Assembly (NCBI GenBank): GCA_964384105.1
Contig: CAYLJV010000002.1
Coordinates: 96,001 to 160,000 of the forward strand
From: Candidatus Hadarchaeota archaeon
Lineage (GTDB): Archaea; Hadarchaeota; Hadarchaeia; Hadarchaeales; JAGGTB01
DNA: 64,000 bases
Direction: 5' to 3'
Below, piece by piece: positions 1-64,000 of the stretch; the first letter of the stretch is position 1; each line of letters begins with the position of its first letter. The position numbers and the translations under genes are program-made. Below the pieces are notes generated by a model. It saw nothing but the letters and a program-made list of their open reading frames with translations, was not told the origin of the DNA and ran no database searches.

Positions 1-124
1 GAATATCTGATTTCCTTAATTCAAGACCCGCTGGAACCCCATCGACGACGACCCCAACTGCTTTGCCATGGCTCTCTCCAAAGGTCGTAATTCGAAATAT
101 TTTACCAAAACTATTTCCACCCAT
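1..124 (-). CDS. aroC: Chorismate synthase, N-terminal part (runs off the window start)
   Basis: Manual minus-strand translation from ATG at 124 gives [36 protein letters not shown], the typical AroC N-terminus; next to an aro cluster. Confidence 0.93.
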
Positions 125-480
125 TACAAACGCCCGACCATTCATAAATTGGTCTATAAATCCTTTAAAACCAGCTAGTTATAAAAATACCTGAAAAAGT
201 AGAATTTTAAAATTTTTATTACAGAAATCTAGAAAAATAAAGATATTTTAAGTGCATTCACATCGTTTTTTGGCTAACAATAAAATCGACTTAATGTCCT
301 TAAAAATTGAGATAAATCTTTAAAAACGGAAATGATCATTTAAAAAAACCAAAAAAATAGAAGCCACTAATATCATTAATAAATCTAGCAGTAGAAAAAA
401 CCTATGAATAGACATATCAAGAGTTTAATTCCAGAAAGATAATAGAAAAATGGCGTGAGTGCAATAGTTGATTGATTATT

Positions 481-1467
481 ATGGACTCAAACGGTTTAAA
501 ATTCCCAATTTTTGCACTAGTATCCATAGTAGTCGTAGGAACAATCGGATTTCACTTTATAGAAGACATAAGCTTAATCAGATCAGTATACTGGACGATA
601 GTAACAATCACCACAGTAGGATACGGGGATATAGTTCCACAGACCGAACTAGGATTGGTTTTTTCAATTGCGCTAATGACAATAGGGATAGGCACTATAC
701 TTTATGTACTAACAACCGTCGGGAAAAACATTGTAGAGGGTAAAGTTTGGGGATTCTTCATGAGAGCCGAAAAAGAAGAGGAAGTAGAAGAATTAGAGGA
801 TCATCTTGTCGTATGTGGATATGGAGACCTCGGACAAACCATAACACAAGAACTTCTTCTGGGCAATAAGGACCTTGTCATAATAGACAGAAACGAGGAA
901 ATTCTCAGAGAGAAAGCGGCCGACCTACCATATATAGTTGGAGACGCAACCAGCGAAGAAGTGCTCGAAAAAGCACAGATAACAAAGGCAAATGGTCTTT
1001 TTGCAGCACTAAGCGAAGATTCTGAAAATATTTTACTAACCCTAATTGCCAAAGATATTAATCCAAAAGTAAGAGTAATAACTAGAGCTGATACTAGCGA
1101 AGGTGCAAAACATCTACGCAGAGCGGGGGCTGAGGCAGTTATACTCCCCGACCGAGAAGGCGGAATAAGGATGGCAAGATCTTTCTTACATCCGGAGATT
1201 ACAAGCTTATATGATCATCTACTTATGGGAGACGTTGGTAGGGCCGGAGTCGTAAATGTTCCATATGAAGGAAAATTAGATGGAGTAACAATCAAAGAGT
1301 CTAACATAAGAGGGGAAATAGGTGTCTCAGTAATTGCAATAAAACGAGATGAAGAATTAATCACCAATCCAAAGCTCGACCAAGAAATACAAGGTGGAGA
1401 TTCACTGATCGTAATGGGAACACTCTCACAGATAAAAAAATTGAGAGAATGGCTATCTGAAGAATAA
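481..1467 (+). CDS. Potassium channel, 2TM pore plus RCK (TrkA-N/TrkA-C) domains, MthK/Kch-like
   Basis: TTVGYGD selectivity filter between hydrophobic helices; VVCGYGDLG Rossmann motif; TrkA-C-like C-terminus. Confidence 0.92.
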   Translation: MDSNGLKFPIFALVSIVVVGTIGFHFIEDISLIRSVYWTIVTITTVGYGDIVPQTELGLVFSIALMTIGIGTILYVLTTVGKNIVEGKVWGFFMRAEKEEEVEELEDHLVVCGYGDLGQTITQELLLGNKDLVIIDRNEEILREKAADLPYIVGDATSEEVLEKAQITKANGLFAALSEDSENILLTLIAKDINPKVRVITRADTSEGAKHLRRAGAEAVILPDREGGIRMARSFLHPEITSLYDHLLMGDVGRAGVVNVPYEGKLDGVTIKESNIRGEIGVSVIAIKRDEELITNPKLDQEIQGGDSLIVMGTLSQIKKLREWLSEE

Positions 1468-1479
1468 ATTTCAGAAAAT

Positions 1480-2769
1480 CTATTTTTGAACACTCATCTT
1501 TGCTCCAAGTCCCTGCATATCTTTAACAAATCCGGGGTAAGATATCCCAATATTCTCGGCACCTTTTATTTTAACAGTTTTATCAGCGGATAATCCAGCA
1601 ATTGCAAAAGCCATGGCCATTCTATGATCCCCATAGGAATCCACAGTTCCACCCCTCAAACTCGGGCTCCCCCGAATTTTAAGTTCGTCTTCTGACTCCT
1701 CAATTTCTGCACCAAGCTTCTTTAATTCACTAGTTAGAACACTCAGCCGATCTACTTCCTTATATCTCAAATGTGATATATTATAGAGTCTTGTTCGACC
1801 CTCAGCCACCGAACCCAAAACAGCTAGAACAGGGACTAAATCGGGAGTATTTAAACAATCTGCTTCGATTCCCTGCAACTGCTGTTTTCCAGATACTTTT
1901 ATCTCCTTACCTTTGACTTCCAAATCAGCTCCAAAATCCTCCAAAAGCTGAATAATCTTTTTATCTCCTTGAGCATCCTTAGGATCCAGATTCTTAACCA
2001 CCACTTCTTTGCCCGCTAAAGCGCCGGCACCCAACAAAAACGCTGCTGAAGAAAAATCACCTGGAACAGTGAATTCAAATGGCTTGAAAATCTGCTTACC
2101 CGGGATACTATAATTCATTAAAGAAGAAACGATTTCAATATCGGCACCTACAAGTTCCAACGCTCTAAGAGTCATAAGAACATAGGGTTTTGACTTAAGT
2201 TCATCCTCTACTTCTATATCAGCTCCAACTTCTGAATAGGGGGTTGCAATTAAGAGAGCGGAGACAAACTGAGAGCTTATTTTACCGGTTATAGTAGTTT
2301 CACCTCCTTCCAAACCACCGCCTACAACCACCGGCGGCCTACCATTTCTACCTCGAGCTTCCGCATCAGCTCCTAGGTCCACTAATGAACTTATCAGTGG
2401 GCCCATTGGTCTCTTCAAAATAGATTCATCCCCAGTCAGCAGAACTCGCTCGGAGGATAACGCGGAAATCGCCGTCATTAATCTCAGAGTTGTACCAGAA
2501 TTACGAACATCAATCTTATTCTTCCGTGGTCTAATCTTCCCTCCAGTTCCCGAGATAATTACACTATTCTCTTCGTATTGAACCTGACCGCCCAAGGTCT
2601 CAACCGCTTCCATAGTCGCCCGAGTATCCAAACTCAAAAGAGGTTTTCGTATCGTACTCTTACCATCTGCTAATAAAGCCACTGATAATAACCTATGAGT
2701 GTAACTCTTCGAAGAAGGAGCCTCAATCTCCCCGTCCAGATCAGACGGTCTAACTATTAACCAGCTCAT
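1480..2769 (-). CDS. aroA: 3-phosphoshikimate 1-carboxyvinyltransferase (EPSP synthase)
   Basis: APSSKSYTHR, NSGTTLR, SSQFVSALL, LRYKEVDR and DHRMAM motifs. Confidence 0.96.
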   Translation of the reverse strand: MSWLIVRPSDLDGEIEAPSSKSYTHRLLSVALLADGKSTIRKPLLSLDTRATMEAVETLGGQVQYEENSVIISGTGGKIRPRKNKIDVRNSGTTLRLMTAISALSSERVLLTGDESILKRPMGPLISSLVDLGADAEARGRNGRPPVVVGGGLEGGETTITGKISSQFVSALLIATPYSEVGADIEVEDELKSKPYVLMTLRALELVGADIEIVSSLMNYSIPGKQIFKPFEFTVPGDFSSAAFLLGAGALAGKEVVVKNLDPKDAQGDKKIIQLLEDFGADLEVKGKEIKVSGKQQLQGIEADCLNTPDLVPVLAVLGSVAEGRTRLYNISHLRYKEVDRLSVLTSELKKLGAEIEESEDELKIRGSPSLRGGTVDSYGDHRMAMAFAIAGLSADKTVKIKGAENIGISYPGFVKDMQGLGAKMSVQK

Positions 2770-2881
2770 AAAACTCTATTAAGAAATTCTCATACGATGG
2801 ATTTAAGAACTTTTGTTCTTCGGAAGAAATTTACGATTAATTTTTAATTGCATGATAACAATATTCATCGAGGAGTCAAAA

Positions 2882-3676
2882 ATGTCTGAAATAGGTAAAG
2901 AAATAAGAATGGAAAGAATCACCAATCGAGAAACAGGAAGAACAATAATCGTTCCAATGGATCACGGAATAACGATGGGTCCCATAGACGGATTAAGAGA
3001 CATGACTGGTGCAGTCAACAAGGTAGCCGAAGGCGGAGCCAATGCGGTTCTAGTCCACAAGGGTATAGTGAGAGCAGGCCATAGAGGCTATGGACAGGAT
3101 ATAGGTCTAATAATACACCTGTCTGCTAGCACTGTCCTAGGACCAGATCCTAACAAAAAAGTAGCTGTCACCTCCGTAGAAGAAGCCGTTTCTTTGGGGG
3201 CAGATGCTGTATCTGTTCACGTAAATGTAGGGGCTGAAAATGAGTCCGAGCAACTTAGAGAAATGGGCCGAATCTCGGAAGATTGTGCAGCTTGGGGTAT
3301 GCCTTTAATCGCTATGATGTACCCTAGAGGCAAAAAAGTCGAGGACCAACATGATGTTGAAGCAGTAGCACATGCAGCAAGAGTCGGAGCTGAACTTGGA
3401 GCGGATATAATAAAAACAAACTTCACAGGAACATCCTCTTCTTTCAGAGAGGTAACTGATGGCTGTCCGGTTCCGGTCGTAATTGCCGGCGGACCAAAAG
3501 CGGATACTGATATGGATATCTTAGAAATGGTCTCGAAATCGATACGGGTTGGAGGAGCTGGCGTATCTATAGGTCGTAATGTCTTTCAACACAAAAACCC
3601 AACCGCTATGATACGAGCGCTCTCGAGAATAATTAACGAAGGCGCATCCGCTAAAGAAGCCGCGGAAGAGTTATAG
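2882..3676 (+). CDS. 2-amino-3,7-dideoxy-D-threo-hept-6-ulosonate synthase (DhnA-type class I aldolase, archaeal AroA')
   Basis: [27 protein letters not shown] motifs; directly upstream of DHQ synthase II; start moved to the ATG after GAGGAG. Confidence 0.9.
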
Positions 3677-3679
3677 GTC

Positions 3680-4789
3680 GTGAATCTCATGCGGAAAGAA
3701 GCATGGGTCAAAGCAGATTGGAATGAATCTTGGGACAAAAGAAAAAAATACATAACGTCCGCCCTAGAGGCGGGTGCCGATGGCCTAATAATCCCACCAG
3801 ACGACATAGAAAAGACCCGAAAATTAGGAAATATCAAAGTAATTTCAAGCTCAAAAGAAGCCGATGTACTCCTGATAAAGGCGTCGACCACCGATGAAGT
3901 AGATCAAGCTCTAGAAGAAATTGAAGAAAAAGAAAATGAAGTAGCCCTCTACATTGAGATTACTGGAAAAGAGCTTGAGAGAGCAGCTGTCGAAGCAGGA
4001 GATAGCGTTGACTTCCTTATCACCATAGCCAAAGATTGGAAAGTTATACCTCTAGAAAACATAATAGCAGAGCTGCAAGACTCAAAAGCTAAGATATTTG
4101 CCGGAGTTAAAGATTCTAAAGAAGCTAAAACGGCAATTGAAACACTGGAAGTAGGTGCAGACGGAGTAGTTTTGGACCCACGAGAGAAAGGTATCGAAGA
4201 AATCAGGAAAACCTGTGAAACCTTGGAGGACTTAGAGACCGAAAAATTCCAGTTAGCCCCAGCTAAAATCACAAAAGTAGAACCAAGTGGAATGGGAGAC
4301 AGAGTTTGCGTAGACACTACATCTCTCATGAAACTCGGAGAAGGAATGCTTGTCGGAAGCCAATCAAACGGCATGTTTCTCGTACATTCTGAAACACTCG
4401 AAAGCGAATACGTTTCGTCCAGACCATTCAGAGTAAACGCCGGCGCAGTCCATGCCTACATACAAGTGCCAGGTGGTAAAACAAAATATTTATCAGAATT
4501 AGAAAGTGGTGAGAAAGTCCTAATAGTAAACTCAGAAGGTGAATCCAAAGAAGCAACAGTAGGACGTGTAAAGATAGAAAGAAGGCCTATGCTTCTAATA
4601 GAAGCGGAAACCGAAGGAAGGAAAATAAGAACCTTACTTCAAAATGCGGAAACAATAAACCTGGTAGATAAGGAAGGCAATCCGATCTCAGTTTCAGAAT
4701 TAGAACCAGGAGACGAAGTTTTAACAAATCTTCAAAAAGGTGGACGTCACTTCGGAGCTCAAGTAGAAGAAACACTCGTTGAAAAGTAA
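3680..4789 (+). CDS. 3-dehydroquinate synthase II (archaeal AroB')
   Basis: DWKVIPLENIIA, GDRVCVDT, RPFRVNAGAVH, LQNAETI, GRHFG motifs. Confidence 0.94.
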   Translation: MNLMRKEAWVKADWNESWDKRKKYITSALEAGADGLIIPPDDIEKTRKLGNIKVISSSKEADVLLIKASTTDEVDQALEEIEEKENEVALYIEITGKELERAAVEAGDSVDFLITIAKDWKVIPLENIIAELQDSKAKIFAGVKDSKEAKTAIETLEVGADGVVLDPREKGIEEIRKTCETLEDLETEKFQLAPAKITKVEPSGMGDRVCVDTTSLMKLGEGMLVGSQSNGMFLVHSETLESEYVSSRPFRVNAGAVHAYIQVPGGKTKYLSELESGEKVLIVNSEGESKEATVGRVKIERRPMLLIEAETEGRKIRTLLQNAETINLVDKEGNPISVSELEPGDEVLTNLQKGGRHFGAQVEETLVEK

Positions 4790-4973
4790 TTCCAAAAACT
4801 CCTATTTTCTTTTATTTATCAAAGAAATCCAATCTGGGTTGAGAATTTTTGTTAAATTTAAATATTTGAGTTAAAAAGGTTAAAACGAACTCGCCCCTCT
4901 TAAAGTAAATTCTGTTTAATTAATAGGCGTTAAAATGATTATATCCAAAAACCAGAAATCAGGAGGGGGAAAT

Positions 4974-5684
4974 TTGATCGACTTTGGGAAACTCAAAATC
5001 CAGACGCCTGCCGTCTGTGCATCAGTGATCGGAACCGATTTAGACTCCATGAAAGATTCCTTAGAGAAAGCCATCAAAGCAGGAGCCGATATAGTAGAAT
5101 TAAGATTGGATAGATTAGAAAAAATCAGAGGATGGGAAGAATTACTCAAACACAATATACCAAAAATAGTGACTGTAAGATCAAAAAAAGAAGGTGGATT
5201 TTTTGAAGGAAAAGAAAAAGAGCGAATCGAAATCTTGATAGATGCAATAAACAGAGGAGTGGACTGCATCGATATCTCGCTCACGACACCCCAGATAGAA
5301 AAAAAGAATGTTTTAAAAAATGCAAAAAAGGCTGGTTCAAGTATTATACTATCCTTTCACGACTTTGAAAAAACGCCGACTTACGAAGAACTGAAGAAAA
5401 AAGCAGAAGAAATGAAAAAAAATGGGGCAGACTTCGCAAAAATAATAGGATTCGCCAGATCACCCGAAGATTCAATCGACATTCTAAAATTCCTTATCTT
5501 AGCCCGAAAAGAGGTCGAAATTCCTCTAATAGCCTTTGCAATGGGTGAAGAAGGAAAGTTCACAAGAGTCTCTGCACCTCTTTTAGGTTCACCTTTGACA
5601 TACTCTTCGGTCGGAGAAAAAGCCGCCCCGGGACAGATGGACGTTGAAGAAGTCATAGAAATACTAGATAAATTTAGAAAATAG
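4974..5684 (+). CDS. aroD: Type I 3-dehydroquinate dehydratase
   Basis: DIVELRLD, SFHDFEKTP, AMGEEGKFTR, APGQ motifs; probable TTG start after GGAGG. Confidence 0.92.
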   Translation: MIDFGKLKIQTPAVCASVIGTDLDSMKDSLEKAIKAGADIVELRLDRLEKIRGWEELLKHNIPKIVTVRSKKEGGFFEGKEKERIEILIDAINRGVDCIDISLTTPQIEKKNVLKNAKKAGSSIILSFHDFEKTPTYEELKKKAEEMKKNGADFAKIIGFARSPEDSIDILKFLILARKEVEIPLIAFAMGEEGKFTRVSAPLLGSPLTYSSVGEKAAPGQMDVEEVIEILDKFRK

Positions 5685-5738
5685 AATCAGTTACAAAGGA
5701 GTTTTTTACTAATAAGCATATTTTCAACTGGGAATAGG

Positions 5739-6593
5739 ATGATTAAGGGAAGTACAAAAGTTATAGCTTTATTAGGCGACCCAGTAGAACACAGCATATC
5801 TCCCGAAATGCAAAACGCTGCATTGGAAAAGAAAAAACTGGATTTTGTTTATGTGGCTTTTAAAGTACCTGAAAAATACGTCGAAGAATCGATTAAGGGA
5901 ATAAAATCCCTCGGTCTCAAAGGAGCGAACGTTACTATCCCTCACAAATCGGCCGTTATGAAATATCTTGACGAACTAGATGAAATCTCTCAGAAAATTG
6001 GAGCTGTAAACACAATAAATGAAGAAAATGGAAAGCTAAAAGGATACAATACGGACGGAAAAGGAGCTCTTAGAGCTCTAAGACGGAAAATCGGTGAAAT
6101 TCGCGGAAAAGAAGTGCTAATACTTGGAGCAGGCGGGGCTGCAAGGGCCATAGCCTTCACACTAATCGAATCAGGAGCCAATTTAAAAATCTCAAATCGT
6201 ACAGAAACTAAAGCCAATGATCTCGCGGCGGAATTAAAAGATAAGACTGGAAAATCTGTAACCCAAATACCCCAGAAAAGTAGAGAACTAGAAAATTCAA
6301 TAAAAGAATCAGATATCTTAATCAACTCAACATCAGTAGGGATGCATCCGAAAACCGACGAAACCATAGTAGACTCAGAAATGATGCATTCAAATCTTAC
6401 AGTTATGGATATCGTATACAACCCTCTAAAAACGCTATTGCTTCGAGAAGCAGATAAAGCCGGAGCAAAAACAATAAGCGGTATCGAAATGCTGATCCAG
6501 CAAGGTGCAGAATCCTTCGAAATCTGGACAGGTAAGAAAGCCCCAATCAACGTCATGCGAGATTATGCCATCAAAGCTATGGAGAGAAGATAA
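5739..6593 (+). CDS. aroE: Shikimate dehydrogenase
   Basis: HSISP, NVTIPHK, GAVNT, NTDG, GAGGAARA, DIVYNP motifs. Confidence 0.96.
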   Translation: MIKGSTKVIALLGDPVEHSISPEMQNAALEKKKLDFVYVAFKVPEKYVEESIKGIKSLGLKGANVTIPHKSAVMKYLDELDEISQKIGAVNTINEENGKLKGYNTDGKGALRALRRKIGEIRGKEVLILGAGGAARAIAFTLIESGANLKISNRTETKANDLAAELKDKTGKSVTQIPQKSRELENSIKESDILINSTSVGMHPKTDETIVDSEMMHSNLTVMDIVYNPLKTLLLREADKAGAKTISGIEMLIQQGAESFEIWTGKKAPINVMRDYAIKAMERR

Positions 6594-6594
6594 A

Positions 6595-7455
6595 GTGAAG
6601 ATAGCAATCTTGGGGGCTGGATCTATGGGTAAGTGGTTTGCGAGATTTGCTAAAGAGAGAAGTTGGGAGATATCCATCTATGATATTAATAAGAAAAAAG
6701 GAAGAAAAATCTCAAAAGAACTAGGACTGGAATTTTCACCAAATAAAGAAGATGCTGTAGAAAATGCAGACGTAATTTTGATTTCTGTACCCATAACGGA
6801 AACTCCCAAACTGATAAAAGAGGCTTCAGAATCCGTAAAAGAAGGGTCTCTGCTAATAGACATTGCCTCGGTAAAGGAAAGAGCAGTAGAATCCATGAAA
6901 GAAGTGAAAAAAAGAATGGAATTAGTTTCAATACACCCTCTTTTCGGTCCAGGGGCCAAGAATCTGGATAATAAAAATATAATATCTATTCCTGTAGAAA
7001 AAGGAGAAAAATATCAACGATTAAAGAGCGAGTTTTCAGAACTTGGTGCAAAAATAGTAGAAATGGAAGCAGAAAAACATGACAAGCTTATGGCAGTTAT
7101 ACAATCTCTAACTCACTTCTCCCTCCTGACCCATTTTTCGGCATTCACCTCCATGGACTATAGTGACGAAGCAGAAAAATTTGAAACTCCCATATTCAAG
7201 AATTTATTCGATCTAACCAAAGCGTTCATGTACGAAAATCCTAAACTCTGTGCGGATATTCAGAGAGAAAACAGATACTCGGAGATAGCTAGGAATTCTA
7301 TAATAGAGGCTTCTAGAAACCTGAATGAGACGTTAGAATCAGGAGATATCAAAAAGATAGAAGAAATTTTCGACGAAGCCAGGGAAAAGATTGGCCCAGA
7401 AAAAATAGAGGCAGCTTATAAAAAAATTTACGCAAAGAAGGGAAATGAAAAATGA
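6595..7455 (+). CDS. tyrA: Prephenate dehydrogenase
   Basis: GAGSMG Rossmann motif, DIASVK, HPLFGP, HDKLMAVIQSLTH; probable GTG start at 6595. Confidence 0.9.
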   Translation: MKIAILGAGSMGKWFARFAKERSWEISIYDINKKKGRKISKELGLEFSPNKEDAVENADVILISVPITETPKLIKEASESVKEGSLLIDIASVKERAVESMKEVKKRMELVSIHPLFGPGAKNLDNKNIISIPVEKGEKYQRLKSEFSELGAKIVEMEAEKHDKLMAVIQSLTHFSLLTHFSAFTSMDYSDEAEKFETPIFKNLFDLTKAFMYENPKLCADIQRENRYSEIARNSIIEASRNLNETLESGDIKKIEEIFDEAREKIGPEKIEAAYKKIYAKKGNEK

Positions 7456-8273
7456 AAGTGGGAATATTAGGACCTCGTGGAACTTACAGCGAAATAGCAG
7501 CTAAAAATTACTTTAAAGAAGAAATAGAGATAGTGACATACTCCTTAATAACAGAAGTAGCAGAGAGTGTTGAAAAAGGAGAAATACCCGCAGGTGTAGT
7601 ACCAGTAGAAAGCCTCAGAGAAGGCTCCGTAGGGGAAACTTTAGATGCGCTAGCGTGGTTGGACGTGAAAATAAAGGCCGAAATAGTGATAGAAGTAACC
7701 CATAATCTATTGGGAACTAAAGGTTCTAAAATAGAAGACATAAGACAAGTTCTATCTCACCCCCAAGCACTGGCTCAATGTAGACAGTTCCTTCGAAAGA
7801 AACTACCCGAAGCTGAGTTAATAAGCGTAAAAAGTACAGCAAAAGCGGCGAAGCAAGTCAGCAAGGTAGAAAAGCCTTTCATGGCAGCCATAGGATCCCA
7901 AGATTTAGCAGATTTATACGATCTAGAAATTATCGAAGAAAACATTCAAATAGGCAAGAAAGATGAAACGAGATTTTTAATCTTGGGAAAAGAAGATAGC
8001 GAACCTACTGGAAAAGACAAAACTTCGATAGTTTTCTATACTCGAAAGGACGAACCAGGAATACTATATAAAATACTAAAAGAATTCGGAGAAAGAAAAA
8101 TAAACCTGACAAGAGTGGAATCAAGACCATCGAAAGAGGCTTTAGGAGATTATCTATTTTTTGTCGATTTTGAAGGCCACAGAAAGGATAATAAGATAAA
8201 ACAAGCACTTGAAAAAATCAAACCAAAGGTTGCAACTCTCAAGATTATAGGCTCCTATCCTAAGATATTTTGA
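7452..8273 (+). CDS. pheA: Prephenate dehydratase with ACT domain
   Basis: LGPRGTYS, SHPQALAQC, ETRF, NLTRVESRP motifs. Confidence 0.95.
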   Translation: MKVGILGPRGTYSEIAAKNYFKEEIEIVTYSLITEVAESVEKGEIPAGVVPVESLREGSVGETLDALAWLDVKIKAEIVIEVTHNLLGTKGSKIEDIRQVLSHPQALAQCRQFLRKKLPEAELISVKSTAKAAKQVSKVEKPFMAAIGSQDLADLYDLEIIEENIQIGKKDETRFLILGKEDSEPTGKDKTSIVFYTRKDEPGILYKILKEFGERKINLTRVESRPSKEALGDYLFFVDFEGHRKDNKIKQALEKIKPKVATLKIIGSYPKIF

Positions 8274-8282
8274 GGCTGAAAA

Positions 8283-9083
8283 ATGGAAAAATCTGAGATA
8301 ATCGAAGAAGCTCTAAAATTTGATTCAAAAAAAGCCAAGGAAAAAATAGTCGATTTCATCAGGGAAATAGTAAAGAAGGCGGGTGCCAAAGGGATCGTAC
8401 TCGGCCTAAGCGGAGGATTAGATTCCTCAACTACAGCATACCTATGCGTTGAAGCGCTCGATAAAGACCGTTTTACAGCTATATTCATGCCAGAAGAAGA
8501 TGTCACTAGAAAACAGAGCGTAAAAGACGCCCACAAGGTAGCCGAAGATCTCGGAATAGAACTAAAAGAGACCGAGATATCCCGCATAATAAAAACTTTC
8601 GAGAAAGAATTAGACTTCAAAAAAGAGAAAAGGATTGCAACAGCGAATTTAAAGGCCAGAACCCGGATGGTGATAACCTACTACTACGCAAATCTATATA
8701 ACCATCTGGTAGTCGGTGGAAGTAATAAAACAGAAATCAAGGCAGGCTACTTTACAAAATACGGCGACGGAGCCTGTGACTTCAAACCTTTAGGATCACT
8801 CTACAAAACCCAGGTTAGGGAATTAGCAAGAGAACTAGGTGTTCCCGAAGGAATAATCAAAAAGGAACCCACCGCGGACTTATGGCGAGGACAAAAGGAT
8901 GAAGACGAACTGGGACTCCCCTACGACAAGATCGATCGTATATTTATCGGATTAGAAAAAAATTTAGAAATAGAAGAAATCGCTGAGATCGTCAAAGTGA
9001 GTAAATCTAAAGTTCAAGAATTTATCAAACGAGAAAAGAATTCACAACATAAAATTCGGCCGGTACCTATTCCAGACCTATAA
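8283..9083 (+). CDS. nadE: NH3-dependent NAD+ synthetase
   Basis: GLSGGLDS, NLKARTRM, GYFTKYGDG, PTADLW motifs. Confidence 0.95.
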   Translation: MEKSEIIEEALKFDSKKAKEKIVDFIREIVKKAGAKGIVLGLSGGLDSSTTAYLCVEALDKDRFTAIFMPEEDVTRKQSVKDAHKVAEDLGIELKETEISRIIKTFEKELDFKKEKRIATANLKARTRMVITYYYANLYNHLVVGGSNKTEIKAGYFTKYGDGACDFKPLGSLYKTQVRELARELGVPEGIIKKEPTADLWRGQKDEDELGLPYDKIDRIFIGLEKNLEIEEIAEIVKVSKSKVQEFIKREKNSQHKIRPVPIPDL

Positions 9084-9090
9084 AAAATCA

Positions 9091-10335
9091 CTACTTCTTA
9101 ACTAGATCCACACATATACCGGCGGCTATCGTTTTACCGCCATGTCTAATAGCGAATCTTCCAAGTTCGGGGATATCGCTGGCTTTCTCCATAACCATTG
9201 GTTTAGTGGGCTTTACCCTGATAACTCCTGCTTCACCTTTTTTCAAGAAGTCTGGATTCTCTTCTATTACTTCTCCTGTTTTAGAGTTAATTTTTTGAAC
9301 TATCTCCACTATCTCTCCGGGCACATGCTCTGATTGGCAGTGGAACAATGGGGTAAAACCAGAGGTTATGTAAGTAGGAGTATCCAGAATGATCACCTTC
9401 CCCGTAAATTCCTTTACCACGGTTGGTGGGTCGCTAGGATGGCCCGCCACATCTCCACGCATTATTTGATCCTTAGAAACACCCCTCACGTTAAATCCTA
9501 CATTATCACCTGGGCCAGCTTTCTCTATCTCCTCATGATGCATCTCTATAGATTTGACTTTACCCTTCACACCAGCAGGATTGAAGATAACCTCATCACC
9601 AATCTTCAATGTTCCCGTCTCTATTCGACCTATGGGGACAGTCCCAACCCCCGTAACAGAGTAAACGTCCTGAATAGGTATCCGCAAAGGTTTATCAACG
9701 GGTTTTTCACTCTCTCTCAACTCTTTAAGAGCATCTAAAATCGTGGGTCCACTGTACCAATCTAAATCCTCACTTGGTTCAGCTACGTTTTTTCCTTGAT
9801 AAGCTGAAATAGGAACGAAATGAAAGTCAGAAACACCCCTATAGCCAATATTTTTCAGCAGGGGGATAATATCCTCCCTCAACTTCTCGTAAACCTCCTG
9901 ATCGTAATTCACTTTGTCCATTTTATTGATGGCCAATATCAACTGGTCGACTCCTAGAGTATAGGCTAACGCTGCATGTTCTCTGGTCTGAGGCATTATT
10001 CCATCGTCGGCAGCCACTACCAAAATCGCTGCATCTGCCTGACTAGCTCCAGTAATCATATTTTTAACAAAATCTTGATGACCCGGGGCATCGATAATAG
10101 TCAGCATATTCTCGGAGGTTTCTAGCTTTTGATAGGCAACATCGATAGTGAGGCCCCGCTCTCTTTCCTCTTTAAGATGATCGAGGACCCAAGCAAACTT
10201 GAAAGTATCCGCCTCCTCGGACAGATCCTCTGGTTTTATCACTCCGGTTTCCAGAAGCAACCTTCCCACGAGTGTAGATTTCCCGTGGTCAACGTGTCCA
10301 ATTACAGCCAGATTTATGTGAGGTTTATCAGCCAT
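9091..10335 (-). CDS. tuf: Translation elongation factor 1-alpha (divergent)
   Basis: GHVDHGKST, EERERGLTID, DAPGH, NKMD, PIQDVYS, GDNVGFNV motifs. Confidence 0.9.
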   Translation of the reverse strand: MADKPHINLAVIGHVDHGKSTLVGRLLLETGVIKPEDLSEEADTFKFAWVLDHLKEERERGLTIDVAYQKLETSENMLTIIDAPGHQDFVKNMITGASQADAAILVVAADDGIMPQTREHAALAYTLGVDQLILAINKMDKVNYDQEVYEKLREDIIPLLKNIGYRGVSDFHFVPISAYQGKNVAEPSEDLDWYSGPTILDALKELRESEKPVDKPLRIPIQDVYSVTGVGTVPIGRIETGTLKIGDEVIFNPAGVKGKVKSIEMHHEEIEKAGPGDNVGFNVRGVSKDQIMRGDVAGHPSDPPTVVKEFTGKVIILDTPTYITSGFTPLFHCQSEHVPGEIVEIVQKINSKTGEVIEENPDFLKKGEAGVIRVKPTKPMVMEKASDIPELGRFAIRHGGKTIAAGICVDLVKK

Positions 10336-10478
10336 TGAACTCCCTCATTCTATTCATCGACTAGATTTAAGTTCTTTTCATTAAATAAGACCTTTCACAA
10401 ATATTAGAAAAAGAGCATCCCGACCATCTCTTATCCGTATTTATAAACAAAGCTGGAAAATGTAGTTTGGTTTTGAAA

Positions 10479-11240
10479 ATGAAGGAGATAGAGCCAGACC
10501 ACCCCCGAGCGGAGTCACTTAGAATAAGAAAGAAAATAGCTGAAGGTTTCAAAAAAGAACTAGTAACTCCCGAAGGGCTATCCGCCCATGGTCGAGGTGA
10601 AGCCTTCGACTATCTGCTTGGAGAGAAAACTACAGAATGGGCAAAAAAAGCAATAAGAGCAGGAGCCGCAAAAATACTCCTAGCAAAAGAGCCAGTTTTT
10701 TCTGTGAATGGAAATGTTGCTGCACTAGTTCCAAAAGAAATAGCAAAACTGGAGAAAATAATCGATGTCAAAATCGAAGTCAACCTTTTTCATAAATCCA
10801 AAAATCGAGCGAAGAGAATAGCAAAGCACCTAAAGAAAAATGGTGTTTCTAAAGTACTAGGTATAGATAAAGAACATTACACCTCGATTCCCGAAATAAA
10901 AAGTCATAGAAAAACAGTCGATAAGAGAGGTATAAAGAAAGCGGATTTGATTCTGGTACCACTAGAAGATGGAGACCGAAGCGAAGCACTGAAAAAAATA
11001 GGAAAAACGATAGTTACAGTAGACCTAAATCCACTATCTCGAACTGCCAAAGCTGCGGACGTTACAATCGTGGACAACGTAGTCAGGACACTACCAGCGC
11101 TGATCAAAGAAATAAATGAACTAAAAGACTACCCCCGAGAAAAACTTGAAGATATTTATGATAATTTTGATAATGAAAAAAATCTGAAATCTATGATCAA
11201 AAATATACTGAATCGATTAGAGGAACTCTCGGGAGTCTAG
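10479..11240 (+). CDS. Phosphopantothenate synthetase (4-phosphopantoate--beta-alanine ligase)
   Basis: HPRAESL, AHGRGEAFDYLLGE, SVNGN, VPLEDGDR, DLNPLSRT motifs. Confidence 0.92.
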   Translation: MKEIEPDHPRAESLRIRKKIAEGFKKELVTPEGLSAHGRGEAFDYLLGEKTTEWAKKAIRAGAAKILLAKEPVFSVNGNVAALVPKEIAKLEKIIDVKIEVNLFHKSKNRAKRIAKHLKKNGVSKVLGIDKEHYTSIPEIKSHRKTVDKRGIKKADLILVPLEDGDRSEALKKIGKTIVTVDLNPLSRTAKAADVTIVDNVVRTLPALIKEINELKDYPREKLEDIYDNFDNEKNLKSMIKNILNRLEELSGV

Positions 11241-13694
11241 TTAATCTTTTTTGGATTCTCTTATCTCTCTAAGAATTCTAGAAGTCGTCTCCTTTGGATT
11301 TGAAGAATTATAGATAGCACTACCTACAACACATATATCTGCTCCTGCCTTTGCTACTTCCTTAGCAACTCCCTCTTTGATACCACCAGCAACCGCTAGT
11401 TTAAAATCTCCAGCAATTTTCCTAGCTTCGGCCAGCAGCTTTTTCTTTTCATAAATCCCTCGTCCCTTAAGCTGCTCACTGATTCCCCTATGAATACAGA
11501 AAATAACCCGATCTTCATAGCCCTTCAACTCCTTAACAAGTTCACTCAACTTCTCTAAAGGATCAGAACAATCTATAAAATCTATCAGAATAGCTCCATC
11601 ACGCTGGACCGACTCACTCAGGGCTTCTGTTATTTTGTTTTTACCCCCAATTGCCAGAACAGCAGAAATATCTGCGCCAGGCCTAAAAGCAATCCTAGCC
11701 TCTAAACCACCAACATCCATCGTCTTGAGATCAGCCAAAATCAAAGCTTCTGGCGCAACTTCCCGTAAAGGAGGAATAAGATTATCCACTCCATGTCTTT
11801 TAATCGCCGGAGTACCCGCCTCGATTATACGTGCGCCTGCCTCATAAGACTGTTCAGCAATCTCACAGATTGTATCTATGTCAGCATCCATATCAAGTGC
11901 TACCTGAACTTGAGGATAGTTTATCCTATCTAGAGGACTAACGAACACATCTATTTTCTCAAACTTTTTGGGCTCACATAGAGGAACACCCTCTATCGGA
12001 ACACCATTTTCAGCCCACCCTCTCTCCTCATAATACTTTTTCAGCAAATCACCCAGATCAACCTCAAAACCCTCAGGTAACACATCTTGATCGTAATCAA
12101 ATCCCTCTCGAGCATTGAAAAGCCGTTCTAAAGTATAGATCCGAGAACCAATTTCTTTAAGATCCTCATTACTCCACTCAAATCCCGTCAGAGCAGAAAG
12201 AAGATTGGCGATATCGTCGAGTTCATAGTCAATCGTTGAAAAGAGAGCAATCCCATGAAATTTGCAAGCAATCATGCTGTCGTAAACCGCATAAGCATCC
12301 TGCATTTTTTTGACGAGTTCGGGTTTTCCTTCCTCCTTAGCCGGATCAACGAATTCCGGATTACTAATTATTTCGGGTAAGATCGTAAAGGCTCGCAAAT
12401 GGCAACCGCCTCTATTAGAAGTGGCATAAGCGAGGGCTATACCTTTAGCCCCTCTAGGATCATAAGCAGGTATTTCAAGTCCCTTGACATGAAAGGCTCT
12501 ATCTTCTTTTCCAAACTCCTCCGCAGCTTTAGCTACTCCCTTCGAAAAGACTGTCTTTCCTTTTCCAATATCTTTGATAAGCTTCTTAGCTTCCTTCAAG
12601 TCAGAAACTTCGCCTACTTCCCTTGCAAAACCAAGAATGTTCCCTACAGAAATGGTATCCAATCCAAATTCTTCACAAAGTTCTGACAGAGGCATGATCT
12701 CATTTTCGTAATCGTAGAAACCTGAATTTGGGCCGAGCATAGCAACCGATTCATACTCCGGCCCTTTCGTCTCCCCACTACCAATATTCACTATTCGTCC
12801 ACATCCAGTGGGGCAAGCGAAACACGCCTTCTGATCGGTTAGATACTCTTCATAAACCGTCTCCCCCGAAAAAGGATCTACCTGATCAAAATCCAACGGT
12901 TCACCCGAAAAATTATCCTTCGGAACCATCCCTGCAGCGGTTATCCTATGTACTAAAAGAGAAGTTCCAAATCTCGAGAGAGTCCCATCAGAACCGGTTA
13001 TAGGATTAGTTTTTACGGTCTGCTTAATCTTTTTTAGAACTTTGTTAAATTCTTCCTCGTGGGATATCTCCAAACTATTATTTCCCCTAACTACAATAGC
13101 CTTCAATTTCTTCGATCCCATCACCGCGCCCAAACCACCTCTACCAGCAGCGCGAGTCTCTGAAAGTAAACATGATACATTGACCAAATTTTCCCCAGCA
13201 GGGCCTATCTCAACCACTCTAGAATTCTTATAAGAATCTCTCAAACGCTTCTCAACATCCGAGGTTTTCTTACCCCAAAGCTCCGAAGCATCCTTCAAAG
13301 AAACATCTCCATCGTCGATAAGTAAATACATCGGGCCCTCCGATTTCCCTTCTATAATAACTCCATCAAAGCCTGCCTTCTTTAGGTACGCTCCAAAAGA
13401 CCCACCCATAGAGCAGTCAAAAATCGTTCCAGTTAGAGGAGACTTAGAACATATAGATATCCTACCAGCACCAGGAAAAGTGGTTCCAGTGAGAGGACCG
13501 GTCATGAAAATTAATTTATTTTCTTCAGAAAGAGGATCCACATTAGCCTCTAGTTCATCGTAAAGAACACTACATCCGTATCCTCTACCACCCAGATAGT
13601 TGTATGCTCTCTTTTCATCCAAATTTTCGACTTCAATTTTCTTATCAGCAAGATTAACTCTCAGAACCTTACCTACATATCCACCTAGTTTCAT
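11241..13694 (-). CDS. Aldehyde:ferredoxin oxidoreductase (W-pterin AOR family) fused to a C-terminal 3-hexulose-6-phosphate synthase domain
   Basis: AOR part: KSPLTG, GRGGLGAVMGSKKLKA, CFACPTGC, GPEYE, GLDTIS, YDPRG, RGGCHL. HPS part (~11241-11920): QVALD, IEAGTP, ADLKTMDVG, IHRG, VAGGI, VVGSAI. One uninterrupted frame. Confidence 0.9.
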   Translation of the reverse strand: MKLGGYVGKVLRVNLADKKIEVENLDEKRAYNYLGGRGYGCSVLYDELEANVDPLSEENKLIFMTGPLTGTTFPGAGRISICSKSPLTGTIFDCSMGGSFGAYLKKAGFDGVIIEGKSEGPMYLLIDDGDVSLKDASELWGKKTSDVEKRLRDSYKNSRVVEIGPAGENLVNVSCLLSETRAAGRGGLGAVMGSKKLKAIVVRGNNSLEISHEEEFNKVLKKIKQTVKTNPITGSDGTLSRFGTSLLVHRITAAGMVPKDNFSGEPLDFDQVDPFSGETVYEEYLTDQKACFACPTGCGRIVNIGSGETKGPEYESVAMLGPNSGFYDYENEIMPLSELCEEFGLDTISVGNILGFAREVGEVSDLKEAKKLIKDIGKGKTVFSKGVAKAAEEFGKEDRAFHVKGLEIPAYDPRGAKGIALAYATSNRGGCHLRAFTILPEIISNPEFVDPAKEEGKPELVKKMQDAYAVYDSMIACKFHGIALFSTIDYELDDIANLLSALTGFEWSNEDLKEIGSRIYTLERLFNAREGFDYDQDVLPEGFEVDLGDLLKKYYEERGWAENGVPIEGVPLCEPKKFEKIDVFVSPLDRINYPQVQVALDMDADIDTICEIAEQSYEAGARIIEAGTPAIKRHGVDNLIPPLREVAPEALILADLKTMDVGGLEARIAFRPGADISAVLAIGGKNKITEALSESVQRDGAILIDFIDCSDPLEKLSELVKELKGYEDRVIFCIHRGISEQLKGRGIYEKKKLLAEARKIAGDFKLAVAGGIKEGVAKEVAKAGADICVVGSAIYNSSNPKETTSRILREIRESKKD

Positions 13695-13828
13695 TTGAAG
13701 ACCATCTCTATTGATAAAATAACCCAATAAATAATTATTATTCTACTAATAAACTCTGAGTCTCTATATTGGCAATACTTTAAGAGCTGAAAAGAGTTGA
13801 GTAAAAAACAGACAAAAGGTTACCCAAA

Positions 13829-14677
13829 ATGAATAAAGATAAGATAACAGTACAAAATTTCCAAAAAATGAAGGAAAATAAAGAAAAAATCTCAATGTTA
13901 ACTGCTTACGATTATCCAACAGCAAAGTTAATCGAAGAATCAAATATAGAAGCAGTTTTGGTAGGCGATTCACTGGGAAATATAATTCTGGGCTATAAAA
14001 ACACCCTTCCTGTAACTCTAGAGGACATATTGCATCACACAAAAGCCGTAGCAAGAGGGATAGACCATTCCATGCTAATCGCAGATATGCCTTTTAACTC
14101 GTACCAAAGCAGTACAGAAGAGGCTATAAAAAACGCTGGTAAACTCATAAAGGAGGGAAATGCCGAAGCAATCAAGATAGAAGGAGGAAAAGAATCCCTT
14201 AAACAGATAAAAGGAATTTTAGAAACCGGCATCCCTGTAATGGGACATTTAGGCTTAACACCCCAAAAAATACTCCAGTTTGGGGAATACAAAGTTCGAG
14301 GAAAAACAGGAAAAGAAGCCTATAGGATTTTTGAAGAAGCCAAAATGCTGGAGGAAGCTGGTGTGTTCAGCCTAGTTTTAGAAGCTATACCCTGGGAACT
14401 AGGAGAAATAATAACCAAAAACCTTGAAATTCCTACTATTGGAATCGGTGCAGGTCCACACTGTGACGGTCAAATATTGGTTCTTCATGACATTTTAGGA
14501 CTTAGCAGTTTTTCTCCAAAATTTGCCAAAAAATACGCAGATTTAAATTCATCAATAAAGAAAGCTGTTAAAAATTTCTCAGAAGAAGTAAAAGATAAAA
14601 AATTCCCAGATTCAAAACACACATACAGTATGAAAGAAGAAGAATTCAAGAAATTTAAAGAATTGATCAAAAAATAG
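13829..14677 (+). CDS. panB: 3-methyl-2-oxobutanoate hydroxymethyltransferase
   Basis: MLTAYD, LVGDSLG, ADMPF, KIEGG, GHLGLTPQ, IGIGAG motifs. Confidence 0.96.
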   Translation: MNKDKITVQNFQKMKENKEKISMLTAYDYPTAKLIEESNIEAVLVGDSLGNIILGYKNTLPVTLEDILHHTKAVARGIDHSMLIADMPFNSYQSSTEEAIKNAGKLIKEGNAEAIKIEGGKESLKQIKGILETGIPVMGHLGLTPQKILQFGEYKVRGKTGKEAYRIFEEAKMLEEAGVFSLVLEAIPWELGEIITKNLEIPTIGIGAGPHCDGQILVLHDILGLSSFSPKFAKKYADLNSSIKKAVKNFSEEVKDKKFPDSKHTYSMKEEEFKKFKELIKK

Positions 14678-14775
14678 GTATTTTTTAAGTAAATACAAGC
14701 TCTAAACAACGAATTTTAAATAAATTCAAGTTCACGTTTAATCTGTACGAATATCCCATTAGGAGGTGAATATGT

Positions 14776-14970
14776 ATGGCTGAACTTCCAAAAGCAACAA
14801 TCAAAAGAGTTTTCACAGACGCTGGAGCTGAGAGAGTTTCCGGAGATGTTCCCGACGCAGTAAATAAGATAGTAGAAGAAATAGCAAAAGGTGCAATTAA
14901 ATCATGCGAAGCAGACGGACGAAAAACGGTTAGTGCTGATGATTTAAGACTAGTCGTAGTGGTACAATAG
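14776..14970 (+). CDS. Archaeal histone-fold protein (atypical)
   Basis: MAELPKATIKR, AGAERVS and GRKTVSADD motifs; strong AGGAGGTGA Shine-Dalgarno upstream. Confidence 0.9.
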   Translation: MAELPKATIKRVFTDAGAERVSGDVPDAVNKIVEEIAKGAIKSCEADGRKTVSADDLRLVVVVQ

Positions 14971-15011
14971 GAAATTAATAACTAATTTTTTGTTTTTATC
15001 AAAAACCTATC

Positions 15012-15407
15012 TTAAAAACTTCTTTTATCTACAATTTTTTTCCTATTCAGAGACTCTACATATTCCACTTCATCTCCCTCTTCAACTTCGCCTCTAAGCT
15101 CCAGAGGAATTGGGAGTTCAAAAGTTTCATAAGTAGAAAGATCCATAAGCTGAGCACTATCCCTGATTATCGCTACTATCTGGGCGTTTTTACTTTCAAC
15201 CTCTGGTACTGTAACCTCATCATCCAAATTCTTTACCATAGTCCTTTTTTGGCCATCGAAAAGACCCTCAACATATACCTTTTCTTTCTTCGGATCGCTA
15301 CTCTTAGTTGACGAGGAGGTCTTTTTTGTAATTACACAGGGGTCGCCATTAACAACTATATACTCTCCGACTTTAAGATCTCCAATCTTTGCTTTTTGTT
15401 TTGCCAT
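15012..15407 (-). CDS. Translation factor aIF5A/eIF5A homolog with degenerate hypusine loop
   Basis: LKVGEYIVVNGDPC, EGLFDGQKR, QLMDLSTYETFE and EGDEVEY match aIF5A; the KPGKHG motif is absent. Confidence 0.85.
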   Translation of the reverse strand: MAKQKAKIGDLKVGEYIVVNGDPCVITKKTSSSTKSSDPKKEKVYVEGLFDGQKRTMVKNLDDEVTVPEVESKNAQIVAIIRDSAQLMDLSTYETFELPIPLELRGEVEEGDEVEYVESLNRKKIVDKRSF

Positions 15408-15501
15408 GAAAACACCATTTTCCTTTGTTAAGAACTTCTTTAAATCCTTAGCAAAAAAACTTACTACTAGCTTTACAGTAAAATTTAACGGAGATATTTA
15501 G

Positions 15502-16302
15502 ATGAAAATCGGTATAGTTTCTCGATTGGATTCACAAAAAGCTCTTGACCTGGCCGCAGAAATAGAAAATTTTCTTTCAGAAGAGGAGGTCTTTTTAGAA
15601 AAGGGACTAGCGGAAAAGCTCGGAAAAGAAAAAACATCTATAGAAGAAATGAATGTAGACTCAATAATAACGGTAGGTGGTGATGGAACTGTTCTATACA
15701 CCCTTCAAAGATCTCCGGAAACACCGATATTAGGAATTAATATGGGAGGAATGGGGTTTTTAGCAGACGTTAAACCCGCTGAGTCCTACGATGCCATCGA
15801 AAAACTCACTAGAGGACAGTTAAAAATAGTTGAAAGAGAGCGACTCGCAGTGGAAATATCTGGAGAACAACTAGCCATAGCCCTGAACGAGGGGGTAATA
15901 AGATCCCAAGAACCAAGCAGAATTCTCTCTTTTAGCGTTAGCATAGACGGAGAAGAAGTAGAAAAGAATAGAGGAGACGGTATAATAGTCGCTACTCCAA
16001 CTGGAAGCACAGCCTACGCTATGTCCGCCGGGGGCCCTATACTTGACCCCAAAGTGAAAGCATTTGTAGCAGTTCCTTTGAATACCCACAGATTAAGAGC
16101 CATGCCCCTAGTATATCCAATGTCCTCCACACTTCAAATCAAACTCCTAGAATCAAAAAGAAAAGCAGACGTTACAGTAGACGGACAAGTAACTAAAGAA
16201 GCAGACCAAGACGACGTAATAAGTTTCAAACATTCAGATAAGAGCGCAAAATTTTACGATTGGAATGAAAATCTCTATAAAAAGATCGGGGAGAAATTTT
16301 AA
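15502..16302 (+). CDS. nadK: NAD(+) kinase
   Basis: GGDGT, GINMGGMGFL, LNE, GDGIIVATPTGSTAYAMSAGGP motifs. Confidence 0.95.
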   Translation: MKIGIVSRLDSQKALDLAAEIENFLSEEEVFLEKGLAEKLGKEKTSIEEMNVDSIITVGGDGTVLYTLQRSPETPILGINMGGMGFLADVKPAESYDAIEKLTRGQLKIVERERLAVEISGEQLAIALNEGVIRSQEPSRILSFSVSIDGEEVEKNRGDGIIVATPTGSTAYAMSAGGPILDPKVKAFVAVPLNTHRLRAMPLVYPMSSTLQIKLLESKRKADVTVDGQVTKEADQDDVISFKHSDKSAKFYDWNENLYKKIGEKF

Positions 16303-16303
16303 A

Positions 16304-16798
16304 TTGGAAGAAAAAGTCCTAGTTCCGGATACTTCAGCCCTAATTGCCGGATTCACACCTAGCCTAGAAAAAAGAAAACAATACATAGTTCCAAAAGTTC
16401 TAGATGAAGCACGGAGTATGCCTTTAAAATTAAAACTTGAAACGGCAATGAACTCAGGACAGGTGAGGATGCAACAACCTTCTCAAGAGTTCGTAGAAAA
16501 GGTAGAAAATAAAGTCGAAAAAACCAAGGATCACGTTTCTCCTACCGATATCCAAATATTGGCCTTAGCCAAAGAACTACAAAAAGCTGGAAAGGACCCA
16601 GAAATAATAACCGATGACTATGCGATTCAAAATCTCGCCGAGCTACTGAATATAAAATACTCACATGTAGCCAAACCAGGAATAAGTGAAGTATATGAAT
16701 GGGAAAGAAAATGCCTTGCATGTGGAAGAAGATACAGTGAAGATATAGAAAAATGCAGAATCTGTGGATCTAAACTAATAAGGAAACCAAAGGACTAA
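16304..16798 (+). CDS. nob1: Nob1-family endoribonuclease (PIN domain plus Zn ribbon)
   Basis: DTSALI, SPTD, TDDYAIQN, CLACG...CRICGS; probable TTG start. Confidence 0.88.
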   Translation: MEEKVLVPDTSALIAGFTPSLEKRKQYIVPKVLDEARSMPLKLKLETAMNSGQVRMQQPSQEFVEKVENKVEKTKDHVSPTDIQILALAKELQKAGKDPEIITDDYAIQNLAELLNIKYSHVAKPGISEVYEWERKCLACGRRYSEDIEKCRICGSKLIRKPKD

Positions 16799-17826
16799 GA
16801 TTCCCAAGTTTTAGAGAGTTTTATACCTGACCATGCTATTCCGGTAGCGCTGAAGAGACTAGTAAACCAGAAAGAAACACCCCTATCCAAAAGAGCAGCA
16901 CTTAAGGCCACACCAGCCGGTACCCCCGCCGCTTTAAATATAACGATATATGCTCCTTCTACTACCCCCAAACCCCCGGGTATGGGAACTATTTGAAGAA
17001 CCAACCCGAGAGTGAGTGCCAATACCACGGTAACTAGAGAAACGGGCTCACCCAGAGCCAAAAAAACTATCCACATACGCAATATAGATAAAAACCAGTA
17101 TATACTTGAAAGAGCGACCGCAGGACCTGCATACCTCTTATTACCAAGTATGCGCGGGGATCCTTCTGCAAATCCTTCCATAAACTCTTCTACTTTTCTC
17201 TCCACATACTCAATAGGCCTAAATTTAGTAATTATTCTCCTCAATTTTTGAATGAGCCACTGGATAAAGCTCTTAGCGGGTTTAGGGCGAATAGAAACAT
17301 ACAAAAAAGCGATTAGCACTATTATCACAAAAATAGACGTGATTAAAAGTACTATCGTCAAATACAGAGATATATCCCAAATGAAAATGGCTGTAGAGAG
17401 AGAAGCGAGTATAATAAAGATAAATGGTATCCCATCAACCGCCCTATCCGCAACAACTGTAGCAAAACTCTTTCCAATCGGAACTTCACCAAGCTCAGAG
17501 AACATATACGCTCTTAGGGGGTCTCCACCAACATTGCCGCTTGGAACCACCGTATTCACGAAAATACCGGACAAAAGAATAGGAAACATTCTCCTCGCTC
17601 CAACATTCAAACCAATCGCTTGAGTAAGAATCTTCCACTTAGAAAGCCAGATCATAATAGCCAAGACCTGAACTACAAAGGCCAAAGCATAGATAGAACT
17701 ATTTGTCTTGGAAATGGCCTCCAATATTCTGTCGATACCAGTAATCAGAGTTAGCGCAAAAATGATGACTACTCCGATCAAAAAAAACGGAATGGCCTTT
17801 TTAAGAGAGAAACGCGAATCGAACAC
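16795..17826 (-). CDS. Flippase-like membrane protein (UPF0104 / LPG-synthase TM family)
   Basis: Multi-pass hydrophobic; PSGNVGGDPLR, DR, PGGLGVVE motifs. Confidence 0.82.
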   Translation of the reverse strand: MFDSRFSLKKAIPFFLIGVVIIFALTLITGIDRILEAISKTNSSIYALAFVVQVLAIMIWLSKWKILTQAIGLNVGARRMFPILLSGIFVNTVVPSGNVGGDPLRAYMFSELGEVPIGKSFATVVADRAVDGIPFIFIILASLSTAIFIWDISLYLTIVLLITSIFVIIVLIAFLYVSIRPKPAKSFIQWLIQKLRRIITKFRPIEYVERKVEEFMEGFAEGSPRILGNKRYAGPAVALSSIYWFLSILRMWIVFLALGEPVSLVTVVLALTLGLVLQIVPIPGGLGVVEGAYIVIFKAAGVPAGVALSAALLDRGVSFWFTSLFSATGIAWSGIKLSKTWES

Positions 17827-17896
17827 AGTTATCCCTATCCATTTAATCTTAAAAAACGCTTAAAAGCTCCTACCATTAATCAAGATATGGAAGCAA

Positions 17897-18607
17897 ATGG
17901 ACCTTTTTAAAATCGGTTTTATTCCCATAGGTGGAAAAAAGGAAGAGAAAACATTCGAAATCCTAGTAGTACTCTCCAAAACTGTAGTGAAATGTGTAGA
18001 AAAATTCCGAGATGGAGTAAACGAATTCTCTAAAAACAATCTTGAGAAAGGTCGGGAAATATTAAGTGAAGTGGAGAAACTCGAATCAGAAGCAGACGAA
18101 CACAACTTTAAGTTCAAGTCCAGACTAGGCGGGGGAGCATTTCTTCCCACTTACAGAGGAGACCTATCAAAACTCTCCGAGTCCATTGACGACATAGCAG
18201 ATGTGGCAGAAAGATCAATTAGAGAAATAAACCGAAGGCCTCGAGTATTTGAAGATCTTAAAAAAGCCGAAAAGAAAAACGAAAAAGCAGAATTTCTCAG
18301 ACTAGGACTCGTAGATCTGGCCGAGAAAGCAGTAAAATCCACAAGGGCGCTAGACAAAGCCACCTCTGTCCTTATGAAAAATATGGACGAAGCAGCGAAA
18401 AGAGCAGAAGGAATTCACAAACGAGAACAAGAATCAGATAGAAAAGAAAACGAACTAGCAATGGAGCTTTATAAGCACGAAGATTTATTGAACCCCATAA
18501 CCGTGATGCAAATAAAAGAATTAATCAAGAGCTTTGGTCAGATATCGGACGCAGCTGAAGATTCCGGAAATATACTTTCCGCAATGGTATATTCAATAAA
18601 AGCTTGA
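17897..18607 (+). CDS. DUF47 / PhoU-like phosphate transport regulator
   Basis: LESEAD...FLPTYRGD...IDDIAD and second repeat EQESD...ISDAAED; adjacent to a PiT gene. Confidence 0.87.
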   Translation: MDLFKIGFIPIGGKKEEKTFEILVVLSKTVVKCVEKFRDGVNEFSKNNLEKGREILSEVEKLESEADEHNFKFKSRLGGGAFLPTYRGDLSKLSESIDDIADVAERSIREINRRPRVFEDLKKAEKKNEKAEFLRLGLVDLAEKAVKSTRALDKATSVLMKNMDEAAKRAEGIHKREQESDRKENELAMELYKHEDLLNPITVMQIKELIKSFGQISDAAEDSGNILSAMVYSIKA

Positions 18608-18625
18608 ATTACAACTTATCGAATC

Positions 18626-19654
18626 CTAAAATACAACAAAAGAAATCCAACCAAAGAAAAAGGAGAGTGCTGCAGCAACTAGTGGTGTTACAATCCAAGT
18701 CAATGCTATTCGGCCAACTTTACCCTTACTCACAGTAGCCAAACCCTTTACAAGCCCTACTCCTATTATACCACCTACTATCGCCTGAGAAGTCGAAACA
18801 GGGATTCCAAACTGATTAAAACTCCAAACGGTGATAGCAGCTCCTATCTGGGCCGAAGAAGCGGTAATAGAATCCAACCTCGTTATCCCGAAACCTACAG
18901 TCTGCATAACCCTGCGACTATATGTCACAGCTCCGACAATTAAGGCAACGCCGCCGAATAATGCTACGACTTGATGAGACCAAATTGCCTGTTTCCCTAA
19001 AACAACGCTTAGAACCCCCATTCCCGCACCAACATCGTTAGTTCCTAAAGTATATGCCGTGAAACAACCGGCCACTACGGAAAGAAAGCCAAAAACCCGA
19101 TTAATAGTTATGAGATTTTTTATCCAAGATAAGGCACTTGAAAAAATTCTATAGAAGATAAAAGCCAGCGCAATGGCACCTAAAGGTGATAATATCCAGC
19201 TCAAGGCTATAGTTCCTAGTCTACCGAATTGAACACTCGCAGTAGTTCCATTTATCGGACCAAGAACAGATATTAAAATCCCGGACCCCATAACCGCCCC
19301 CAATATCGACTGAGACGTAGAAACGGGGAACCCAAAAGTTGTTGCTATAGTAACCCATATCCCCGCCGCTAGTAATGTAAGAATAGCTATTAGCGGGAGC
19401 TGAGATAGAGGGTTACTCTCTCCAGGAGGTGGCACTATAATATCTTCACCAATCGTCTTCATAACCGCTCCACCTTCCAAGACGGCACCCAAAATAACGA
19501 ATATAATGAGTATCAGGATCGCTTTTCTGTAACTTAGGACACCACCACCCACTGGCGCTCCCATCGCATTAGCCGCATCATTAGCACCGATGTTCCATGC
19601 TAGGTAGAACCCCACTAACAAGGAGAGCCACAGAATATAATCGATTAAAACCAC
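18626..19654 (-). CDS. PiT-family inorganic phosphate transporter
   Basis: GANDAANAMG, GTNDVG and two PVSTSQ motifs. Confidence 0.93.
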   Translation of the reverse strand: MVLIDYILWLSLLVGFYLAWNIGANDAANAMGAPVGGGVLSYRKAILILIIFVILGAVLEGGAVMKTIGEDIIVPPPGESNPLSQLPLIAILTLLAAGIWVTIATTFGFPVSTSQSILGAVMGSGILISVLGPINGTTASVQFGRLGTIALSWILSPLGAIALAFIFYRIFSSALSWIKNLITINRVFGFLSVVAGCFTAYTLGTNDVGAGMGVLSVVLGKQAIWSHQVVALFGGVALIVGAVTYSRRVMQTVGFGITRLDSITASSAQIGAAITVWSFNQFGIPVSTSQAIVGGIIGVGLVKGLATVSKGKVGRIALTWIVTPLVAAALSFFFGWISFVVF

Positions 19655-19702
19655 CTAATCATATTACCAAACAAAAATTCTAACCTTAGAAAGGATAAAA
19701 AT

Positions 19703-20191
19703 CTATATTCTCAATATTTCTACGTCTAATTTTTTGGTATCAAGTAAACCTACCGTTCTTTCTTCGGCTAAATATCCCGATACGGCTCCGGGATTTATCA
19801 CTAGCGGATTTTCTTTAATTCCAGACTTGTGGGTGTGGCCCCTGACTACAACATCGTACTTTCCACTCGCAGCTAGCGATTCAACAATCTCCTCATTCTC
19901 GCCATGGAACAAAGCGATATTATGATCATCTATCTCAATAGATTCAAAACTTCCGGCCGGTTCTATACCAATTTCCTCGAACTTTTTAAGAATATGCAGC
20001 CTGTCTCCCTCATTATTTCCCCAAACGTAATGAAGCTTAGCATCCAGATCAGAAAGCTTCGAAATCACGAAAGGTGATACCAAATCACCAGCATGTAGAA
20101 CGCGATCGACACTTACGTCATTGAATATCTTGACCGCTTTTTCAGTAGCATCAAGGTTATCGTGAGTATCCGACATCAAACCAACTTTCAA
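19703..20191 (-). CDS. YfcE/MJ0936-family metallophosphoesterase
   Basis: SDTHDN, HAGD, GNNE, HG, GHTH, NPG motifs. Confidence 0.9.
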   Translation of the reverse strand: MKVGLMSDTHDNLDATEKAVKIFNDVSVDRVLHAGDLVSPFVISKLSDLDAKLHYVWGNNEGDRLHILKKFEEIGIEPAGSFESIEIDDHNIALFHGENEEIVESLAASGKYDVVVRGHTHKSGIKENPLVINPGAVSGYLAEERTVGLLDTKKLDVEILRI

Positions 20192-20214
20192 GTAATCACC
20201 CCCATAACACTCAA

Positions 20215-21381
20215 TCAGTGGGAATTAACAGATTCATTCATTTCAATACCAATCAATTCTAAAATTAATCTCCCTGTCCTCTCAATATTTTCAACTTTGA
20301 TATTGTCCGGAACATCCTCCCTGGTATGGATATTGGAATTTAATCTCAAACAAACATTTGAAAGATTGAAAACTCTTTCAAGAAACTCGTGGAATTTCTC
20401 TTTTTCCTCCGGATCAAGGGAAGTCAAGGTTGTTGCCTTTATGCCTTTTTCAACGAAAGGAATATGATCATGGTAAGAAATAGGAGCCCAGAAACTTTCC
20501 GTGCTTATTTTATCCTCAATTTCTTTATTTAACTGAGTAGCTGTAAACTTCTTCATGAGAGTTCCGTTTCCGCGCACTAACGCCAGTTTTTCTCCACTTC
20601 CCAAAGAATCTAGATTCAAGAAGAAATCCGCACTGTCAACTTCTTTGGAAAACTCCTTGGAACCGGCCAAATTCTGCTCTTCACCTCCAAAAGCAACAAA
20701 AACTAGCTCTGTATCCCCAGGCTTCACCTCTGAAGCGACCCTAGCTACTTCAAGCATTACAGAAACTCCTGAAGCATTATCATTAGCACCAGGAGAAACC
20801 AAGCTCTCGTAGGCCCAAAAGAGGAATCCAGAAAGAAAAATATAGGGGATTAAAATTCCAATCCAGCCCACAAGCCAAGCTGTATATCCTATGGAAAAAC
20901 GGAAAATTGAAAGTGCCAAGAAAGCAGCGAGAAGTATGGGGAACCCAATTTTAAAAAAATAAATCCATTTTAAGCTCTTTACGCAGCGAGCCGAATCGTA
21001 ATGGGCCCCAACTATTATTTTTCTATTAACTTTATCTTCAGGAACTAATCTCGAAATTACGTTTCTATCTCTTTTCTTCGGGATAATCCAAGACAGAGAA
21101 TAGACGGAAACATAACCGGCTATGAGAATAAAAAATGAATAAAGTGAACTAAGAAACGGAGCGACTACGAATATTCCGGCTAATATCAAGACCATAAGAC
21201 GATTCTTCAAAACTTCATCAACAAAACGGAAATCCTGAAATCTCGTCTTCAAATCAAAACTTTCAAATTGTTCCCCTATGTATTCGGCTGCCTTTTTCGA
21301 CCTTTTCCCACCAGCCAATCTTGGGCCTATCTCATATGTTAGATTATCGATATGCTCAAAAACCTTTTTAGACTCGATCAA
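20215..21381 (-). CDS. M28-family metallopeptidase with inserted transmembrane helices
   Basis: GAHYDS, GANDNASG, GEEQ, NLDS, DH, HT..D motifs; two hydrophobic insertions. Confidence 0.82.
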   Translation of the reverse strand: MIESKKVFEHIDNLTYEIGPRLAGGKRSKKAAEYIGEQFESFDLKTRFQDFRFVDEVLKNRLMVLILAGIFVVAPFLSSLYSFFILIAGYVSVYSLSWIIPKKRDRNVISRLVPEDKVNRKIIVGAHYDSARCVKSLKWIYFFKIGFPILLAAFLALSIFRFSIGYTAWLVGWIGILIPYIFLSGFLFWAYESLVSPGANDNASGVSVMLEVARVASEVKPGDTELVFVAFGGEEQNLAGSKEFSKEVDSADFFLNLDSLGSGEKLALVRGNGTLMKKFTATQLNKEIEDKISTESFWAPISYHDHIPFVEKGIKATTLTSLDPEEKEKFHEFLERVFNLSNVCLRLNSNIHTREDVPDNIKVENIERTGRLILELIGIEMNESVNSH

Positions 21382-21513
21382 ACTCTCACCAAAATTTTAC
21401 TAACGATTATACTTTTACACAAATTCTCTATGGCTCAAACAAAGGTATAAAAAGTTGGTAAGTGTCACCTTCAAATATTATTTATCAGTAATTAATCCAA
21501 TGATTAGATGCCT

Positions 21514-21601
21514 GCGGGGGTTGCCGAGCCAGGTCAAAGGCGAGGGACTCAAGATCCCTTCTCGTAGGAGTTCGAGGGTTCGAAGCCCTCCCCCCGCACC
21601 A
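21514..21601 (+). tRNA. tRNA-Leu(CAA), CCA encoded
   Basis: GCGGGGG/CCCCCGC acceptor stem, anticodon arm AGGGA-CTCAAGA-TCCCT, long variable arm, GGTTCGAA T-loop. Confidence 0.95.
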
Positions 21602-21827
21602 CTCTTTGCCTGACTCAAAAAGGCCTAAAAGTTCCCTAATTCCATTTTCAAGGAATTTAATAATTTTAATCCCCCCACTCTAGCTTTCTACTGATCGAGT
21701 AACAACTCAAGGGTCAGGGCACTCGGATCTATAACCAGTAGAAACATCAGACTTTCTAAATAATCTACATAATTTTCATAAAAGGAGATACGGGTTTCAT
21801 AAGGAGACTTTGAAAACCAGAAAAAAA

Positions 21828-22136
21828 TCATAAATTAGAACTGTCAATACTTTCCTTCAATTTCATTATTTTACTGTCAATCCGTTGTACTCTCCGTATA
21901 GACCTGACTATTAGATAAGCTCCCAATAATATCAGTCCAATACAGATAATCAAGAGAAATATGAAAAGATATAGAACTTCGCTTATATTATAGTACTGAG
22001 AAGCTGCAGTCAAAATAGTAAAAACTGATATCGGTATAGTAAATAGAGCTAGACCAGTTCTCAAAACTGACAGAGAAGTTCTTTTTTCTGAAAGCAAAAC
22101 CCTAATTTCATTAAAAAGAGTAGATTTATCATCCAT
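21828..22136 (-). CDS. Small two-TM membrane protein, DUF202/YidH-like
   Basis: LSEKRTSLSVLRTGLAL followed by two hydrophobic helices. Confidence 0.65.
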   Translation of the reverse strand: MDDKSTLFNEIRVLLSEKRTSLSVLRTGLALFTIPISVFTILTAASQYYNISEVLYLFIFLLIICIGLILLGAYLIVRSIRRVQRIDSKIMKLKESIDSSNL

Positions 22137-22627
22137 TTTTGGTCCTACCACATAATGTCCCCCATCAGGCCGAAGATACACATCACATTTGTTGATTATA
22201 AATTTTCACTTTAGGTTAAAACATAATCATCAGAAACCAAAGAAAAATCAACTAACAGAGATATTCACGCTCTGAAAATCAAAAAGGGGAGGAGACACTG
22301 TACTTCCCCCTTGGAGGTGAGAATACCAGTCAACTGAAATTGTTGAAAGTAACAAGAACACTTTCAAGAATTCACATTCTCCTCCCTTTCATTGATTGTG
22401 TTACCCATCAATCATAAAATTTTCTAAATCTAGAAGATGAAGAAACGAAATTTCGGCCAATATTTTTTGAAAAGTCTCAAAGTGAATATTTCTAGTTTTA
22501 GTTAAAAACAATATTTCAAAAGGAATTTAGAATGAATTAACCGTTCATCCCTAAATATCCCCCAAGAATAGTTGAAGATTTACAAAACATTTTTTTATCT
22601 CTCAGAAAAAGAATTAGTGGTGGAAAT

Positions 22628-23065
22628 ATGCCTACGAAACAGGAATTATTGGAAGAAAAGACCGTAAAAGAATTGACTCAAATGGCTAGAGACAAGGATC
22701 TATCGGGCTATTCCCAGATGAACAAGCCCGGACTAGTAGACTTAATCAAATCAAATTACACAAAAGCGGAAATACAGGATTGGCCTAAGAAAAAAGAAAA
22801 AACCAAAAAAGAAACTAAAAAAGAAAAGAAGACCAAAGAACCAGAAGCCCCGAAAGAAACTGAAGAAACAGAGACAACCGAAATTAGCAAAGAAGAACTT
22901 AAAAAACCGAAAAGCGTTGAAACCGTGGAAGTCGAAGGAGATTTCGAAAGAGTACCTCGACCCCAGCCTAAAAAAACAACGACAAAAAACCGATGGCCGA
23001 TTATCGCCGTAATAATTGTATTGGTAATAATAGCTATTGCCCTAATCGCTTGGGCAGTCGTATAA
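22628..23065 (+). CDS. Rho_N-like helix-extension-helix protein with charged linker and C-terminal TM anchor
   Basis: LEEKTVKELTQMARDKDLSGYSQMNKPGLVDLI fits the Rho_N pattern; K/E/T-rich middle; ends WPIIAVIIVLVIIAIALIAWAVV. Confidence 0.75.
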   Translation: MPTKQELLEEKTVKELTQMARDKDLSGYSQMNKPGLVDLIKSNYTKAEIQDWPKKKEKTKKETKKEKKTKEPEAPKETEETETTEISKEELKKPKSVETVEVEGDFERVPRPQPKKTTTKNRWPIIAVIIVLVIIAIALIAWAVV

Positions 23066-23132
23066 AACGATTTCAGAGTTATCAGAGCAGAACAAAGCCA
23101 TGAAAGTCTAGCTGTAGCTTTCGAGAATTTGG

Positions 23133-23792
23133 CTAAGATACCTTCAACTTTAATAAATCTAAAAATATCCTTAATCCACTAGCTATAGTAGTACCCGACG
23201 CCTTAGAATATTCAGTAAAAATACCTTTTATGGGAATCGCTTGGAAACGTAAATTCTCCATCCCGACCTGTATTACTATCTCAGAAGACACAGCATAACG
23301 ATCACTCCTGATTTCGATTTTTTCCAAAGCCCGAGGACCAAAAGCCCTGAACCCTGATTGAGAATCAGTCAAAACTCCTCCTAACATATACGTAATAACA
23401 TCTAATCCATAATTTCCAATTCTCTTATTCAAAGGCATCTGATCCCGATCCCGCTCTCCCACAGCGAAATCTGCACCATCTAATGCATCCACCAACCGGT
23501 CAATGTCTGTAGGATCATGCTGACCATCAGCGTCAAAAGTAACTACTACCTCAGCGCCTTTATCCCGCGCCTTGTTTAAACCAGTTCTAATCGCAGCCCC
23601 CAGACCACGATTTTCTTCGTGAATAACGACCTCTGCTCCGAAATCACGAGAAATATCGGCCGTCCTATCCTGAGAACCATCGTCAACCACTATTATTTTC
23701 TCGTATTCCTCTTTCCTCAATCCCTCTAAAACAGAGCCTATACTCTTTTCCTCTTCATATGCAGGTATAACGATCCAAATATCCTTCGACAT
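23133..23792 (-). CDS. GT2 glycosyltransferase, dolichol-phosphate mannose synthase-like
   Basis: VIPAYEE, VVDDGSQD, DADGQH, DSQSGFRA motifs. Confidence 0.9.
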   Translation of the reverse strand: MSKDIWIVIPAYEEEKSIGSVLEGLRKEEYEKIIVVDDGSQDRTADISRDFGAEVVIHEENRGLGAAIRTGLNKARDKGAEVVVTFDADGQHDPTDIDRLVDALDGADFAVGERDRDQMPLNKRIGNYGLDVITYMLGGVLTDSQSGFRAFGPRALEKIEIRSDRYAVSSEIVIQVGMENLRFQAIPIKGIFTEYSKASGTTIASGLRIFLDLLKLKVS

Positions 23793-23899
23793 CGAAATTA
23801 TAATTGATTAGTTATAAATAAAGTCTATTCCCAAATATCCGAATCTAAAGCCCAAACAAAAGCTTAAGATAAAGCAACGGTTTTAAGCATGAACAATCA

Positions 23900-24817
23900 A
23901 TGAGAACTGAAACCATGCAAGACATATTAGTAACTGGTGGAGCAGGATTTATCGGTTCCAACCTGGTCAGGAAGCTTTTAGAAAATGGAAAAAATGTCAC
24001 CGTAATTGACAATCTATCCACAGGAGCTCCAGAAAATCTTGGTGATTTAATAGACAAAATAGAACTGATAAAAAAGCCTTGTTCTGAAATTCCAACTCTG
24101 GATTTAGAGAACATCGATTCAATCTTCCATATTGGAATACCCTCAAGCTCACCTATGTATAGAGACAATCCTTTACTAGTAGGAAGCGCCATCAATGAAT
24201 TTATAAAAATTATGGAACTTGCTAAAAAGACCGATTCTAAAGTGGTCTATGCCTCTAGCTCAAGCTTATACGGGAGATGCGAACCCCCTCACCAGGAAAA
24301 CATGGAAATAGAAGCCTTCGACTACTACACAGAAGCTAGACTAGCTATGGAAAGACTCGCTAAAGTATACCATGAACTCCATGAAGTAAATTCTGTAGGA
24401 ACACGATTTTTTTCCGTCTATGGTCCTCATGAAAAGAATAAAGGAAAATACGCAAACATTGTATCACAGTTTTATTGGAAGCTAAAAGAAGGGGAAAAGC
24501 CGAAGATTTACGGGGACGGGGAGCAGACCAGAGACTTTACTCACGTCAGCGATATTGTAAATATCTGCCTAAAAGCTATGGAAAAGAATCTTGGATACGA
24601 AATATTAAACGCAGGAACTGGAAAAGAAACGAGTTTCAATCAAGTGGTGGCTATTCTAAACGAAAAACTCGGAAAATCTATAGAACCAATCCACGTAGAA
24701 AATCCAATAGAAAACTACGTACCTAGAACTTGTGCAGACTTAACTAAAATGAAAAAACTATTGGAATACGAACCTCAGGTAGAATTAAGAAAAGGGATAG
24801 AAAGTATAATGAATTAA
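23900..24817 (+). CDS. NAD-dependent nucleotide-sugar epimerase/dehydratase
   Basis: TGGAGFIGS, ASSSSLYG, VYGP, GDGEQTRDF motifs. Confidence 0.9.
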   Translation: MRTETMQDILVTGGAGFIGSNLVRKLLENGKNVTVIDNLSTGAPENLGDLIDKIELIKKPCSEIPTLDLENIDSIFHIGIPSSSPMYRDNPLLVGSAINEFIKIMELAKKTDSKVVYASSSSLYGRCEPPHQENMEIEAFDYYTEARLAMERLAKVYHELHEVNSVGTRFFSVYGPHEKNKGKYANIVSQFYWKLKEGEKPKIYGDGEQTRDFTHVSDIVNICLKAMEKNLGYEILNAGTGKETSFNQVVAILNEKLGKSIEPIHVENPIENYVPRTCADLTKMKKLLEYEPQVELRKGIESIMN

Positions 24818-24877
24818 TTTCTTCCCAAAAACAACTAATATTCAAAATTAAAGAACATCAAGAGGTGATGGTGAAAT

Positions 24878-25291
24878 ATGAAAATACATTCTAAGGAAAT
24901 AACTTTCTCTACAAATAGTCATAGAGAAGTCATCGATATGACTGACAAAGTAATGAACATCGCTAGAGAATCTGAAATAGAAAATGGAATACTAGTAGCC
25001 CAACTTCCCCATGCTACAGCCATGCTCGTACTGAATGAAAACGAGAGCGGGGTTAAAAAAGACCTCTTAAATAAATTAGATGAGTTTGCACCGCCACAAG
25101 CGGGATACAAACACGATAGAATTGACAGCAACGCTCATGCACATTTAAAAGCCGCACTTGTCGGATCCTCAAGAGTACTTCCTATAGTAGATGGGAAAGT
25201 CATAAAAGGCACCTGGCAGAGCTTCCTAGTAATAGAACAAGATGGCCCTCGTTCAAGACGAACTCTGTCAGTTCTAGTGATGGGAGAATAG
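24878..25291 (+). CDS. YjbQ/UPF0047 family protein
   Basis: PHATA...NENE, HDRIDSNAHAHLKA, GTWQ, DGPR motifs. Confidence 0.9.
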   Translation: MKIHSKEITFSTNSHREVIDMTDKVMNIARESEIENGILVAQLPHATAMLVLNENESGVKKDLLNKLDEFAPPQAGYKHDRIDSNAHAHLKAALVGSSRVLPIVDGKVIKGTWQSFLVIEQDGPRSRRTLSVLVMGE

Positions 25292-25315
25292 GGAAATCGG
25301 TTTCAGTTGGTTTTG

Positions 25316-25912
25316 ATGGAGAGTTTAGAGAAACTTAATGAAAAGATTGTAAACTGCACAATGTGCGACCTGCACAAAAACCGCACTAATGCAGTTCCTG
25401 GAGAAGGTCCAGAAGACGCTGATATAATGCTTATAGGGGAAGGACCTGGTTATCATGAGGATCAAAAAGGAAGACCGTTCGTGGGGAAAGCCGGCGAAGT
25501 TCTCACCGATCTGTTGGAAAAATCAAATCTAGAAAGAGAGGACGTTTTTATCGGGAATGTAATAAAATGCAGACCACCCGACAACAGAGACCCAACTAAA
25601 GAAGAAATTAAAAAATGCTCTCCATACTTAAAAAAGCAAATCCAACACATTAAGCCAAAACTCATAATTACACTAGGGCGGTTCGCATCTAAATTACTGT
25701 TAGGCCGTTCGGTAAAGGTAAGCAAGGAACATGGAAAACTGTTAGACTGTGATTACGCTGGACTAAAATGTAAACTCTTTATTTCTTACCACCCAGCTGC
25801 GGCTCTTTATGGACCCGGTGCGGGAGAGAAGCTAGAAAAAGATTTCGGAAAACTAAAAGATATCCTAGAGGAACTAAAAGACTTCAAACCAACCCAACAG
25901 ATGACTTTCTAG
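25316..25912 (+). CDS. Family 4 uracil-DNA glycosylase (Fe-S)
   Basis: CTMC, GEGPG, PFVGKAG, KCRPPDNRDP, HPAAAL motifs. Confidence 0.93.
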   Translation: MESLEKLNEKIVNCTMCDLHKNRTNAVPGEGPEDADIMLIGEGPGYHEDQKGRPFVGKAGEVLTDLLEKSNLEREDVFIGNVIKCRPPDNRDPTKEEIKKCSPYLKKQIQHIKPKLIITLGRFASKLLLGRSVKVSKEHGKLLDCDYAGLKCKLFISYHPAAALYGPGAGEKLEKDFGKLKDILEELKDFKPTQQMTF

Positions 25913-26002
25913 ATTAGATTTTTTGAACCCTGTTGAGATCTTTAATTAGAACTCTCATTCCAAAGAAAAAAACGTCTGGCTGAATCAATAGAAAATCTGA
26001 AA

Positions 26003-26665
26003 TTATATATTAGTTAAATCCAAAAGATTTGCCTCTGTTTTTCTCACGATCTCCGAAGGAATGTCCAAAACCCTATCTGAACGCTCTATTATAATCCGAT
26101 CACTTGAAGCAGAAACATCGACACCCCAGACTTCCGCATCCGTTCCTTTAGTAGTTCTCGCGCCACCTCCAAGACCTCTGTTCTCTAACTCTCTTCTTAT
26201 TAAACCGGCCAACTCTCCACTTTTGCTAACCTGTTTATCGAAAAAGAAAAACACCTTTGCAGGTTTTAAATCCTCAAGAATATCAAGAATTTTAAAAACT
26301 GCGGGTTCAGTTGAATCAGATATTTTATATTTACCAAAGATAGCCTGTAAATCTCTTATAAATCCATCATCGCATTTTACTACCCTCTCCCCACTCATGA
26401 CGCTTTCAACAGTAATTAGAACATTATAACCGTCGATACCTACATTGCGACCTTCCATCTCTCCAGGCTTAACCAGCCTTTTTCTATGGTCGTTAATCTC
26501 ATCTTCAGAAAACACACATCTAGTTAACAAGTGTCTATCATCCAAAACCAATTGATAATGGTCTGCTACGAACTTCACTGCCGAGCTCCGAGGATAACCC
26601 CTATTAAGTAAACATCTGAGATCCCGAATTGCTCTTTTTAGCTCATCTGAAAGCATCATTTTCAT
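26003..26665 (-). CDS. DUF434-family protein
   Basis: LLNRGYP, IDGYNVLIT, DDGFIRD, SKSGELA pattern. Confidence 0.8.
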   Translation of the reverse strand: MKMMLSDELKRAIRDLRCLLNRGYPRSSAVKFVADHYQLVLDDRHLLTRCVFSEDEINDHRKRLVKPGEMEGRNVGIDGYNVLITVESVMSGERVVKCDDGFIRDLQAIFGKYKISDSTEPAVFKILDILEDLKPAKVFFFFDKQVSKSGELAGLIRRELENRGLGGGARTTKGTDAEVWGVDVSASSDRIIIERSDRVLDIPSEIVRKTEANLLDLTNI

Positions 26666-26674
26666 TTAAAGAGG

Positions 26675-29572
26675 CTATTCAACATAAATAGCCGGCTTAT
26701 AGGGGAGAGACTTCCTCGCTTTGTTTTGAGGATCGTAACAGTTTGGATCATCTGCTTTGAAAACTTCAACTTTTTTAGCTCCGAATTTTCCTCTTATGAA
26801 ATCTGTCGCATCAGAAATAATCTCAAACTCATCTATGTCCTTTTCAGATATGATAGAGAGCTTATCTCTCGGCACCTGTCTGACCTCTTTAACAGCATCT
26901 TTGAAGAAATCAACCAAATCCTTAGGTGGAACATCCGAGAATTTCTCTCTTCCTACCTCCATCAATTCTCCTATGTTCACCTTACCTTCTCGAACCTGAT
27001 CCATCACTACCTCATAAGCTTCTCGTTTCCATTCCTCGGAAATGTAAATGTAAATCCCATCGGGATCTTCAATTCTCGTAACTTCCAAAATCTTTCCAAT
27101 ATCCTTGCTTATATTATCCAGATAATCCTCACTGAACTCAGCAACTTTGTCAACGAACTCTTCTTCGACATCGGGCCACTTAGCTTTGGAAACAAAACCT
27201 TCTTTTCCCATTTGACTCCAGATTTCCTCGCATATATGAGGTACAAATGGAGCAAGTAATCTAACCCAAGAGTCAAATATTTTATTCAAAACCCAGTCTC
27301 GGGATTCTCCCTCATCTATTCTATTCAAATACCATCTAAGATCCTGCATCATTAAGAAAAAAGCATGTTGGGATGCCTTCCGAGTTTCAAAGTTCTCTAA
27401 TCCATCCGTGGCCTTCCGAATATGAGTCTGCAACCGGCTTAAGATCCAGAGATCAGGAAGTTCAAGGTCCGGTTTTTCATCAAAATTCGATTTCATCACC
27501 ATTCGAGAATAATTGTAAAATCTGTCGAGGTGCTTTACCATCGCTTTCGCTTCTTGGACCTGCCAGTCAAAATCCTGCCAAGGTTCTACTCCAGAAGCAA
27601 GGTACAACCTCACCGCATCCGCCCCATATTGACTAGTTGCTTCATTTATGGGAATTATATTACCCTTTGAAGAAGACATTTTTTTGCCTTCAAGCAAAGC
27701 CATCCCGAAAGAAACTATACCTCTCGGCCACTTATCGGGATTGAAAAGAGCGACGTGATGGAATATATGGAAAGTTAGATGGTTGGATATAAGTTCGTAA
27801 GCTGAAAGACGATAATCCAATGGGTACCAATATTCAACCTGTTCCCTCATTTTTCCCAGCTTTTCCTTTTCTATTCCCAAATTCTCCGATATTTCCTCTG
27901 GATAACCGATTCCCAAAAAGGTATAATCAAAAAATTCATCAGTTAACTTCTCCGGTTCAATGTCTTCCAGAATATGGGAAATAGTATAGAATATCATATA
28001 GATAGTAGAATCACTTAATGATTCGATTATCCAGCTCTGGTCCCAAGGAGCGGGGGTTCCCATTCCAACTCTTCGGGTGCAAGGCCACTCTTCGAGCCAA
28101 TCGATTGTATACTCAAACTGAGCCCTGGTTTTCGAAGGCACCAGATCCATTTCAGACAGACAATCCTTCGCTTTCATTTTCCAGCCTTCGTTCGAATAAT
28201 TCAAAAACCACTGATCCTCGACCACTTTAACTAGACACTTTGTTCCACAACGACAGATAACAGGTTTTTTGGAAAACTCATACATCGACGAACCTTCACC
28301 AGAAATAGAGAGTTCACTATGAACCTCATCCTTAGCTTCGGATACACTCATACCGGAATAATCCGGCACCCAACCTCTAAGTACACCTTCGGAAAATTCC
28401 TTTTGGTAAACTTCCTCAGTAGCCTCTTTTAGGCGAGGGTCATCCTGGCTTTCTATCCCCTCTCTTTTAACAACATCAACCGCTGGAGATTCCCCATAAT
28501 CTGGGTGTTCTATTAAAGAAATTGGCTCAATATTCCCAATATCTTCCGGACTTAACTCAAATTTCTCCAAAAAATCAGGATCCTTCTGAAGTTCAACCAA
28601 AGCGATATAATCATAGGGTGCATGAGCTGGAACCGAATAAACGATTCCGGTCGCATTGCCCGGATCAACGAATCTAGCCGGCAATATTGGTATCTTCCTA
28701 TCTATTAAAGGGGCCTCAGCTTCTTTTCCAATTAACTGGTCTTGAAGCTTTTCGACATTTCCTATATCAAAACCCTGATTTTCCAACTTCGTTAAGCCTT
28801 CTTCACTCACTACCCACTTCTCAGAATTAACCTCAGCAACCACATAATCTACTTCCGGGTTCATCCAAAGATTAGTGACCCCAAAAATAGTTTCGGGACG
28901 AAGGGTAGCTGCGGGAAGTATATATTCATCGACCTTGTATTTGAGCAAAGAATACTCAACTATGTCCACCCCCTCACCTTCTAATAAATCGTGATCGGTA
29001 ACAGGATTCTCATCACTAGGACACCACTTGACGGGGTGAGCCCCCTTACTGACTAAATCCATATCCATCAACTTATGATATTGCCACGTGATGAACTTCT
29101 TGTAATGTTCATCGATCGTTCTGAATTCTCGACGCCAGTCTATAGAATAACCAAGCATCTTCATGCCACTTTTATAACTCAAGGTGCTTTTCTCTGCGAA
29201 GTAGTCCCCAAAATATTCGGGATCCTCGAACTTTGGAATCTCTTCTTCATTGACCCCGTAGAGTCCAGTAAGAGTATCCAAGAGATCTTTGTCTCTGTTC
29301 TCAACTCTTTTAGAAGCCCCAACTAAAGGAGTCCCAGTATAATGAAACGCCATTGGGAAAAGAACATTAAATCCTTGCATTCTCTTGTATCTAGCGATTA
29401 TATCTGGGATAGTATACGTTCTGGCGTGACCAACATGCATAGGACCGGAAACATAAGGATAGGCAACTGTTAGAAAGAACTTAGGTTTATCACTATCTGG
29501 TTCGGCCTCAAAAGCATTCTTCTCTTTCCAGACATTTTGCCATTTTTTATCTACTTCTTTCCAATTAACCAT
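26675..29572 (-). CDS. leuS: Leucine--tRNA ligase (archaeal type)
   Basis: AYPYVSGPMHVGH, ATLRPET, SVPAHAPYD, KMSSSKGN motifs. Confidence 0.96.
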   Translation of the reverse strand: MVNWKEVDKKWQNVWKEKNAFEAEPDSDKPKFFLTVAYPYVSGPMHVGHARTYTIPDIIARYKRMQGFNVLFPMAFHYTGTPLVGASKRVENRDKDLLDTLTGLYGVNEEEIPKFEDPEYFGDYFAEKSTLSYKSGMKMLGYSIDWRREFRTIDEHYKKFITWQYHKLMDMDLVSKGAHPVKWCPSDENPVTDHDLLEGEGVDIVEYSLLKYKVDEYILPAATLRPETIFGVTNLWMNPEVDYVVAEVNSEKWVVSEEGLTKLENQGFDIGNVEKLQDQLIGKEAEAPLIDRKIPILPARFVDPGNATGIVYSVPAHAPYDYIALVELQKDPDFLEKFELSPEDIGNIEPISLIEHPDYGESPAVDVVKREGIESQDDPRLKEATEEVYQKEFSEGVLRGWVPDYSGMSVSEAKDEVHSELSISGEGSSMYEFSKKPVICRCGTKCLVKVVEDQWFLNYSNEGWKMKAKDCLSEMDLVPSKTRAQFEYTIDWLEEWPCTRRVGMGTPAPWDQSWIIESLSDSTIYMIFYTISHILEDIEPEKLTDEFFDYTFLGIGYPEEISENLGIEKEKLGKMREQVEYWYPLDYRLSAYELISNHLTFHIFHHVALFNPDKWPRGIVSFGMALLEGKKMSSSKGNIIPINEATSQYGADAVRLYLASGVEPWQDFDWQVQEAKAMVKHLDRFYNYSRMVMKSNFDEKPDLELPDLWILSRLQTHIRKATDGLENFETRKASQHAFFLMMQDLRWYLNRIDEGESRDWVLNKIFDSWVRLLAPFVPHICEEIWSQMGKEGFVSKAKWPDVEEEFVDKVAEFSEDYLDNISKDIGKILEVTRIEDPDGIYIYISEEWKREAYEVVMDQVREGKVNIGELMEVGREKFSDVPPKDLVDFFKDAVKEVRQVPRDKLSIISEKDIDEFEIISDATDFIRGKFGAKKVEVFKADDPNCYDPQNKARKSLPYKPAIYVE

Positions 29573-32317
29573 CTAACTACCTCTCAACTGTCTCTTACAG
29601 ATATCAAACGCTTTTTTAGTAGCTTCTTCAAGTTTTTCTACCTTATCACCGCCACCCTGTCCCATCGAAGGCTTTCCACCTCCGCCTCCGCCGAGTATTT
29701 TTGCAGCATCCGAGGCAATTTCTCCGCAATTTACCCCTTTTTCGAGAGCACCTTCACCAGCCATTACTAATATAGTAGCCGATTCATTCGCAGTTCCCAA
29801 TATTACAACCATATCTTTATTTTCTTTGGTAAGAATCTCTCCGATCTCGACCAGTTCATCGATATCCCCGCTTTCGAGAGCCTCTACTACTACTTTAGTA
29901 TCTCCCACCGCTCTAGAGGCTGATTTCAGCTCCTTTGCCCTAATTTCGGCCAGCCTGCTTTTGAGAGAATCTATCTCTTTTTCAGCAGATTTCCACTGAT
30001 CAAAAAGCTTCTTAACAGCAGAATCTACTTCTCCAGGACTTGATCTCAGAACCTCCGAGGCTTCTTTGACTTTTTGTTCTTGATCCTGGATAGCTTCCAG
30101 AACGGGCTTCCCCGAAGCGAAAATCAATCTTTCAACACCATCCTGTATTCTTTCCCTACCGATTATCTTTATCAGCCCTACTTCCCCGGTCTTAGTACAG
30201 TGGGTTCCAGCGCAAGCTTGGGCATTCCAATCGACTATATCAACTATCCTTATTTCCCTACCCGGAACTACCCCACCCTGATACAGAGAATGACCGTACT
30301 CTCGCTCTGCCTCGTTCCGTTCCATCCAAAAAGAATTGACATCTCTGTTCTCGAAAACGATCTCGTTAGCCAATTTCTCTACTTCTCTAAGCTCATCATC
30401 AGAAATCCTCTTGAAATGAGTTACATCCAATCTAGAACTTTCCTCACCCTTTTGCACACCGTGCTGCCAGACGTGGTCTCCCAGAAGATGTCTTAGTGCA
30501 CCCAAAAGTATGTGGGTAGCCGTATGATGTCTCATGAAAGCACTTCTTCTCTCCCAATCCAACTCCCCCTCTACATTCTGACCGTTCTTTATTTCATTCG
30601 AATCTACTTTATGCAAAACGATATTATCCTTCTTCTGGACATCTAAAACTTCAAATTCCATCCCATCTATTCTTAAAACCCCTTTATCGGCGGGTTGACC
30701 GCCACCTTCGGGATAAAAAGCGGTCCGGTCTAATACCACATAACCTTCCTGCACATCAAGAATCTTTGCTTCAAATTTCTTTTTATGCGGGTTACTATAA
30801 TAGAGAGCTTCTGTATCAGGTAAATCCGTTAAATCTATATTCTTTGGAAGTTTAGATTTATCTTCAATTGATTTCTCAGAATGAGAATGGGACTCAGCTA
30901 CTTTAGCGTAGAAATCATCCTTTAGATCAACATCAACCCCCTCCTCGTTAGCTACTTCTTTAACTATCTCAGGGGGAAGTCCATGACTATCATAGAGCTC
31001 AATTAATTTCTCCGAGGGTATGATAGACTTATTTTTTTTCTTTAAGGAAGAAGACAACCTTTTAACTCTCCTCCTCCCCTGTTCCAAAGTGTCGAAATAT
31101 CTTTGTTCCTCCAAATCAACGACTTCCAGAATATAATCTTTCTTTTGGTCAAGTTCGGGAAAATCCGGAACCAACTGTTTTAGCTCCATAGCCATCAATT
31201 CCGACAGTGGCTCTTCTAAATCCAAATCTTGCATCAGCCTCATGGTGCGTCTGAGTACCAGCCGGGACAGATAACCTCCTCCTTCGTTACTGGGCGTGAT
31301 ACCATCCCCGAACATAAAAGCTAGGCATCTGAGATGGTCCGCTATAGCGTAAACATTTTCCAACGGAACCAGTAACCGGTTTAGCTCTTCGACTTCAACA
31401 CCTGTGGCCTCACTAACTCTTGAGCGAAGCATATTCAGGTCACGGCCTGTTTCTATATCCATAAGTCCAGCGAGCTTGGAATGTTTTTCTAAAATATCTT
31501 CGGGCGGTAGTGAAACTCCCGCTATCTCCCTTAAATCAGAAACAATAGGACCAAAGATAGCTTCATAACTAGTTGGAGTACCCTGAGAAGCCCAAACCAA
31601 TCTCTCAATACCGTAACCAGTATCCACTATCTTCAAGGGCAATTCGTAGCGTTCCCCATTTTCTATCCCATAGTGCATGAACACTAGAGTCGACAGTTCC
31701 AACCCCGACACATTGACCTCTAAGTCCTCTCCGGCATTGCCTCCTCCCTCCCAAAAATCTTCGACATATGTTATCTCAACCGGATCTATTCCCAAAGCCC
31801 CTGTAAGAAACTCGTGACAAAAAGCCACCGTTTCATCTGTCCAATAAACGTGATTATTCTTGGAATTGAAAGCATGGTGACCGCCCATAAAAAAAAGCGT
31901 AGTATGTCTCCCAGATCTTCCCACATTATCTATATCATTAAGTCGAATGCTGGGCTGGCTTATCACCAAAGGATTGGCGGGAGGGGGAGCTTCTCCACTA
32001 GTCACCCACGGTTGAAAATCTGCTATCGAAGCAATAGTAAGGTAAATATCATCACGCCACCTTGCAACAACAGGATATCGAGATATTCGGGTATGATCTT
32101 TTTTCTCGAAAAAACTCAGAAATTCCTCTTCCATCTCTGATAGGTTGTAATTTTTTTCTATAGGGGGATTGTCGATAAAAGTATACTCGTCACAAGGTGT
32201 ATCACCACAAGTATCCTTCTCCGGGTCTAGAGTCCAAAAAGCTCTACCACAGCTTTTACAGACCTTTCTGTTGAAATCCTTTTCTCGAAAGATATCTGTT
32301 TCATATATATTACTCAT
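29573..32317 (-). CDS. alaS: Alanine--tRNA ligase (archaeal type)
   Basis: RYPVVARWR, TIASIADFQP, VDTGYGIER, HTATH, CAGTH, GGGGG C-Ala motif; start moved to ATG at 32317. Confidence 0.96.
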   Translation of the reverse strand: MSNIYETDIFREKDFNRKVCKSCGRAFWTLDPEKDTCGDTPCDEYTFIDNPPIEKNYNLSEMEEEFLSFFEKKDHTRISRYPVVARWRDDIYLTIASIADFQPWVTSGEAPPPANPLVISQPSIRLNDIDNVGRSGRHTTLFFMGGHHAFNSKNNHVYWTDETVAFCHEFLTGALGIDPVEITYVEDFWEGGGNAGEDLEVNVSGLELSTLVFMHYGIENGERYELPLKIVDTGYGIERLVWASQGTPTSYEAIFGPIVSDLREIAGVSLPPEDILEKHSKLAGLMDIETGRDLNMLRSRVSEATGVEVEELNRLLVPLENVYAIADHLRCLAFMFGDGITPSNEGGGYLSRLVLRRTMRLMQDLDLEEPLSELMAMELKQLVPDFPELDQKKDYILEVVDLEEQRYFDTLEQGRRRVKRLSSSLKKKNKSIIPSEKLIELYDSHGLPPEIVKEVANEEGVDVDLKDDFYAKVAESHSHSEKSIEDKSKLPKNIDLTDLPDTEALYYSNPHKKKFEAKILDVQEGYVVLDRTAFYPEGGGQPADKGVLRIDGMEFEVLDVQKKDNIVLHKVDSNEIKNGQNVEGELDWERRSAFMRHHTATHILLGALRHLLGDHVWQHGVQKGEESSRLDVTHFKRISDDELREVEKLANEIVFENRDVNSFWMERNEAEREYGHSLYQGGVVPGREIRIVDIVDWNAQACAGTHCTKTGEVGLIKIIGRERIQDGVERLIFASGKPVLEAIQDQEQKVKEASEVLRSSPGEVDSAVKKLFDQWKSAEKEIDSLKSRLAEIRAKELKSASRAVGDTKVVVEALESGDIDELVEIGEILTKENKDMVVILGTANESATILVMAGEGALEKGVNCGEIASDAAKILGGGGGGKPSMGQGGGDKVEKLEEATKKAFDICKRQLRGS

Positions 32318-32389
32318 ACTGGTCCCTACAGTGCAAATATGCGAGTTCTCGTAAAAGAACTTCTCCAAAAATCGGGAAGAATTTCACAA

Positions 32390-32704
32390 TTAACCGAAGA
32401 GTTCACCAAGACCAGCTACTTCTTCTTCCTCTTCCTCTTCTTCTGCTTCTTCGGCTTCTTCCTCTTCGGGAGCCTTTTCCTTCTCTTCCTCTTTGGAAGG
32501 CGCTGCTGGTGCTGGAGCCGCTGACGCTGCTGCCGCAGATTCGATAGCTTCTTCAATATCCAAGCCTTCTAGTGACGCAACCAAAGCCTTAACTCTAGCT
32601 TCGTCTACCTCTGCACCTGCAGCCTTAAGCACTTTTGAAACCTTATCTTCGTTTATTTCCTTACCCACAGAATGCAATATCATCGCAGCATATACGTATT
32701 CCAT
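32390..32704 (-). CDS. rpl12: 50S ribosomal stalk protein P1 (L12)
   Basis: [11 protein letters not shown], Ala-rich hinge, acidic tail ending GLGELFG. Confidence 0.96.
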
Positions 32705-32720
32705 TTAAATTACACCTCCA

Positions 32721-33761
32721 TTAGTCAAACAAACCACCTAATCCTGCTGATGGCTCTTCTTCCTCTTCTTCGATTTTTTCCTCTTCAGGAGCTTTTTCCT
32801 TTTCTTCCTCTTTAGGTTTTCCCTCTTCTTTAATTTTTTCAGCAGGTTTTTGAGCAGAAACTATTGAACTCAATTCCTCATCGAGCGCATCCGGGTCCAA
32901 AGACCCAAGATTTGATGCTAAGCTCAGCATTTCCGAATGAGCTTTGTTCAAAATCTGAGGTATGGTATCGGAATTGAATATGGAAGCGTTAAAAGCCAAA
33001 TTCCTTGCCTGATTGTAAGCCCGATTTATAAATATAGGTAGATTCTGCTTAGTCGGGAATCTTATCTCTAGTGAAAGATTCATGGAATTCATATATGCAG
33101 CTTGTAACTCACCAAGAACTTTCTCCTCGTCTATTACCAGCATATCTCCCGGGAAGACCGTCCCATCCTCGTAGGCAGCTTTAAGTTCAAATCCTATTTC
33201 TCTCGGCTCGATTCCAAATCTAGAGAGTACTCCCGCCACTTCTTCTGAAATAGGCTCACCCTCCTCAACAATCTTGGAATCTTCGGTAACCACGACCTTT
33301 CCTGCCTGGATTCTAGCCTTAACTCCCGCCTGCTGAAGTTCGCTAATAACCGGCCCAGGAGAGAATTCTGTATCACCCTTCGGAATAACTATATCCTCTG
33401 GCGACTCCATTCCTACCTTCGCTGGGGCATTAGTTTTATTCTCATCAAGCAATCTCCAGAGTTTAAAAGGATTCATATCAGTGAAAACTAGAGCACAAGG
33501 ACCTTCAAGATAGTTAATTATTTCTTCGAGCCCTTGAAAATCTTTACCAACTTTCTCTATCGCTATCTTTAATAAAACCCTTCTACTCACCTTTATTTCA
33601 GCCTTTCCCCTAAGAATCTCTCTAATTTGCTGAAACTGGGGGGCTGGGATACCGGAAATATTCATAACTCCTACTACGGAGTAATTCTCAAACTTTTCGA
33701 GCAACTCATCGATTAACTCTTTCTTCCACTGGGCGACACTGGCTTCGTGAACAGATGCCAT
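32721..33761 (-). CDS. rpl10: 50S ribosomal protein uL10 (P0)
   Basis: WKKE, NPFKL, PGPVISELQ; acidic tail ending GLGGLFD. Confidence 0.95.
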   Translation of the reverse strand: MASVHEASVAQWKKELIDELLEKFENYSVVGVMNISGIPAPQFQQIREILRGKAEIKVSRRVLLKIAIEKVGKDFQGLEEIINYLEGPCALVFTDMNPFKLWRLLDENKTNAPAKVGMESPEDIVIPKGDTEFSPGPVISELQQAGVKARIQAGKVVVTEDSKIVEEGEPISEEVAGVLSRFGIEPREIGFELKAAYEDGTVFPGDMLVIDEEKVLGELQAAYMNSMNLSLEIRFPTKQNLPIFINRAYNQARNLAFNASIFNSDTIPQILNKAHSEMLSLASNLGSLDPDALDEELSSIVSAQKPAEKIKEEGKPKEEEKEKAPEEEKIEEEEEEPSAGLGGLFD

Positions 33762-33762
33762 C

Positions 33763-34416
33763 TCAGTTCACCCCCAAAGAAACCGGTTTACCCATGGTGG
33801 TTTTAAGCGTGACTGAATTAATCTGTCTAGGACCTTTAGGAAGCTTGGAAGATAAGAAATCCAAGACGACCTTCACATTTTCGGCTATTTCCTCATCAGG
33901 CATATCCTCCCTGCCAACAGGCAAGTTAGCAGCGGGATTTTCCCTAACGCTGACACGAACCGTATTTCTTGATCGGGCTATGTATTTAGAAGGATCCTCA
34001 GTCGGAGGAACCGCCTGCGGCATCTTACCCCTAGGACCAAGAACGGGACCCAGTTCTTTACCTACGATCGGCATAAAATCCGCCTGAGCCAAGAAAGAAT
34101 TATACTCGTCAGCAATCTTTTTTGCCTCGGATTTATCACTTCCTAAACTCACTAGTTCATCTTTATCGAAGACTCTATCCGCACCCGCCTTTTCGGCCCT
34201 TTCAGCGAGTTCGCCACTCGCGAATACCGCGATTTTTTGCTCCTTTCCTGTTCCATGCGGCAAAGATATCTCCTCATTTATCCTATTCTCGGGATTAGAC
34301 AAATCCAAATCGGATACACCAACGGATAAATCAAAACTCTGGGTAAAATTCCTGTCGGTACTTTTCTCCTTTGCCTCTTTAACCACTTCTAATATTTCTT
34401 CTTCCGAAAATTCCAT
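33763..34416 (-). CDS. rpl1: 50S ribosomal protein uL1
   Basis: RNFTQSFD, LGPVLGPRGKMP, KTTMG motifs. Confidence 0.96.
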   Translation of the reverse strand: MEFSEEEILEVVKEAKEKSTDRNFTQSFDLSVGVSDLDLSNPENRINEEISLPHGTGKEQKIAVFASGELAERAEKAGADRVFDKDELVSLGSDKSEAKKIADEYNSFLAQADFMPIVGKELGPVLGPRGKMPQAVPPTEDPSKYIARSRNTVRVSVRENPAANLPVGREDMPDEEIAENVKVVLDFLSSKLPKGPRQINSVTLKTTMGKPVSLGVN

Positions 34417-34421
34417 TCAAA

Positions 34422-34907
34422 TCACCTCTCTTCCAACACATCATCATATTTTCCTTCATCAATATCTTTTTGCAATTCTCGAGCTGGCTTACCCTCTCCA
34501 TAGACACCCATACTTACACAGGCACCGAGAACTTCTTTTACAGCATTTTTCTTATTTTTAGCTAAAATAGAATTTTCCTTTTGTTCAGCAATCTTAATCA
34601 GTTGAGGCACAGAAAGATCACCCACAGGAGCGTCCTCCAAGCTACTGCTCCCCTTATCGATACCAAGCTCTTTTTTAATCAAAGCTGTCGTAGGTGGCGA
34701 TCCCACCTCGACTTCAAACTCCCCACTTTCTGTATCGACTATCACCTTCACGGGAACTGTCATCCCATCGTACGAAGAAGTTTCTTTATTGATTCTCGCC
34801 ACTACTTCACCAACGTTTATGCCTAATGGCCCCAATGCGGGACCGAGCGGCGGACCAGCGGACGCCTTTCCGCCTTCCACTAATGCTTCAATTACTTCTT
34901 CTCCCAT
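34422..34907 (-). CDS. rpl11: 50S ribosomal protein uL11
   Basis: GGKASAGPPLGPALGPLG, PPTTALIKKE, CVSMGV motifs. Confidence 0.96.
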   Translation of the reverse strand: MGEEVIEALVEGGKASAGPPLGPALGPLGINVGEVVARINKETSSYDGMTVPVKVIVDTESGEFEVEVGSPPTTALIKKELGIDKGSSSLEDAPVGDLSVPQLIKIAEQKENSILAKNKKNAVKEVLGACVSMGVYGEGKPARELQKDIDEGKYDDVLEER

Positions 34908-35002
34908 TCGATTAACCTCTCATTTTCCAATTACATTAGAACTTCTAAACTTAAGAAGCATAAAAACGCTAGGGTTCAAAAAGCGGAAACGCTTATTAAT
35001 GA

Positions 35003-35290
35003 TTACTTGATAACCTTGAGTTCTCCATATTTCCCAGCGCTTACATGGACTTCATCTTTAAAAAGTCGAGAATATCCATTCTCGATATGTATCTTATCAC
35101 CCACTTCTATCTTCTCAATTTCATCGTTCCATAATGATATTTTTACCTTCCCCGAGTCGTCCTCACAAACAGCCGTGGCAACTCGCCCTTTGCCCTTGTC
35201 CGTATTAAAGGAATGCGGTTCTCCCTTCTCGACGACCTTCAGGTCTAAACTAACGTTTCTCATCCCCGGTTTTACCTCACTCGCCTTCAC
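35003..35290 (-). CDS. Single OB-fold ssDNA-binding protein (SSB/RPA-like)
   Basis: DDSGKVKISLWN...GDKIHIENGY..F OB-fold pattern of crenarchaeal-type SSB; GTG start overlapping the spt5 end. Confidence 0.8.
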   Translation of the reverse strand: MKASEVKPGMRNVSLDLKVVEKGEPHSFNTDKGKGRVATAVCEDDSGKVKISLWNDEIEKIEVGDKIHIENGYSRLFKDEVHVSAGKYGELKVIK

Positions 35291-35777
35291 TCTTCTCCCT
35301 CCCTTTTCTTTCTACAACTCTTACTTGATCTCCTCGAACGGTAACTGGAATAGGAACGGTTGCTTCGAAAAGCTCTACCGTAGCCTCCTCCTTCCCCTCC
35401 TCCACTCTTATGATCTTGGCTCGCTCACCTTTGAAAGGTCCACCGGTCAACTCTACGATATCCCCCTTCTCCATTCCACTTACGGTTAGTTTTGGCTCCA
35501 TAAGATCTTCAATTTCCTTTATAGGAACCTTTCTATCGATCAACCCTTTACTATGTTTAATTCCAGATCTTGCTCTTTCTACAGCGCTTTTTCCGTTGGC
35601 TTCGACAAAAACGTACCCCCTAATTTCCTGAGGAACTAAAACAGCTTTAATTGGGAGGTTTCTGCTCCTAATACGTGACTCCATCATCTCAGCGGTATTC
35701 TTTTCTTGCCCTATCGTAGTCCTAACGACAAATATCGAACTTTCAATCTTTTCATTTTCCGAACTCTCTTCCGGCAT
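35277..35777 (-). CDS. spt5: Transcription elongation factor Spt5 (NusG)
   Basis: RTTIGQE, GYVFVEA, KOW motif GDIVELTGGPFKGE. Confidence 0.95.
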   Translation of the reverse strand: MPEESSENEKIESSIFVVRTTIGQEKNTAEMMESRIRSRNLPIKAVLVPQEIRGYVFVEANGKSAVERARSGIKHSKGLIDRKVPIKEIEDLMEPKLTVSGMEKGDIVELTGGPFKGERAKIIRVEEGKEEATVELFEATVPIPVTVRGDQVRVVERKGREKSEGE

Positions 35778-35788
35778 TTTTTACACCT

Positions 35789-35962
35789 CTATCCAACAAC
35801 GCCACCTGCAAGGTAACTAACTAAAGTTATAACAAAACCGATAACGCCAATTATAATCATTCCAATACCAGTAACCTTGGCTACATTAAGGTACTCATCT
35901 GCCTCGGGCTTCCTAGCAACATGAAGAACTCTTTTTGCTTGGTGTATGAATTCTCTTAACAT
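35789..35962 (-). CDS. secE: Protein translocase SecE / Sec61-gamma
   Basis: Manual translation MLREFIHQAKRVLHVARKPEADEYLNVAKVTGIGMIIIGVIGFVITLVSYLAGGVVG; between ftsZ and spt5; not in the ORF track. Confidence 0.93.
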   Translation of the reverse strand: MLREFIHQAKRVLHVARKPEADEYLNVAKVTGIGMIIIGVIGFVITLVSYLAGGVVG

Positions 35963-37054
35963 TTACTCCAATTGCTCCAGTCCGAGTTCCAGCTCTCCTT
36001 TTCCTCTTTTTATTCTTTCCCCTGTAGGCTCCTCTCCCGGACCTAGGACGTACGGAGAGTGAACCCCTGATAAAATTACCATTACTCTCACTGCTTTCTT
36101 CAAGTCATCTGATACCTGCGCGCCCCAGCTTATCTGGGCTTCTGGATCTAGCGCCTCAGAAACCTTACCGACTATCCTCTCAGCCTCATCCAACGACATA
36201 TCCGAACTACCTGTTACATTAACGAGCGCACCACTAGCACCGGTTATGTCGACATCCAACAGAGGACTGTTGAGAGCCTCGTTGGCGGCTTCATCTGCAC
36301 GGTTCTCTGAATCTGATTCTCCGATACCGATCATTGCAACTCCTCCATCCCTCAAAACGGTTCTGAGATCTGCGAAGTCGAGATTTATCAAACCGGGCTT
36401 TGTTATCAGTTCCGTGATTCCTTTAATAGAATCCATTAAAAGCTGATCCGCAACTTTGAAGGCTGCTGGGATTGGAAGATCTGGGGCAACTTTCAGAAGT
36501 TTATCATTTGGGATAACAATTACTGTGTCAGATACTTCACGAAGTTTCCGAAGACCCATCTCGGCATTCTTACTTCTTCTTTTCCCTTCTACGCTGAAAG
36601 GTAAAGTAACCACAGCGACAGTCAAAGCCCCAAGCCTTTTTGCAACTTCGGCGACTACAGGAGCGGAACCTGTTCCAGTTCCCCCTCCAAGACCACAAGT
36701 TATGAAAACTAAATCTGCCTTATGCAAATGTTCCTTGAGCTGCTCTTCATCTTCCCTAGCTGCCTCTTCGCCCTTCGAGGGATCGTTTCCTGCACCAAGC
36801 CCACCAGTAGCTTCCCTTCCTATCAGTAGCTTGCGATCCGCAGTTGCGTAGAGTAAATCCTGTGCATCAGTATTGATTGCCAGAGTTTGAGCTCCTTCTA
36901 TCCCTACTTCCATCATTCGAGAAATTGTATTCCCACCAGCACCACCACAACCTACGGCTACAATTCCAGCTCTGGCCTGCCTTAAAGCCTCTTCAAGATC
37001 TTCATCGTCTGGACCTAATATTGATTCGTAATCTTCTGCTTCAGACTCTACCAT
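35963..37054 (-). CDS. ftsZ: Cell division protein FtsZ (FtsZ1 context)
   Basis: GCGGAGGN, NTDAQDL, GGGTGTG, NLDFAD motifs. Confidence 0.97.
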   Translation of the reverse strand: MVESEAEDYESILGPDDEDLEEALRQARAGIVAVGCGGAGGNTISRMMEVGIEGAQTLAINTDAQDLLYATADRKLLIGREATGGLGAGNDPSKGEEAAREDEEQLKEHLHKADLVFITCGLGGGTGTGSAPVVAEVAKRLGALTVAVVTLPFSVEGKRRSKNAEMGLRKLREVSDTVIVIPNDKLLKVAPDLPIPAAFKVADQLLMDSIKGITELITKPGLINLDFADLRTVLRDGGVAMIGIGESDSENRADEAANEALNSPLLDVDITGASGALVNVTGSSDMSLDEAERIVGKVSEALDPEAQISWGAQVSDDLKKAVRVMVILSGVHSPYVLGPGEEPTGERIKRGKGELELGLEQLE

Positions 37055-37273
37055 TTATACCCTCTATATACTTTCATTGCTCATTTATAGATAATTCGTT
37101 AAAAGCTTTGCTTTATTAAATGGCTACTTCAAGATGAAACACTTGATAGAATATAAAATTATTCCATAAATCGGAGTTAGCCGATTCAATATATGAAATC
37201 AGAGTTCATTTCTCAACGAGCTCAGAAAAGAGAGAAGATATTTAATTTTTGGAACAAATCAAGAGGAAAAATA

Positions 37274-37349
37274 TGGTGGGCCCGGAGGGATTCGAACCCT
37301 CGGCCTCCACCATGTCAAGGTGGCGTCATAGCCACTAGACTACGGGCCC
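37274..37349 (-). tRNA. tRNA-Val(GAC), CCA encoded
   Basis: Reverse complement GGGCCCG...CCACC-TTGACAT-GGTGG...GGTTCGAATCCC...CGGGCCCACCA. Confidence 0.95.
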
Positions 37350-37533
37350 TCGTAGACAAAGACACATACTCAATCTCTATCTAAATCTTTTCGTAACTTC
37401 AATTATCTTCTGGAGTCCTTAAAAGATTCCGTTCATTGAACACAAAAATTTTTTGTAAAAAATTTTATCTCAAAAATCAAAATGGCTAAAGCGCGATTTT
37501 AAATTAAAAGTTTATTATTTTTAATCGGATACT

Positions 37534-38745
37534 ATGGGGACAATCTTCACAATACTCTTCATTCTGGGGTCAGTTTGGGTAGTCAGACTGATTTTCGAAA
37601 AGTTGGGCCTACCGTTCGTTTTGGGTGAACTACTTGCAGGAATGATAATAGGTCCCGCCGCTCTAGGACTGGTTGGACCACCAGGATCGCTCTTTGAATG
37701 GACTTCTTCTATGGACATACTTGCCGAGCTGGGTATGTTTTTCATAATGTTCTATGCAGGTTTGACAACTGATCCAAAAGAACTGAAAGAAAAAACCAAG
37801 GCGTTCCTCGGAGTTGGAATATTAGGCACTATAGCCCCACTAATACTCGTCTTCTCAGTCACCTGGCTTTTCACAGGTAACTTCTGGATCTCTCTTCTCA
37901 TAGGACTGGCACTCTCTGGAACTTCCTTGGCTACTAAAACAAGAATACTCGATGACTTGAACATTCTCGGAAGCAAAATGGGGCAGATAATGATGGGTGG
38001 AGGAATGGTAGATAATATTTTTTCCTTTATTATACTCACGGTCGCACTCAAAGCAATTATTCAAGGGAGTGTAGGCTTTCTCGACGTCATAATTACAATA
38101 TTCATGGCATTTGCATTCTTCTTAGGGGTGCTCTTCCTCGGCTACTACGTATATCCGATACTCGGAGTATTCATAGGAAGGCCGGGAAGAGGATTCACTT
38201 TTGCTTTGATCATGGGGCTACTAATAGCCGGATTGGGACAACTTATCGGATTTCATCTCATAATAGGGGCCTATCTCGCAGGTTTGTTTGTCAGGGAAGA
38301 GATTTTACCACCTTCTTCACCTATCGATGAACTCATAATGGGTAGACCCCTCGGAAATCTAGATCGACAATTCCAAACACTAAGCCATGGCTTTCTGGGA
38401 CCCATATTCATAGTGAGTGTGGCATACCATGTTGATTTTGCAATACTGACAACATCTACACTATTCCTGATAGGCTTGATAGCAGCGGCGGTAGCTGGAA
38501 AAGTCATAGGCGCCGGCGGAGGGGCCCTGCTCTCTGGATTAAATAAAAAGGAATCGATTGTAATCGGATTAGGAATGAATGAAAGAGGAACTGTAGAGCT
38601 TATTCTAGCAGCTGTTGGCTTAGAGATAGGAATACTGACAGAGACACACCTTTCACTGCTCGTTTTTACTGCTTTCGTGACGACGCTCATGGTTCCCACA
38701 GCACTAAAGTATCTCACGTTTCAAGAAGATCTTTCTGAAAACTAA
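37534..38745 (+). CDS. Cation:proton antiporter (CPA2/NapA-like)
   Basis: Polytopic membrane protein; GELLAGMIIGP, GAYLAGL, PIFIV, GMNERG motifs. Confidence 0.87.
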   Translation: MGTIFTILFILGSVWVVRLIFEKLGLPFVLGELLAGMIIGPAALGLVGPPGSLFEWTSSMDILAELGMFFIMFYAGLTTDPKELKEKTKAFLGVGILGTIAPLILVFSVTWLFTGNFWISLLIGLALSGTSLATKTRILDDLNILGSKMGQIMMGGGMVDNIFSFIILTVALKAIIQGSVGFLDVIITIFMAFAFFLGVLFLGYYVYPILGVFIGRPGRGFTFALIMGLLIAGLGQLIGFHLIIGAYLAGLFVREEILPPSSPIDELIMGRPLGNLDRQFQTLSHGFLGPIFIVSVAYHVDFAILTTSTLFLIGLIAAAVAGKVIGAGGGALLSGLNKKESIVIGLGMNERGTVELILAAVGLEIGILTETHLSLLVFTAFVTTLMVPTALKYLTFQEDLSEN

Positions 38746-38878
38746 CACTTGAAGAATAAAATAGTAAATACAATATTTTTTGTTATGGATGTAACAAAAA
38801 GTTCTGAAATCAGGATAAAATAAAAATTAACAGACTATATCCTAAACAGAAAAGTCCATCCACTAACACTTCGTAAAG

Positions 38879-38951
38879 TGGACCGGGTGGGATTTGAACC
38901 CACGACCTTCCGCATGCCAAGCGGACGTTCATACCCCTGAACTACCGGCCC
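38879..38951 (-). tRNA. tRNA-Ala(GGC)
   Basis: Reverse complement GGGCCGG...TCCGC-TTGGCAT-GCGGA...CCGGTCCA, with the G3:U70 alanine identity pair; CCA not encoded. Confidence 0.94.
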
Positions 38952-39009
38952 TCGAAAAGAAGATATTAGCAGCTTCTTTAAGTTTCTAACGATTACCATT
39001 AAGAACTAT

Positions 39010-39168
39010 CTATTTGTTCCAGTTATATTGCCTTCTCTTCTTGGATCTGCCATAGCCGCAAGAGGCACAAACTCCCTTCTTTACATTAAAGGATCTATTT
39101 CCACAGCGTCTGCACCTGACGTGGACTGTTTTTTTCTGCTTGCCTTTAGCAGCCGTTCCTTTCGTCAT
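39010..39168 (-). CDS. rpl37e: 50S ribosomal protein eL37
   Basis: Manual translation [52 protein letters not shown]; follows the Sm gene as is usual in archaea. Confidence 0.95.
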
Positions 39169-39175
39169 TCAAAGT

Positions 39176-39406
39176 TCACCTTGCTGGAGAGATGAAAACC
39201 ACGTTGTCTCCACGAATTATCATCATACCAAAACGTTTACTGGCTTCATCGCTCTGAATTTTCTCCGCTTCATCCAGAACAAGGTTCACGTGAGTATCGT
39301 AGGAAACCAGCTTTCCTCTAAATTCGTGTCCACCTTTAAGTCCAACAAGTACTGTGGAACCTATCGCTTTATTTAATGTATCCAATGGTCTTCTTTCAGA
39401 TGTCAT
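39176..39406 (-). CDS. Sm-like (Lsm/SmAP1) RNA-binding protein
   Basis: RPLDTL, GKLVSYDTHVNLVL, IRGDNVVFISP; real start probably ATG at 39406. Confidence 0.93.
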   Translation of the reverse strand: MTSERRPLDTLNKAIGSTVLVGLKGGHEFRGKLVSYDTHVNLVLDEAEKIQSDEASKRFGMMIIRGDNVVFISPAR

Positions 39407-39466
39407 AGTGTTCAACCGGCAATTAACCAGCTTTCTATTTAAGAATAACGTACGTAATAAAACTTG

Positions 39467-39952
39467 ATGGCAATGAAAAAGAGGCATTCTATAAGAGATT
39501 CAGACATAAGGAAGCTTTTAGAAACCCTAAAACCGAAATTCGGGAACAGCGTAGAAGTTCTATTTGAAGGAAAGGCGGAAAAAGCCGAACTCGAAAATGG
39601 AAAAACCGTATTACTGTCAGATGAAAAACCTGTTTTTATAGAAAAGAACGGTGAGTATATCCCCATAGTACTTCACGCCAATAAAATTAGGCTAAAAAGA
39701 ATAACCGTGGACATGGGAGCCGTGAGTCCGATCTCGGACGGAGCAGATATCATGGCACCGGGGATAGTAAAAGCAGATAAGGACATAGAAAAGGGTGACA
39801 TAGTAGGTATAGAGGACGAAAAAAATCAGAAGATCTTCGCAATAGGGAAAGCCTTAGAAGGAGGAGCTTCACTTAATAAAAAGAGGGGAAAAGTAGTAAA
39901 GAACCTGCACCACGTAGGAGATAAATTTTGGGATTTACTTAAAAACCTGTAG
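39467..39952 (+). CDS. PUA-domain RNA-binding protein (MCT-1/Tma20-like)
   Basis: VDMGAV...GADIMAPGI, HHVGD motifs. Confidence 0.87.
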   Translation: MAMKKRHSIRDSDIRKLLETLKPKFGNSVEVLFEGKAEKAELENGKTVLLSDEKPVFIEKNGEYIPIVLHANKIRLKRITVDMGAVSPISDGADIMAPGIVKADKDIEKGDIVGIEDEKNQKIFAIGKALEGGASLNKKRGKVVKNLHHVGDKFWDLLKNL

Positions 39953-39998
39953 GGAAAAGTTAAATAGATTAGAAAAGCACTTGCTTTCAAGGGAAAAA

Positions 39999-40388
39999 AT
40001 GGATACTTTAAAAAATATATTTGCAAAGAAAAAAAGCACCTCGAAAGACGAGGCGACTACAGAAAGCGGTTACGACGTCCCAATAATAGAGGTCTCAGAA
40101 ACCAGGGCCTCCAAGAGAATTGGTGAAATAGAGCCGATTCTGGTAAAAAGTATGGATTTAAACAGTCTCGTGGACGTACAAGAAGTTTCAGCGGAACTTA
40201 GAGAAGGAAACATAATCATACTAAATATATCACCGCTTATGGAAGAAGACCCGGGAGAACTCAAAAGAGCAATAGACCAGTTGAAAAACGTTACAAATGA
40301 AGTCGGAGGAGACGTAGGTCGGTTATCAGAAACTCGAATAATCGCAACTCCAAAGCTAGTAAAGATCCAGTTTAGAAGAAAGGGCTAA
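39999..40388 (+). CDS. sepF: Cell division protein SepF
   Basis: ELREGNIIILNI...LKRAIDQLK...GGDV...IIATP pattern of archaeal SepF. Confidence 0.83.
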   Translation: MDTLKNIFAKKKSTSKDEATTESGYDVPIIEVSETRASKRIGEIEPILVKSMDLNSLVDVQEVSAELREGNIIILNISPLMEEDPGELKRAIDQLKNVTNEVGGDVGRLSETRIIATPKLVKIQFRRKG

Positions 40389-40480
40389 AAGAAAAAGCCG
40401 CATTAAAACCTATTTTTGGCTAATCGCTTCTATTATTACGCAATGCTAAAATTAAATCCAGAGAATATTATACCTAATAT

Positions 40481-42391
40481 TTAGTGCAATCGAGTAGTCT
40501 CAAGATTCTTTGGCGAACTCGTTTTTATCTTAAATAGCTTGTGCAGAGACCTGCAGAGATCCACACACCTTCGTTTATCCCCATGGACACATAGTATACG
40601 TCTTGGTTTTGGAGAAGAGCTCCTGACAAAATCCACAAGTTGAGCCCTATCTGAATGGGCACTGAAACCTTCCACAGTCTCGATATCCATATTCACTTTT
40701 ACAACATCTTTCTTTCCATTATCATTTCTCATTGGCACCTCTCTCCAGCCCTTTTGTATTCTCCGACCCAAAGAGCCTTCACACTGATAACCAACAAATA
40801 CTAGCGAATTATCTGGATCAGGCGCCAATCTTCTAAAGTAATCTAGGACCGGTCCTCCAGCCATCATACCGGCAGTTGAAAGTATTACTGACGGACCACC
40901 ACTCATTACTTTCTCTCTTTTTTCGACACTTTTTACTTTCTCAAATATATCTGATAAGAAAGGATTCAGATCCTGATGGAGAATCTTATTTTGTAAATCT
41001 TTCGACAGATATTCCGGATAGGCCGTATGAATACTAGTAGCCTCCCAAATCATTCCATCGAGATAAACCGGCAAATCATCGAAGACTCCATTCCTATTGT
41101 AATCTTCTAGCAACAACATTATCTCTTGGGCCCGCCCAACAGCAAAGGCAGGAACCAGGACTTTACCCCCTCTTTTGATAGTCCTCTTAACAATATCCAA
41201 GAACTGTTTCTCCGAATCTTTTCGAGACGGTTGCATACTATCTGAACCACCGTAGGTGCTCTCCATTATCAGAGCCTCCAAACGAGGGTAATTGTGATTT
41301 GCAGGAGATAGTAGTCTAGACTTTTCGAATTTCAAATCGCCCGTATACACAATGTTGTAAAGACCCTCGCCGATGTGGAGATGCGCAAGAGCGGATCCTA
41401 AAATGTGACCTGAATTATGCAGAGTCAACCTGACATCCGGACAGATATCCGTAACATCCCCATAATCCAGCGGGATAGCGTGCTTCACGAATTCTTTGAC
41501 ATCTTTTTTGGTATAGGGTATATCCTTTCCCTCATTCCTCGCGATATCAACGTAATCAAACTGCAGTAAAACAGCTAGATCTCTGGTTGGAGTAGTACAG
41601 TAAACTGGACCATCGTAACCGTACCTGTAGAGATAGGGTATAAAACCGGAATGATCCAAGTGAGCGTGAGTTACAATAACCGCATCGAGTTCGTGTAATC
41701 TAACCTCAGGCGCATCTATATACGGGTAAGCATCACGGCCCTCAGCTGCCACATTTACTCCACAATCCAGAAGAATCTTGCTTTCAGGAGTTTGAAGTAG
41801 ATTAGCAGAACGACCTACTTCCCTTGAACCTCCCAAAGAAGTAAATCTTATCCAATCCTCCTCGCTTTTTGATTCTCTATGGATCCGCTCACCAATCCGC
41901 CTAAGTATCTCCTGCCTCTCCTTAGACTCCAAGATCATAGATCTTCTAATATCGTTCACTATCTCTGACTTGATCGGAGGCGCACGGACTACCCGAGGAG
42001 TCCAACGGACCTCTTTCAGGATCTTACGGAGTAGACTTCCGCCCTTACCAATAACAAGTCCCGGCTTCTCGGCCTCTATAATTACTTCACCGATAGTGGG
42101 AACAAAAATCAGATCTTCTATATTAGCCTCTTCCGGCACTAATTTTTTTATCTTCTTTTTAGCCTCCTCCGGTGGAAGCCTTATCGACGAAGCCGGACGG
42201 AGAGTGATACGTTTCTGGATCTTTTTAGCTAAATTTTTAACTAAACGTCCATCCTCAACTAGAGGCTTCAGATCATCGCAATAAATCACTACTTTTGGTC
42301 CTTCAAAGTCTACACTAGTAACTGATCCAGCAAATGGAGTGTCCTCTTTTATAACTTCTTTTATCTCTTCAATTACGTCTTCAGTCGACAT
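40481..42391 (-). CDS. Beta-CASP ribonuclease aCPSF1 (FttA) with KH domains
   Basis: KPGLVIGKGG, HAHLDH, GHILGS, ESTYG, FSAHSD, VHG; downstream of psmB. Confidence 0.95.
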   Translation of the reverse strand: MSTEDVIEEIKEVIKEDTPFAGSVTSVDFEGPKVVIYCDDLKPLVEDGRLVKNLAKKIQKRITLRPASSIRLPPEEAKKKIKKLVPEEANIEDLIFVPTIGEVIIEAEKPGLVIGKGGSLLRKILKEVRWTPRVVRAPPIKSEIVNDIRRSMILESKERQEILRRIGERIHRESKSEEDWIRFTSLGGSREVGRSANLLQTPESKILLDCGVNVAAEGRDAYPYIDAPEVRLHELDAVIVTHAHLDHSGFIPYLYRYGYDGPVYCTTPTRDLAVLLQFDYVDIARNEGKDIPYTKKDVKEFVKHAIPLDYGDVTDICPDVRLTLHNSGHILGSALAHLHIGEGLYNIVYTGDLKFEKSRLLSPANHNYPRLEALIMESTYGGSDSMQPSRKDSEKQFLDIVKRTIKRGGKVLVPAFAVGRAQEIMLLLEDYNRNGVFDDLPVYLDGMIWEATSIHTAYPEYLSKDLQNKILHQDLNPFLSDIFEKVKSVEKREKVMSGGPSVILSTAGMMAGGPVLDYFRRLAPDPDNSLVFVGYQCEGSLGRRIQKGWREVPMRNDNGKKDVVKVNMDIETVEGFSAHSDRAQLVDFVRSSSPKPRRILCVHGDKRRCVDLCRSLHKLFKIKTSSPKNLETTRLH

Positions 42392-42417
42392 GCGAAACAG
42401 CCTTTTGTGTTAATCAA

Positions 42418-43047
42418 TCAATTTTCGATTATTTCCTTAATCTCTTCAGGAGACAATTCTTGATAGCCATCCTCGGTGATTTTGGCTATTGTTATTCCAT
42501 TTCCAGTACCTATATCTCGTTCTATGGCAGACTGGAGAGCTTTTATCACCAATGGTACCGCCTCGTCCACGGTCATATTTTCCCTATACTCGGACTCTAA
42601 AAGTCCATAAGCCATAGGAGAACCTGAACCTGTGGATAACATAGTCTCTTCTATCAGGGACCCATCCATATTAAGCAGATAGAGATTTGGCCCCGTCTCG
42701 TCCATTCCCGCCATAATAAGCACAGCCAGATACGGAAAGATTCGCGAAGAAGAAAACATGTTCGAAGCTATCTTGGCGGCAGCTCTAACTCTAATCGGGT
42801 ATCCTTCTTTTCTAAGATAATATTTTGTCTCGGCCCTCAGCATTCTAACCAATTTTTGGGTATCGCCAACACTACCCGCTACAGTTACTCCTATCCGATC
42901 CGTGATCTTATACAATTTTTGAGCAGTTTTACTCGCAATCTCGTAACCTGCAGTTGCTCTTTTATCGGTACCTAAGACTACCCCATTCTTGCAAACCAAA
43001 CCAACAGTGGTAGTACCCTTAAGATACTCTATTTGTTCTTTCTCCAA
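42418..43047 (-). CDS. psmB: Proteasome beta subunit
   Basis: G|TTTVG processing site, DKRAT, GSGS, ERD motifs; probable TTG start after GAGGT. Confidence 0.95.
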   Translation of the reverse strand: MEKEQIEYLKGTTTVGLVCKNGVVLGTDKRATAGYEIASKTAQKLYKITDRIGVTVAGSVGDTQKLVRMLRAETKYYLRKEGYPIRVRAAAKIASNMFSSSRIFPYLAVLIMAGMDETGPNLYLLNMDGSLIEETMLSTGSGSPMAYGLLESEYRENMTVDEAVPLVIKALQSAIERDIGTGNGITIAKITEDGYQELSPEEIKEIIEN

Positions 43048-43212
43048 TGTAAAAACCTCAAGGCTAAAAATGTCCCAAAAGGACATTGGAAACTTCTTTT
43101 AAACTCCTATATAAAACTCTCGGAAGCTCGCAACTTAACCATTTCAACCAAGGTTTCTTATGGCCTACTAAGTTTTATGTCTAAACAGTTTAAAAATTGA
43201 AGCGGCCTTAAC

Positions 43213-44259
43213 ATGAAAAAAGCGAAAAGAATGGAACTCCCCCGAGAGGTGTGGATGGGTCCAAGAGTTATAGAAAAAGTGTCCAAGACCTGTAAAAGCC
43301 TTTCTTTGGGAAAAAAAGCACACATAGTCTCAGGTAAAAAGACCTACCAGATAGCCGGAAAAAAGATAGAGGAATTTTTATCTGAATCCGACTTCAAAAT
43401 AGGGCACTCAATCATAAAGGACGCAGATATGGAAACGATGAAGAAACTGAAAGAAGAAATAGGGGACAGTTCCGACTTTTTATTGGGAGTTGGGGGTGGA
43501 ACTTGTATAGACGCCGCTAAATTTGTCTCCTTTAAGCTAAAAATACCTTTTATAAGCGTCCCAACAGCAGCAGCACACGACGGCATATCCTCCTCCCGAG
43601 CATCAATAAAAGGAGAGAAAAAATCTACTTCTATTCAGGCTCAGGCTCCAATAGCTATCCTCGCGGACACCCTTGTGATAAGAGATTCCCCATACAAACT
43701 GACCGCCGCGGGTTGTGGAGACATGATCGCAAATTACACGGCCGTCTTAGATTGGAAACTTGCCCATAAGGAGAAAGGAGAGCCCATAAGCGAGTATGCG
43801 GCAGCACTTTCCAAAATGAGTGCAAAACTCATAGTAAAAAATGCCAGTGAAATAATGGAAGGAAACGAGGAAAGCTCTCGAAAGATAGTAAAAGCCCTGA
43901 TCAGTAGCGGGGTTGCCATGAGCATAGCCGGAAGCAGTAGACCTGCTAGCGGTTCGGAACACCTGTTCAGCCACGCACTTGATCAACTGGCACCACAATC
44001 TGCGCTACACGGGGAACAATGCGGAGTCGGATCGATAATGGCGATGTATTTGCACGGAAAGGACTGGAAATCTGTGAAAAAAGCCCTAAAAAATGTAGGC
44101 GCTCCCACAAATTCACGAGAACTAGGTATAGAACCTAAATACATAATCGAATCCTTAGAAACGGCCCATGAAATCCGGCCAGATAGATACACGATATTGG
44201 GAGACGGGATAGGAAGAAAAAAAGCGGAAAAAGTAGCCAGAGAAACTGAAGTTATCTAA
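43213..44259 (+). CDS. egsA: sn-glycerol-1-phosphate dehydrogenase
   Basis: GVGGG..ID, PTAAAHDG, SRPASGSEHLFSH, HGEQCG, RYTILG motifs. Confidence 0.95.
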   Translation: MKKAKRMELPREVWMGPRVIEKVSKTCKSLSLGKKAHIVSGKKTYQIAGKKIEEFLSESDFKIGHSIIKDADMETMKKLKEEIGDSSDFLLGVGGGTCIDAAKFVSFKLKIPFISVPTAAAHDGISSSRASIKGEKKSTSIQAQAPIAILADTLVIRDSPYKLTAAGCGDMIANYTAVLDWKLAHKEKGEPISEYAAALSKMSAKLIVKNASEIMEGNEESSRKIVKALISSGVAMSIAGSSRPASGSEHLFSHALDQLAPQSALHGEQCGVGSIMAMYLHGKDWKSVKKALKNVGAPTNSRELGIEPKYIIESLETAHEIRPDRYTILGDGIGRKKAEKVARETEVI

Positions 44260-44272
44260 ATCTTTCTCAACC

Positions 44273-44935
44273 CTATTCATCCCTTACATCCAAAAGGTTA
44301 ATCTCGAACTCGTTATTTTCATAGATAAATTCTGCAGCATAACCTTCGCTGATAGGACCCGCGTTCACAACAGTAGTTCGACCAAAATTTTCTATTCCTC
44401 TGGCCTCATGAATATGTGCACAGAAATTTATGAGGGGTTTTCTCTCAGAGACGATTCTCCAGACACTTTTGCTTCCAGCATGGATATTATCAGAGGTCAA
44501 ATCTGATTGGGTTCCATAAGGGGGAACATGTGTCACCAGAATCCATCCGCCCTCAACTTGTCCCGTTAAAGAGTCTAACTCGTTCCAGATCTCTGATTCG
44601 GTGAGCTCAAAAGGAGTGCTAAATGGAGTTTTGTTCGATCCACCAAGTCCAACGAAAGTTAGACCGTTAAAATTTCTTATTTTGGAATGAAGATTAATAT
44701 CACGACTTTCTAAAACCTCTACAATTCCTTTAGGATCACAGTTTCCGGGAATAGAAAAAATAGGTACGTTGGCCTTATCAATTCTATTAAACAGTTCATC
44801 AGCTTGGCAAGGAGCTCCAAGCTGGGTAAGATCACCAAGAATAACCAAAAGATCGTATCCGTTTTCTAGAAAATTTTCTAGGTTACTGCCAGAACAGGAC
44901 TTTCCATGAAAATCGGAAGCAACTAAAACTCTCAA
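44273..44935 (-). CDS. Calcineurin-like (Icc-related) metallophosphoesterase
   Basis: SDFHG, GDLT, PGNCD, HVPPY, HIHE motifs. Confidence 0.87.
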   Translation of the reverse strand: MRVLVASDFHGKSCSGSNLENFLENGYDLLVILGDLTQLGAPCQADELFNRIDKANVPIFSIPGNCDPKGIVEVLESRDINLHSKIRNFNGLTFVGLGGSNKTPFSTPFELTESEIWNELDSLTGQVEGGWILVTHVPPYGTQSDLTSDNIHAGSKSVWRIVSERKPLINFCAHIHEARGIENFGRTTVVNAGPISEGYAAEFIYENNEFEINLLDVRDE

Positions 44936-44994
44936 GCTCTCCCCTTGTTTGATAGATATTATTAATAATTAAAGATAAGGTAAACCGCAAAAAA

Positions 44995-45876
44995 TTAACA
45001 CGAACGTATTACAAGCTCCCCCCTGTCCACGTCAAAACTTTTTGCAACTGGATTGCACTTAGCCCTCAAAATGTAAACGAGCCTGTTCTCAAACTCTTTT
45101 TCAAACTCGGAAATCGTTTCAAAATTACCCATTCCCTTACTTATAATTAAATCCGCTTTCTCTAATTGCTCCCTAAACTTCGGCGAAATATCCTCAAGAA
45201 AAAGTCCCACTTTACCTCCCGTCGCAAAAACCTCCCCAAATCTCTCGATACCTATCTCAGAAGCTACCTCTAAAGTTACGTCTTCCTGAACTGGTTTAGA
45301 CTTCACACCAATTGACAGCCCTATTTCCAGATCTCTGATCTCCTCCATGAGTATCTGATCTAAAATTATTTCACCACAATTATCAGCTAGATAAACAATC
45401 TCGTCACTCGATAGGATTTTCGAAGCTATCTTTGATGAATCATCTATCCCCAACCTTCCATTGACAAGCCTTTTGAACTCGGAATAGAACTCATCCGGGT
45501 CAAAATCGTAACCTGAAACTCCAAACTCCATAGAATTCGCAGCAGCAGCCACCTTCAACGACATTTCAAGTCTCTTCTTCTTTTTATCTAAATCTTTCAA
45601 CAAACCCTCGGCAGGAGATTTTAGCTTGGAAGCAGTTTTATTAGACGTTTTCTTTAGTTCCTCGTAAGGATCAAAATTCGAAGTAACCTCTCTCATTATA
45701 TTGCTTCTTTCAGAACCGTAAAAAGGGGGAGTTTTTCTTCCTTTTAGATTGGAATATAAAAACTCTAAAAATTTACCAATTGCCTTGAACTGTAATTCCT
45801 CGTCATCTGTAGAAATTTCAGCCTGTCTAACAGCAGTTTCTATAAGACACGGGATACATTCACGTTGAAGTTTCAT
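44995..45876 (-). CDS. DUF89/ARMT1-like damage-control phosphatase
   Basis: ECIPC, DNCGEIILD, ISKGMGNFE, RAKC motifs. Confidence 0.88.
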   Translation of the reverse strand: MKLQRECIPCLIETAVRQAEISTDDEELQFKAIGKFLEFLYSNLKGRKTPPFYGSERSNIMREVTSNFDPYEELKKTSNKTASKLKSPAEGLLKDLDKKKKRLEMSLKVAAAANSMEFGVSGYDFDPDEFYSEFKRLVNGRLGIDDSSKIASKILSSDEIVYLADNCGEIILDQILMEEIRDLEIGLSIGVKSKPVQEDVTLEVASEIGIERFGEVFATGGKVGLFLEDISPKFREQLEKADLIISKGMGNFETISEFEKEFENRLVYILRAKCNPVAKSFDVDRGELVIRSC

Positions 45877-45886
45877 AGGTATTACC

Positions 45887-46423
45887 TCATGGGAAGACTA
45901 ACCTAATTTTCTCTCTTTCGAGTCTCTCATGCAATTTTGGATTATCCCTAGCTAATTCCCCATACTCTAATGGGCTCAATATTCTTGCCTCAATATCTCT
46001 CCCAATTTTCGAAGAAACATCATTTAAAACTTTTTTAATTCTCTTCGAGTCTCCTCTCTTCAATATTAGTAGTTCTATCGAACTATCCGGAGCATAAGTC
46101 CCCTTGGCAGCAGATCCGATTAGATAAACAGATTTAATGTCATTCACGCCCTCGAAAGCCGAGATAAGCTCAGATATTGTTAAAAGAACCCTTAACTGCC
46201 TAACTAGTGGGTTTCCCAACCTAATTTTGTAAAATTTTTTTCTACCATCGGTTTTTTCTGATAGTATTCCATTATTAGTCAGATTTTTCAACCACTTTAT
46301 CGTAGTGGCTTTAGAAAGATTGAGTTTATTACCGATCTCTTTGGAATAAAACTCCTTATCCGGATTCTTGCAGAAAAGCTCGAGCATATCAACAGAAGCC
46401 TGAGAGCCCAAAAAATCTAACAT
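45887..46423 (-). CDS. Winged-HTH protein fused to a minimal nucleotidyltransferase-fold domain (degenerate)
   Basis: N-terminal wHTH (EIGNKLNLSKAT...L...G.L); C-terminal VYLIGSAAKG....DSSIELLIL. Confidence 0.75.
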   Translation of the reverse strand: MLDFLGSQASVDMLELFCKNPDKEFYSKEIGNKLNLSKATTIKWLKNLTNNGILSEKTDGRKKFYKIRLGNPLVRQLRVLLTISELISAFEGVNDIKSVYLIGSAAKGTYAPDSSIELLILKRGDSKRIKKVLNDVSSKIGRDIEARILSPLEYGELARDNPKLHERLEREKIRLVFP

Positions 46424-46489
46424 ACTATCCCGATTAAGGTCTAAAATATTAAACCTATAACTATTTCCCTCTTTGCCAAAAATAATGTA

Positions 46490-47539
46490 CTACTCGAAAA
46501 CCACCGGAGTCTTGTTCTTGTACTCAGCTACGGTAAGAACCCTTGTATCACTCTTATCCGCAGTTTTCCAAACTTTTTCGGTTCTCTCTCGGAAATTTTT
46601 CTCTCGAGTAAGGTGGTGATCATATAGAATTAGCTTAGAACTAGTCTCCTCTATTATTCTGGATATGTTCTCGACAGCTCTATCGAGATTGGTCTGATTA
46701 AGCATATAACCTAAAAGATAAGTAGCCGGTCCATCCAGGTAAAGAAAATCCGGATCTTGATCTATAATCCAATCAGCATAGTCCTCAACAGTAGGGCCCT
46801 GTAAATCAGATGAATGAACAAAACTCTTGTTCCCCCTTTGAACCACTGTTGAAAAAACCCAACCAGTCTTAGAAAGCTCTATCCCGTGAAAGATAGAATG
46901 TGTAAATTTTAGAGTCGTAGAACCGAACTCTATCTCTTTCCCTTCTGGAAACTCAACTTTTATGTTATCAAAGTCCAACTCTGGAATTTTTTCGTATGAA
47001 TTCCAATTTTTGGTCCTTTTCCAATACAGATCTAACCATTTCTGGATCAACTCATCTCTTCTCGAATTGTATTCCTCAAAGTCCATATCTCTAGCATGAG
47101 GAATCTCATCCAACGGATCCCCATAATCTTTTTCCGAACGCTCCTCCATCAAATCCTCGAGCCTAACTCCACCAAAATTCTGACAAATATTATCGAAGAA
47201 CTTAGATGCCCTCTCTCGCTGAGAATTGTTAATGAATTCATTGGGATTTTTAACCAGAAGCAACTTTCCACTGTAAAGATCCTCATCGAAATCGGTAAAA
47301 TGATCGTAGTGATAATGGGAAATTACCATCACATCGGCTCTTCTACTGGCCTCTTTGATAGAAAGCCACGAACGGGACTTCCAGTAGGATTTTTTAACAT
47401 CGGAAGCAGGAAAACTAGGCTGCATCACAGCAACTCCTGGGTCTATAAGCACGTTAACTTCGGGAGTTTCAACGAGAGTACAAGTCGTCTTCGCACCAAG
47501 AGAATCTGCCCAAAGAGGGTTGAAAGAGATATCGTTCAT
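46490..47539 (-). CDS. Metallo-beta-lactamase-fold hydrolase (UPF0282-like)
   Basis: DSLGAK, LIDPGVA, ISHYHYDH, SSDLQGP, DHHL motifs. Confidence 0.8.
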   Translation of the reverse strand: MNDISFNPLWADSLGAKTTCTLVETPEVNVLIDPGVAVMQPSFPASDVKKSYWKSRSWLSIKEASRRADVMVISHYHYDHFTDFDEDLYSGKLLLVKNPNEFINNSQRERASKFFDNICQNFGGVRLEDLMEERSEKDYGDPLDEIPHARDMDFEEYNSRRDELIQKWLDLYWKRTKNWNSYEKIPELDFDNIKVEFPEGKEIEFGSTTLKFTHSIFHGIELSKTGWVFSTVVQRGNKSFVHSSDLQGPTVEDYADWIIDQDPDFLYLDGPATYLLGYMLNQTNLDRAVENISRIIEETSSKLILYDHHLTREKNFRERTEKVWKTADKSDTRVLTVAEYKNKTPVVFE

Positions 47540-47619
47540 ACTGACTTATTATTAAAGTATCATTCAAAATAGAATTTAGGTATATTAATCTCTTTTAGAC
47601 CGAACTTTAGAGAGTATAT

Positions 47620-48540
47620 TTAGAGATAATCCAACCAGAACTCGTATTCAGACCTCTTACCTTTCACAGTATCAAAGAATATCGACTGCAGTTTTTCGGT
47701 AATTTCCCCTCTCTTACCACTGCCGATCTCATGTCCATCGATTTCTCTTATCGGGGTCACTTCAGCCGCAGTTCCTGTGAAAAATGCCTCATCTGCAGAC
47801 AAAAGTCGTTCTTCTGTAAAGTCTTCCTCTATCACCGAAATACCCAGATCAGACGCTATTTTTATAATGGAATCTCTGGTTATGCCTTCTAGAACACCTG
47901 ATGACAGAGGTGGAGTTATTATCTCACCATCTTCAACTATGAAAAGATTCTCTCCTGGACCCTCCGTTATATTACCCTCTAAATTCTTCAAAATCGCCTC
48001 ATCGAAGTCTCTTCCCAAAGCATCGAGCTTCGCTAATATTGAATTTGCATAATTAGCCACGGTCTTCGAGTGAGGTGGCAATATCCTTGAACTGATCTTT
48101 CGCCATTGTGTAATAGTGGCTTTTATACCATTTTTTAGTCCCTCTTCTCCAAGATACGAACCCCAAGGCCAAACGGCTATTGCAACCTCTACAGGCGCAC
48201 CTTGGGGATTCAGACCCATCTTCCCATAGCCGTAATACCCAAGTGGCCTTATATAGCACTCCTCAAGGTCATTTTTCGTAACGGTAAGCCTCACAGCGTC
48301 GATGAGTTCACTCACAGAATATGGTAAATTCATCTTCACGATATTGGAGGATTTTTCAAATCTCTTCATGTGGTCCTCCAAGCGGAATATCGCTGGGCCG
48401 CTATCAGTTTTGTAGCACCTGATACCCTCAAAGATTCCAAGTCCATAATGAAGAGTATGAGTAAGGATGTGCACCTTTGCCTCATCCCAGGGAACCAGCT
48501 CCCCGCTCATCCAAATATAATCTGTAGGAATCAATGACAT
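47620..48540 (-). CDS. ilvE: Branched-chain amino acid aminotransferase
   Basis: LHYGLGIFEG, YIRP, EGPGENLF, LEGITR, FTGTAAEVTP motifs. Confidence 0.95.
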   Translation of the reverse strand: MSLIPTDYIWMSGELVPWDEAKVHILTHTLHYGLGIFEGIRCYKTDSGPAIFRLEDHMKRFEKSSNIVKMNLPYSVSELIDAVRLTVTKNDLEECYIRPLGYYGYGKMGLNPQGAPVEVAIAVWPWGSYLGEEGLKNGIKATITQWRKISSRILPPHSKTVANYANSILAKLDALGRDFDEAILKNLEGNITEGPGENLFIVEDGEIITPPLSSGVLEGITRDSIIKIASDLGISVIEEDFTEERLLSADEAFFTGTAAEVTPIREIDGHEIGSGKRGEITEKLQSIFFDTVKGKRSEYEFWLDYL

Positions 48541-48630
48541 AAGCTCACGACGTATATAACTACTGGGCATTAATATTAACTCTTACTAAGAAATAACCTC
48601 TACAAATCATCGAAGCCCAGCAACATGACA

Positions 48631-48855
48631 TTAATTGTCCTTCAGATAGTCTCTGACTACCTTCAGAGCACATAATTCAGAACACATGCTGCAAGTTTCG
48701 GGATCAAGCACCGATGGCTTCTTCTCTCTGAAACGTCTGGCTCTTTCAGGGTCCAGGGAAAGTTCAAATTGTCTTTCCCAATCTAAATATTTCTTAGAAT
48801 AGACTTCCTTCATTTCCTGAGTGGCTTTACCTTTCCTAGCTTCTTCTAATTGCAT
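48631..48855 (-). pseudogene. Internally deleted ThiC-family remnant (N-terminus joined in frame to the C-terminal Fe-S segment)
   Basis: MQLEEARKG...EMKEV resembles the ThiC start; LDWERQFELSLDPERAR...CSMCSELCAL resembles the ThiC end; the catalytic core is missing. Confidence 0.75.
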
Positions 48856-48920
48856 TTAATCTCTTACCACTGATTCTACAACAAACTAAATAACTTTGGG
48901 TATAAGAAACATTCACTACA

Positions 48921-49742
48921 ATGCCACCAATCGGAATAATAACCGACTTCGGAGAGAAGGACTATTTTGTTGGATCCATGAAAGGAGTAATACTTTCGAT
49001 AAATCCGAAAGCTCAAATAATCGATATAACCCACGAAATATCGAAACACGATATTCGCTCTGCCAGCTTCATACTCGCAAACGCAGCTAAGACATTTCCC
49101 AAAGGGACAGTATTTCTTGTTGTGATAGATCCTGGGGTCGGAACAAAAAGAAAATGTATATCTCTAAAGACGAAGAACGGACTGACATTCGTTGGACCAG
49201 ATAACGGAGTATTTACTCAAGTTTCAGAAGATTTTGGAATACAGGAAATTCGCGAGGTTTCGAATAAAAACTTGATGAGATCAACTATCTCAAACACTTT
49301 TCATGGAAGGGATGTGATGGCTCCAGTGGCTGCTCACCTTAGTTTAGGTATTGAAAATTCTAAAATCGGACCAGAATTAGAAGAAATAAAATTATTGGAA
49401 ATAGAAAAGCCAGAAATATCCAAGGGCGAAATAAAAGGTGAGATTCTGCACATAGATGACTTCGGAAATGTGGTCACGAACATAAAACAAGAACTGGTGA
49501 AAAAGATCGCAAAAACAGGGGGTAAATTAGAAATAAGAATAAACAAGGAAAGATTGGAAGCTCCCTTTGTAGATGATTTTTCCAGAGTTCCTAAAGGAAA
49601 CGTTCTCTGCTATATTGGAAGCGCAGGTGTCCTCGAAATAGCCAAAAATCAGGGAAATCTCGCAGACGATTTAAAAGTAGAAAGAAATAGCAAGGTCCAT
49701 ATAAAAACAATAACACAACAGTCACAGAACTCAGACTTTTAG
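48921..49742 (+). CDS. SAM hydrolase / SAM-dependent halogenase family (DUF62)
   Basis: TDFG..D, DITH, VIDPGVGT.R, GPDNG, TFHGRD, DDFGN motifs. Confidence 0.92.
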   Translation: MPPIGIITDFGEKDYFVGSMKGVILSINPKAQIIDITHEISKHDIRSASFILANAAKTFPKGTVFLVVIDPGVGTKRKCISLKTKNGLTFVGPDNGVFTQVSEDFGIQEIREVSNKNLMRSTISNTFHGRDVMAPVAAHLSLGIENSKIGPELEEIKLLEIEKPEISKGEIKGEILHIDDFGNVVTNIKQELVKKIAKTGGKLEIRINKERLEAPFVDDFSRVPKGNVLCYIGSAGVLEIAKNQGNLADDLKVERNSKVHIKTITQQSQNSDF

Positions 49743-49800
49743 TCTATTTAAAAAAGTTAAAAAGTAGCCAGCCGAGTTTTTTAAAGAGGAAGGGAAAAAT

Positions 49801-50784
49801 TTGCCAAAAAAAGGCCTGATAATCGGAAGATTTCAGCCATTACATAAAGGACACTTCTCCGTTTTTAAGCAAATGAACAAAGAATGTGATTTAATAATAA
49901 TCGGAGTCGGAAGCGCTCAGATTGAGAGAGAAAAAAGCAATCCATTATCTGGAGGAGAACGAATAACAATGATAAAAAAAGTCCTCGATAACCGAAAGAT
50001 AGGGCCATACGAAATCTACCCCATTCCAGACATAAACTGCTATCCAGCTTGGCCATACTATGTCAAAACGATATTACCCGAATTTGATTACCTGTATGCT
50101 CATTCCGAAACCGTACTTAGACTGTTCGAAGGAACAAGAACAAAAATAAGAAAAGTGCCATCCTTTAATAAGAGTGAATGGTCAGCTACTATAGTAAGAA
50201 GAAGGATTCGCGAAGGCAAAGAATGGAAACACTTAGTTCCAAAAGAAGTTGCAGAATTTTTAGAGGAGATAGATATGAAGGAAAGATTAAAACCGGTTTT
50301 AGAGACTAAGTCCGAAACTGAAAAGAAAATTGCTCATTTATTAACCAAGAAAAAATTGAAGATAGCAACTGCGGAATCATGCACTGGGGGATTGGTTTCA
50401 AATCGTCTCACTAATATTCCAGGCTCCTCCACTTACTTTGAAAGAGGACTAGTAACCTACAGTAATAAAGCAAAGATAGACCTTCTCGGAGTGGATGAGG
50501 AGGTACTAAAAAAAGAGGGTGCCGTAAGCAAAGAGGTAGCCAAGCAGATGGCAGAAGGATTAAGAAAAAGAGCTAAGGTGGATAATATAGGACTAGCAAC
50601 TACGGGTATTATGGGACCTGGCGGAGGTACAAAGGGAAAACCAGTAGGAACTGTTTACATGGGACTCGCACATTCCGAAGGAACTGAAATCCAGCACTTT
50701 CAGTTTTCCGGAAACAGACCGGAAGTAAAAAACCAGACCTCAGAGAAAGCTTTACAATTTGTTATAGACTTCCTCGAGAAATAA
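49801..50784 (+). CDS. NMN adenylyltransferase (NadM) fused to a CinA/PncC NMN deamidase domain
   Basis: N-terminal GRFQPLHKGH, NPLSGGER, SATIVR; C-terminal TAESCTGG, PGSS, YSNKAK, GAVS, TGIMGPGG. Confidence 0.88.
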   Translation: MPKKGLIIGRFQPLHKGHFSVFKQMNKECDLIIIGVGSAQIEREKSNPLSGGERITMIKKVLDNRKIGPYEIYPIPDINCYPAWPYYVKTILPEFDYLYAHSETVLRLFEGTRTKIRKVPSFNKSEWSATIVRRRIREGKEWKHLVPKEVAEFLEEIDMKERLKPVLETKSETEKKIAHLLTKKKLKIATAESCTGGLVSNRLTNIPGSSTYFERGLVTYSNKAKIDLLGVDEEVLKKEGAVSKEVAKQMAEGLRKRAKVDNIGLATTGIMGPGGGTKGKPVGTVYMGLAHSEGTEIQHFQFSGNRPEVKNQTSEKALQFVIDFLEK

Positions 50785-50793
50785 AACTCATAA

Positions 50794-51114
50794 TTATTCA
50801 AAATCTTCAAAAAAGTACTTTTCTAGATCTATCTTACCCTCAATAACCTCTACTCCCTCTTTCCTAAGCAATTCCACTTTTTTATCCCGTCCCAGTCTGT
50901 AACCCCCAATAGTTCCACTCGATTTAACTACTCTGTGACACGGTATCTCCACCGGATTGGGGTTCTTTGATAGAGCATTGCCCACCGCCCTTGCAGCCTT
51001 TGGCTTCCCAAGGGCTATTGCTACTTGTTTATAAGTAGAAACTTTTCCTTCTGGAATTTTTGAAATTAAATCCAATACTCTCTTATCAAATTTTGTCATT
51101 TCCAACTTGTTCAT
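50794..51114 (-). CDS. O6-alkylguanine-DNA alkyltransferase, single domain
   Basis: IPEGKVSTY, ARAVG, PCHRVV active-site motif. Confidence 0.88.
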   Translation of the reverse strand: MNKLEMTKFDKRVLDLISKIPEGKVSTYKQVAIALGKPKAARAVGNALSKNPNPVEIPCHRVVKSSGTIGGYRLGRDKKVELLRKEGVEVIEGKIDLEKYFFEDFE

Positions 51115-51270
51115 TGAACAATGAATACAAAAATTTTGTTGAATCAAATCGTAACTAACTTAAATACTGATTAATGAATCTCCATACCTTTTAGAATCTT
51201 GGAAAACCAATAAAAGAAATTGAATTAAGGACCTCTAACAAAAATGAAACTATCAAAATAGAAAAGAAGG

Positions 51271-52329
51271 ATGAAAAGATTGATAGAGATAGATGGTTCC
51301 AGAGGTGAAGGAGGAGGGAGTGTAGTAAGACTCTCAACTGCCCTGGCAACTACTCTTGGGGAGCCGATCAGAATATACAATATTCGAATAAAAAGAGATA
51401 ACCCCGGCCTGAGACCCCAGCATCTGATGGGACTGCGGGCACTCGCGGAACTCTGCAATGGGAATCTAACTGGAGATGAAGTAGGCTCTAAAGAAATAAA
51501 GCTCGATCCTGGAAAGATTCAGGGTGGAGATATACTAGTCGAAATAGAGACTGCAGGTAGCATATGTCTAGTACTTCAAACCTTAATGATCCCTGCAGCT
51601 TTTTCGAAATCAAATACTAATATAAAGTTTAGAGGAGGAGCAACTGACACATTTTTCGCTCCACCTATAGACTACCTGAAAAACGTTACACTTCCCATGC
51701 TCAGAAAGATGGGATACATAGGCGAAGTAAAATGTGTCAGACGTGGTCATTACCCAAAAGGCGGAGCTATAGCAGAGGCAAAAATATCTCCAATAGAGAA
51801 ACTTAAACCAATTCACCTTGAAGAGCTGGGTGAGGTTAAAAGTATATCCGGGAGGTCCCACTGTGCCAAACTTCCCGGTCATATAGCTAAGAGGCAAGCT
51901 GAATCTGCAGAGAAATACTTGGAGAATTCGGGATACAAAGCCAATATCGGCATTGAATCTTACGAAAAATCCGAGGACCCCCACATAGGACCTGGCACCG
52001 GAATAACCCTGTGGACAAAAACGGAAAACGGAGCTATCTTGGGAACCAGTTCCCTCGGTAAAAAGGGTAAATCTGCCGAGGTAGTGGGAGAGGAAGCCGC
52101 GAAGAGTCTCATAAAACAGATAAAAACCGGTTGTTCTTTCGATCTCTACCTGACCGACCAGATAATACCCTACATGGCATTGGCGGAAGGTAAATCGGTG
52201 ATAACCGGTTCGGAAATTACTTCCCATACTTTGACAAACGTAAAAATTGCGGAAGAGATTCTGAGAGTTGACTTCGATGTGAAAGATAAAAAAGGTCAAC
52301 CGGGGAAAATATCCGTCGAAAAAAACTAG
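51271..52329 (+). CDS. rtcA: RNA 3'-terminal phosphate cyclase
   Basis: DGSRGEGGG, PGLRPQHL, RGHYPKGG, DQIIPYMA, SHTLTN motifs. Confidence 0.93.
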   Translation: MKRLIEIDGSRGEGGGSVVRLSTALATTLGEPIRIYNIRIKRDNPGLRPQHLMGLRALAELCNGNLTGDEVGSKEIKLDPGKIQGGDILVEIETAGSICLVLQTLMIPAAFSKSNTNIKFRGGATDTFFAPPIDYLKNVTLPMLRKMGYIGEVKCVRRGHYPKGGAIAEAKISPIEKLKPIHLEELGEVKSISGRSHCAKLPGHIAKRQAESAEKYLENSGYKANIGIESYEKSEDPHIGPGTGITLWTKTENGAILGTSSLGKKGKSAEVVGEEAAKSLIKQIKTGCSFDLYLTDQIIPYMALAEGKSVITGSEITSHTLTNVKIAEEILRVDFDVKDKKGQPGKISVEKN

Positions 52330-52580
52330 AAATCATAATCTTCTGTTCTTCAAATGAAATATAACTGACCTCTAAATTTCTTAGAATAACTAAATTTTCC
52401 TCTTGAAAATATTATCAAAAATATTTCTCAAATTACTTATGTCAAAAAGTGAAATTCGATTTTCCAATCTCTACTAAAATTCGAAATATAGAGTCGATAG
52501 AAAGAAGCTCCAAAAATTAACGTCTAAGATTTATCTCTTTATAAAACCCCTTCGACTCAAAAATTGTCGATAACCTGAAC

Positions 52581-52835
52581 ATGTTGATAATTTCGATAAT
52601 AGGTCTGGCCCTGGGATGGCACATGAGTATAATGATCTTCGATCACATAATTCTGCCCAGAAGAAAAAAGCCCTCGACCGAAAAAATACTCAAATCGATA
52701 GAGATGGACTTACTCCAAAATCTAAGAAGGCGATTGGAAAAGCTTCCCAGTGAAAAGTTAAAGAAATCCCCCTATCAAGATTGGTCGACAAAATCTGAAA
52801 TTTGGTTTAATAAGTTAGATGAGTCCCATAAATAA
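52581..52835 (+). CDS. Hypothetical small protein with N-terminal hydrophobic segment
   Basis: ORF overlaps the next gene; hydrophobic start then basic residues; no family recognised. Confidence 0.45.
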   Translation: MLIISIIGLALGWHMSIMIFDHIILPRRKKPSTEKILKSIEMDLLQNLRRRLEKLPSEKLKKSPYQDWSTKSEIWFNKLDESHK

Positions 52836-53412
52836 TCACCCCGAAAAAATATTGAAAAACATAGAAGAATTTCTGAGTATTGAGCCTCAAAACATACACG
52901 ATGGAAATAGAAAAGGAAAAGAGATTTTAGAAGATTTAGAAAACATAGAAGGTCTTATTTTCAAAAAAGAGATCAAAAAGAAATTCGATAAAATAACATC
53001 CAGAGTCAAAACTCAGTACTCTAAACTCTCAAAAGACATTAACTACCTAGAAAGAACCGCTTTAGAATCAGATTGGAAAAAACTAGCAAAAAAGGATTTG
53101 TCAAGCTTTATAGAAGAGGTAATGTCCCTCCAGGAATTTCTTAGCCGACACAAAAGCACCATTCGAAGAAACTTCAATGAGGTAAAATACGGATTCGATC
53201 TTCAAGACTTGGCAAACACTCTCAGAAAAAAAGACGTGGTTGATGAAATAACAGTCTCAAAATTTTTTCGGTTATTACATAGGATGGAAGAAAATGAAAT
53301 TCAATCCAAAACAGAGGAATTCAAAGATAACCTCGAAAGGATTTCGGAATTACTTCTCATTTTGAAGGAACTAAAAACAGGGGAAAAGAACATTGGGCGA
53401 ACAGAAAACTGA
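52819..53412 (+). CDS. Hypothetical alpha-helical protein
   Basis: 197 aa ORF with host-like composition, overlapping both neighbours. Confidence 0.6.
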   Translation: MSPINNHPEKILKNIEEFLSIEPQNIHDGNRKGKEILEDLENIEGLIFKKEIKKKFDKITSRVKTQYSKLSKDINYLERTALESDWKKLAKKDLSSFIEEVMSLQEFLSRHKSTIRRNFNEVKYGFDLQDLANTLRKKDVVDEITVSKFFRLLHRMEENEIQSKTEEFKDNLERISELLLILKELKTGEKNIGRTEN

Positions 53413-53656
53413 GAAGAAGGTTTTGGCAGCACACGGAAGGTGGATAAAAGAACTCCAGGAATCCCTCAAGGTCATGAAACTTGACATAGATCATCTCAAA
53501 AAGAGAATATCTGTATTTGAAAACGAGACCTCCGCTATCACAAAACATAGAGGGGAGTTGAAATCCGAGATAAGCTCTCTCAGAAACGAACTAAGGTCAC
53601 TAAAGTCAGAGATTGGAAACCTTCGACAAAATAGAGATGGTAAAAATAAAGAATAA
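53393..53656 (+). CDS. Hypothetical coiled-coil protein
   Basis: Heptad pattern LKSEISSLRNELRSLKSEIGNL; overlaps the ATPase start. Confidence 0.6.
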   Translation: MGEQKTEKKVLAAHGRWIKELQESLKVMKLDIDHLKKRISVFENETSAITKHRGELKSEISSLRNELRSLKSEIGNLRQNRDGKNKE

Positions 53657-55808
53657 AATAAAATCCATCGGAGAAAATCGGATTTTAAAACTAGATTGTA
53701 AAAATTGCGAACAGGCTCCTTCTCTAAAAAGTAGCAAGTGCATGAAGGACATGCTAACTGTACTCGAGGAGCACGTAGATATCGATAAAGCAGTGTTGGA
53801 TGGAAATTACGTTCAGGAATATGATGAGAAGGATCTATCTCTCTTAAAGAATTTCGTTAAAGACCTCAAAGAGTCAATATACACTGCGCTAAAGAAAACA
53901 AGTCCGAAAGATTGTAGAGAATGCGAGGAAAAACGAAAGAAAAAGATAAGAGAAATTTGGAAGGAACTCAAGGAGAATCCAAGAAGAGGACTAGAACAAC
54001 TTAAGCAATACAAATCTGAAACCAAGAAGAAATCGGAAAGTGGAGCAGAGAAGTGCAAAATTTGCAGGGGAAAATTCTCCGAAAAAGGCCTAAAACCAGC
54101 CCATAAGTCGCTATCTAAAAACGAACTAATCCAAAAAATCGTAGAGGCCGGGGAGAAAAAAGGTAAGAAAATATTCAATCCAACCGTCCGACCGAGGTTC
54201 CTTCGCTCTAAACTCAAACTAGAACCAATGAAAAAAGCGGAACTAGTCGATGCTTACGAAATTGGCGCGAGCAAAGTGAGAATATATTATTCATCAGAAA
54301 GACTTCAGCACTTCTACTTTCTAATTCCACCTGAGTATAGATTATCCCCGAAGTACGTGGAGATCCTAGAAGAGGTGCGAAGAAAGCTTCTCAAATTAAA
54401 AGGAAGCCCCGACACAAGGCGAGCAAAGAAGGAGATCGAAAAGAAAGGCAGCGCGTTAATGAGAGATATTTGCCTTGAGAGAGAATTAGATGCAGATAAT
54501 GAAAAAATAAACAAACTCTCAAAATCCCTAGCCAAGTTTACCGCGGGACTGGGAATAGTAGATAACCTGTTATCAGACCCGAAAATCCAAGATATATACG
54601 TAGATGCCCCGATAGAGAAGCTACCGGTCCACATATACCACCAAGACTACGAGGAATGTCTAACGAATGTTTTTCTAACTGAAGAAGACACTCAGATTCT
54701 AACATCTAAATTCAGATCAATAAGCGGCAGACCTTTCTCTGAAGCAAATCCAAAAATAGACCTCAACATGGAGGACGTTAGGATAACTGCAATAAACAAG
54801 CCACTCAGTCCCGACGGGTTGGCACTCGCAATACGGAGACACAAATCCACACCCTGGACGCTCCCGCTATTTATAAAAAAAGATTTTCTCACACCAGAGG
54901 CAGCGGGATTATTGAGCCTACTCGTTGATTCGCAAGCTTCGATGCTGATCACTGGAAGCAGAGGAGCCGGGAAAACTTCCCTCCTGGGAGCACTAATGAT
55001 CGAACTACTGCCGAAATACAGGATCATATGTTTAGAAGACACGGCCGAGTTACCCGTCAAGAAATTAAGAAAGCTTGGACACAAAACTCAGAGACTGCAG
55101 GTCCGCCCATCTATCTCCGGATCTGAAATCGAAATGAACACCGAAGAAACACTCAGAACAGCTCTGAGGCTTGGCGAATCGGTTTTGATTATGGGTGAAG
55201 TCAGAGGACCCGAAGCAAAATCGCTTTACGAAGCCATGAGAATCGGAGCTGCTGGAAATTCTGTAATGGGTACAATACATGGATCCTCAGCAAAAGACGT
55301 CTTCGAGAGAGTAGTGTACGACCTAGAAATTCCTCCATCCTCCTTTAAGGCAACCGATGCGATAGCGGTTGCTTCTCCGATAAGATCTAGGGGAAGCATC
55401 AAAAGAACTCGAAAACTAGTTCAGATCACAGAAGTCGGAAGTGATTGGGAAAATAATCCGATCAAAGAAGATGGGTTCAGAGATCTTCTCTCATATGACC
55501 CAAAAGAAGAGAAACTGAAAACCACTTCCCAACTGGATGACAACAAATCCATCTTGTTAAAGAAAATCGCCAAGAAATGGTCCATGAAAATTTCCGAGGT
55601 CAGAAAAAATCTAAAGCTCAGAACAAAGGTCCAGAGGAAAATGGTGGAAACTGCCTCCGAAACCGAAAATCCCGAGTTATTAGAACCAAAAAACATCGTC
55701 AAATCAAATCTTCGTCTTCACAGTCATCTAGAAGAGGAGATCGGCAAAGGAAAAATCGACTATGGAGAAGTCTTTTCGAAATGGAATGATTGGTTAAAAG
55801 GAGTATAG
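53613..55808 (+). CDS. Type II/IV secretion or pilus-assembly ATPase (VirB11/TadA-like) with Cys-rich N-terminus
   Basis: Walker A GSRGAGKT, LEDTAEL Asp box, Walker B LIMGEVRG, GTIH; N-terminal CKNC, CREC, CKIC; exact start uncertain. Confidence 0.88.
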   Translation: METFDKIEMVKIKNKIKSIGENRILKLDCKNCEQAPSLKSSKCMKDMLTVLEEHVDIDKAVLDGNYVQEYDEKDLSLLKNFVKDLKESIYTALKKTSPKDCRECEEKRKKKIREIWKELKENPRRGLEQLKQYKSETKKKSESGAEKCKICRGKFSEKGLKPAHKSLSKNELIQKIVEAGEKKGKKIFNPTVRPRFLRSKLKLEPMKKAELVDAYEIGASKVRIYYSSERLQHFYFLIPPEYRLSPKYVEILEEVRRKLLKLKGSPDTRRAKKEIEKKGSALMRDICLERELDADNEKINKLSKSLAKFTAGLGIVDNLLSDPKIQDIYVDAPIEKLPVHIYHQDYEECLTNVFLTEEDTQILTSKFRSISGRPFSEANPKIDLNMEDVRITAINKPLSPDGLALAIRRHKSTPWTLPLFIKKDFLTPEAAGLLSLLVDSQASMLITGSRGAGKTSLLGALMIELLPKYRIICLEDTAELPVKKLRKLGHKTQRLQVRPSISGSEIEMNTEETLRTALRLGESVLIMGEVRGPEAKSLYEAMRIGAAGNSVMGTIHGSSAKDVFERVVYDLEIPPSSFKATDAIAVASPIRSRGSIKRTRKLVQITEVGSDWENNPIKEDGFRDLLSYDPKEEKLKTTSQLDDNKSILLKKIAKKWSMKISEVRKNLKLRTKVQRKMVETASETENPELLEPKNIVKSNLRLHSHLEEEIGKGKIDYGEVFSKWNDWLKGV

Positions 55809-55811
55809 AAG

Positions 55812-57587
55812 ATGGAACTCGGTCAGTTGTACTTCCGATTATGCAAGATCGCGGGAAAGTCCAAAAAACTAAAATCTATTCAAAAGTCCCCGAAAGAGCT
55901 CGAAAATAATCTCGAAATTCTAAACTCGGAAGTTACAGGAGAGGAGATTATAGCTCTTGCATATTTAGTACTCCTAGCAGGACTCTCCTTTACAGCAATA
56001 TTTCTAGCACTCGCCTGGTTTATCAAAATTTCATTTATTATACCGCTGACTACCGGTTTTTCCACTTTTCTTGTCTATTTCATAGTAGGATGGTATCCAA
56101 GTTGGAAGGCTCAGAACAGAAAAGCAAAGGAAATGAGAAGGATCCCCCAGTTACTCAACTATATCACTATTCTGCTAAAGATAACTCCAAACCTTGAGAA
56201 AGCAATCAAGTTTGCAGCCAGAAACTTGGAAAGATCACTTGGGAAAACTCTAAAAAAGGAATTCTGGCTACTCTGTATCAGCGAATATCCGGATGCGAGA
56301 GAAACTCTAACTCAAATCAGTGAAAAACTAGAGAAACAAAATTCTGGAACAAAGCGATCAATAGATCTAGTAAAGAGTTCTGTAAAAGAAAAAAATAGAG
56401 AAAGCCGGACCGAGATCCTCGATCAAGCCCTAAAAGCGAGTTTTCGAGAAGTCCGAAATCAGATGAAAAATTTTGCTTCAAACCTTCAACTACCTACTGT
56501 GGTTCTATATGGGGTAGGAGTTCTAATGCCACTTACTCTGCTGGCAATAATCCCAGTGCTATCATCAACTGGGATAAATATTGGTGGGAAAGAAATCGCA
56601 TCTATTTATTGCATAATACTTCCCGTCAGTATACACTCGCTCAAAAAGCAAATTTTGTCAAAACGGCCCTCAGCCTTCTTTTCCTACGATATACCCTCAA
56701 GAGACAACAAACTAAAGGCGACTTTGATATCTGTTACAGTGTTTATAGCACCCATATTATTGACATTCGTTTTAGACCTATCCCACTATATGATAGTCTT
56801 CGTCTCACTCTGGAGTTTGACCACCGGAATATCCGTCTTCTGTTATCTAAATTCGGTTAAAACCTACAAGATCAGAAACAAAAATCTAAACCTGGAAAAA
56901 GAATTCTGCGAAACCCTCCTACAACTGGGATATCAGTTGAAAAACAAATATCCCGCTGAAGTAGCTTTTCGAAGGACCGCAAAGATATCCAAGGGAGGTG
57001 AGATATCAAAGGTTCTAGAAAAGACTTCGATAAACATCCAAACCAGAGGGATGGACACTTTCTCAGCTTTCTTTGACGAAGAGATCGGATCTTTGAAAGG
57101 AGTCTATTCAACTTCTATAAGAAATACTTTCAAGCTCCTAACAGACCTATTAAACCAGAGTTCCGAAGTCGCCGGAGAAGCCATTCTTCACTCTGCAAGA
57201 CACCTGCAAAAACTGAGAGAAATAGAAAGGAAAATTCGGAGAACTCTAAGTGAAATTGTAAATTCAATGAAATCTGTATCTATATTTTTCGCTCCCTTCG
57301 TAGCTTCCGTAACAATAAAAATTCAACAGGTTGTTTCCAAAAGAACCAATGTCGTGCCGATCTTAGGTTCCGGCGTTCAAATCTCACAATCCGTGCTGTT
57401 GGGTATCCTAGGTTTCTACACTCTTGCACTAACAATGCTACTATCAAGTTACATAGTAGAGATCGAACAAGGTGATGATAGATTAAAAAAGATGAGAGAA
57501 ATATCCAACAATCTACCTATAGCTATGACAATATTCAGTTTTGGATTGATTATCGGGGATAAAGCAATCTCTTTAATGTCCATATAA
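55812..57587 (+). CDS. TadC/GspF-like membrane platform protein
   Basis: Two repeats of TM helices plus cytoplasmic domain (PNLEKA; YPAEVAF), directly after the secretion ATPase. Confidence 0.75.
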   Translation: MELGQLYFRLCKIAGKSKKLKSIQKSPKELENNLEILNSEVTGEEIIALAYLVLLAGLSFTAIFLALAWFIKISFIIPLTTGFSTFLVYFIVGWYPSWKAQNRKAKEMRRIPQLLNYITILLKITPNLEKAIKFAARNLERSLGKTLKKEFWLLCISEYPDARETLTQISEKLEKQNSGTKRSIDLVKSSVKEKNRESRTEILDQALKASFREVRNQMKNFASNLQLPTVVLYGVGVLMPLTLLAIIPVLSSTGINIGGKEIASIYCIILPVSIHSLKKQILSKRPSAFFSYDIPSRDNKLKATLISVTVFIAPILLTFVLDLSHYMIVFVSLWSLTTGISVFCYLNSVKTYKIRNKNLNLEKEFCETLLQLGYQLKNKYPAEVAFRRTAKISKGGEISKVLEKTSINIQTRGMDTFSAFFDEEIGSLKGVYSTSIRNTFKLLTDLLNQSSEVAGEAILHSARHLQKLREIERKIRRTLSEIVNSMKSVSIFFAPFVASVTIKIQQVVSKRTNVVPILGSGVQISQSVLLGILGFYTLALTMLLSSYIVEIEQGDDRLKKMREISNNLPIAMTIFSFGLIIGDKAISLMSI

Positions 57588-57638
57588 GGGGAAACACTCG
57601 CAAACTTTAATTATTTGGCCGGCTGAAAAGCTTACGGA

Positions 57639-57713
57639 GCGACCGTAGTCCAGTGGCTAAGACACCGGCTTGCCATGCCGGTAACCCGGGTTCAAATCCC
57701 GGCGGTCGCACCA
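57639..57713 (+). tRNA. tRNA-Gly(GCC), CCA encoded; integration target
   Basis: GCGACCG/CGGTCGC acceptor stem, CCGGC-TTGCCAT-GCCGG anticodon arm, GGTTCAAATCC. Confidence 0.95.
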
Positions 57714-58088
57714 CAACTCTTTTTCAGAAAAAGCGTTAACGGAAAAATTAGAAGGCTCATTTTTCTTTTAGAGCGTTTCCTAAGATTTTTGACAAATTTA
57801 TATTCCCTTTTTAACCTCTTAGCGAAGTTGTTTTATCTCTCTTAAAATTGTTTTTTAGTTCGATCTCCGAAAAAACTCAAAAATCTAAAGAACGAAAAAA
57901 AAAATTCAATTCTCATTAATATCACTATTAAACAAAATTCCTTTCTCTAGCTCAAATTAAAGAAGAGTAACAGGATTCTATACACTTTAAAAAGATTGCA
58001 AGTAAAGTTTTGCCTTTTAAAATTAAAGGATTTCTTAAAAATGTTAATAGATAGTTTTACAAACTATTTTTTAGTTCAGGAAGGTTAA

Positions 58089-58976
58089 ATGGAATCAGAA
58101 TCTTTAGGCGCATTTTTTTCGATTTTAGCGGCCATAAGTATCTCTATACGTTACTATTTTCTGAGAAAAACCATACATCTTAAAGGGGTAATATATTCAG
58201 TTTTTATTACCTTTTTGCTTGGAGCGTTATTTTTTATTCCGGTATCGATAATTTTGAATTATCCGAATTTCGAACTCCCTAAAATCGGTATAACAATCTT
58301 CGTTATATTGGGATTACTAGAATTTCTTATAGTCCGTTGCGAATTTGAAGGTATTAGACATATTGGTGCCTCAAAAACTTCGCCAATAATAATGGGCTCT
58401 TTGCTTATTGCTTCACTGATTAGTGTTCTTTTTCTCGGAGAAAATGTTGAAATTCCGCATTGGATTGGAATTATCTTACTCTTTTCTGGGGTTGCAATAG
58501 TTAGCTACGAGTCTAACAAAAATAATCAGAAATCAGGAACTATCCTGTCAGTGGGTATTGTCTTTCCATTTATTGCTATGATACTGATTGGAGTTGCAAT
58601 TCCCCTAGTCAATTTGGGTTATTCCAAAGGTGTGCCTGTCACAATTGGATTAGCTATCACACAACTTGTGGCTCTCCTTATTCTGACATTTTTCTCCCGA
58701 TATAAAAGCTGGAATTTATCTAATTCTTTCAATACAGAGGAAAGGAGTTTATATTTTGGTGTTGGTGTCTCCTACGTTGTTTTTTATTTATTTTTTTATT
58801 TCGCTCTTAGTATTGCACCTGTTTCAGTTGTATCCCCATTCAATGGAACAGGACCTCTATTTGTTCTGATAGTTTCATATCTTTTTTTGAAGCAACTTGA
58901 AAAAATTACCAAAATTTTAGTAGTTGGAATAATTTTGACAGTCTTGGGAGCAGTTCTCGTCGGAGTTTTTATGTAA
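58089..58976 (+). CDS. EamA/DMT-family transporter (cargo gene)
   Basis: About 10 TM helices in two repeats; IGASKTSPI, FLGE, APVSVVSP; visibly more T-rich than host plus-strand genes. Confidence 0.85.
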   Translation: MESESLGAFFSILAAISISIRYYFLRKTIHLKGVIYSVFITFLLGALFFIPVSIILNYPNFELPKIGITIFVILGLLEFLIVRCEFEGIRHIGASKTSPIIMGSLLIASLISVLFLGENVEIPHWIGIILLFSGVAIVSYESNKNNQKSGTILSVGIVFPFIAMILIGVAIPLVNLGYSKGVPVTIGLAITQLVALLILTFFSRYKSWNLSNSFNTEERSLYFGVGVSYVVFYLFFYFALSIAPVSVVSPFNGTGPLFVLIVSYLFLKQLEKITKILVVGIILTVLGAVLVGVFM

Positions 58977-59470
58977 TTTTAGTTATTTTCCATCTTCATC
59001 ATATTTGTAAACCTATATGACTCATCTTTGAATTTCCATAAAAGAAAGTTTAATCTTTTCAGATAAATCTGTAGGTGTTAATATTTTTCTAAGGAATAGT
59101 CCGAAAGTTTTGATTTCCAAAGCTTGAGGAATTCTAAGTTATTGGCCTGTTATTCCAAGATTTTTAAACCTGCTTTCTCATAGACTTCTTTCAATCTCTC
59201 AGGAGAATAATCAGTATAATGTTTAGCTCTGACAGAACGTGGTATTCTACCACAGAAAGCGTCTATATGTTCTCCACTAACTCCTTGGTTTCTCATTTCT
59301 TTGGCAAACCATTTCCTCAAATCTTGTGGCGTGATAGTCTCAATATCTGCTTTCTTAGAATTTTTTCGAAAAATTCTATTTGATGACCGAGCCCGTATAG
59401 AAAAGATTTCATCTTTGGTATCTCTCTCATTTAGATATTCTTTCAAATGAGTTTCGGCTTCCTCGTTATA

Positions 59471-59520
59471 GAAAGTCACGTAGGTTCTTTTAGTCGAAAG
59501 TCACGTAGGTTCTTTTAGTC
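59471..59520 (+). repeat. Perfect 25-bp tandem duplication
   Basis: GAAAGTCACGTAGGTTCTTTTAGTC at 59471-59495 and 59496-59520. Confidence 0.95.
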
Positions 59521-60030
59521 CTTGGGTTCTTCGCGGGAATCACCATCCTTTTCTCAAAATCTATATCCTCCTTAGTCAAATTGAAAAGCTCATTTCTTCT
59601 GAGCCCAGTCGTAGCAAACATCAACAGAACCGTTTTGTCCCGGAGAGACTCCATGGCTTCGTAAAGTTTCTGGACTTCTTCCTTTGAAGGCGGACTATCG
59701 TTACTCGGTTGGGGCTGTGGCATAGAGAGTTTTTCAGCTATATCCGTTCCTAAATGGTCTCGAGAGAACACTCTAAGTGATTTTACTTTGTTAGCGTAAG
59801 TGGAGGGTGCATAGTCCTCTTTCCATTTTCTTAACCAATTCCTGATATCCTCTTTTCCAATCTTCCTGAGAGGCTTGTCTACAAATTTCAAGAATTTTTC
59901 AATGTTTCGGATATGTTGTTTGACGGTTCTATCTGCAAGATTCTTGTCTATCTCTAACAATCCTCGGAATTCCTTTATTATTTCCTCGATTGAAGTTTTT
60001 TCGTAGACTTTTTTTCTAAAAAAGGTCTAT

Positions 60031-60079
60031 CCGGCTTGCCATGCCGGTAACCCTGGTTCAAATCCCGGCGGTCGCACCA
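60031..60079 (+). repeat. att site: duplicate of the 3' 49 bp of tRNA-Gly
   Basis: Matches 57665-57713 with one mismatch (CCCTGG vs CCCGGG). Confidence 0.95.
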
Positions 60080-60634
60080 ATTTTCTTTCTAAAAGAGGAT
60101 CAAAAAAAATTACGAGTATTCTTTGGTTTCCTCTAAAAACCGGGAAACTATCTAAGCGTAAAAAAGGATCCTCAAAGATATTGAAATAAAAAATGGTCAT
60201 TTTTAAATAAAAGTAAATATCATAATCTCTCCAGACTGAAAAGTCTATTTAAATTTCTTAGAGGTGGGGGAAATGGCAAAAAAGAAAGAAAAGAAAAGCA
60301 AGAAGTCTAAATAGAATTTAATTGCTATTCTATAGTAAACGGACCTGTTAATTGAGATAGATCCGGAGAAAATCCAGGTATTAATTTATTTTAAGTTTAT
60401 TTCTTGTCTAGAATGTTAGATAAAGTTTTATGGATGAAAAAATCGATTTTTTACTAAGAGCGACCATTCAAATTGCCTTGTGGAATTTTAGAACTGTTTG
60501 AAACGGTTACAGTTAATATGAGTCCAGTCTCAAATTATAGGTGACCTATATTAAATCCCTAAATATTGCTTTAATTTGGAATCAAAAGCTAATTAGACGT
60601 TTTTGAGATTTTTTGTTATGGGTGTAACAAAATT

Positions 60635-62725
60635 TTACTTCAACTTCAACCTAGCGTCCAGAACTACCCCACCGGAGCCGAAAACTAAAAACGGATTAGC
60701 CTCTACTTCTCCAATTTCTGGGAAATCCTCAACCAGCTGAGACAATTTAACTAAAACATCTACCACAGCCTGGAGATCATAAGGTTCTTCACCTCTCTGC
60801 CCCTTAAGCAATTCGTCGATATACCTCGTATCGTCGATCATCTTACTCGCCTTTTCTCTATCGAGGGGAGAGATTCCATTTGAAACATCTCCGAAAACCT
60901 CTGTGTACTTTCCACCCAATCCAAACTTTATCAAATGCCCGTCCAAGATCTCCTCATAAACTGCCCCGATCAAAACTTCCTTACCCTCATTAAACATTGG
61001 CTGAAGGCAAACCCCATCAATACTGTCTTCTTCCAAACCCTGACTTCTTGAAAGGACTTCGTCGATCAATTGGCGATAAGAGGACTCTACCTCTTCTTCA
61101 GAAACGTCAAGACGGATTCCACCAACATCCGACTTGTGAGATACTTGAGGGGATTCTATCTTCATAGCCACCGGCCCATCCAATTTTTTGGACATTTCAA
61201 CAGCCTCATCCGGGCTTGTAGCCGAATAACAATCAGACACGGGAATGTCGTAGGCCTTAAATACCTCGAAGGTTTTAACCAGGCCCAATAGCTTTTCCCC
61301 TCTCTCCTCGACCTCGGAAATTATCTGTTGGACCCTAGATCCGTCAACAGTGGTATCTCTCTCGGGTTCAGGAGTCGTAACCTCATTATTCCTGTAACGC
61401 CACATCTCGGAAAGAACCTGGGCCGCCCTCTCGGGAGTTGAATAAAGGGGATGACCCCTCTTTTCCATCTCGATAACCTCGTCCATAACAAACTCCCTAC
61501 CGGTGCTCGCCAGTAAAATCGGCTTACCGCCGCTATCCACTTCGCCGAAAATGTCCACGTACTCACCGAGCCTCTCAGGCTGCAACACTATCAAAAATCC
61601 GCCAACGGTATCTTCAGATGAAACAATTTCAATCATGTTCCTTATCTTCTCGGGAGACTGGTCAAAAGTGAAATCGGCAGGATTGTATCCTTCTATAACA
61701 CCAGGCAATAACTCATCCATTTTATCTTTAGTATCCTCACTCAGCTCAGCGAGACCAAGACCCTCCTCATTTAGAGTATCTGTCGCGGTAATTCCCTGAG
61801 ATCCGGAATAACTAGCAATCATAAATCTCCCAGATTCCGGCAAATTCTGTTTAGAAAAAGCACGAGCGATATCGAACAAGTGATCGTTATCTTCTGCCTG
61901 TATTATACCACTCTCCTCAAAAATCGTATCATATATCTGAGTCGGACCTCCGATAGCAGCAGTATGCGTTACAGCAGCAGCCTTGCCCTCCTTTGTCCTC
62001 GCACCTTTGAGAACCACAACTGGCTTTTCTTGAACAACCGCTCTAGCGGTTTTTAAGAACTCTCTCCCTCTCTTAATATCCTCCAGGTACATCGCGATTA
62101 CATCGATCGTTTCCTCCTGTCCCATGTACTCGAGAATATCAGTCTCGTCGATGTCCATCTTGTTTCCGACAGTCGCAATAATACTGAAGTCCATTATCCT
62201 GCGGAGACCCCACAAAATGCCCGCGGCGTAAACACCCGCCTGGGCTATCAGTCCTACACTACCCGGTTTAAGCTCCCCAACCCGTCCTATAGACTGGCAC
62301 ATCCCGTTGTTCACATTTATGATTCCAGTACAGTTAGGACCTAAAACATGACAATCCTCGTACTCATCCAGCAGAATTTCCAAATCCTCCTTTATCTTCT
62401 TTCCCTTCTCCCCGGCCTCTCCAAAACCAGCCGCTTCAATCGTCACAAATTTGATTCCATTTTCGAAACATTCCCTAACGACTTCAGGAGTAATTTTAGC
62501 GGGTACTATCAAAACCGCAGCATCTACAGAAGGCCCGATATCCCCTACTATCCCATAAGCCTTGATGCCCTGAACCTTGTCCGCACCGGGGTTAACCGGA
62601 TAGAGATCTCCTCGAAAGCCGTGATTTATTAGATTATTGAGAACGTTGTAACCCAGCTTTCCCTCTTTATTCGAAGCACCCACAACAGCCAAACTATCTG
62701 GACAAAAAAGCTTCTTTAAGTCCAT
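60635..62725 (-). CDS. ADP-forming acetate/acyl-CoA ligase, fused alpha-beta subunits
   Basis: VVGAS...GKLG, YPVNP, LGPNCTG, GNKMDI, THTAAI phospho-His region, C-terminal ATP-grasp HKSDVGG and EANP. Confidence 0.88.
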   Translation of the reverse strand: MDLKKLFCPDSLAVVGASNKEGKLGYNVLNNLINHGFRGDLYPVNPGADKVQGIKAYGIVGDIGPSVDAAVLIVPAKITPEVVRECFENGIKFVTIEAAGFGEAGEKGKKIKEDLEILLDEYEDCHVLGPNCTGIINVNNGMCQSIGRVGELKPGSVGLIAQAGVYAAGILWGLRRIMDFSIIATVGNKMDIDETDILEYMGQEETIDVIAMYLEDIKRGREFLKTARAVVQEKPVVVLKGARTKEGKAAAVTHTAAIGGPTQIYDTIFEESGIIQAEDNDHLFDIARAFSKQNLPESGRFMIASYSGSQGITATDTLNEEGLGLAELSEDTKDKMDELLPGVIEGYNPADFTFDQSPEKIRNMIEIVSSEDTVGGFLIVLQPERLGEYVDIFGEVDSGGKPILLASTGREFVMDEVIEMEKRGHPLYSTPERAAQVLSEMWRYRNNEVTTPEPERDTTVDGSRVQQIISEVEERGEKLLGLVKTFEVFKAYDIPVSDCYSATSPDEAVEMSKKLDGPVAMKIESPQVSHKSDVGGIRLDVSEEEVESSYRQLIDEVLSRSQGLEEDSIDGVCLQPMFNEGKEVLIGAVYEEILDGHLIKFGLGGKYTEVFGDVSNGISPLDREKASKMIDDTRYIDELLKGQRGEEPYDLQAVVDVLVKLSQLVEDFPEIGEVEANPFLVFGSGGVVLDARLKLK

Positions 62726-62810
62726 CGGTAACACCTAATCAAATACAAGACTTGTTTGCACGTATTTATGTACACATGGAAATCGGGAAATTTCCGAATT
62801 TTAATTATTC

Positions 62811-64000
62811 TTAATTCCTCAGACTCAAAATAGGGCTGGGAAGCCTTCCCCCTCTGGAGATAAAGGCCTCAGAAGAATACTTGTTAACCTTCATTACAGG
62901 AGCTTTACCAAGAAGACCTCCGAACTCGATAACATCACCCGCCTTTTTTCCAATAGCTGGAATAATCCTAACTCCCTCTGTCTTATTGTTAACAATTCCA
63001 ATGGCCAATTCATCAGCTATTATCGCGCTTATCTTGCTAGCCGGGGTATCACCCGGTATCGCAATCATATCCAGACCCACTGAACAAACGGCAGTAAGAG
63101 ATTCCAACTTATCCAAACTCAAAGCACCGCTCTGAACGGCCTCCACCATCCCGAGGTCCTCACTGACAGGGATGAAAGTTCCACTCAATCCACCAACGTT
63201 ACCACTGGCCATAGCTCCTCCCTTCTTGACCGCGTCCATCAAAAGAGCAACTGCCAAGGTAGATCCATGGGCACCGGCCTTATCGACTCCCATAGCCTCC
63301 AGAGTTCTCGCAACCGAATCGTTTTCTACAGGAGATGGAGCCAGAGAAATATCTACTATCCCAAACGGAACGTCGAGTTCCTCTGCCAGTTCTCTACCGA
63401 TAAGCTCCCCCGCTCTGGTCGTCTTAAAGGTGGTCCTCTTGATAACCTCGGATAGTTCGGTAAGATCGCAGTCCTCGTTCTCCTTTACTACCTCTCTCAC
63501 CACACCGGGTCCACTAACACCTACATTTAAAGAAAATTCGGCTTCACCTGCACCATGAAACGCCCCCGCCATGAAGGGGTTATCCTCTGGAGCGTTCACA
63601 AAAACCACAAACTTCGCGCAGCCTATGCTCTTCTCGCTTTTCCTGGCAATCTCCTTCAATATATGGCCTATCTTTATAACAGCATCTAAATTCATACCTG
63701 CCCTGTGGCTCCCGACATCAAGGAAAGAACAGACGCGGTCTGTCTCGGAAAGCACTTGCGGAAGAGATTCTATCAGTTTTTCGTCGCAATCTGTCATACC
63801 CTTCTGCACCAACGCTCCGAAACCTCCGACAAAGTCAACACCACCCTCTTTGACAGCTTCATCCAGAACCTTTCCAACCTCTACAAACTTCTCCTCCGTG
63901 GAATGGGGTCCCATAATGAGACTTACTGGAGTAACTGAAACCCTTTCGTTTATAATAGGTATTCCGTATTTTGTCTCTAATTTCTCGGTTTTAGACGATA
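62811..64000 (-). CDS. DUF711/UPF0210 (PFL-like) protein, 5' end beyond the window
   Basis: Frame stays open to the window end ([14 protein letters not shown]); [35 protein letters not shown] motifs. Confidence 0.88.

Follow-up and report, generated by a model that had tools for sequence, protein, structure and literature searches.

The 64,000-nt stretch of hadarchaeotal DNA that we analysed (the window) contains a single gene in which an aldehyde:ferredoxin oxidoreductase (AOR) module is fused to a hexulose-6-phosphate synthase (HPS) barrel. Both modules look catalytically whole, as all cofactor-binding and catalytic residues that we checked are in place. We consider it reasonably probable that the protein serves the ribulose monophosphate (RuMP) pathway in reverse, and that the formaldehyde released by the barrel is oxidized on the same protein to formate, with reduction of ferredoxin. 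What the AOR module acts on, which way the flux runs and any physical channel between the two sites are inferred.

The fusion is apparently undescribed. No description of it was found in the full-text literature searched, a scope that leaves subscription journals outside and in which supplementary tables may list the gene. Public annotations name the protein 'OMP decarboxylase/HUMPS family', 'AOR C-terminal domain-containing' or 'HPS'; because these names differ from the fusion, metabolic reconstructions probably miscount AOR-HPS.

Gene and domain architecture

The gene lies on the minus strand at positions 11241–13694 (817 codons, stop codon at 11241–11243) and translates into the single frame of about 817 residues that had been claimed in an earlier note made from the DNA letters. 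The frame is open as far as an in-frame TTG at 13727 (11241–13727, minus strand, 828 residues), which is probably not the start; the downstream ATG at 13694 yields the 817-residue protein and agrees in the alignment with the N-termini of homologues (MxxGGYxGK).

Pfam finds AFOR_N, AFOR_C and OMPdecase in this order within the one protein, each far above its cut-off. AFOR_N covers residues 8–204 (13083–13673, minus strand; 274 bits, cut-off 29.8), and AFOR_C, comprising domains 2 and 3, covers residues 218–567 (11994–13043, minus strand; 326 bits, cut-off 27). The motif CFACPTGC (residues 291–298; 12801–12824, minus strand) provides three of the four [4Fe–4S] cysteines according to the alignment with 1aor. 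AFOR_C further contains the EYE motif (Glu313, Tyr314 and Glu315), Asp346 within GLDTIS, His432 within GGCHL (GCHL at 430–433), and Asp472 and Cys477 within DSMIACK (ACKF at 476–479). An interdomain linker of 26 residues (568–593; 11916–11993, minus strand) leads to a (β/α)8 barrel of the HPS type (residues 594–806; 11277–11915, minus strand), which matches OMPdecase with 81 bits and superimposes on 3ajx in Foldseek with a TM score of 0.88. Its motifs are QVALD (597–601), EAGTP (625–629), DLKTMD (655–660; 11715–11732, minus strand) and IHRG (734–737). The complete AOR-family part, the short linker and the intact HPS barrel of the earlier reading are thus all found, with every motif named there located.

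The AOR module

Alignment with P. furiosus AOR (1aor) places Cys291, Cys294, Cys298 and Cys477 on Cys288, Cys291, Cys295 and Cys494, which are presumably the [4Fe–4S] ligands. Glu315 and His432 correspond to Glu313 and His448, which we take to lie near the metal, and Asp346 and Asp472 to Asp343 and Asp489, which we assume to belong to the pterin-binding motifs. All of these residues are invariant across 117 fusions, as are Arg78 and Arg185 of AFOR_N in the fusion alignment; Tyr314 varies, and the position of 1aor Asp338 is occupied by Glu in the window's protein and by Asp, Glu or Asn among the fusions.

The module matches 1aor with 425 bits, 39% identity and a TM score of 0.88, and formaldehyde:ferredoxin oxidoreductase (FOR; 1b25) with 302 bits, 34% identity and a TM score of 0.86. 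FOR is therefore not its closest characterized relative, and in these sequence comparisons the module appears to fall outside the FOR branch. Its sequence, which is closer to that of broad-specificity AOR, does not single out formaldehyde. Target-normalized Foldseek TM scores of the AlphaFold2 model are 0.89 to 9g7j and 0.88 to 1aor, and AOR from Clostridium autoethanogenum, an enzyme whose physiological use is acid reduction, is among the closest solved relatives (Foldseek/PDB comparison).

Integrity of the junction and structure prediction

A chimeric assembly or read-through of two genes could mimic a fusion, and one related lineage does have the parts as separate genes; we nevertheless give this explanation a vanishingly small probability. 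The same single frame occurs in many independent assemblies: 117 of the 120 best matches listed carry all three Pfam domains in about 800–840 residues, so homologues are not always separate genes. Eleven of the 80 species-representative loci that were kept match over both modules, and 19 of 66 Hadarchaeota species genomes contain the full or nearly full fusion. Moreover, a 354-nt contig from another sample (run X2) of the study that is the probable source covers positions 11742–12095 with 0 differences and thereby bridges the linker, which settles the check for a chimeric join in favour of a genuine gene. Two salt-lake metatranscriptome runs contain 199–338-nt contigs of ∼97–98.5% identity that match parts of the AOR half only; since these may be DNA carry-over, they are not evidence of expression.

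The linker is the AOR fold's own C-terminal tail, running directly into strand β1 of the HPS barrel; its pLDDT is 78 in block 581–590. For the whole chain, AlphaFold2 with the 117-fusion alignment gives a pLDDT of 93.9 and a pTM of 0.91, values higher than we would expect if modules of 575 and 230 residues were freely hinged to one another. A two-chain complex prediction of AOR (1–572) and HPS (590–817), with the A2 alignment for each and run without controls, gave an ipSAE of 0.02 twice (mark 0.32) and enters none of our conclusions. No chain in the PDB spans both modules, and the best query-normalized TM score is 0.66.

Distribution and descent of the fusion

The earlier note had asked for a search for the architecture AFOR_N, AFOR_C and OMPdecase, which proves to be widespread in archaea and common among uncultured ones. 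In addition to the 19 Hadarchaeota genomes, 39 of the 62 from a second archaeal class have the fusion; two genomes of that class are titled Methanomethylicota and Thermoprotei. Sequences with the source names Bathyarchaeia, Hodarchaeales (Asgard), Nezhaarchaeales and DPANN phyla have it as well. The species-level genomes that carry it number at least 58 and come from several phyla.

Its sequences form two clades, A and B. In FastTree trees, 27 unfused AORs lie between the two, and clade-B barrels lie beside HPS-RraA barrels, from which two independent fusions had been considered. We dropped this as a claim, as IQ-TREE (quick mode, LG+G4, 77 rows) joins A, B and three nested unfused AORs with an SH-aLRT of 96, and an AU test did not reject A and B barrels held together (p 0.30, delta lnL 11.5), the tested group having been chosen after the trees were seen; either one or two origins would fit. 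Barrels of Fae-Hps form a clade separate from those of AOR-HPS.

On three metagenome contigs, AOR (562 residues) and HPS (271 residues) are adjacent and in the same frame, with one TAG followed by TTG between them, and the TAG falls at the place that corresponds to the window's linker. Split forms are nested within the fused clade in both the AOR and the HPS tree, and the partnership outlasts fission of the gene.

These patterns bear on whether the two modules simply have unrelated jobs, with the AOR oxidizing other aldehydes from amino-acid or sugar breakdown and the fusion serving co-expression or stability. Broad-range AORs are indeed the closest relatives of the AOR module, and its nearest unfused relatives, in two Hadarchaeota genomes, share an operon with genes for a DHDPS-family aldolase and two SIS proteins, a context that suggests a sugar-derived aldehyde as the substrate of these sister-group enzymes. 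In addition, solo clade-A HPS genes without AOR occupy the same syntenic locus in genomes G052 and G028. We still think such a division of labour fairly unlikely: eight further AOR paralogues in the window's genome are available for general aldehyde oxidation, the fusion has been retained over several phyla, the genes remain adjacent and stop–start coupled after fission, and G052, where the AOR part is lost, has Fae-HPS and Mch.

Neighbouring genes

The gene is flanked by a divergent gene for PanB, ketopantoate hydroxymethyltransferase (13829–14677, plus strand; 378 bits), and by a convergent gene for archaeal phosphopantothenate synthetase (PPS_PS; 10467–11240, plus strand; 238 bits), which abuts its stop codon. 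This synteny is seen in loci L019 and L101, and clade-A HPS, whether fused or solo, holds the place between PanB and PPS_PS in L019 and G028. A functional link, with formaldehyde feeding PanB, was considered and set aside in favour of inherited synteny, because the PanB adjacency is missing from G052 and every clade-B locus; it is kept within Hadarchaeota and not outside. We found no operon partner that is conserved across the clades. At four clade-B loci, a divergent gene of the ThiS/MoaD family lies upstream.

The HPS barrel

Model scores, solved-structure matches and diagnostic residues all place the C-terminal domain, the grouping of which was a possible ground for refutation in the earlier note, with HPS rather than with KGPDC or OMPDC. 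HPS models score 126–139 bits overall (TIGR03128 134, HxlAB 139, Fae-Hps 133), compared to 50 bits for KGPDC and 39 bits for OMPDC. Among PDB sequences, HPS entries reach 100, 84.5 and 71.7 bits, OMPDC 40 bits and KGPDC 26–34 bits, and the top Foldseek ranks are likewise HPS entries.

In the alignment with 1xbx, Asp601, Glu625, Asp655, Lys657, Asp660 and His735 correspond to KGPDC Asp11, Glu33, Asp62, Lys64, Asp67 and His136, and all six are invariant in the 117 fusions. DLKTMD, which aligns with 1xbx and is invariant among the fusions, represents the D-x-K-x-x-D motif of the OMPDC suprafamily. KGPDC positions 112, 139 and 169 are occupied by Asp705, Ile738 and Ala769; Asp705 and Ala769 are invariant and Ile738 is at least 90% conserved in the 117 fusions. 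PDB titles list a KGPDC mutant E112D/R139V/T169A, two residues of which are identical here, with Ile in place of Val at the third position. We take this to be the mutant with enhanced HPS activity.

The barrel could instead be another decarboxylase of the OMPDC suprafamily or a different aldolase. It scores 134.4–138.4 bits with TIGR03128 and so misses the equivalog cut-off of 200 bits, the stem that leads to it in the HPS tree is long (0.5–0.59 changes per column), and it has HRGISEQ where the aligned HPS structures have the motif HxGxDxQ. Clade-B fusions do reach the cut-off (36 frames of at least 790 residues at 200–219 bits in the second class). Loss of HPS function is nevertheless very improbable: HPS is the top match in every library searched, the barrel retains all metal-binding and catalytic residues, and positions 112, 139 and 169 carry residues found in or near the KGPDC mutant. 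In 19 genomes there is also no HPS candidate other than this barrel, and 17 of these have PHI above the cut-off; genomes that lack every type of HPS also lack PHI.

Gene content of the window's genome

The window's genome is 90% complete, and the fused HPS is its only strong HPS match, the next scoring 41.8 bits. It encodes PHI (204 bits, cut-off 160) as a separate 195-residue frame on another contig, RpiA (246 bits) and the large subunit of RuBisCO. Profile searches of this 90% complete genome did not find Fae, Transketolase_N, TAL or Mch; the presence of phi and the absence of fae on which the earlier note had wanted evidence thus both agree with its reading. The checks suggested in that note and run here all supported it, and none of its grounds for refutation turned up. 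As the fused HPS is the sole strong candidate, PHI and RpiA are present, and Transketolase_N, TAL and Fae were not found, the genome, judged by its predicted genes, needs the fused HPS. Formate dehydrogenase (best match 77.5 bits, cut-off 666) and formate-THF ligase were not found in the genome. DHQ synthase II and a DeoC-family aldolase are encoded within the window and presumably represent an erythrose-4-P-independent entry into the shikimate pathway.

Gene content across genomes

The Hadarchaeota survey comprises 66 genomes, which are related rather than independent and many of which are 65–90% complete. Within it, none of the 19 fusion genomes has an HPS match besides the fused one; a canonical HPS above the cut-off occurs in none of these, whereas 11 other genomes have one. 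Besides the 17 fusion genomes with PHI above the cut-off, one more has a PHI that is cut by the contig end. Neither Fae nor Mch was found in any of the 19. Fae occurs in Hadarchaeota solely as Fae-HPS, in seven genomes (six with Mch), and five of these, which also have Mch, belong to sister species in the window's own genus, where AOR-HPS is confined to G000 and G049; the two fusions thus alternate even inside one genus. Genera g12, g18 and g19 (14 genomes) have neither HPS nor PHI, and 13 of their 14 genomes have transketolase. Seven further genomes carry a canonical solo HPS and no fusion, Fae or Mch, so a fused oxidoreductase is not required.

In the second class, a fused-length HPS frame occurs in 39 genomes; 13 of these carry a second HPS, and Mch is found in 11 of the 39 compared to 11 of the 23 others, so that replacement of a missing H4MPT sink is not a general pattern. 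Complementarity between the fusion and Fae/H4MPT is clean in Hadarchaeota and not strict in the second class. In other lineages, two of four fusion genomes have PHI above the cut-off, one more reaches 156 bits, and no PHI was found in the DPANN genome.

Proposed reaction and its direction

Many archaea run the RuMP pathway backwards to make pentoses, releasing one formaldehyde per pentose. In the reaction sequence that we favour, the separate PHI would convert fructose-6-P into hexulose-6-P, and the C-terminal barrel would cleave this into ribulose-5-P and formaldehyde. RpiA would turn ribulose-5-P into ribose-5-P, while the N-terminal tungstopterin/[4Fe–4S] module would oxidize formaldehyde to formate and pass two electrons to ferredoxin. 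Since formaldehyde is the sole aldehyde of the HPS reaction, it is the natural shared intermediate of the two modules. Its oxidation would clear a toxic product and draw an otherwise unfavourable cleavage forward, so that AOR-HPS would parallel the Fae-Hps fusion without depending on tetrahydromethanopterin.

The same modules could also work the opposite way: AOR would reduce formate with low-potential ferredoxin, and HPS would at once condense the formaldehyde with ribulose-5-P. Formate, or C1 units together with nucleoside pentoses, would then enter hexose phosphate, formaldehyde never leaving the protein. In a weaker form of this idea, a true intramolecular formaldehyde tunnel would connect the tungstopterin and aldolase sites and serve either direction. 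AOR-family enzymes are reversible in principle, as the acid-reducing C. autoethanogenum relative illustrates, and the thermodynamically favoured HPS condensation would drive the unfavourable reduction of formate. RuBisCO large subunit and RpiA are encoded in the genome, which implies a supply of pentose phosphates through nucleotide salvage, and Transketolase_N matches occur in five of the 19 Hadarchaeota fusion genomes. Flux in this direction seems unlikely to us, however. With no transketolase or transaldolase found in the window's genome, ribulose-5-P would not be regenerable for a cycle, and with a sole HPS and no other pentose route found there, net flux must go to pentose. Neither FdhA nor formate-THF ligase was found, and the alternation with Fae-HPS and Mch fits disposal of formaldehyde.

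Relation to known systems

AOR-HPS resembles the Fae-Hps of methanogens and their relatives in that an HPS barrel is joined to an enzyme that removes its formaldehyde; Goenrich (2005) reportedly described Fae-Hps and reverse RuMP pentose synthesis. The two differ in the partner: N-terminal Fae catalyses a non-redox condensation of formaldehyde with tetrahydromethanopterin, whereas the ∼570-residue tungstopterin/[4Fe–4S] oxidoreductase would oxidize formaldehyde and reduce ferredoxin with no need for H4MPT. One study proposes pentose synthesis through the reverse RuMP pathway as the role of Fae-Hps (PMC5241800). The same pathway role is given for Thermococcales Hps-Phi in another (PMC3189178). 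Hps-Phi (9lj9) is the best solved-structure match of the barrel (100 bits, 33% identity, full-length alignment), but its partner is the next pathway enzyme rather than a formaldehyde sink, and PHI is separate in the window's genome. A further natural fusion, HPS-MenG/RraA-like (about 430 residues), has barrels that are sister to those of clade-B AOR-HPS and a partner domain that is not an oxidoreductase; the M. hungatei protein has measured HPS activity (PMC5241800). P. furiosus 1aor and 1b25 share the fold and the cofactor-binding residues of the AOR module and, unlike AOR-HPS, are stand-alone enzymes of about 605–620 residues.

To our knowledge, organisms that have Fae and tetrahydromethanopterin are the only ones in which the fate of the formaldehyde released in pentose synthesis is settled. 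For lineages without that pathway, AOR-HPS offers a testable answer to where formaldehyde goes. If the formate-to-sugar direction applied, AOR-HPS would be a one-enzyme, ferredoxin-driven entry of formate into hexose phosphate in anaerobic archaea, and the enzyme run backwards could serve as a model for converting formate to formaldehyde, a step missing from synthetic C1 assimilation. If the coupling that we favour is true, the protein would be a natural case of formaldehyde sequestered beside a redox site.

The fusion gene and its distribution

The AOR–HPS fusion gene lies in a single, uninterrupted open frame on the reverse strand (11241–13727). Translation from the ATG at 13694, a start that matches the N-termini of homologues, yields the 817-residue protein P0001 (11241–13694). 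Pfam places AFOR_N at residues 8–204 (274 bits), AFOR_C at residues 218–567 (326 bits) and OMPdecase at residues 594–806 (81 bits). Every AOR and HPS motif quoted in the earlier note is found at its place in the translation. NCBIfam ranks the C-terminal part as HPS (TIGR03128, 134 bits; HxlAB, 139 bits; Fae-Hps, 133 bits) ahead of KGPDC (50 bits) and OMPDC (39 bits), although the 134 bits obtained with TIGR03128 fall short of the 200 bits set as the curated cut-off for HPS.

The fusion is real, and the chimeric join that the earlier note wished to exclude can be set aside. A contig from a second sample spans the linker with 0 differences. The same note had suggested a search for the three-domain architecture; AFOR_N, AFOR_C and OMPdecase occur together, at ∼ 800–840 residues, in 117 of the 120 best matches listed from a protein collection clustered at 90%. 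Their source names are Hadarchaeota, Hadarchaeales, Bathyarchaeia, Hodarchaeales, Thaumarchaeota, Methanomethylicaceae, Nezhaarchaeales and Thermoprotei. The nearest relatives are named Hadarchaeia (71% identity) and Hadarchaeum (65%), and the gene order is common to Hadarchaeum and the window. Among species-representative genomes, both modules are matched in 11 of the 80 loci kept, three of which are forms of ∼ 1000 residues from DPANN-labelled MAGs.

Within Hadarchaeota, 19 of 66 genomes carry a full or nearly full fusion (counting G004, in which the match reaches residue 768 only), and three more (G003, G006 and G058) carry cut or broken ones. In a second archaeal class, that of G066, 39 of 62 genomes show an HPS match inside an open frame no shorter than 790 residues, and 36 of these matches reach or exceed the HPS cut-off of 200 bits; the AOR half is confirmed for G066 and G067 only (via loci L020 and L028).

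The ∼ 1000-residue variants (L025:425–3421, L026:305–3370 and L027:4393–7416; also protein P0123) carry, after the AOR module, two OMPdecase stretches in succession, which make up a tandem HPS-like barrel. This tandem may represent the barrel dimer in intramolecular form. Their hosts are MAGs labelled Nanohalarchaeota and Aenigmatarchaeota, plus one uncultured archaeon; no PHI was seen in the Aenigmatarchaeota genome. Other AOR fusions were also encountered. P0244 (1054 residues) joins a class-III aminotransferase, another aldehyde-forming enzyme, to an AOR, and P0258 and P0265 are AORs bearing C- or N-terminal ferredoxin-like 4Fe-4S domains.

The AOR module and the HPS barrel

AOR-family enzymes convert aldehydes to acids with ferredoxin as acceptor. 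The nearest solved structure for the AOR module is Pyrococcus furiosus AOR (1aor; 425 bits, 39% identity, TM 0.88), followed by the AORs 9mqx, 9g7j and 8c0z and then by FOR 1b25 (302 bits, 34%), with WOR5 (174 bits) and BamB (160 bits) lower. In the alignment to 1aor, Cys291, Cys294, Cys298 and Cys477 correspond to Cys288, Cys291, Cys295 and Cys494; Tyr314 and Glu315 to Tyr312 and Glu313; His432 to His448; and Asp346 and Asp472 to Asp343 and Asp489. We take these residues to be the cluster ligands, active site and pterin motifs of the enzyme.

HPS interconverts hexulose-6-phosphate with ribulose-5-phosphate and formaldehyde. The barrel is closest to solved Hps-Phi (9lj9, 100 bits) and HPS structures (Mycobacterium gastri 3ajx, 84.5 bits; 3f4w, 71.7 bits), and matches to OMPDC (40 bits) and KGPDC (26–34 bits) structures are far weaker. 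Alignment to 1xbx equates Asp601, Glu625, Asp655, Lys657, Asp660 and His735 with KGPDC Asp11, Glu33, Asp62, Lys64, Asp67 and His136, and Asp705, Ile738 and Ala769 with KGPDC positions 112, 139 and 169. The latter three are the positions that appear in the titles of PDB entries for the "E112D/R139V/T169A mutant", a KGPDC variant in which HPS activity is reportedly raised. The fusion barrel shares the Asp and Ala of this mutant and has Ile in place of its Val.

When 117 fusion proteins (43–70% identity to P0001) are aligned, the mapped residues of both modules are invariant with the exception of Tyr314 and Ile738, the latter being conserved in at least 90%. Both modules, the AOR and the HPS-type barrel, are intact, and they are conserved together on one chain. 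AlphaFold2 run on this alignment gives a mean pLDDT of 93.9 and a pTM of 0.91; the sole segment with pLDDT below 50 is loop 740–744, directly after His735. Because of the high pTM, the model suggests that the two modules are docked in a fixed arrangement. A PDB structure search returned no chain spanning both modules together.

Pathway genes in the window's genome

The window's genome (1.62 Mb, 12 contigs) is estimated to be 90% complete. The earlier note had asked for phi and for the absence of fae; PHI is encoded by a separate gene (204 bits; cut-off, 160), and no Fae was found in the 90% covered. RpiA (246 bits) and the RuBisCO large subunit are also present. Within the same 90% we found no second HPS (next match, 41.8 bits), Transketolase_N, TAL, Mch or FTHFS, and the best FdhA match in the genome scores 77.5 bits versus a cut-off of 666. 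Eight AFOR_N matches exist besides the fusion. Judged by these genes, the only route to pentoses found is the reverse RuMP pathway, for which the fused barrel is the one candidate HPS. At 1480–8273, the window holds an aromatic amino-acid cluster (EPSP synthase, DeoC-family aldolase, 3-dehydroquinate synthase II, dehydroquinase and shikimate dehydrogenase), whose aldolase and synthase II presumably form an erythrose-4-phosphate-independent entry to the pathway; such an entry fits the absence of transketolase.

We infer that the AOR module would take up the formaldehyde freed by the HPS barrel. Its oxidation would detoxify it, pull hexulose-6-phosphate cleavage forward and recover two low-potential electrons, and the formate would probably be excreted. 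Chemistry would also allow AOR–HPS to run in reverse and fix formate, but this fits the genome poorly because ribulose-5-phosphate regeneration is missing.

Co-occurrence with Fae, Mch and other pathway genes

The fused HPS is the sole HPS match in all 19 Hadarchaeota fusion genomes, a count that, like those below, comes from related genomes and is therefore not a set of independent trials. Canonical HPS above cut-off is found in none of the 19 versus 11 of the other Hadarchaeota genomes, and neither Fae nor Mch was detected in any of the 19. Transketolase_N is without a match in 14, and PHI is above cut-off in 17; of the remaining two, G048 has a PHI truncated where its contig ends, and no PHI was found in G049, which is 70% complete. 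The host genomes need an HPS and keep PHI. Fae occurs in 7 of the 66 Hadarchaeota genomes, always with an HPS match in one frame of 400–442 residues (Fae-HPS), and is accompanied by Mch in six. Within the window's own genus, the window's genome and G049 have AOR–HPS and neither Fae nor Mch, whereas each of its five other species has Fae-HPS together with Mch. In three further genera (g12, g18 and g19), HPS and PHI are both absent from all 14 genomes and transketolase is present in 13.

Such a pattern would be expected if the working HPS were the fused barrel and if the AOR module took the place of the Fae/H4MPT sink. However, seven Hadarchaeota genomes with a solo canonical HPS and no fusion, Fae or Mch run counter to a simple rule, as does G058, which holds a cut AOR–HPS plus Fae-HPS. 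In the second class, another HPS is present in 13 of the 39 genomes with fused frames, and Mch in 11 of these 39 versus 11 of the 23 others.

Clades, fission and solo genes

The fusions form clade A (P0001 with Hadarchaeota, Bathyarchaeia and Hodarchaeales forms) and clade B (Methanomethylicota, Nezhaarchaeales, Thermoprotei and DPANN forms). The trees disagree on a possible shared origin: FastTree keeps the clades apart in both the AOR and HPS trees, whereas IQ-TREE unites them in its AOR tree (SH-aLRT 96), and joining their barrels in the HPS tree is not rejected by the AU test (p 0.30).

Split forms nest within clade A in both domain trees, and the split is seen directly in three metagenome contigs (L102, L103 and L104) that are 96% alike. 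A 562-residue AOR gene (4001–5689) ends in ...RGWV-TAG, and a 271-residue HPS gene (5690–6505) begins in the same frame with TTG at the very next codon; the split point falls exactly within the linker. The TAG is kept in all three contigs. Since TAG also ends other frames there, we regard it as a true stop with stop–start coupling and consider read-through or recoding improbable.

In G052 (L100:4417–5160) and G028 (L101:3995–4696), the syntenic position of the fusion is taken by a solo clade-A HPS gene, and tblastn detected no AOR remnant beside either. The G052 protein aligns from residue 571 and so retains the linker; this genome, a member of the window's genus, also carries Fae-HPS and Mch. 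The AOR half was apparently lost where a different formaldehyde sink is available.

Neighbouring genes

The fusion gene sits between two CoA-pathway genes, PPS_PS and PanB (10467–14677). The order PanB, HPS (with or without AOR), PPS recurs in G028, and PanB adjoins the fusion gene in locus L019. PanB consumes a methylene C1 unit, and connecting it to formaldehyde from HPS would be no more than speculation. Divergently upstream of clade-B fusions, four loci (L020, 7657–7935; L021; L022; L028) carry a ThiS/MoaD-family gene of 92–109 residues, which fits a pterin-cofactor link. In a Hadarchaeia MAG (71% identity), the same-strand gene just downstream (L018:3235–4434) encodes a 399-residue protein with two SIS domains, and a similar double-SIS frame of 412 residues lies on another contig of the window's genome.

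The best unfused AORs of the phylum scan (42–43% identity by tblastn) lie at L098:4736–8585 (G010:C16) and on L099 (G009:C97), in the minus-strand order DHDPS-family aldolase, AOR and two SIS proteins (133–146 bits with the PHI model). Next to them are a second AOR and a phosphoglucomutase-family gene; a module for sugar acids or aldehydes is one possible reading of the cluster.

Relation to known systems

Fae-Hps follows the same logic as AOR–HPS but has a different, non-redox partner; the other nearest known systems are Hps-Phi, HPS-MenG/RraA-like proteins and stand-alone AOR and FOR enzymes. A full-text literature search covering the main text of papers from non-subscription journals returned no account of an AOR–HPS fusion. 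Metagenomic work has proposed a separate AOR as formaldehyde oxidizer beside HPS/PHI (PMC8065059; similarly PMC11291895), and the passages in question mention no fusion. We rate as new both the use of an AOR as partner for HPS and the fused form of the AOR. AOR–HPS is widespread and testable, and it is relevant to an unsettled part of central metabolism in archaea.
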